A stretch of 59,328 nt of DNA, counting the filler, from Bipalium vagum (lineage: Eukaryota): assembly GCA_037834085.1 (NCBI GenBank). It is 3 parts of 3 records of this genome, joined end to end, with 100 filler letters (N's around TTAATTAATTAA, not from the genome) between each part and the next. Parts side by side here need not be neighbours in the genome. Positions count along the whole stretch, not along the records: positions 20,331 to 40,899 come from JBBMKC010250042.1; 2 more parts are not named here. One strand, given 5' to 3'. A model generated the notes under the pieces. It had not been told where the DNA came from. It worked only from the letters and a program-made list of their open reading frames with translations, and made no database searches. Shown here in pieces: positions 1-59,328 of this stretch (its first letter is position 1; each line of letters opens with the position of its first letter). Made by a program: the position numbers and the translations under genes.

Positions 1-479
1 CATAGCTGTAGAATCACAAAAGTTGATAAAGCCGATAGTCAAAACCAAAATAAAATGAAACTTTCCAATTCCAATTTTTGTAAAAGCATTTTCTAATGAC
101 AGCATCGTAACTTTCAACAGACCAGTGTTCAATACTTCTTGTTAAATGGTTCTGGATTTATTTCTATCATAAATAATGTTATAAAACAAGTGGGTTTGTA
201 ACTGAAGATCTTTCTCAGTGATCGTTTTTAGGTAGTTGGTTTTAATATATGATAGATGTTATCATAATTATTTCAAATCATATTAATATATCATTGCGAT
301 TTTAAAATCTTTTGAGGGTTATAAAATTAATAATAATAATAATAATAAATGAGTCCTTCATATTTCACAGAAAAAATATTGAACATATTGTTATCAAGTT
401 TTGGGTGTTCTGCATATATTATGTTAACATGAAGAAAGGATATTTGATGCGTCTTCAAGATTGATCGGCTGAAGCTTTG

Positions 480-700
480 ATTCTAATAATTACATAATGA
501 ATAATTCTTGGCAGCACTATTCATTTTGACATGTGACCAGCTTAAAAATAGTGCTGTTTACTGCATTTGAAAGTGAATCATAAAGAAAATTTCGTTGATC
601 AAATTCCCCAAGCGTGCAAAAATCATGCGGAACTATTTTGGAGAAACACCAAATATATTAAAGTGTCCAGCAGTGATATTTGATTAAGTCATTTAGATGG
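480..700 (+). mobile_element. possible hAT transposase C-terminal relic
   Basis: KFPKRAKIMRNYFGETP loosely resembles the hAT dimerisation motif FPxLAxxARxYL; heavily decayed, no termini found. Confidence 0.25.
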
Positions 701-2199
701 AGCTTGTTATTGGTATTGGTTCGAAAAAAGAACAACAGATAGTAATGATTTTTTTATGTATCGCATAAATATAACATGTCCTGTTATAAATATATGTAAA
801 ATCTACTAATTTTTAAACCAATGGGATGCCCTCAAAACCCCTCTCAAATTTCAAATTTTAGTGATAAGAAAAATTTAATGTATTATTTTAAAAAGAAATC
901 GATTTTTATATTTATGAAGCACAATTAAAATTATTTTTTGGTATTCTTTTTTACCTAATCTTAAGCATCTTATTTTAGCATATCCAAACTTTTGTCAACA
1001 TTCAGTAAAAACTCAAATTTTTTCAAAATTTATCACCAAATTAAAGTAGTAAGTTCTGGTGATCTCTTAATATCCATGATTTCAGTATCTCTGATTTTTT
1101 AATATTCAATTGATTTATCTTTAATGAAAGTTACTTTAAGCGATTTTTACTTTACTTCAGATGAGAAAACACCGATAATATACCGTCAATATATCATAAA
1201 AAAGACAATTTAATTATTTCTGTTAATATTAATTTAATTAAATATCCGAATAAAATCACCTTTTTACACAAAAACTGTTGTGAGCAATTGCTCAACACAA
1301 ATTCGTTAGAATTTAAAATTGCAGTAAAAAACCCAAACAATCTATCCCTTTAGAAAATGATAAAGGGTCAATTATCCTGATTAGTTAGATATGAATTACC
1401 CTAACATCTTTCCACTTAACAGATGCATTTTAAAATAATTGTTATAATTTTAAAAGATGTAGAAATGTAAAAGCTTTTAATTTGTTTCTCTTCAAATATT
1501 AGCTCATTAATATATCATTTTTAGGTAACATTTGGCTTAATTAGTTACACCAACACCGAACTATGACTGTAAAATAATTTTTGATTTAAATTTCAGAATA
1601 AGGTCAAATTTAATATAAATAAACAAATAATTTCTTAGTTTCAATATTAATTATGAATCAATCATCAAAAATATAAGAAGTATATAAAGGTTTTTGCAGA
1701 TAATTATAGAAAAATATTCAAAATAATTATAATTCTATGCAAAATAATAAGAAAATAATGACTAAATTGAATATATAATTAGTTTAATAAATAAGTAAAT
1801 ATTGTTTATTTTATATTTTCCTTATTCTTAATACTCAATATTTTATATTGTCATTTAACGTATTGCTTTATGACAAAACATTATTAATATTAAAAATTTT
1901 TATTAGAAATGAAGAAGTGAAAATGAATAGGTTGGATAATATATAATTTTAAAATTTGATATTCTGAATATTAGAATCAGTACTATTGAGCTGCAATTAT
2001 GCATATGTCAGGATCTACACAAAGTAAGAAAAATTTTACTTTCGCGAAAGCACGAACCTTAGATTTGGAGATCACTACGGGCTAATTATGATAATAATAA
2101 TAATCATCATCATAATCAATATAATATAATTAAATAGGTTTTAAATAATGTTCAATATTTAAGTATTAAATTTTAAACCTGACTCCAACTCTTAGGTGG

Positions 2200-3097
2200 T
2201 GCAAAATAACAACAGCTAGTGAAGCAATAAATTGTATTTATATCAAAAATGTCTAAATGTTAGCAAATGTACTATTCAGTCATTCTTGGCAAGTATTGGC
2301 ATCAGAAAGTTATGCTCACTATTCGTGCCACGTTTTCTAACTGCTGATATGCAAGATTACCGTATGGAGTGCTGCAAACAGAATCTGGAAACTTTACAAC
2401 GTGTTGGGGACCACATGCTGGATAACATCATCACGATGGATGAGACGCTTCTATCTCTCTATATTCCAGAGTTTAGAAGGATATCAAAAGAATGGAAACT
2501 TTCTGAAGAGACCAGTTCAAGAAAGATGAAGATATCATCACACAAAAAAGCCTTAATGTTCTCCATTTTTTTGGGATGCTAATGGAGTGATTCTCCTCGA
2601 TTTTTCTCAATCACGTGTTCGTCTCAATAGTGAATACTATATCAACCTTGTGCGACAAGCTATGACACTGAGAAGGAAGTGTCGAGTCTCTGAATTGTAT
2701 TATCTGCATGACAACGCACCTATTCAAACTAGTGGATTGTCAACAACAACAATTAAGGATTGTGGCTTGATTTTGCTCTTACATCCTCCCTACAGTCAGA
2801 CTTGACTCTTCCGATTTCTTTTTGTTCAAACACGTCAAGCGTGAACTACGAGGTAAAAATTTTTCGTCAAAAGATTATTTGCAGAAGACTGTAACTGATT
2901 ATCTGAACGACACATCTCCAAGCTTCTTCAAAAATGCATTCTCGCAACTTTTTACTAGCTGGAAAAAATTTCTTGGCGTTTCTGGGAACTTTATTGAAAA
3001 CTAATTACCTGTACATATTCATTGTTATTAATACAAATTTTTTTGTGATAATTTCTTGTTTTCTACGATAGGCTCTATACTTATTTGGCACACTACG
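2200..3097 (+). mobile_element. mariner (DD34D) transposase pseudogene with 3' TIR
   Basis: Frameshifted ORFs with FVPRFL, ITMDET, HDNAP and HPPYSQ; ends ...ttatttggcacactacg-TA. Confidence 0.9.
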
Positions 3098-3319
3098 TAT
3101 TTTATTGGGAAAATAAGTAGTAATTCATTATAATATTAAACCATCTTCAAGATAATGATTTAATATCAAAAATGTATATTTTTTTCAAAAAAATTTTAAA
3201 TGCTAGAAAATACAATTAAGGTCTTTTAATAAGATAATAACACCGAATATGGTTAAATATCACAGCTAGTTATTGTTATAACCAACAGTTCATAATAAAT
3301 CTTAATAATAATTATTATA

Positions 3320-4295
3320 CATTCTTTTAAGAAAAAAGTATACACCACGATATTTGTCCAGCATGACCTAAAATTTATAGTAATAAGACACATTCATGCA
3401 AAAATTTTATTTCAAAGACATTAACACGATAAATGAAATATACAGAAATAATATTATATACGATTTAAACGTTAGCATTTAGTATATCCACCTTTTACCG
3501 CTATCAGCGCCTGTATGCGACTTGGTATAGAACTCGAAATCAGGTGTAATTTCTTGGTTTCAGCACTGAAAAAACGCAGAATTCAGTTCTTTTTATCTCC
3601 ATAATTCTTGAAGAGCATTCGGTTTTGTACAATGTGACACATGCTTTTTATGGGATTTAAATCCTGTGAATTTGGCGGAAAATCCATGACAGTGATGTGA
3701 TCCTTGAAAAGCCAATCCGGTGTAATCTTGGATTTATGACACTATCATTGTTTTGTAAAAAAATTGCACCGATAATACTGGGGAAAAGATTGTGGATGGT
3801 TGGAATTAATTGGGTTCTTAGAATGATAATGTACGTTTCAGAATTCACAGTATTTTCAATACGACTGACACGACCTGGTTCTCTTCCACAAAAACATGAT
3901 CAAAACATTAAACTAGGAAAAAAATTTTCAGTTTGTGTCACAGAAGAGTCCAACCATTTTTCTCTGTCTTCCATCCATAGTTGAACATCACTGTCATTGC
4001 CAAATACTAAAATGTTCTTTTCACTGAACCATAGTTCACACTGAAATTTCTGGAAATTTCCCACAAAGAATATCCTCCTCTTAATTCAACCACCCTTCCT
4101 TTCATAAATTCTGTTAAATGTTTGCCGATCTTTATAAAATAAATAGATTATTAACTGTCTAAAATGAGAAATACATATAACCTAATAATAGAAATCAATT
4201 CATTATATCAAATATAAGACAGAATATGCATAGAAAACATTAATCATAATTTTATGAAAAATGGCATTGTGTATACTTTTTTTCTTAACAGACTA
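3320..4295 (-). mobile_element. internally deleted Tc1-like element with both TIRs
   Basis: Imperfect TIRs cattcttttaagaaaaaagtatacac / gtgtatactttttttcttaacagact, TA at left; minus-strand remnants MNSETY..L..IPT and IFLQNND. Confidence 0.8.
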
Positions 4296-4449
4296 GAATC
4301 AAAGTAATTTTATCTCGCCGTCAATATATTAAAAAATAAATTTTCGAATTAATGAGCTATTAAAGGAAATAGCTTTCCAAACGTAGTCTGGCAGTAGCAG
4401 ACCAATCTCTACGGCTATATAAGGTAAAAATTTCAATAAGAAATTCGTC

Positions 4450-4790
4450 CAAAATAAGATTTCGCAAAGATTTTTTGTTCTCGTTCAAGATGATCAATAA
4501 GAAGATTATGTACATTTTTCTTCAATCATCAAGAGAGGACTGTTAGATCTGCACTAGGAAATTCTTCCATACCCATTGTACTTTCTATGTATTGTGTCAA
4601 TATATTTTTACGTATTCAGGTCAATGGAACATTCTCTAGAAGACATGCAATTCAATTCATATGAAGATGTTCAACATTTGGTGACCAATTGGATTTATTT
4701 TGAAGAAAAATCATTTTATCACTAAGAAATATCCATGTTATCATGTGATTTTTAACAATGGAAAATACTTTGACTGATTTTAATGTTTTA
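4450..4790 (+). mobile_element. mariner transposase C-terminal fragment
   Basis: VFRSMEHSLEDMQFNSYEDVQHLVTNWI is typical of the mariner C-terminus. Confidence 0.7.
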
Positions 4791-6924
4791 TTTCCATAAA
4801 CTAAATATTAAGAGTTTTTTAAAAACTCTAAAATTGATACACTCTTATTGTTTTTTAGATTTTAATAACATAACTTTTAGAATATCTTTTGTCGATCTAT
4901 TAAGTCAATATTGAATTTAATTCAATCATTTCGTAGTTAAATCATGTCTTTACACTTGTCTTTAACTCAAACCAGATCTCTCCATTAACTTTAACTGCAC
5001 GATTAGATGTCTTATAATAAATTTTGTTCATAACTACTTCAACAGAAATGTTTCCGATTCTTGGTTTTGGGAACTAATAAAGTTGCAGGAGCACTCAGTA
5101 ATTTTCTTCCTATTTTTGATCGAGTCCTTAAAATTAAAGTTCGAGTAAAATTAGAAATAATTCAATTTCAGTAGTTTGCTCCAATTGACGAAATCATTGA
5201 GAATAACTGAATCTTTTTTGAACTGTATGATCATTGTTTTGGAATACAGGAACAGACAGTCTAAATTGTGTAATGGAAGTTACAAAATTGAAGTCTTTGT
5301 TGAGGTTGAAACAGAATTACCAAAATAGTTTAGTACAATCAAAGATAAATCATTGAAGGTTAGTGGATTATTTTCATCTAATTAATTTTCAATGTCCATT
5401 TTTTACTTAATAGATAATTTATCACTATATTTTCCTTTTCTTTTTTATTTGCTTTGTCTTTGTCATTAGAAAAGACCCTTGAATGCTAGAGATTTTGCAA
5501 CCATCTTTTAATATGAAAAGTCACACGCCTTCTCAATTCAAGATTTACAGGTATTCTTTGGATTTTCTGTGTAGAATGTTCTGTCTTTTCCTCTTGCACT
5601 TTATTTGATTGTTCGGTGTTTTTCTCAGAATTAAATGGATGACAAAAAATTGTAGAAGAATGATATGAAATTCGATAACGTTAGAGCATCTTGCATAATC
5701 TTTTTTTTTACTATTTTATGTATAAAAAATATGTTATATTATTTTACAGATTTTATTAGGGATGCTAGATGAAATGAATTTTTAAAAAAATAAAAAAATT
5801 CTTTTATCAGATGTTTTAGCAGTCTAATGACTGTTACTAAATCAATTGCACTTGTGAAACAATTAAGACTCATTAATATATTTTTAAAATTTAATTTAAT
5901 AAAGGTTTTTTATCCTTTACAATTTAGGTACTGAAAATAATATTTAATTATTTTAAAAATTATAATATTTTTAATAATTATCAATTTAATAATTATAACT
6001 AATTGTTATGATATTATTAATCGTCACCGTGTTAAAAACTTCAAAATGTTTATTATCAAAGTATTTTTTAATGATTTCTTTTTTTCACATTTTAAGAAAC
6101 ATTGGTTGACTTTTATTATAAAATTGTGCAGGGGTGAATATTATCTGTTAAAAGATTGAATTACAACAAGAGAGTCAAGTTATTTTAAAAAAAATTAAAA
6201 CCAGATTATTGAATTTTTAAAAAAAATAATTTTATAAAAATTTCAGTTCAAATTTAATAATGGAAAAGTAATTTTAAAAAGCAGAAGTAATTGCCATGAA
6301 ATAAATTTCTTCAAAATTTTTAATTAATTTAATTTTTGTCAGTTCGAATATTATTTTATATATTATTATACTCTGATGTAAAAGTAAACATTAAATATTT
6401 TTGCAGACTAAAATTTTAGGAAATACGAAGAAAATCTAATTTATTTAACTCACAAAATCATTTATGATCAAACGTTGTCGTAAATATGTTTTCTAATTAG
6501 AATATTTATACAGATCTTTTTAATCTAACATTTTATGTCCTCTATAAATTTACATTCTTCTTAAATTTAATTTTCTAAATTAAAAAAAACATCTGTTATA
6601 CTAAGATTATCATTTTAATGTTTTCATATTTTGGTTAAAAATATAAAAATTAATTTTATATTATTTATTATTTATATTTACATTATTCTGAATTATCATA
6701 TTATTAAAATATTTTCTGATTAAGAACACTACTGGTTAAATTGGGCATTGAAATGAATTTATTGATTTTATTCAAATAATTAAAAAATTAAAACAAATTT
6801 TTTTTCTTGTTCTTATATCAATAATTTATAATTATCATTTAATCGAACCATTGCTTTAAAATGTCGATAGATTTTATAAAAAGTTCTAAAAGCGAATTAA
6901 ATTAAAGAATTAAATTTCAATTAA

Positions 6925-7862
6925 AGAAGAACGTGCCTTGGTTCGCACAAGTCTCAAAAATCGGCGTCTGACATCCTCTGAACTAAAAATGGAATTTAAC
7001 AATTACTATGGAGTTTCTGTAACAGCGGCAACCGTGAGAAATTCTATGTTCCGTTAATATGGATTGCGTGGCTGTGTGGCTGTCAGAAAGCCACTGTTGT
7101 CAGAGACTAATTGCAAGAAGAGATTAGCTTTTGCTCTCAACCACTTGTCATGGAGGTAGACCAATGGAAGCACATTCTTTGGAGTGTTGAGAGGTGGTTC
7201 GAATTATTTTGTGGAGATAAACGCATCTATGTATGAAAAAAATGAAAAGTACTTACCAGCATGTATCAATCCAACAGTAAAATTTGGAGGAGGCTCTCTC
7301 ATTGTATGGGGATGCATGTCCTTGGCTTGATTTGGTCGCCTATTCCACTGCACCGAGATTATGAATCAACATTTGTATATAGATGTTCCGAAGAAGCACA
7401 TGTTGCCATCTGCAAGAGAGTTATTTGACCGTAATAAACCATTTATCTTTCAGTACGACAATGCTGCAAGTCATAAGGCCAAACTGGTCACTGACTTTCT
7501 TGCTCGGACACCTGGAAAATTAGGATTGGCCAACCCAAAGTCTAAGCTTAAATCCCATTGAGCACCTATGGAATATTATCATTAGGAAGATACAAGGAAA
7601 GAAACCAAGCAGTCTAAAGTAATTATTTAATGAATTAAATAAGGCTTGACAGCTCATCACTCCAGAGGAAGCCCGCAACTTGGTGGAGTCCATGCCATAG
7701 CGTATACGGGCAGTAATTGCATCCATAGGTCTACAAACAAAATATTGACGGTGCATGCGAAATTCCAGTTTTTATGTATACGGATATAGCACTGTTTAAT
7801 TTTAATTATATATTTTTTTTATTATTTTGATTATTTGGTTTTCTTTAAAAATTTGCACTGTA
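6925..7862 (+). mobile_element. Tc1 (DD34E) transposase pseudogene
   Basis: RKPLLS..KKRLAFA, WKHILWS, PTVKFGGGSLIVWGCMS, FQYDNA, NPIEHLW, LVESMP.RIRAVI; ends gcactg-TA. Confidence 0.92.
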
Positions 7863-9090
7863 TTTCTTTAGATAAATTATAAAATCACCTGATTTGCAAT
7901 TTTTGTGATGTGGATAAAAAGTTCTTAGACTCATGTAGAAATAAAATGAAGTCTATGAAAATTTTTACATAAAACAATTAATATATATAAACAAATATTA
8001 TTGAATTTGTGGAGCATCTCAAAATAACAACATTTCATAATGAACAATTATTTTGTGATTTTTTAAATTTTATTTTTATCTTTGTAATATGGGATCATCA
8101 AGACAAATATAATAATAATTATTAATTTTATTATTTATTATTAATTACTACCAAAAAATAAATAAAAAATGGATTTATATAGAAAATAAATATGGAAAAT
8201 AGAAATTATTATGAACAGAAATAAATGTAAATAAAATAATATTTTACTAAAAATAGAATTAAGGCAAATAAAATTATATGAATTTCTAAAAATAGAAATG
8301 AGATGTTTCTAAAAATAGAAATTACAGAAAAAAATTGTATATAAACCAAAGAAAAATAGTAAAACGACACACAATAATTCTCACCAAGAGCTCAGTAATT
8401 TACACAGAGGACTCTAAAAGAGACAAGCGATTTCAAGCATCACAATAAGGATAAATTATTCTAGAAAATTTCAAAGACGTGGTGGACCAATAACATTTAC
8501 AAAACTTAGTAAGAAATCTTTATTCTCATTTTATAAACTCTACGAATTTTCGTAACAGCAGTTTATTTTAATCTTAAAATATATTATTTATTATCAAGTA
8601 ATCTTTACCGATTGACTTGATATTATTATTATTATTATTAACTAAACTCTTCTAAATAAGTGCTTGAAGCTTTTCGAGAATCAAATAAAGTTTATCTTTT
8701 CCTTTTTCTTCTTTTTTATTTTTACAATTTACACAGCCGCTAGCTGGTAAATTGCTGAGAACTTTTGAGCATTAAACTAAGTTTGTGCCAAAAGATATCT
8801 GTATTTGATAATCCAATAACGTGTTTAATTGTAAAAACCAGATTTGCAAATAAATATTTTATAAAAAACATTTTTGTTCTCTCAGTTCATTTGAATTTTT
8901 ATTTGATCGATTATTGTGACAGTGATTTTTAGTTTTTGTGCCTGAACGTTCATCCGTAAATCCTTCTGATATTAAATACTTTGTTAAGTAACCTAAAAGC
9001 CCAATTTCGGTATTTTAAACTTAAAATCAGCCACTTTTTAGGAACTGAACAAATCTGTTTTAAATAATAACCGTTTAATGATATTATTTA

Positions 9091-10100
9091 CGAGGCTTTC
9101 TTGAAAAATGTTTCCGCAAGTTGAATTTTTCAGTGTTATTTTTTGCTTCTGAGGAGAACAGAAGCAAATAATTTTTTTCTTTTTAACTAGATGAAGAATA
9201 TGAAAATAAAGCAAGGCTATTTAATAATAATAATTAAACAATGAAATCTTCTTCAAGCTGAAACAATGTGTTATGAAGAAAGAAGTAAACAACCACAAGA
9301 TAAGAAATTCTAAAAATGATAATTGTTTGTGAAAGAATAAAGACGGATTACCCAGAGAAATCTACATAAAAAATTAATTTAAAATAAAATAAAAAATTCC
9401 ATAGAACTTTGTAGAATTCTTTACATTCATCATGTTAAGTGAGGATCATGCAAATTCTAGGAATACTAATTTTTGACAACAGGTATGCAAAAAAAGTGTT
9501 TTCTACAGCAAGTGTGAGTCTCGTGAATGTTTTTCAGATGAAAAGCTATCAAAATACTTCATTCAAAACAATCTAATAGAAAATTTCTCATGCTTATTAT
9601 GATTTTGGATTTAAAGGAAATGCTAAAGACCAAGTTTACTGCAGAAAGCTCCAACTCGAAATACTTCTAGGTATTTTTTAGTGCTGAGAAAAAGTTATGA
9701 TGCAAGCCAAAGGATGTCAACGCTCCAGCCATAAAGCTCACTGAAGTATGGATGTAATAGCTGAAAAAGGTTTCGTGTTGGTTTCACATCCATTATATAG
9801 CCATTATTTGGCTTCTAGTGATTTTTTTAATTATTTGAAAAAACATTTACAAGGACAGAAAATAGAGTCCAAAGAAGGTCTTATAAGACTAGTGCAATAT
9901 TTTTCAATAAAAAAGGAACTTTTCTTCGAAAATGACATTTTTTCATTAGTAAATGAATGTTCAATATAAATGGAACCAGGTGGTTAATATATAGAAAATG
10001 AATCTGGGTTTGCCTATATATTTCATTTGCTGTAAATAAAAAAATAATTCTACTATCATTCCTAATTCTCCACGAGTTTAAGAACTTTTTATTAAAACCA
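9091..10100 (+). mobile_element. decayed mariner element
   Basis: Starts TA-cgaggctttcttgaaaa; HPLYSHYLASSDFF.YLKKHLQG motif. Confidence 0.75.
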
Positions 10101-11099
10101 TACAACATTTTTTGAAACTATAAAATATGAAAAGGACTCTATGGTAACACAATACAATCATGTATCCTTCATATAAAATTTTTTATAAAATGAGATGATA
10201 ACATAAATTATCACAGTATAAAATTCATTTACTGAATATCAGACCTTATTTTCATAGTGGAAACATGTAATCAGAATAAGGATACTGCATAAAGGTTATG
10301 TTTAGAATTTTTTACATTTATCATGTAAAATTGACTTTCCTTAATCAAGGGTCATGTAAATTTTAAAAATACTCAAAAAAACAGTAGAGGTATGACTGCA
10401 AGAATATGTACAAGTTCAGAAAAAATCAGTAATTTTTATAGTAGTAGGAAAGCCCTTTATACATCCTATTTGATTAAATTCCACTCCAACATTCATTTTA
10501 TCATTTATCGTCAAATGATGTTACAGAGCATTATAATAAAGAAATAAATTTAATGTACTACTTTTAAGAAGAAATAGGAAAAAATTATTCGATGCTCACT
10601 GATGGAATTAATAGCATTTGAAGTCCCATAATAAATTTCGGTATATCTCATAATACAAATAATTGAATAAAATGGAAGCACGTTTCTGTTCTGATATGAA
10701 ACTTCAAGGCTGAACAACATTTGAGCCTGACAAGGAGCACTGTATAATTTGTGATCCACCTCTCCTGTGATTTGGGAAGAGAAGGCATCTGAATTATTTC
10801 ACGGAGAAAATTCTCCCCGTTTCTCAATTCTTTAAAAAGTGTATGATTGATATAAAAAATTAGATAAATAAAAATACTTTCATGTAACTGTAATTTTTGT
10901 AATACATTAATGTACGTACGTCGTTACATTTATGCAATTTTACAAATTTGAGTATTTTCAATATTCTTATATCTAAATAAAAATATTTAATAATTATTTT
11001 AAACAATAAATTTTACCAATTTAGAGATTTTTTTCTAACACTTTTGTCCTGATTGGTCGTTGCCTTATGTCTACCTAGTAATTTAAAGCGACTTATTTT

Positions 11100-11860
11100 G
11101 CATGATTATTTAAACATGAAAAAGCTTTAAGTAAAAATGGGTGCAGCATCTACTAGCAATCGATGAGAAGCGCATTTGCATGGGATTTTCTCAATCATAT
11201 CTGGATCGATTGAATGATAATAAAACGTATTTTCTGACCCGTTTAGTTAGTATGGATGAAACCTGGATCCACCAGTCTACAAAAGAGACAAAGTACATTT
11301 CCAAACATTGAATGGAAGTTGGTTCAACTGCACTAAAAAAGATCAAGATAATTTCATCGACAAGGAAAGCATCTGTATTTTGGAATGCAAAAGAAAATTT
11401 GTTATTAAATTACCATGAGAAAGAAAAAAAAATCAACTCCCAATGTAAGACTATTGGATCAACTGGATGACACAATCGTGAAAAACAATCAGGTTTGCAG
11501 AAAAAAATCATTTTTGCAAGACAATGCATCCGCTCACAAAGGCTTTTTAGCCTTTCAAAAATAAATGAATTGAAGTATGACTTACTACCACATCCATCCT
11601 AATCATAAAAATTGGATCCATCAGAAATCTTTTTTCTCAAACCTGAAAAATTCTTATCTGAAAATCGTTTTCATGAATATCAATAACCAATAAATTTTGT
11701 GGATTCTTACTTTGTAGGTCTTTATGAAAGTCCTTACAACCAAGGTATCCAATTGCTAGAAAGACTTTTGATTAAATATGTTGAGCTGAAAGGAGACTTT
11801 AGAAAAATAATGTAATCTTTGAATTGATTATTATTTCTTCAAACATTTGGACCTTAGCGA
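11100..11860 (+). mobile_element. decayed mariner transposase
   Basis: VSMDETWIH, QDNASAHK and a degenerate HPxYSxDLxPS. Confidence 0.85.
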
Positions 11861-13613
11861 GAAAATCATCCCCAATGATGACGCTGTTATTAAAACTTTT
11901 GAAAACGTTGTAACATCTAGAACTCAAGATTTTTATCGAATCGGAATAAATAGATTGTGATTCGTTGGGAGAAATGTGTACAGTGTAATGGTTTCTATTT
12001 CTAAAAAATGAAAATTTGTTTAATCTGTGATTCATTCATTTGAAGTTCAATGTTAAAAACCGCCAAACGTTAGTTTCATATTTGATAATCTGATATTTTT
12101 TAAAAGTTCGTAAAATTTTTGGGAAATTTAAAACTAAAATTTATTAATTAAATTTTTCATCAGTTTTTCTAATAAAACATTGTTTTAAGAAATCTACAGA
12201 ATTAAACAATCTTTTTGTAGTGACAAAAAACAAAAATATGAAAAAGAATGAAATGGACTTTAAAATATTTCCAGAATAAGTTGGTATTTGTCCTTGTTTT
12301 GTTTCTAGACCCTTAACCAATATGTCCCAAACAAAACAAATAGGTATTCCTAATCAGGTTTCAAAACGTACAGCTCGTCCAATAAATCAATGCGATCAAG
12401 TATCAATAGAATTTTACCAAAGTAGCTTTGGTCTCGTTACAGGTGTTAAGTAAAATGCAATGAGATCACAAATAAAAAATGTAGAGGAAGGTGTTCATTG
12501 ATTAGTGAAACGTTTAGACTAAAGAGGAAAATCAAAGTGGGTTGGAAATCAAATACTGAGTTTACTTGAATAAATCTCCTTAAAGAATTAACCATATGTT
12601 TGTTTGTTTTAATCATTGAAATTTCTGTAATTTTTCAAAATTTGATATCACATATTTTTTTAATATTATATTTCTTCGTATTTGAGAAATATTTAGTAAT
12701 TATCATCGCAATATAAAAATTACAATATTTTAATACACATCAAGCCAATCAATATTATCTAAAATTAAAAGATGAATTTATTGATTTTGATCTGATTTCA
12801 TAAAATACAATTAACTACTGACTTTATTTTAATTAGAAATTACCATTCAGTAATAGAAATTCTTGAAGTCGATATTGGAGACACTAATTATTTTCCCAAT
12901 TTTCTATTTCGATGTCATTAGCAGTGTGAATGATAGTAATTTTATTTTCCCTTCCATAATCCAATTAAATTGCTTAACTTCATTAAACATCTATTCAATA
13001 TTTAATAACAAATTTCGGATAATAAAAACTATGAATTTCTCTTAACGAACCGTGTTGATATTATTTATTTATTTTTCTAGTATTACTTACAACGCTGGAC
13101 ATCTGGTGCACGAAAGCTGTGCTGGAAAAAAATTAAAATAATTTTAAATATTTCCGTTTAATATTTACAAAGTAATTAAATAAATAGACTTAAATATAAT
13201 TAAAGAGATATTAATTATTGTTGCTGAAAACATGTGTCACAATGTCGAAAAGCATTTGCAATTATTTTACATGAGAATATTGATTAATTTTTAATTAAAG
13301 TTTTATTCTAATTCTTTAATCAGTGTCTTTAAATTGTTTAAATCGTCAACTTAAAAATTGGAATAATTGAAATCATATTACATTTTATTGATCGTAATCA
13401 TATTAATTTTTGATTTAATGAAAAAATTATTATTATTTTTAAAATATAAATATGGCATTCCAGGTTAAATAACGAAATTGTTGCATAAAAAGGTCTATTT
13501 TGAAGGTATTTTACTTTAAAAAAAAAGAAGAAAATTTACTAATTTATAAATTTAAGATATTAAAATTAATATTAATATTAAAAATAATATTAATACTATT
13601 AATTTTTTTTAAT

Positions 13614-13621
13614 ATTATTAT

Positions 13622-13660
<39 letters not shown>

Positions 13661-13694
13661 TATTATTATTATTATTATTATTGTTATTATTATT
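13614..13694. repeat. (AAT)n/(ATT)n microsatellite
   Basis: Seen directly; it explains the poly-Ile ORF 13500-13706. Confidence 0.9.
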
Positions 13695-15379
13695 GTAAAA
13701 GGATAAGATCACATTTTACAGACTCCAATCGATTTTAGGCTCAAGACTAGCAAATCAGCCTAGTTATCATCGGTTAAAGTTAATTATTATATTTTATCAT
13801 ATTTGTTTATATTTTATTTCATTCTAATATGGTATGAATGTGATCAATTATTCATAGATACAGATATTTTTTGTCTCCGGTACGAAATAATTATAACTTT
13901 TGTTAATATTAATATTTTATCTGAATAATTTTATAATTCAAAATAATTATTTAAAACAAATTATAATATATAACATTTTTAAGTTTGTTTTAAATGATAA
14001 AATAAATATAAAAATAAAATATGATTATATATATTATATATATTATATGAGTATCTCAATATTTGTATTACTAAACTTTTATTACTTTATTATGATAACA
14101 TGTTATAAATTGCAAAATATTATATTTTTTAATATTGTATTAAATCACAACATAAATATAATGAAACAAATTAGCCGAGTTATTGAAGCCTCAGTTAAAA
14201 ACGATAATTTTCTGCAATTGATTTTTGAAAGCGCACATTTTCTTTTGTAATTTTTTATTTTAACTGAAAATTAATTTTTTTTGTTTAATTTATTTGTTTT
14301 AATTTCCATGCATTATTATTAAAATTGATAATGTAACAATTTTCATAGAATAAATTGAAGTCAAAATTCTGAATTATTTATCCTATCGTTTTGTATTAAG
14401 CGTCACAAAGCGGACTTATTGAAAAGGTTTATCTTATTATAATCTTTGCAATGATAGATTAATATTTTCATCTCTATACTCTTATACTTTAATAAAATGC
14501 TTTACATTCATAGGATCGTATCATTCGTCCATTAACATCACTGTGTTAATTCAACAATATAGATTAAAACCGCTTACAATTTCAAATTGTGTTTATTCAA
14601 AAAATATGGTTGTAAGAAAGCTGTACAAGATTTTTCAGTTGTTAAGAAATGTTATCACGATTAATTATAATACAAGTAGCTTCTATCTCAAGAAATTGAA
14701 ACTCAAGACCACATAATCCCCTAAATGATTATTAAGGCAGTGAAATTATCAAAATTCTCAAACTTTTACTCATGTAGAGCACCCTTCAGATGATATAATA
14801 CATCAAAGATAATTTATAAAATAATTTGGAAATACCTTGATCGTTCTCCCCTAAATAATAGTCCGTCGAAAGTGAAAGAGTCCGGGACGAAATGGACATT
14901 CTTTGGAAAATTATTCTTATATTTCTAATAAAAATTAATATTATTTCTCCAGTTTAGTTTTAATTCTATTATTTCTCTATTTTTCTATTCTATACTTTCA
15001 TGTTATTTTATATTTGATCCTCATTGTTGACATTCATTTAAATCAGCCCAATCTCCATTGAAACATTCTAAGTTTACTTTACGTGCATTATTGTCTTAAG
15101 AATATCCATTAATTCAATTAGTTTTTTTCGCTTGTCTGCTACGCCATTGATATGTTCTATAAATAATTTTTACTAAAGGATTTCTTAAAAATTCAGTTTA
15201 TCTCTAAGTCATGTTCTTGTTCTTCATTCTTCTCTTTTTAACATATTCTGAATTTTTAAAATAAATATTTATAAAATTAAAATAAAATTTGGTTATTTGT
15301 CTTATTTGTTATGGATTGCGTATAACATAACGACTATATTAATATCATGATCATTATATTTCTACAGATTGTATTTTAC

Positions 15380-15620
15380 GACAACATACGACTGATGGTT
15401 GATGGATTATTCTCGACTGTTTTGATTACCATTTTGGAATTCTCGGTTCTTGGTCGACTGGAACGTGGCTCATCCTGGAGGTTTGTGTGACACTTAATAC
15501 ATTTTTTGAACTATTTGTGAGGTGTGCAAATGGCGAAATTGTCTTTTCCTTCATTGTCACATATTTTTCTGGTCGCTTCCTTCGCATTCAAGTGCTGTTT
15601 CGAGTAATGACTCAAAAGAA
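15380..15620 (-). mobile_element. mariner N-terminal HTH fragment
   Basis: Minus strand reads FKKCIKCHTNLQDEPRSSRPRT...VENNP, matching LxDxPRSGRP. Confidence 0.6.
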
Positions 15621-16281
15621 CTTTAATTTCAAAATTTTCGATATTTCATAAACATTTGGGATATATTTTACAGTTCATATTAAAGCTTAGTTAAAAATCT
15701 ATCAGATTATGTATTACTTACCGAAATCAATAATGTATATCAGCTTTAAATATCACTTTATACGATATCACTTTATATGTATATAGTATATAAAAATGCA
15801 CAAACTTTTGATTTACTATAATATTATTATACTAATATCCTAATATATACTAATTGTAGTGGTGTGTTTATCTTTTAGAATTTATCTTTCTCCCACATGT
15901 TGAGGTCAACCTCAGAAAATTTTTAATAATTTTTCCTTCAAAACCATAGTTTTCTCTTAATTGATTTAAGTGAAAAAAATTATTTCAATTAATTTTTATA
16001 TTTAATGATCTTTATTAAACAATATTTTTATTTTTAATTGAATTCTTGAACCATAGAAAAACTATTTCTAACTTAAACTAAACTATTAAAGTAAAAAAAG
16101 TATACAGCATAAAGTAAAAATATTCTATACCCTTAAATTAAAAGCCCTGTTTTTTTAATTTTTAATTTATTATTAAATTTTAATATATAAATAAATAAAA
16201 AATAATTTATCGATATTCCCATACCAAATATTATCGTATTTTACATGAAAAAAATGAACCAATTGATTAGGTTGAAAAGTA

Positions 16282-17340
16282 TTAGGTACCGGAATACTTA
16301 ATGTCGTTTTTTCATCAAGAGTTTCAAACGAACGATGTTTTTATTCAAGTACAGACAAATCAAACAATATAATCATCAATTGTTTTAACAACTGTTTCCC
16401 ATCTATCTATAAGAGAAAAAATCCCTTTCTCAAAGAACTCGAGTGACCTGGAGTCATAAAGCAGACAGATCACTTTTGACCTGATTTTCGGAATGGTATT
16501 TTTTACCCGATAAAAATCTGACATTGACAAGAACATAAAATGGTTAGTAGAACTAATGTCCGGGCTATATGGTGGATGATGTAAAAGGTCCCAGCATAAT
16601 TGACAAATTTTTTCTTTAGTCATTTTTTCAGTATGAGGTTTGTCGTTATCATGAAGTAGTATAACATCTTTTTGATTGACCAATGCCGGCTCGGTTTCCT
16701 GTAATTTAGCGTGGACAGTATATATTTCAGCATATTATGTCTTCTTTAATTGTCTGACGGGGTGGTAAATAATTTAGGTGAACAATGCATTTATAATTCC
16801 AATGTAGGTCTTTTTAGGGACATATTCATGGGGAACTAATCTTTTTAACCTACGATGAGGGTTTGCGAAAGTTGTTATCCAAGACCCATTCCTCATTAAA
16901 ATTAATTATTTGTTTTCAAAAAAGTCGCTTGTTGTAGCAAAATTGAACAGATATGGAATCGTGTCATTTTATTTGCAGGTGTAAATTGTTCAGGAAGCGA
17001 TTGATCTTTTTTTTTTGCAATCAAGCTCATGAAGCCGTTTTTGTACAGTCAACTCATCACACTCTAACTGCTCTGCAATTTCAACAAAAGTTTTGCAAGG
17101 CCCACTCTCGATTAGTTTAATTAAGTCTGTATTATTGAACAAAATTGATTGTGATTCCCTAGAAATGTCTTCATTGCTTTCATGAAACCTCTTGAACCAT
17201 CTTTGAGCGTCTCGAATGTTAATGGCACCTTTCCAAACCCTAAATTAATTCGTTTGACGGAATCTGTGGCATTCAGACAAACTTTGAAGTCGGAAAGAAG
17301 GCAGGTACGAATTTTAATATTTGACCTTGGCATAATCTTT
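16282..17340 (-). mobile_element. near full-length mariner pseudogene
   Basis: N-terminal IRTCLLSDFK..NATDS; LHDNDKPH, HPPYSPDISST, GIFSLIDRWE; TIR TA-ttaggtaccgg at left. Confidence 0.9.
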
Positions 17341-18599
17341 GCTAAAAAAATAATAAATAAAAAGGATATAATTAAAAATTTTAAATGAAATCATTTTAAA
17401 AAATGCCAATGTTTAATAATCAAACAAGATTATTTAAACAACACTTTATATTTATAATAGAAAATAGTCATCATTAAAATCAATTAAAAAAATGTCATCA
17501 AGTATAAACTATTATTAATATATCAGAATTTATTTATATTTGAACTAAAACCAATTTCTTAAATTGGAATTTTAATTATTTAATGTATAAGTGAACTATC
17601 AAATATTTTTGGTAATTTTTGTCTCGATTATTTTTTTTTGAAAAACTATATATAATTTTATGAAATATATATCTGATTTCAGAGCTTGTTATAAATATAA
17701 ATATAAATATAAATTGAATATAATTATAATTATAATTATATAATAATAATTATTATATTAATTATATAATATATAAATATAATTAAAAATTATATAAATA
17801 TTATAAATTAATAATTTTATATTAAAATTAAAAAATGTAAGATTTTTTCCGGTAAAAATATTTTATTGAATATCGATTGATATCAAAATTTATATTTTGT
17901 AAGGTTTATTTTTATAAAGGTATATTTGTTTAAATAATTTGTTAATAAATATAATGTTTATTAAAACAAAAATGAAATTGCAATTTAATCAAATTATGAC
18001 TCCATTTCAGAAATAAACGAACATATTATGAATAGTAATAATTAGTTTTATTGTTTTGTTCATTTGTTTTAAAACATAACCTTTAAACAAGTTAAAGATG
18101 CAGTTAGTGATATACATAGTAGATAGGTTGTACTACATACAGATTTTTATTGCTCCCTCCTATTACCACTTATTTTGTTCCGCACAAAATTTTCTTACTA
18201 GTAAGCAATTTAATAATAAATAGTTGCTAAAAAATGCACTGACAGAATTATTTCAATGAAAATTACAAGAATTCTACAGCAGAGGAATAAAGGTGCTACC
18301 TGAACGATGGTTTAAAGTGACTGAAGACAACGGAAACTATATTGTTGATTAAATTCTGTTATTTGTATTAATAAATAATTTTTTTAACATATTCGAAACC
18401 GATATTAATTAATACTAGTCCTGATATATACACTTTTCATTGACTTTCAGTTTTTCTGACTAGAAATAAAGACAAAATAAAATTTAAGTCACTAGTAAAA
18501 CTATTAAATAATTAAATTGTTACAAATTTGTCTCAACTAATTTTCCAAACATACGTGAAAGTTGTTTACCATAATTTTTTGGCAATATGCTTCATCTCT

Positions 18600-19270
18600 A
18601 TTTCTTTAGCCGAATAACAGTAATTGAAACAAGTCCGCTGTCAATGGTTTGCTGGAAATGATTCCGTGGAGTTTGACGATGTTGTCAACGATGCTGTCCA
18701 GTGACAGAAATTATCTGCCTTGTGGTAGACCGGTCGCTAATTACATTGTCATTGATTTTCCCTATCAGAGCATACTCCCTCACAGGCAAATGCACACACA
18801 CGCACTTCCTTCTGCCACACGCACACACAACCACACAAATACACAGCTCGAGAGAGAAGCGTGTACTCAATCATACAACTGCCTTGGAACACACACACAA
18901 TCACACATCCCTATACAAATTACAATATGGCCAGTTAATCAACGGTTTCTACAACTGTTAATCCTCGTTTGTTTCCCAATTATTATTATTATTATCATGA
19001 TTATTGTTTTCATTATTCCATCTGGTTGTTGTTGCTGTCGTTGTTGTTGATGTTGTTTTTATTGTTCTGTTTGCAAATAGTGTTTTCCACAAGTCCACCA
19101 ATAACAACAATATGCTTTCTCACTAAAACTGTCATATCGAAACAAAGCTGCCAAAGCGCGTTCCTATTCGTTCTTTAATTAAAAATCCTCATATGTTTTC
19201 ATTGTTCAATATATTTTAACGCAAAACTTAATCCAGTAGTTCTATTAATTTCCCATAATTTCCAATTGAA
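18600..19270 (+). promoter_or_regulatory. probable promoter/5' UTR of the protocadherin
   Basis: Locally GC-richer and TE-free, with CA-rich and TTG-rich tracts directly upstream of the ATG. Confidence 0.45.
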
Positions 19271-20086
19271 ATGGCACAGAATAAATGTGCACTTTTGTTC
19301 AGTATTTGGATAAATTTCCTTTTGTTTCCTGTTGTGTTTTCCCGATTTGAAGCCAATCTCAATTACACGATTCATGAAAACCACCCCTCCGGTATCCAGA
19401 TAGGGTATATATCGTCGGACATTATGCACATTCCAAATATTAACCTACCTAAATTTCTCGATTCCTCTTATGTTTTCATGCTCAGAGACAAGAGTGAGTA
19501 CTTCAGCTTGGATTCCAAATCGAGTGTTCTGAAAACGACGACGAAAATCAATCTGGAAGTTTTATGTCCGAAATTCTGTAACGATGAAGGAGTGGGGTTC
19601 CTATTTCTTGTTGTCAATGTTTGGAAGGAAAATCAATTGTGTGGAGTTATTAATGTGAAAATTGTTATTCTGGATCAAAACGATAACATTCCACTGTTTC
19701 CCATCAAGATTTTTGAAAAGAAAATCAAAGAGGTTCTCTATGGAATTGGCAAGATAATTGAACTGCCAAAAGCAATTGATAAGGATGTTACGGAAATTAA
19801 CAGTAGAGTATCATATAAATTAGACAAGCCCTCTGATACTTTCAATCTTCAAGTAACAAACGACAACAATCCGCGATTAGTACTGAAAAAGGAAATGGAT
19901 TATGAAGCAAAAAATCTGTACGAATTAACTTTGCTGGCGTGGAATCCGGCCCAGTCTGATGTCAAATCCTATCTTCAAATAAAAATCCATGTCATTGATA
20001 TCAACGATTGTGAACCTGTCTTTAAAAAGAGCATCTTTGAACTAATGCTGGATGAGAACGCACAAATTGGAAAATTGATAATAAAA
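19271..20086 (+). CDS. Pcdh: protocadherin first coding exon (signal peptide, EC1, EC2, start of EC3)
   Basis: Hydrophobic signal peptide; motifs IHEN, DQNDNIPLF, AIDKD, MDYE, DINDCEPVF, LDEN; EC1 cysteines (INLEVLCPKFC); phase-0 donor AAA|GTAATT at 20086/20087. Confidence 0.9.
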
Positions 20087-20142
20087 GTAATTGTATAATT
20101 ATTTTTAATTAATTAATAAATTACTAATTTATTAATTTCGTG

Positions 20143-20198
<56 letters not shown>

Positions 20199-20217
20199 CT
20201 CATAATAATAATAATAA
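20143..20217. repeat. (AAT)n microsatellite at contig end
   Basis: Seen directly. Confidence 0.9.
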
Positions 20218-20230
20218 ATATTTTTTACCA

Positions 20231-20330
20231 NNNNNNNNNNNNNNNNNNNNNNNNNNNNNNNNNNNNNNNNNNNNTTAATTAATTAANNNNNNNNNNNNNN
20301 NNNNNNNNNNNNNNNNNNNNNNNNNNNNNN
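20231..20330. other. artificial contig spacer N44-TTAATTAATTAA-N44
   Basis: Exactly 100 bp with a six-frame stop linker; identical copy at 40900. Confidence 0.97.
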
Positions 20331-20476
20331 ATATGCATAAAAATTATCATTTGTATATATAAATAAATTTTTTGTATAGCGTTTCTATTTCATTGGCCAC
20401 AACTGTACATTACTTTTACTATTGAAATACAATTATGATAATATTATCATAAAACAGAAATAATATGTGAAATTAC

Positions 20477-20755
20477 CTTGATTGCATTGGATCCGTTTTC
20501 ATTTGTTGATGGTGAATTGCTGAACCAGTTACTATTATTATTATTGTTGGTACTTGTTCCAGACCGAGAATAGCCTGCTGAGAAACCGTTTATAGCGGAC
20601 TTGAAATTTGATCTGGAATTAGCACTGGTCACGTTATTATTATTATTATTATTGCTATTGTTGTTGTAATGTGGTATCGAAGATTGATTAGAATTCGTAT
20701 TTCTCGATGTCAACTTTGCTACTTTCGCGTATGATTTTGAATTAGCAGGATTTGA
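20477..20755 (-). CDS. exon of N/S-rich protein (putative YTHDF-like N-terminal region)
   Basis: Acceptor TTTTCTAG|, donor AAG|GTAATT, 279 nt open frame SNPANSKSYAKVAKLTSR...NGSNAIK. Confidence 0.7.
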
Positions 20756-20819
20756 CTAGAAAATGAACATAATGAATAGATTTTTCTGCTTCATTAAGTT
20801 TTGTTTTGTAATTCCTTAC

Positions 20820-21146
20820 CGTCCGATTGATGTCCTGATTCCAGAAATCTGAATTTTCACCTTTGTCCATTGGGCACTGTTTCGATATTAATGTAAGAGA
20901 ATAGTTCCTTTGATTATTATTAAGAATTGACCCTTGATTCGGCTCAAAATTAGAGCTGTCTTTGTGGATTGAACAATCGTTAGTCAACTGAGATTGCAAA
21001 GCGTCCATTTGTGAATATACATTATATGAACTGGAGGCCGCCGAAAATTTCTTATCTTGATTAATGAAATTATCTGATTTTTCTACAACTGTTCTCTCAA
21101 CATTCATCATGTGTGAATTATCATGTGGAACTCTTGTAGCTAACTC
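20820..21146 (-). CDS. exon of same gene
   Basis: Acceptor TTATCTAG|, donor ACG|GTAAGG, 327 nt open; 64-bp phase-0 intron to the next exon. Confidence 0.72.
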
Positions 21147-23236
21147 CTAGATAATTTTTATTTTTATATTGATAATGGGGATTTTTAATATTTAAATACC
21201 TCAAAATTGGATATATGACATTGATCACATTTTTATCAATTAAAAATAAAATCAATAAAATTAATTAAAAAATCTTTTTCCACCCCATGCATATAATATA
21301 ATTGAATATTTTTTCAAAAATAAGAATCAATAATGAATGAAGTACGAAGAGATCGATAAAATATTTTCGAAAAATAATTTTTTATTATGAATTTAAAAGA
21401 AAATTAAAATAGATTTTGGAAAGATAAAATTAAAAAAGATTTTTTTGAAAATTAACCAGTAATGTTGATGAGTACATTCATCATATTAATTATTTTTGCT
21501 AGGAATTTCATCTAATTTATTATAAAAATTATATTTTTAAATTAATTTTTTAATGGGTAAATTAATTTCTATGCAAAATATTTTTTTACAATTAAAACAA
21601 GATTTGTTAAAAATGAAAGATTTCTTTTTTATAACATTAATTAAAAATTTATTTTAAAAAAATTTAATCCAATTAACCGTAAAATAAAACAGATTACTCT
21701 CTGTACACTCTGAAAGACCTTTTTCGGTAAATATGTTGGTGTCAAACTTAATTTTTCAAAAATAAAAACTATATATGGTATAAGTACAAGTTAATATATA
21801 TTTCGAGCTTAAGGAGCAATTATTAAGAAAGACAAAAATTCCCGTACCAAATTAATTCAATATGAAATAATATTCATAGAAACAACAGTTTAAGAGTCTT
21901 GAAAATAAATTTATAAAAACTAACATTAACTTGATAAATTTCCAAATTTTTGTTCTAAAAATAATAGAAAAGGTCAAATCCTTGTCAGTAATACTTAACC
22001 GGTACCTTTCTATTTTCAGAGATAAGAAAATCAATCAGCACATGAAAAATATCTTGAATTTATAAATAGCACAGTTTTTAAATTAACACAACACCATTGT
22101 TATTAATAAAAGTGCAAAATTAAAATTTTACAGTATTGAAATAAATAGTGTTAGTCAACTAGTATAGGATTATATTGTAGAGAAACCATCTATCAGTAAC
22201 CATCAGTTACTATCGTGGACCTTGGCACATAATCTGGATTAATTATTGGATCCCATTATTGATTATTTAAATGAATAAAATAGATATTCATAGTACTTAT
22301 TAATTCTATTATTGGTATTAGTATTCTTTTTATGATTGATGTTATTGTTATAATTGATTTAGGTCTAAGCTATGGTGAATAAAAATTTAAGAAGAATCTG
22401 ATTGTGTAATATAACTCGACAATATTTATCACAAGTGTCAATAAGATAGGTAGATAATTCAACTTAGTGGACTAAGTTAAAAACGTTTATAGGAACAATA
22501 GAATAGAAATATTTCTAAAACAAAATTGAAAGAATAGAAATTAGAAATCGATTTTTTAAATAAGAAAAGAAGTAAAGAAATCTAAAACATCATTTTTATT
22601 ACTTATATTCTAAAACTTTGTCCATATTTTGCATTTGACATGAAAATTGATAAAAAAGGTTTCAGAAAAGTAAAATTTTTATTTTAAGATGAAGATATGG
22701 TGACAATTAAATATTTTTTCATAATCGTTTCATTTACTTTTTTTATTAGTAATATGAAATACAAACACAAAATCAATAAAAATAATGAGTTGTATAATAA
22801 AATAAAAGATAATTTTCTATTCTAAAAAAAATTCCTATAAAATTTCCTTTGTAACCTCGTAGAATATATTAAAATATAATATTTACATTTTTCATTATGT
22901 AGTTTTAGTTAAAATTGATTTTCAAGAGACTATTAAATTTTAAGGAATAATTATTCTAGAATTAATTTTAATTTAGTAAAGAAAATTCAATGGAAACTAG
23001 AATTATAAGAAAATCAATAATCTTCGTTACATTATTCTAAATGATAAACTTAAAAAAATGTTTTGTCTACATAATTAAGGTCACTTATCAATATTATATC
23101 GATATACTTAATTCTCTAATTTTGTAGATCCTTTCTTTTAAATCCAGCGAATCCAATTTAAGAATATAAATAATTTTTAATAAACAAATCAATCAATTTA
23201 TAAAAAATTAAAAATCAGTTTTCAAATAAATATTTT

Positions 23237-24374
23237 GGATCATTTTTTTTGACCGGTCAAAAAAAATACTTGAAACGATTGACCAGACAAAAAAGAGACT
23301 TGAAACGAATCACAAAAATATAAAATAGCCAATTTATTAAATAAAAAAATGATTCGCAGTTTCTCGATTGAATATTTTAGCGCCATATTCATTTATTTAG
23401 ATATAATTCCAAGAGATCACCATAGTTTTCGATTCAATTTGCGACTGAGCACCAGTCTTCCTGTAAACAAAATTCATCTTGTAGTTGACAGTTTGATGAA
23501 TATAAATTTCACCTTTAAACAGTTGAGAACATGGGTTCTCCCATTTTTATTGAATTTTTCAAGAAAAATCTCACATTTCTTCCTCTTTTCTGCATAGAAA
23601 TTAAAAACGACAGATTTTGAAACTCCCATATTTTTAGGAATTGAATTTTATGATCTGCCAGGGCCCCTCGATTCTAGCTTCACAGCTATGACCCAGGACG
23701 TAAACAAATTATCTTTATTTTTATAAAATCGTAAGAACAATAAAGGGTCAATAAGTAACTCTCAATGAATGAATCACTGAATTTTTGTCCTGACTCATCC
23801 GCTCATCTACACGGCAATATCCATGAGGTCGAAAAGTGATATAGCAATGGGATTTTTTGTACTTACGGTATTTTTGGAATAATTAGGGACTGATATGTTA
23901 AGGGAGTTGTGAATTCTCAATTCTAGACTCAGATAAGTCTAGGTTTTCCTTTTATGTGTGTGAATGATGAGTATTTGTTGTATTCTGTGCTGCCCTAGAT
24001 TGGTGAAAAAGAGAGAAATTAACTAAGTGAAGATCAAAAAGAAATATGAAAAAAAAATAGTGCATAAGTGTTGCTTCTTTTAAATGGACACATTTATTTA
24101 GAGGTACTTTGAATTTCTCAAAAAAGGATTTTCTTCTAATAGAAAAATATCTATTGTAATTTATGCAATTGTTTGTGTAGCAGCGCCATAAAACACAATC
24201 AATAACAATTATAGTAATAACAGAATGTTTTCCCTTAAAAACATAATAGGAAGGAATACCCATCATCATGCTGCTTATTTATTTAATATTCATTTCTTTA
24301 ATATCAATATGAAAAAATTGAGATCGGTCAAAAAAGAGACTGGATAGTCATTTCGGTCAAAAAAAACATGATCC
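23237..24374 (-). mobile_element. Merlin (IS1016/ISXO2-like) DNA transposon, decayed, with TIRs and TSD
   Basis: GG-starting TIRs ggatcattttttttgaccg / cggtcaaaaaaaacatgatcc; flanks aatatttt / aatacttt; motifs DCVLWRC..C..SIRRKSFFE, GPG and HQTVNYKMNFVYRKTGAQSQ. Confidence 0.85.
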
Positions 24375-24639
24375 AATACTTTTTCACAGTTATTGATAAC
24401 TAAATTTAATTAATAATTTATCAATTAATCAATAATTTACACAAAAATATTAATTTTAAAAGAATTTCATCTGTCCTCTTTTCAATTGTATTTCTTTATT
24501 ATTATTAGATATAAAAAATATATGTATCGTCGTTTTAAAATGTAAAAATTCAAAGGGATTAAAAAAGAAAATTTTATTAAAATGCTGGACAATTTAGGAA
24601 TTACAACAGAAAGAAAAATAATTTTGCAATTAAATCATT

Positions 24640-25070
24640 TATTCATTTTTTACATCTTCATAATTTTTGGGCTCTGACCTTGGGTCATCAACCGAAACAC
24701 GTAATAGTCCAATGAAAAATTCCTGGTAAGTACGACGAGTGTAGGAAAACATCCCATATCAACTCTTTTGACGTGTCTTGACAAATTTTGAAACAAGAGG
24801 TCTGGTGTTCACAACTATCAATAACTTTTTCCTATGCCTAGCAGGCCCAATAAAGTTGTGTTACATGGAGTTCGTGATTTAACTGCAAAAGTTGATATTC
24901 AATGTGATTGTCATAAACTGTTTCTTATTATTTCAATAATTCAAATTACAGAAACCATACACAATATATTTTTTTGTTTTCCTGTAAATTCATTAGGTCG
25001 TACTTGTCGTACTTCTGAATCCTTTCCATATCGAATAAGCGGTTTGAAAATGTTTGTTATTTACATTCTG
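24640..25070 (-). mobile_element. highly decayed mariner fragment
   Basis: NTRPLVSK and WDVFLHSSYLP resemble DNARPH and W.VL.HPPYSP. Confidence 0.5.
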
Positions 25071-28000
25071 TAAAGTTACAATACATTAGATAAACAAAAG
25101 TAAAATTTGCCACGAATACCTTATTCCAAAATTAAAAACGATTAACAAAAAATAGAGCCATACTTTAACACTTAATAACTTGGTTTGTTCATATCAAATA
25201 TATATTCAATTGCCTATTTTCTTCATAGAAATAACTAATTTTTCCCCCTAAAACCCGATCAGTTTAATAAAAATTTAATTTATATTAAAATAAGTTGCTT
25301 ATTTTTGAAAAATTAATCTGATAACGCGTTTACTAAACCAGTTGATGAAAATTGTCATTTTCTTACAAATAAATGAAAAACCATAAAAACTTCCTTCCAA
25401 TCTCACCGATGTCAAAGCACAATTTTTGACAAATTTATTGAATATATACCTGTTGTATTATTGATTAAAAAACTAAACAGAATTTTTGGTTTCGTGAACG
25501 ATATTATTTATAAAATTTTAAGTATCAGTGAATTATCATTAATCTTAATAAATAATAAATAAACAACTCCGGAATTTCGGTTCCTAATGAAAATCTCAGT
25601 TCGAAAAAAAATTTTTTTTAATTTCTTACATCTATATAATTTTCTTTGACTTTAAAATCATCAATTTAAACAGAATGAATATGTAAATTTCATTTTAATA
25701 CCTGAATAGCATTTTATGCTTAACTTTAAAAATATCATATGGTAAGATATTAAACATGTTTATAAAATTAGATTTTAGAAATTAAAAAAACTTTTAAAAA
25801 TCAATAAAAGTTAATTTGAGATTTGTATATAATCAATAATAAATAAAAATTATTATATCGACATTTAGAAAATTTTAACAAAATTCTCCCAAATCTCTAG
25901 GGTTTTCAGATCATGAGCCAAATTCTAGAAATCAACAAACAATGGGAAATTTCTCGTTGATTAAAATTGTAAATAATCAATAGTTGCAGTGCAATATTAA
26001 GTAAAATATGTTTAATTTTTAAAGAAAATTTAAGTTAATTTAGCAATTTTCCTCCAATGAGAAGAATTTATTGAAAAAAAACGTTACTAATGATATAGGT
26101 GATTTCTAAAACTTGATAAAATAAATACATTTCTGCACAGAATATAAAAATGAGAGAATTTACTATAAATGGGTGATTTATTAATTACTGTTGCCGTTGG
26201 GAATTTCTTTAAATCATAATAAATGAACAAAGTTTGGAAAAACGAGATTAATTAATTAGTTTTAGATGAAAAATTATTGATTTTAAGAGATCAGTAATCA
26301 ACTTGGTTTATTTATTTTGCTGTCATAATATCTTGACCTATAATGAAGACAATACTTCATGAAAACACAGACCTTTGGTAATAATAATAATGAATCAGAA
26401 AATTTTTACGAACAAAGAATCTGATTTGTAGCTTACTCAAAAATAAAATGTAAATTCGATTTAATTTGCTCTTACAATATTATACAAAAATTATCAAAGC
26501 ATTCCTAAAGAAATTGGTTTTGAGTAGCACTTCCTGGTCGCTTGTATGACGTAACATTATTTTTTCTCTGTGAAGGTCTCAACTATAAAATTTAAGAAAA
26601 TATAGATTTTTTTAATTGTATAAAGAGAAATAACAACAATAAACAGTGATAAATACAAATATAATTTTGATTTTACGGAGTTCTAATTTTATGCAATATT
26701 AATTAAATAATAATAATTGAAGATAATAAAATATCAATTATTAAAAATAATATCAAATATATTTTAAAATACACATTAATAATGTTTTTTCGAACACAAT
26801 TTATTGATTCTGTATAATATTTTAATAATATAACGAAATGTGATATTTGGTGGTCAACAATTGAATATAGTGATTAGAGAACCATGATCTAGACCCTGAC
26901 AAGAGTTCTTTAAAAAATAATTGATTAAAAAAGAATTACTATTCTTAGCATAAATAAAAATTTTTCAATATTTTACAGATTGAATATGCTATATAACCAA
27001 ATAACATTTTAAAACAGTAAAAGGAGAAGCCGATACTTTATTTTTGTTGAAGTGTGAGAAAACCTTGTAACAATTGTCAGGCCGACGATATTGACTAAAG
27101 AGAAATGTTTCAGAATTAATTTTCAAAAAAGTTGGCCAAGATTCAGAAATGTGATTACACCTCGAGTTGTTACAGAACCATTTAACAAACAGACTTTCAA
27201 TGAAAAATTTTATTACATGGTTGAAAAAAACACAAGGAAAAGAAATCATTATGCATTATCACATTTTAATAACATTAAAAAGGGAACAGCTGGTTTGAGT
27301 GCAAAAATCGAAAGAGGAATGAAAATTTGGTTCGTTTTAATCGGAAATTAAAAGAAAATTCCACACAATGAATGATTCATCGATTTTCGTATAAACAATT
27401 TGTTACATTTCTCACTTAACCGTTTTTGATTGGCCCTCTAAATTTATTGGTCATATTGATTTTAAAATTAAAATGTGACACGATAGTATTATTGAAATCT
27501 TGCACTTCGAAAATCTGGTCACGTGACTAGCAAAATATGAAACAAGTGTGAAAAGAAAAATAATATTATTATTTCCGTTTTCCCTGTTTTGTTCACTTAT
27601 TGATTTGAAAAATTTGAACCTTATATTAATAACCTTAAAATTATCGAATAATTATTCAAAATGATTTTCATTAAAACAAAAATAAAGAAACAGTTACATT
27701 CGTTATTTCTACAAAATCAATTGAAAATGGATTTAAATAGATTTTCAATATTATTTCGAAATATTAATTTTGAAAATTTTAAATTCCCCTTCTAAAGTTG
27801 CACTGATTTTTTAAAGTGCAGAAAAATATAAATCTTTAATTTAATTCAGATAAATAAGTTCCTTAAAAGGAAAAATTGAACTTGCTGAGAAATAGCAAAA
27901 ATCAATTTAAAAAAATAACATTTAATTTTAAAATTGAAAGAGATTGAAATTGAAAGAAAACATTTTCGAGATAATAATTTACAATTATTAATTTATTAAT

Positions 28001-28319
28001 AGATCAATATTAATTAATATTCAATTTTTAACAATATCACAAATATTTATTGGAAATAAAATAAACTGCTTAAATTCCGAAAGGAAAATTAATAGAATTA
28101 TAAAATGCAATCAAACGAAATAATTCATTTCGAGAACGAAATATGCAGCGCACTTCATTTTAATGAATAATATTACTAAGTTCTGTAACTCTCAACGAGA
28201 ACAAATCGACATTTTATGATTAATGGAAAGACTGACTGTGAATCATAACCGAATAAATGGGTTTTAATTATATCACTAATTATATCATTTTACAAATAAC
28301 ATGTTTCACAATCGCTTAC

Positions 28320-28636
28320 CAGTCCATTGGAAATCTGATATCCGTTTTGAAGAAGATGTTTTTGGTGGTTGGCCTGAATATTATTGATCGATAGAATCTG
28401 ATTTGCTTGTTCAATGGGTGAAATTGTCGTTTTATAATTCATTGAATTCGATAGAGAGGGATATTGACTGTTGAAAACGCTTTCCGACCAGGATTGAGAC
28501 TTTTCGACAGGCGGGAGCGAATAATTTTGGTTGGGAGATTTGTATTCCACCATTGATGGGTGAGTCCAGTACATATTATTAGCTGCCCCGTAACCATATT
28601 GATAGAATACATTTTGATCTGTTGCCTGCGGAGGTC
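28320..28636 (-). CDS. exon of N/Q/S/Y-rich protein (putative YTHDF-like)
   Basis: Acceptor TCCCAG|GA (phase 1); donor CTG|GTAAGC (phase 0, compatible with the 21146 exon); could instead read through to a stop at 28290. Confidence 0.75.
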
Positions 28637-28779
28637 CTGGGATAGTTTTTAAATGATTAAAGTCGGTTTAAGTTAAATGGAAATAGAAAGAATAGATTTG
28701 TGTTTTAAAAAAATAATAATTGAAATATAATAATAGAAAAAATGAATATAAAAAATTTCGATATTTTATGTTGTCTCAC

Positions 28780-29035
28780 CGTGCGAGGGGATAGAAAAAA
28801 AATGAGCAGTGTTAGGATCAATGTTTTGCGCTTGATTGCTTCTGGTCTGTGCAGCATTGATCGGAGTTGTGTTCCACATATTAGGATGATTGTTTGCATT
28901 TATACCATCTCCAAGACCTTGATTATCACTGTATTGAAATGAAAATTGTGTCGCCAGTAACTGATTTGGACCGTATGTATTGTGTAATTGTGCAAAATCC
29001 TGACTGATACTAGGAGTATTGGGTATTCGATAATA
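28780..29035 (-). CDS. exon of same gene
   Basis: Acceptor ATTAG|TAT, 256 nt open (YYRIPNTPS...FSIPSH), donor G|GTGAGA; 143-bp phase-1 intron. Confidence 0.75.
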
Positions 29036-29081
29036 CTAATTTTATGTCACTTAATATAATAGATTTTAAGAAAAAAAATAC

Positions 29082-29167
29082 TTGATAAAATTGGTTAGGT
29101 AAGTCAAATGATTTAAATTTATTTGGATTTAAATTAGGATTTGGATCACTATTTAAAGAGTTCATAC
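29082..29167 (-). CDS. small upstream exon of same gene
   Basis: TGTAG|GT ATG AAC...MNSLNSDPNPNLNPNKFKSFDLPNQFYQ|GTATTT; a 46-bp phase-0 intron joins it in frame. Confidence 0.55.
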
Positions 29168-30654
29168 CTACATTCCAAAAATTATTGTAAATATCATTTT
29201 ATAATTTCAAATAAAAATAATAATTAAACCAAATATTCTTTAATTTAATCACTTAAAATATGATAAATAAAACTTATATTTATTTATTAATTAAAAACAA
29301 AGTTTTACAAAAATTATTTTATAAATCTAATAACACACGAACTTTAAATTTTTTTATTTATGTATACAAAGTTTCAGGTAGGACAAACAAGATATTTAAT
29401 GTTGTATGTAATATATTTTACTTTTAATTCTAAAATTCAATAACAATTTTTGAAAATCATTTTAATTTATTTTAAAATTTTTAAAATAAAATATATTATA
29501 TTGCTTCTGATATATTATCTCTAAATATTTTCAAATATAAAACTTAGAATAAAACTCATCTTACTTTGATTTTGATTGAATTTTTTTATTCACTTTAAAA
29601 ATTTTGTACATGACAATTTTTGATATCTTCAGACAATAAATGAACCAATTTCTTTAAAAATTAAAAACAAAATTCTAAATTCTTGGCAGTCTATTGAGGA
29701 CTCCAATGTCTTTAATACTGATCACGCGACTACGCAGTCGTAGACTAGTATTCTTAATTGGGAATGTCAATTCCATTTTTAAGCATCTACTGTAAAATCT
29801 TTCTATAATTGCGAACCCTTTTAATCTTGGCAATTCGACATTCGACATTGTCAAGATTAGACCATCAAAGATTAAAAAATATCTTATCATTATCATGATT
29901 CATTATTATAATTATTTTTTGTACTTTTAATTATATTATAATAATAATTATTATTATTATTTAATTAACATTTTTTTGAATTATTATTATATACTATTCC
30001 AGACCCTTTAGCAGTCTTTATAATTAATTTATTATTTTAATATTATTTTAGACCCTTCATCAACCTTACAATTCAAGGGTTAAAGAAATTTGTCTTTGAC
30101 CATACAAACAATATTAATTATCGTCATTCCTACTATATTAAAAAATCTTAACTGTGTTACTATTATACTTAGACGTTGTAACGTGTAGTCGTGTACTCGT
30201 AACTTCTCAATTTTATAAAATGTTGTGTCCGTCCCTCTCAACCTTATCTGAATCAAAGCACCCACAATAATACTGTATCTGCACCCTAAGAACTGAATCA
30301 AATCGTCCACAATAAAACTTTATTGATAAAAAACACAATCCCTAATATACTGATCACCACCTAAAGTCTCTAATAAGTCCAATAACTGAAAAATGTCACC
30401 AAAAATAAATAATGATAAAAATAATCAAAACTATTGCTATAATGAAAGAGATGAAAGAAATGATCACGAAAGAGAGTTTTAAAAAATAACACAGAAATAA
30501 ATAAATAAAACGATCTCACCAAGAGCGACAAGGGGTCCCCGGGTCGTCTTCTTGACCTTTCTCAGGTCGCCTAGGAGTTTCCAAGCTCGATGGGTCCCCT
30601 TGTAAAATCAGTTTGCATAATCGTGGTGTTGAGAAAAAATAATTACTGGAATCG

Positions 30655-30775
30655 TCCTCGGCCAATATCCTGGAACCGTCCTTGCGGAAATATCCTTAGA
30701 AATGTCTTTAGCAAAAAAAATATCCTTGGAAATGTCTTCGACAAAAAAATTAAAATATTCTTGATTGTCTTTCTG
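30655..30775. repeat. degenerate ~30-bp tandem repeat (core aatatccttRgaaatgtctt)
   Basis: Three to four imperfect copies seen. Confidence 0.7.
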
Positions 30776-31574
30776 GACGTATTTTCTAATCCATTTCTGG
30801 GAATAGCCGTCTCTTTATTTAGTCTTAGAGATTTGCCTACGATCACTAATTCCTACACTTAGAGACGGCTATTCTCCCTAATAGCCATTAACTCTATCTC
30901 CACGCCGAGATAGAGTCAGATCAATGCTAATGGAAACCTGCAGTCCACTCGAAAACGACTGTCAGAGAATATCTAATATTAGCTAATATGTCAAAATCCC
31001 AATGACGAGATTTTGACAAGGCTTTTAAGAAAATATTAAAAAAATTTCTCTGAAAAAAAAATTATTATTATTATTATTAATTAATAATTCTTATTATTTT
31101 TAATTCTTATAATAATAATAATAATTATTAATTCTTATAATTATTATTAATAATTCTAAAACCCAACAATACTCCAGATTTACAAAGATTCGAACCTCTG
31201 AATCTTTAATAATTAACAAATTTTTAACAAAATCACGATGTTTGTTATTAATTGTTTTGATCAAATCAATCCCGCTTCTCCCTCGATGTTCCAGAACATT
31301 GGTTTTTGGCTCTTGCTCATTCCAGTTCCATCTTCGGATACAATTTCAAAATCTATCTCTCTCTGTTATTTGCTAACGGTTGTATTTCTGTTAGCAGCTC
31401 CAAACTCGATAGCTTCTTTAACTTTCTTCTTGTATCTGTTCTACTCTCTCTTCTCCAGCACTTCATCATATGGCAACATGACACTTCTACTGGCATTATG
31501 ATTAATGGCTCCACAAGTTCCTGTGGCCATAATCCAATTGGTCATTCTCTCATCTGTCTCCCTTTCTAACTTTT

Positions 31575-31790
31575 GTTTTCTCCAAATAACCAATAACTCG
31601 TTTGTGTACTCTTCGGTTCTCCTCAACTGAACGTTTACCACTGCACACTTATAACTATAAATGACTTCCCCCACCATTCTTGAAAGACTTCTTGGTCTGG
31701 TTACAACATAGGCGCTACTAGCTCTGAGTTGCTGATTATCATGGTACATTTCTCTCATTGAATACTGAATATGGTATACGAAATCAGATT
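31575..31790 (-). pseudogene. fragment of chuvirus-like (class III) viral fusion glycoprotein
   Basis: SDFVYHIQYSMREMYHD and AYVV...VGEVIYSYKCAVVNVQLRRTEEYTNELLV resemble recalled chuvirus G blocks in the same order. Confidence 0.6.
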
Positions 31791-32715
31791 CCTTGCTGAC
31801 GCGGTGTGTTTGGATCCTTCCTTGGTCTTCCAACAGGATTATTTCCTGGTCTTGCTTGTTGTGGCCTGGATTGTTCTGGCTCTATGATTTCTGTTGATAA
31901 TTCGCCAGTCTGAACCTCTTCCCTTGATTGTTCTAGTGTGGATATTCCTCTGGCTCCTCTAATATCTTCGTCGGATATTTCATCCAAAATTACTGAATCT
32001 GGATCACCCACTTCGGCCCTTAATAATTCGGTAGTGTTCTGCATTGTTTGAAGTAATTCTCTATTTATTAGCCCGTCAAGTTCAACAGCTCATCGTAACC
32101 GCTTCTTGCAAGTCTTGGCAGTTCAAAATGATCTACTTGCACTGCCAATAATATTGTTTCTTCAACCGCATTACACCCATAATCTATTAGATACTCATCA
32201 TCATCCAACTGATAAATGCTCCAAAATATTGCAATAATCCATTTTTGACCCATCGTCTGAATTGCTCTTTCCCTTACTGTTCTCACTCTGGCACAATAGT
32301 GCAAACTGAACTCTTGGTCCATCCATCCAAGCATTTTCAGTCTGATTTTAATCGGTCTGTGATCTACCCCTCTCAGCCGCATGGATCTTCCGTACCTTCT
32401 TACTAGAGCTCCAAATTCTGTTATTCGGGGCTTCATTAACTTTACTATTTCAGGATTTTCTTGGTCTATATCTACCAATGCCATATAAAAAATTACCGTT
32501 TGTATCCACTCTTTCTTCCAAAGAATCCTTCCTTGATAACACTCTGATTTCATTGTTTTGCGATCTCACCACGGATACTTTTTCATATCCAGTTACTCTG
32601 GCCAATTGGCTTCTGAGTTCATCATTTTCTATTCTCAACCTTTCCGTTTCATCTTCATCCTTCACATCTCGTAGAGCATTTACTTTTGCATTTCCAAATG
32701 CCAATCTTTTAACAA

Positions 32716-32867
32716 TAAGGACTTCGTGCCATTCAACTTAAATGGATCGGTAATCTCCTCACCATCCGAGCTTCATCATATCCCAATGCTTCGGCTACCT
32801 GTCTGTACTCGGCCATAAAATCCGCGACCTCCGTTGGTTCTCCACTAAACACTCTCACCGGTAATTT
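32716..32867 (-). pseudogene. gag: retrotransposon Gag capsid N-terminal fragment
   Basis: KLPVRVFSGEPTEVADFMAEYRQVAEALGYDEARMVRRLPIHLS*MARSPY fits F.G...F...A.......L.G.A; the Gly position is TGA at 32733-32735. Confidence 0.8.
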
Positions 32868-34479
32868 TCATAATCCGTGACTTCTATTCTTTTTGTTTCC
32901 TCTGAAATAATTCTTATTATTCTTATTCTTATTATTAATTCTTATAATTATTATTCATAAATATAAAACCCAACACCTGAATAGCGTTATGTTCATATAA
33001 TTACTTCAGAGACCACTTACTGAGCTAATTGTCTTAAGCTATACTGGGTTTTAGGTGATTAGCTTGAGTGCTGATTTCGTTATAGGTCACTAAAGTAAAT
33101 TAACCTCTGATCCCTAAAAGCTGATAATTAATTTATTATTACTTTTAGCTTATTTCTTAATACTTTATGATCTCAATCTATCATTTATTTTTATTTAAAA
33201 TTAATTTTACTTGTTTCTTTTAGTACTTTATTTATTACGAAAATCAATTAGATATTACTTAGATTAAATATACATTTATTCATTCACATAATTCCTAAAG
33301 ATTACATAAAATAAAAAATTTTTAGATCACTGAAATAATGAAATTCACTTGTTACCTGAAAACTAAAATTATTAAAATAATTACGTAAGTTAAATAAATT
33401 CACAAATTAAGTTCAAATGTAAGCAAATGAAAGAGTAAATGTCTTTTTTCTGGAGAACTCTCTACATCAACATCTTGACATGATTTCCACACTGTTAATA
33501 AGGTAGTATTTTAGATAACTAAAATCCCACAGTGACAAACACCGAATAAATGACAGACACAATCATCCTGGCACAGCTCCAACTACGGTGACGACGACGA
33601 CACAGCCACTGCCGTCGCATAGAAATAACATCAGTCATAGAATGACAACAGTATAGGCATTCAAACAGCAAGGTCAATAGCAGTAACACTCTTATTTGAT
33701 TAATAATTAAAATCATGAGGGAGAAATATTCCAGGTTGGTTCTTGATAGAAGAAAAGAAAATTCAGCTAAAGAAAATAAAAGATCTAAAACTAGAAAAAG
33801 TTTATACTCAAAATAAATTCACAGGTGATTTTTCATTAAAATTTTTGTTTGGATATTTATAATGTTATAATATAATTATTTATATGTAATTAATTTTTAC
33901 TAGAAGAATAGGTATTGATAAAGCTATATTTTATGAAACAAATGTAAATGAAAAAATAAAAGTAATTGATATAAAATAATTTATTTCAGAATTTAAAATA
34001 AATACAAAATCAGAATTAAAATAATTAAAGAGAATTGAGAACCTATAAAAACAAATTTGTGAAGAAAAATTTTTAATAGAAGGTAAAACACAAACCTAAC
34101 AATTATTAAATATTCCTAATAAACTAATTTATATTTTTATCGCTTTTAAAGAAACATATTTTGATTATTCAAGATAAAATAAAATGTTGAAGAGTTGAAG
34201 TTAATGATTCTAATTATCCCCTAAATTCTAAATAATTTGTAAAATTTGTTTTATTGATATATATACTAAAACAAGATTATTGTGCTTAAAATAGTTCATG
34301 TAAAGAATGTGAAAAGAGATATAATAAAATAAGAAATCCTATATATTACCAAATTTATAAAGAAAAAAGAATTTTGTCTAAAATAATCCTAATCATCAAT
34401 TTAAAAAAATTATTCAAAAAATTATTTAAAGGATTATTTTTTATTTTTTGAATTTAATTTTGATAAAAATATGAATTGA

Positions 34480-35120
34480 GAAAACCAAAGAAAATATTGG
34501 CACATTTGTTAAGTTCCTAAAAATGTAAGTTGATTAACTAAAATGTTTGGGTTGAGAAAATAGATTTAGGGACTTTATGCAACAACAAAAATAAATGATC
34601 AGAAGGAATTACAGTTGAACGCTCAGAGCACACTTATCAAACTTTATTATCACAATGTAAAATTGAATCTATTTAAATATGAGTTGAGAGAACACTTTTA
34701 CTTTTATTATATATAAAGAAGATTCTTGCATTTTGCGCCATTGATACTGATTCGCAATATAGATTTTTGGAAAAGAATAGAATCACAAAATGTTATTGCA
34801 ATTAAATTACAAAATGTTACAATTAAAGAATGAGCTGAAGTGTATTCAGGTCAATGGCCTCCATACGATAATATCGTATATGAATACTTAAAAATAAGGA
34901 AGATTTTAAACATGATTCTGTAAACCATTCTAAGAACGTCTTTAATCTAGAATCTGGAGTTCTTACAAATCTGATAGAAAATTTATTGTTGTTCTTAAAA
35001 CAAACTTTAAAAAGAAATGCCGAAGAACTGTTTAGATAAGTATAACGATGAATTTGTATTAAGAAGTCGATGTAGGGAAGAATCTAAAGAAGAGATTATG
35101 AAACTTATAATGCAAGCCAT
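34480..35120 (+). mobile_element. Merlin transposase relic
   Basis: AEVYSGQWPPY, HDSVNHSKNVFNLESGVLTNLIENL and LDKYNDEFVLR match SD.W..Y, H..VNHS.....GVHTN.IE and Y..EF..R. Confidence 0.75.
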
Positions 35121-35283
35121 AATCATTACTAACAAAATAATTTAATTTTCTTTTATTTATATTTAGTTCACTGTAAAAAGGATTTAATTTTTAAAATTCT
35201 AATTTTAATTAGACTTTGATTAAAAATTTATTAATAACTATTTGCATTGGACTGATGCTTATTTAATACATCTTAGCAATATA

Positions 35284-35780
35284 CAGGGTTCATCCGATAA
35301 ATTGGCAACAAAATGTTGTTTTTGTAAAAAAATAAAAATATTGTTATACCAAACAAATAATATGTAAATAAGAAATTTCCTTTAGCAGCAAAAATTGGTT
35401 CAACTCGACTTCAAGATATGTAGCAAGCCCTAACTAGGTTAATCTTATCTAGTGACTAAAATACTTTGTCAATCTTTACTTTTAAAGAGATAATAGTCGA
35501 GTGAGGCTCATTATTAACATTTCTTTCGAAAACGCTTCACACATAATAATCTAAATAATTAATGTCCGTTGAGCTATGAGACCACAAATTCTTTGGCCAT
35601 AACTCAGGAAAATTAGTCCGGATAAAATCTTGAACCTTTTTGGCGTTATGTGCGGTGCATCGTCTTCTTGATATATATTGACAATTCAATGACGTCCATT
35701 GGCCAATTTCTTCATCCATGCACAAAGATATATCTCCAAACATCCAAGTATAAATCCAAGACCATGACTGTAGCCGGAAA
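35284..35780 (-). mobile_element. maT/DD37D-type fragment
   Basis: AHNAKKVQDF...LWPKNLWSHSSTDINYLDYYV; TIR TA-cagggttcatcc. Confidence 0.75.
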
Positions 35781-36319
35781 TATATACATTAAACAAGCAC
35801 TCATAAAAATGCTTTTTTTCAAATTAATTAAGTAATAATTATCCTATTTTAAAAACTAAAAAGGAATTAGTTTAATTATGAAAAAATTGGAAGAGAGCTT
35901 CAAAAACCAATCAAAATATATTTTTATAGAAATAAAAGTTATTGTTAATTTTTCATTATGAATTTAAATTAGGAAAATGATGATAATTTGCAATCACAAC
36001 AATCATAATTTTCTGAGAAACATTAACAGTCAAAACCTTGTAAAAGTGAGCTTTGGCATTAGTTAACACACTTAATCAAAATTAATTAAAAATAATAAGT
36101 TCATAAAAATATTTGATTTTTTTTATTCTTTTGGGAACATTTAGTTTAAACTAATTCACTTCTATAAAAAATAAAAATAAAGTATTAATATTGATGGAAA
36201 AATATATTTCTCTAATATAAAACAATAATTAAAAATGTTTGCTAAAATGATATGCATGAATTGAACTTTTCTATTCCTTATAAGCTATTTCTCGTGTCAA
36301 AATTTGTTCTAAAGGTGAT

Positions 36320-36536
36320 CTAAAACACAGAATCATTATTCACTGTAATAACATGATTTGGATCATGCATTCGATTAATACTTTGCCTTCGCATGGACAA
36401 GCTTGCTCTTACGTCCACATTGGAAGGCAGTCTACCGGTGACAATAGAATTTCTGACTTGCATCATTTTCTGGTATTCGGAAATGGGTGCCGGTTCAGCT
36501 GGTTCTGAATTGACATAAATCATTTTAATAAGAAAA
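36320..36536 (-). CDS. probable terminal exon, possibly of the Shaw channel
   Basis: Acceptor TTTTCATAG|, open non-TE frame ending in a stop; phase does not directly match the 37018 donor. Confidence 0.45.
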
Positions 36537-37017
36537 CTATGAAAAGTAAATTTTTTTATTATATCTCGTTTTAGATCAATTTGTCTAAAATATTAAAGAA
36601 CTTCATATTACTACTTTCTCGAAGAATGATTATAGAAAGATTAAAAATCTTATTTGGTTCTCTCAAAAGTAATCGGGGTTTTATAAAAAGAATATTTACA
36701 GATTATTTAAACAGCAGACATCACTGATTTTCACCGTTTTATCCCATTTAAAAAATAAATTTCTTTTATGGAAATATTATCAAGCTTATAAGGACCAATT
36801 CTCTCTTGACTAATAAATATTTCATTGAATTGCAAATGTGGTGAGAAAAAATGTGTAAGAAGGTGTAATTGAAAAATATTTTTAACTGTCCAATTTAAAA
36901 TGACGATGAAAGTATATTAAAATCTGAGAAAAGAGAGATATCAAAATTCTTTATTATTAAAGGATTTAAAATTTCATTTTGGTAATCTGAATTCCCATAT
37001 ATATATATATTAATTAC

Positions 37018-37299
37018 TTGCTGGTTCAATATTTGATCTTTTAGGTGCTTCGTAATCATTAACCTCAGACTTTTCGTGTTTATCGTGTTTGTTTAATTTC
37101 TGAGATCCATTGGGTTGTTTTGGGCCTTTTCCTTTCGGTCTTACAGATTCAGTCGGTAACACTTTTCTTCTCTCTTTTGGCAGTTTCGATCTTGCCTGAG
37201 TGTGAGAATAAAATGTTGAGAAATTGTTCACAATAACTGGAACGGGTAACGAAACAGTGAGCACACCGACTACTGCGCATAGGGCTCCCACAATCATTC
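37018..37299 (-). CDS. Shaw: voltage-gated K+ channel Shaw/Kv3, S6 and proximal C-terminus exon
   Basis: [48 protein letters not shown]; acceptor TTCAG|, probable donor |GTAATT. Confidence 0.92.
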
Positions 37300-37659
37300 C
37301 TGAATGAATATGTTTTTTAAAAAAGTTAACAATTAATTTTTTAAAAAAATCTTAATTTTTAAATGTTAGCTACGCATTATATTTATTTAATATAATTATA
37401 TCATCTTCATCGTTAAGTATTATGATTTTTCCTAGACGTTTCCAATAAATGTTTAGTACTCTATAGCCTTTCTTATTCATCTAAGAAATGTTATCATTTA
37501 ATATTTATAATTAGTGATTGTTTTATTAAAGTAATTAAAGAAATTTTTTATCGTAGATTTTAAATATCCGAAACATATTTTACGATTTTTTTTATGGTGG
37601 TACTTTTATTTCTTTTAGATTATTGATGACAAATTTGCTCTCAGTAAATTGGTTCCCTT

Positions 37660-38240
37660 GTTATAAAGGCTTTAGTCCAAAAACAACAACAGATGAAATT
37701 TGTGCTCGTCAGCTTAAAAACTGTAAAGAACTGGTTCAAAAGATTCAATAATAGAAACACAAACCTCGATGATCAATCACAGTTTGAGCTAACTACAATT
37801 GTGGATTCCTACGTCGTATGCCAGGCTAATCCAAGCGCATGTATATGCAGATTATCTGTAAATCTTCCTAAGTCAAATGCAACCATACAACGAAATCTGT
37901 AGAGCTTAGGAAATTCCTTTATCAACTGGTGCAAGCAACTGCTGGACGGCCAAGACCGCAAGTCAGACATACAGTTGCTTTTGATCAAAACTGGATATTC
38001 TTCCGTAGTCCAGTTACAAAAAATCACTGATTAGTGATGGCTGCCTCACCAAAATCTGTGGTCAAACAAGGAATGTTTTGAATAAAAGGTCCTGCTGTTT
38101 ATATTTGTTGGAGTTTAGAGGGTATCCTTCACTTTGAGCTAGTTCCAGATGGACTTGCTATAGACGACAACCTTTATTCAGAGCAACAAGAAAGAATAAA
38201 TGAAGTTCTGTCCCAAAAGAACCAAGCTCTTATATAATCT
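37660..38240 (+). mobile_element. decayed mariner fragment
   Basis: TVKNWFKRFN..TNLDDQ; WSLEGILHFELVP. Confidence 0.75.
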
Positions 38241-38727
38241 TAATTTGTATTTTGAAGATTAATTTTATTTCTTATTATAATAAAAGATTTGTCCTTTTAA
38301 TAACAGAGATTAAAGTCTTATGTAACTCTCTAGTAAGTCTTTTATGATTTAAGTAAATTCAATAATCAAAATAGAAATAGATTTCAAGGTTTTTAAAAGA
38401 ATTTTTTTAGAGCATAAGGAAAATATTTCATGCGATCCGTGAACTTTATTGTAAATATACAAGATCTAGTTTCTCACAAAGAAACTTTCTAAACAGTAAT
38501 ATAGTATGGACAAAATTAAGAATTCCTCATTTTTTCTCTTTCACAATTTTTATCGAATAGAACTTGGTGATCAAATTGATTTTTCCAAAGAATATCGCTT
38601 GGTATATTTGTGGAAGTAGATCAAAAAGGGTCTTCTGAAAATAAACTTGATCAGCAAAATCATAAAAGAATTTTAAGGAATTGAATAGAAATATATTTAA
38701 TTAATATCAGTACTAGTGTTACATAGT

Positions 38728-38805
38728 ACAATGGAGTTCGGCTAATTCGGATCAACTGCACCGTAAGGTTTGTTCCGGATTACGCAATATCTGGATAAGT
38801 CAAAA
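38728..38805. mobile_element. pogo/Tigger-like terminal remnant
   Basis: TA-caatggagttcggctaattcgga followed by ccggatta/ctggataa subrepeats. Confidence 0.4.
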
Positions 38806-39997
38806 CATAATATAAATTACACAATAACCAAATATTATTTAATAAAATTCTAAATTCTGTCCAATTATGATGTAATTTTCAATTGATTCGATTGATTAGT
38901 AATTTCCTCTCTACCTCCATTAAGTTATCGGGCAGAAATATTATTTTTAAATGTTAGCAAAACTTCCTTATTTGATTGATTTTTCTAAAAATTTTATTAA
39001 TTGACATTATTGTTGTCATTATCATGACTGATTCATGATTCAATAAAAATGGTAAAAATTTCAGAGACAGTAACACCTGGACTTGTAATAATACCAAAGT
39101 TAACATTTACAAAATCACAATTAATAATTAAAACTTAGTAAATTGACTAAGCGACGAATACGTACGTTTAATATAATCATTATAACAAAATAATAGTGAA
39201 ATATGGATGAAAAATTACAAGAAATTTAAACTGTATTTAATCAGAAAAAAATATCTAAAATAAATCTTAGCTTCATTTAAATGTCATAAGTCAAGATTTT
39301 TGTTCCTTTACAATAGTTATTGTAGCAGTTTAATTTAAGTATCTGGGATATTAATATTTTGTTCCGTACAACCACGGGTATAAAAATATAATTTTAATGA
39401 CAAAATATTAGCAAGAAATATATGGCGACATTGAGTGTGAGTAAAGGCTAATAAGTAATCCAAACCAGACCTAGTTATATAACATTATAACATAATTATT
39501 CATATCAATTATGATAAGTGCATTTTAAAATTATAGATTTATGACGACGTTTACCCATTAAATTTAAAAATATTTTTAATTTTTTTCAAAGAAGAAATTA
39601 TGGAAAAATGTGTATTTAATATATAAAGTTTTTCGTAAAGATTGTAGCACAAGTCATTACCAAAAATTCTGAAATTTTACCAATAAATAAATATATTTTA
39701 ATTAATTAAACAAAAATCGTTACAATAAAAGTAAATTTTTAAAATTTCATGAAAAATAATTTTGTGAAAGAGGTAATACAAATAGGGATTCTCTCTGTGA
39801 TATTTTATTTTACCAAAAGTTTAAAATGTTTATCATTCTTTTGTTAAACTATTTTATTTTTTTATTATCATAAAAAAATTAAATTAGAAAAGAAATTAAG
39901 TTTGTAAAATTGTTAGGTTTAAAAAAATCTAAAAATATTTCAGAAACTATTAATATTTTTTAAAATAAACGTGTTAGTTTATTGCAAGAATATTATA

Positions 39998-40480
39998 CAG
40001 GATGCGTCAGCTAGTTGAGGACAAAATTGATATTAAAAGTAAGTAATATTTTTAATGAAAATAATGTATATTTTTAAGCAATATTAGAAACTTTATTTGT
40101 TTTAAGAACACAAGCTTTTTTATTCAATAAAATCGTCTTCAGTGTCAATTACAGCTTCAAGACGGCTTCTGAAAAGCTTACAAGCGTATGATCAAATGGT
40201 TTTTGTTCATATTTATCATAGCACGTATAGAAGCCCGTAATGAATCTTTGGTATCATGAAGATGTTTTTCGCTCCTTCTCTAAGACGCCCCATACGAAAT
40301 AGTCTAAAGGATTTAAAGCGGGCGAGCTAGGTGGCCATAAGTTTGGAGTGACATATTCGTTAAATTTAGCCATAGTCATTTTGTGTTTTTAATGCTGTAT
40401 GACAGGGAGCTGAGTCTTGTTTGAACACAAAAGGCCTGCTGTGGGCAACGTTTTCACATTTTCCTTTTTTCATTTCATGT
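39998..40480 (-). mobile_element. maT/DD37D-type fragment
   Basis: Minus strand WPPSSPALNPLDYFVWGVLE and FRSRLEAVIDTEDDFIE; TA-cagg terminus. Confidence 0.85.
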
Positions 40481-40899
40481 GTTAATTCAAAAGTTATCTC
40501 TTCCATTTCTAAATTACAAAATAATTATTTAATGTTGTATCTGCTGGGATCCATAGAAAAAGAGGTCCTAGAACCCATCAATTCAAACCCAAAGTCCACA
40601 AAGGAACCGGAGCCGCTACAGCCAGAACAAGAGCTTATGGAGAATGATTCTCCAAAGCTCATAATTGACACTTAATAAACATTTGAATTGTGAAAATTTG
40701 CATGAAAAAGCCTTGTTAGGCTTACTTTCTCTTACATTATGATTCTTTTCATGTGCTATTTTATATTTTATTTAATAATTTATAAAAAATAATAATATTT
40801 AAATTATACATTCGTTTTTGATTAATATAAATAAATAAAATAATAATAATAATAATATAAATTGTGGGTTGAAGTTAATTAAAACTTAACCCACAAAAT

Positions 40900-55049: not shown

Positions 55050-56150
55050 TTAGGTCTACAAATATGACTCCGCCGTTTTTATTTTTTATAATTAAAAATA
55101 AAATGAAATTATTTTTTGTATATTTGTTTTTGTTTAAATAATATTTACTATGAGCGCTAATTATAATAATATAATAATTTTTAAATAGTTTGCACATCAT
55201 TAATTATTTGCTATTTTAGATGACAACATTTGTGCCGAAAAATAACCATTTGTGGGAACCTTTATTATTTTGATTTAATTTAAAGAAAAATGCTGCCGAA
55301 GCGTATAAATTACTAGTACAGGCTTATGGCAACAATTCTTTAGCTGAAAGAACATGTCGGGAATGGTTTTGAAAATTCAAAGCGGGCAATTTTAACCTTA
55401 ATAACAATGCCCACGGAAATCCACCAAAAAAATTTGAAGACCCTGATTTGCAAGACTTGTTAGACGAAGACGACTTTCAAACTCAGGAACAATTAGCTGC
55501 TTCATTGAATGTTTCCCAACAAACAATCTCCAATCGTTTACGCGGTTTAGGAAAGATTCTAAAGGTGGGAAAGTGGGCGTCTCATGCATTAACAGAAAGA
55601 AGCCAAGAGCAGTGAAAAACCACATGCGAAATTTTGATTAAAATGAACAAAAAAAATCTTTCCTTCATCGTATAATAACTGACGATGAAAAATGGATATA
55701 TTTCTTCAATCCCAGACGATAAAGACCTTGGGTTGATCCAGGTCAGCTGACAAAGTCAACTCCAAAACGCAACATTCATGGAAAAAAAATATTGTTATGC
55801 ATATGGTTGGATCAAAAAGGTATCCTGTACTAAGAACTTCTGAAACCTGGTGAAATCGTAACTGCCAATCCCTATCAACAGCAGTTAATGCAACTAAACG
55901 AAGAAATCGCTGCCAAACGACCAGAATGGGCTGATAAACATGGGAGGATAATATGCTTCATGACAACGCTCGGCCTCATGTCGCAAAAACCGTTGATGAG
56001 GCTATAAAACAGTTGAAATTGGATGTCTTATCCCACCCGTCATACTTTCCAGACATTGCTCCGTCGGATTATCATTTATATCGTTCGATGGCACATGGTC
56101 TGTCAGGTTTATGAGAATGTAAAAAAATGACTAGATCATTGGATTGCCTC
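55050..56150 (+). mobile_element. mariner pseudogene (mauritiana/Mos1-like)
   Basis: FVPK...FNLKKNAAEAYKLLVQAYG...TCREWF, ITDDEKWIYF.NP, HDNARPHVAK, HPSYFPDIAPSDYHLYRSMAHGL; 5' TIR TA-ttaggtctac. Confidence 0.92.
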
Positions 56151-56450
56151 TAGGTCGTAGTTCAAATCATGTACATTTTGTCCTGTGTATCTTGAAACAT
56201 GAAGTCTTGCAGTTCCTTGGATTAAAATACGTCTCTTTCCATTAACAAGTGCTGGATGATTTTCAAATAACTTCTGGAGCACTACTTCAATTTCGTTGCA
56301 GTTTGCTGAGCTGTAAGAGATTCACCAAGTCTCAAAAAGTTATAGTGAATTAATCCACCTGCAGACCACCAAGCAATGATCATAGTCTTCTTTTGGTGAA
56401 GCCTTTGTTTAGGCACATGTTTTAATTTTTCATCTACACTAAACCATTAT
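56150..56450 (-). mobile_element. mariner fragment in opposite orientation
   Basis: PKQRLHQKKTMII.WWSAGGLIHYNFL; ALVNGKRRILIQ. Confidence 0.75.
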
Positions 56451-59069
56451 GATCTAAGTAAAATTTTTGGACTTAAAGTTAAATAAGATTTAGAACATCA
56501 ACAAATAGGCAAAGAATTTCATTACAAAATAAAATTAATTTCAACCGTTACAATATAATTTTTCATTCAAACCAAACGGTGAGGTTCTTTATTTATTTTT
56601 AAAATATTTATTTATTATTTATATAATTTAAATTAGTCCTCATTTTTAAATAAGGTAGTTAATAAAAATTCTATAGACATATACCTGGAAATACAATTTT
56701 TAATATTTGAATTTAAAAATCGATTTTCCTTGTTTAAAACATGAATTTTCATTGTCTATTAAATAGCGACATTGTATTAAAAATATAAAATAATCTATAA
56801 ATTGATCCTTTGAAAATTGTAAAGACGTAATTGTTCAATCATATCATTTTTTCACAAGAAACTTTTAAAAATTGATGTTATAAAATATATTGATATATTA
56901 TTGTTTTTTACTATTTTCATTGATTATAGGTAATATTTGACTGGTTCTTTGAAAATAAAACTATGTGATCTTGAGCAAATCTCATAAACTTTGACAAAAA
57001 GAACATATGTATATTAAAGGGGAAAATAAATAATCATTAAATAGTAATTTATTTTCCTTTTATTATCACATTAAAAAAAAGAAAAGTTCTCAGCAAATTA
57101 AAATAATCGGAGAAATTAATGTTAATTATTCTCGAGATTATAATTATCTGCGAGTGGAGTTAATATTATAAAAGTTGGATTAGGGACCAAATAAAAATTG
57201 ATTTTCTGTCAACCCATTCAATTTAATTACGAAGAACGGTTTCCATCAATGAAGCAGACAACCTGAATTATTAAAGCCTTAATGTTAATAAATAAAATTA
57301 TTCTATAATATTGCTTCGTTGAAGCTATTTTAATAATAACAAAATGATTTTGTTTTCCATTATTAATTCATTATATTAAATAATTTAAATTTCATTTCTT
57401 TTTAAATTCATCCAATAGAAAGAATAACATTATTTGCCATTAATAACCTTACAGAGAATAATAATAATAATATTATTATTTTTTTTTTTTTTTAATATAT
57501 TGTCACAGAGTATTTATTATTTTAATTTATTGAGACAAGTCATTGGAGTATCATTAAACAAATTACTTACAGCAAACGCCTAAATATGTGAATAAATATT
57601 TATTGGAATTTCTCTCATTTGCTGATCGATTTTGTAATGGACAGAGAATAAATTTGTTTTAGACTCGGGCCTTCTGTTTCCCCCGGAATATATTCCAATT
57701 TTAATCCAGTAAATTCAGAGATTTGTTTTTTAAGAGAAATAATATAAATATTTTCCTATATTTTGGCCTGGAGTTGAATTTAATTATTTTTTCCATTTTT
57801 CAGATAATGATAATAATAAAAAATATTTTTGATACTGTAGGACATTAAACAAAATTGAATGAAATATCTCACTGAGTAAAACAGAAATAATTTTCCTTTT
57901 TTTCTCAAGAAATTTGGTCTCTAAATTAATTATAAATACAATTATTTGTTTTTAAAGAGCTTATATAATCTTTCCTGGCAACTGTCACCATCTCTCCAGA
58001 AATAATGCAACACCTCAAAACCTGTGTATATCTTGTGTCCAAAAATTCTGATATCCTGTCACTGAAATGAGTTCGTACATGAAATACAGTGTACATTAAA
58101 GGATGATCAAATGGATTTGATCGCATCGCTATTGGTTAATAATAATGATCGCAATCAGTTCAAAAAGAAAAGTACGCATCATTGATCCTGAGGTAGACGA
58201 GGCTCGGCCGAAAAAGTGTGATCATTAGGAAATTTATTGAAAGAATGAGCAAAAGAAAATGGAGAACTTGGATTAAATGAAGAGTTTATTGGGAATAAGA
58301 CCTAGGACTGTGTAATTAGTTGAGATTATCTCAACTAGGCCCTTGATGTAAAGAACATTTATTAAGTAATTCAATTCAATCAAGACAAACAAATAAAAAA
58401 GACAAAACGAAAACGGTTATGGCCTCTATTGAATATTATTGAGAAAGGTGAATAATACTCCAATTTTCAATATTATTAAATGATATTATTTTAAGATTAC
58501 TTAAAATCAATTAATTTCTCAACCGTTATAGAAAGTACTCTACCATCTGTCCCCAGGGCATCTGTTTTATTTCTGAGTCGTGTTGTGTCATTCTCGGCTT
58601 GTAAATTTACCTCAGCGAATATTTGTCAAGCTCAGATCAGCGGAAATTCTATCATTTTACAACTGATATTTTACCAGTCCAAATGGTAATAAATCATTTT
58701 AAGCGAATTCTCAAATTTTTCTGTATCAGAAACAATATCAATCTTTTCCGGAACTTCTTCAAAACTAATGAAATTTTTCTGTTGGAAAAATTCTTTCAAT
58801 GCAACTATAATAGTCGTTTAAAAAATTCATTTTTTATGGATTTACATCTCTGGATGGGCACTTGTGGCGTTCACATGCATTAGAAGATCTCTCTCACAAT
58901 CGGAATCCGTCTTCTGTATCGTTAATTATACTAAATGGGAAACGTTATTCCCCGCTTGCTGGCTGAACGGCTAATATGGAAAATGCCAATTTACACATCA
59001 GATTCATTAAGACTAATTGAAAATGTCTAACGATTTTGTTTAAACTACTTTAATAATTACTAAGGATTA

Positions 59070-59074
59070 TAATA

Positions 59075-59111
<37 letters not shown>
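59070..59111. repeat. (ATT)n microsatellite
   Basis: Seen directly. Confidence 0.9.
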
Positions 59112-59112
<1 letters not shown>

Positions 59113-59328
59113 TAGTATTAGTATTGATATTATTATTTCTTTTTAAAAATATTTTATATTAATTTTTTTTCTTATTTTATTTATTATTATAATTATTGAT
59201 AATATTATTTCTGTTATTAGTAGTACAGTCAACACTGTATAATTTCACATTTGTTCGAGATATTTGACCAGCTGATTACAATAATTAAGCGCCGTTTTAG
59301 AAGGAATTGTTGATTCTTCGACTGTATC

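Follow-up and report, generated by a model that had tools for sequence, protein, structure and literature searches.

Does a short coding-like stretch on the minus strand, near the middle of the window (the whole 59,328-nucleotide stretch of DNA analysed here), preserve the remains of an enveloped retroelement and, if so, of which kind? The initial annotation had read it as a gypsy-type gag linked to a chuvirus-like class III fusion glycoprotein, left by an internally deleted gag-pol-env copy. With a probability of about 0.7, we favour a gB-type env fragment in a likely heavily deleted, dead env-bearing Ty3/gypsy LTR element, probably of the flatworm gag-env-pol kind. The features concerned, in the order of the minus strand, are as follows.

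32900-32975, minus strand: upstream direct-repeat copy, AT-rich, with a TG start; likely a truncated 5′ LTR, 58/68 bases identical to the downstream copy
32716-32867, minus strand: gag-capsid-like frame with an internal stop, a putative label proposed from its motif
32450-32737, minus strand: charged coiled-coil-like open frame, 95 aa; weak coiled-coil-type Pfam matches, E at least 0.014
32068-32565, minus strand: open frame, 165 aa, no family
31784-32089, minus strand: open frame of 101 aa, acidic and rich in proline; it closes with GRPRK (31831-31817), followed by a stop at the env start; no Pfam match
31744-31791, minus strand: env piece A, start of the gB-type long central helix; of 761 ungapped placements tried against a profile of eight glycoproteins, the top two fall at this helix; within the HH-align match
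31686-31745, minus strand: env piece B, shifted to a neighbouring frame and interrupted by one stop codon; 11/13 residues agree with the N-terminus of protein P0004
31576-31683, minus strand: env piece C, a GE..C..V..R.T..E block; identified by PF24664, P0004 and HMM tests
31262-31575, minus strand: tail after env, 104 codons with two stops, no significant match
31048-31168, minus strand: downstream direct-repeat copy, where the 3′ LTR likely starts, pairing with 32900-32975
30627-31047, minus strand: possible rest of the 3′ LTR, GC-raised and non-coding, with a hairpin, an AATAAA and, at its end, a 7-base imperfect inverted copy of the repeat start

The sequence around these features is that of an AT-rich animal, as shown by a GC content of 27%, by a protocadherin-like exon, by exons of a GPCR and a potassium channel and by mariner relics. 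This content fits a flatworm host; to our knowledge, protocadherins are absent from insects and nematodes.

19259-20098, plus strand: protocadherin-like exon (Pfam profile match)
20447-21146, minus strand: low-complexity coding stretch, no family; on the opposite strand to the cadherin exon, and after 20098 in joined-window numbering only
28290-29035, minus strand: low-complexity coding stretch, no family
37010-37351, minus strand: voltage-gated (potassium) channel exon of the host
42017-42454, minus strand: rhodopsin-type GPCR exon of the host
2223-2805, 16360-17390, 37648-37902, 45086-45250, 46317-46565 and 55373-56004: decayed mariner/Tc1-type transposase pieces

Rfam and ARAGORN scans gave nothing significant.

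The env-like peptide lies where it had been placed, at 31791-31576 on the minus strand, and its identity as a fragment of a chuvirus-like class III glycoprotein is supported by Pfam, by P0004, by HMMs and by HH-align. The comparison with viral glycoprotein profiles that the initial annotation had called for returned PF24664 (Monjiviricetes fusion glycoprotein) at E=0.001-0.002, with E=0.002 for the env-like frame and E=0.0011 (17.5 bits, under the curated gathering cut-off of 27) for its 36-residue core. A search of 1.84 billion protein representatives yielded two matches. The first, P0004, is a 53-residue fragment that scores 34 bits against PF24664, above the curated cut-off, and is identical to the env piece at 22/34 (65%) and 11/13 residues; the second, P0003, consists of a five-fold repeat, and its match was attributed to chance. 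Eight full-length natural glycoproteins were gathered by a DNA pattern and alignment search, the corrected pattern giving five loci, of which three were real and two due to chance. When an HMM was built from three natural glycoproteins, the env piece came out on top with 10.7 bits, a score attained by none of 20 locally shuffled windows (maximum 7.7), and with an HMM built from eight it scored 15.3 bits (E=4.4e-4), the runner-up in the set of 1584 chunks reaching 5.0. Furthermore, HH-align matched the piece over 72 columns, with a probability of 86% and E=5e-6, to residues 315-409 of the env of the natural contig L002. On these sequence comparisons, we judge the env match to be beyond chance.

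Searches for closer homologs were less productive: the env piece alone gave 46 candidates, none of them a homolog at E up to 1, the env piece together with P0004 gave 127, again with none, and scans of viral contigs with the window env piece found nothing. The only metagenome locus among 20 candidates, L001, proved to be a false match, having a 9-residue word in common with env within a gene that we take to be glutamate-dehydrogenase-like. This bacterial gene (L001 9518-10936) passes tblastn at 5e-4 through that one word, a trap for short-word searches.

The window piece is too short to fold, and the class III assignment of its family is a modelled one: as predicted for the full-length relative L002, the env family has a herpes gB-like fold. 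The structure modelled for L002 env (mean pLDDT 62.8, pTM 0.33) matches herpes gB with a Foldseek E=1.1e-13 and superimposes with a Z of 10.0 and an rmsd of 9.6 over 396 aligned residues. Herpesvirus glycoprotein B thus has a predicted fold in common with the env family, although identity is ~10-13% even to the intact relative. The part of L002 env to which the window piece aligns is a long helix with strands after it, which we take to be gB domains III-IV.

The env stretch had been described as a single reading frame, a description that does not hold, as its middle (31745-31686) sits in a neighbouring frame. Piece C keeps four of the seven positions that are invariant in the eight relatives, while piece B found no correct placement on the profile of the eight more distant glycoproteins alone. 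Between the beginning of the helix and the GE motif, the window has 37 codons versus 59-60 residues in the eight relatives, leaving it ~23 codons short. In total, ~70 codons survive of a ~650-residue protein, about a tenth, and the eight-protein HMM detected no further part of the env gene nearby. Because the remnant comprises ~70 codons only, spans two frames, contains a stop and misses ~23 codons, the window env is non-functional; an intact ectodomain (domains I-V), a signal peptide and a membrane anchor are all lacking from it. An env N-terminus near 32250-32180 was considered and dropped, the HMM giving no match there. The word ESDF at 31791, which occurs in two of six Schmidtea envs, was considered as a domain I motif and set aside, being a post hoc choice that the helix register explains equally well.

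The charged tail, which the initial annotation had attached to env, has no homology support as a part of it: its best matches, DUF7034 (E=0.16, Pfam) and phrog_21968 (E=0.04, PHROGs), are not significant. Positions 31460-31390 of the tail, on the minus strand, may resemble the terminal part of a GIY-YIG endonuclease of the Penelope type; as phrog_21968 is the best match and none points to such a family, this likeness is unsupported.

Upstream of env, the proposed capsid motif is present at 32867-32716 just as it had been quoted, and presumably resembles a gypsy capsid N-lobe. Its gypsy gag label, in contrast, found no echo in any library or search. The 43-residue piece, a diverged query at the limit of these searches with their few animal retroelement proteins, was blank in Pfam, NCBIfam, PHROGs, PDB and the DNA pattern; a homolog search gave ten candidates, none of them a homolog at E up to 10; a pairwise comparison with the third frame of L002 was blank; and a scan for further gypsy elements that could serve as gag references returned L002 alone again. 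The frame begins ~30 bases past the upstream repeat, the position expected for gag, and env follows ~0.93 kb downstream on the same minus strand.

Between the two, the 165-aa frame was blank in Pfam, PDB, Atlas, NCBIfam and PHROGs, and its single-sequence model (pLDDT 34.5) is too low for use; the frame may bear a distant resemblance to retroviral proteases. The GRPRK at the end of the acidic frame is presumably AT-hook-like. Atlas gave no usable match for the two frames tried, and PDB sequence searches of window frames were blank or at chance level.

What unites the gag-like and env pieces is that they form one 1.6-kb coding-like block (32870-31262) with 40% GC, compared with 27% in the window, and with 63% purines on its minus (coding) strand. 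The block is bounded by a pair of direct repeats that the initial annotation had overlooked. Both copies open with TG and both reach the same 8-base word. When all ungapped 68-base pairs of the window with a spacing of 200 bases or more are compared, these two match best, followed by ATT microsatellites with 56; the 12-base start alone, at one mismatch, was seen in 25/100 shuffles and is not significant. The terminal direct repeats with TG starts that mark an LTR retrotransposon are found here in the form of the 58/68 pair, with one copy flanking the block on each side. The pair likely represents LTR starts, the 5′ copy being cut short and the true ends uncertain. Inspection by eye revealed neither a primer-binding site nor a polypurine tract nor a target-site duplication, the flanks matching at 3/5 positions under one choice of ends and at fewer under the other; deletion and ~15% divergence could account for this. 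A reading of the repeats as introns was also considered and found unsupported. As an observation in its own right, 32976-32902 and 31172-31050 on the minus strand start near GT and end in TTTCAG, so that each could also pass for an AT-rich intron of short length or for a splice acceptor.

For the downstream LTR we infer an end point at 30627. Within its possible extent, a hairpin with arms at 30801-30814 and 30861-30874 forms a perfect 14-pair stem on the minus strand (z=-4.75, 0/200 shuffles), and the AATAAA is located at its 3′ arm. The hairpin may be the polyadenylation hairpin of the LTR, or a small separate element. The same region holds a 30-base unit twice in tandem (30688-30749), and a second inverted pair, of 12 bases, lies at 30528-30603.

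These boundaries bear on the possibility that a lone glycoprotein scrap of a chu-like virus inserted into, or next to, a retroelement relic to which it is unrelated, its neighbourhood with gag being due to chance. In the sections of Dezordi 2023 (PMC10084718) used here, chuvirus glycoprotein EVEs are indeed often adjacent to fragmentary gypsy copies, with no clear sign of capture, and the chuviruses catalogued include one whose host is a flatworm. In addition, seven of the eight full-length relatives come from contigs that lack pol; a ~2000-aa L-type frame is also present in six of the seven. The window, however, presents one strand, a single composition block and one bounding repeat pair; its env piece is much nearer to P0004 (65% over 34 residues) than to full-length chuvirus-type proteins (30-35% identity by tblastn); and the N protein of L004 has no match in the region. 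We consider such a coincidence unlikely. The glycoproteins and EVEs of Jingchuvirales (PMC10084718) share with the window the block of PF24664, a helix followed by GE..C..V..C..ELP. They differ from it in that identity is 30-35% only, no N or L gene is seen near the window env, and the window has LTR-like repeats.

The preferred reading, a deleted env-bearing Ty3/gypsy element, must next contend with the loss of pol. Across 18 frames, Pfam matched no pol family and hence no RT, RNase H or integrase, the pol of L002 gave no tblastn match in the window at E up to 1, and no pol was found on either side of the gag-like to env order. With RT, RNase H and integrase all gone, we infer both the gypsy label and the gene order of the parent. 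Of the internally deleted gag-pol-env copy first proposed, the deleted LTR-like relic is supported, while gag-pol-env is a candidate order, no trace of pol having been found. The presumed protease likeness and AT-hook-like end would suit a gag-pol-env parent with pol deleted. The flatworm precedent described below suits gag-env-pol, and we place this order slightly ahead. In the L002 contig, a PF24664-family env stands next to RT, RNase H and integrase: along 1-8684 of this IMG/VR contig, pol is followed by an intact env and then by a weakly gag-like frame (PF03732, E=0.11). That order, pol-env-gag, perhaps reflects a circular or tandem form.

The precedent comes from the survey of Chary & Hayashi (eLife, PMC13524379), which sought gypsy elements only and reports 1512 env-carrying ones across animals. 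In the parts of this survey on which we draw, the elements of Nematoda, Bryozoa and Platyhelminthes have gB-type env only, in the order gag-env-pol; nine flatworm families, all gB-type, are described, six of them from Schmidtea mediterranea with 1-215 copies and tabulated without a tRNA primer site; and ENV-POL hits are tabulated for Dugesia, Girardia, Macrostomum, Prostheceraeus and Schmidtea. Because flatworm gypsy elements with gB-type env are thus already described, the novelty that had been claimed for such a combination fails. The independent env capture proposed along with it is disfavoured as well, as the authors of PMC13524379 argue for an ancient origin or association instead. Nothing decisive came from Kojima 2025 (PMC12440569) or from PMC6109357.

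The window copy shares the gB-type env family with the ‘ancient errantiviruses’ with HSV/gB-type ENV (Smed_errantivirus_1-6, Mlig, Pcro; PMC13524379). As in the flatworm GAG-ENV-POL elements recorded there, a gag-like frame stands upstream of env on one strand and the invertebrate host is AT-rich; the six Schmidtea families are, moreover, likewise tabulated as lacking a primer site. However, the recorded flatworm elements are 12-18 kb long with intact frames, whereas the window copy, at ~2 kb, is devoid of pol and retains roughly one tenth of env, and the published flatworm env supplement, in the part used here, covers domains I-II while the window keeps a later part, so that the likeness is one at the level of the family.

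It is improbable that the parent belonged to an uncatalogued gB-envelope lineage, with the 165-aa frame and the acidic AT-hook region as an extra segment between gag and env, or that it was not gypsy at all; a non-gypsy parent, if true, would mean that an envelope had been captured separately, in an animal that is not an arthropod. One such parent would be an Anakin- or Tas-like element of the Bel/Pao kind, or some other retroelement outside gypsy with the same env family, which we regard as quite unlikely. Mosquito Pao elements carrying a chuvirus glycoprotein do exist (Anakin; Dezordi et al. 2020, PMC7642597, in the part used here), the window has the same glycoprotein family in a retroelement-linked setting, and no pol is left that would exclude such a parent. 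Against it, Anakin has a Pao backbone and an insect host, and nothing Pao-like was detected in the window: no Bel/Pao gag or pol family was matched in Pfam, in sequence that is heavily decayed. The capsid motif is presumably gypsy-like. The flatworm gB-env elements recorded in the available part of PMC13524379 are all Ty3/gypsy, in what was a gypsy-only survey, which also reports that the mosquito Bel/Pao chuvirus-like glycoprotein occurs next to gypsy pol. Finally, that the upstream frames are other decayed sequence and not gag, env alone being retroelement or viral, is very unlikely: the blank searches of the gag-like piece and the familyless 165-aa frame agree with it, but a diverged 43-residue query against few animal retroelement proteins would be expected to fare poorly, and the piece sits where gag should begin.

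For the preferred gypsy-type parent, we propose the following history. The intact element would have packed its RNA with Gag, and its Pol would have copied and inserted it. The env trimer would have fused membranes and passed the element between cells, as proposed for errantiviruses. In the window copy, several deletions would subsequently have removed the greater part of both env and the 5′ LTR and everything recognisable of pol, and neutral decay would have followed. No working protein is made from this copy.

The window feature is a decayed copy of an already known element kind and, taken alone, is of little importance, adding one more to those catalogued across animals, flatworms included. 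Its one value is that of a pointer to the past presence of gB-envelope retroelements in this genome; longer copies found in nature may reveal whether the frames intervening between gag and env are regular in the family. With no RNA run among the matches listed, a search of sequencing runs matched two, at shares of 0.38 and 0.08.
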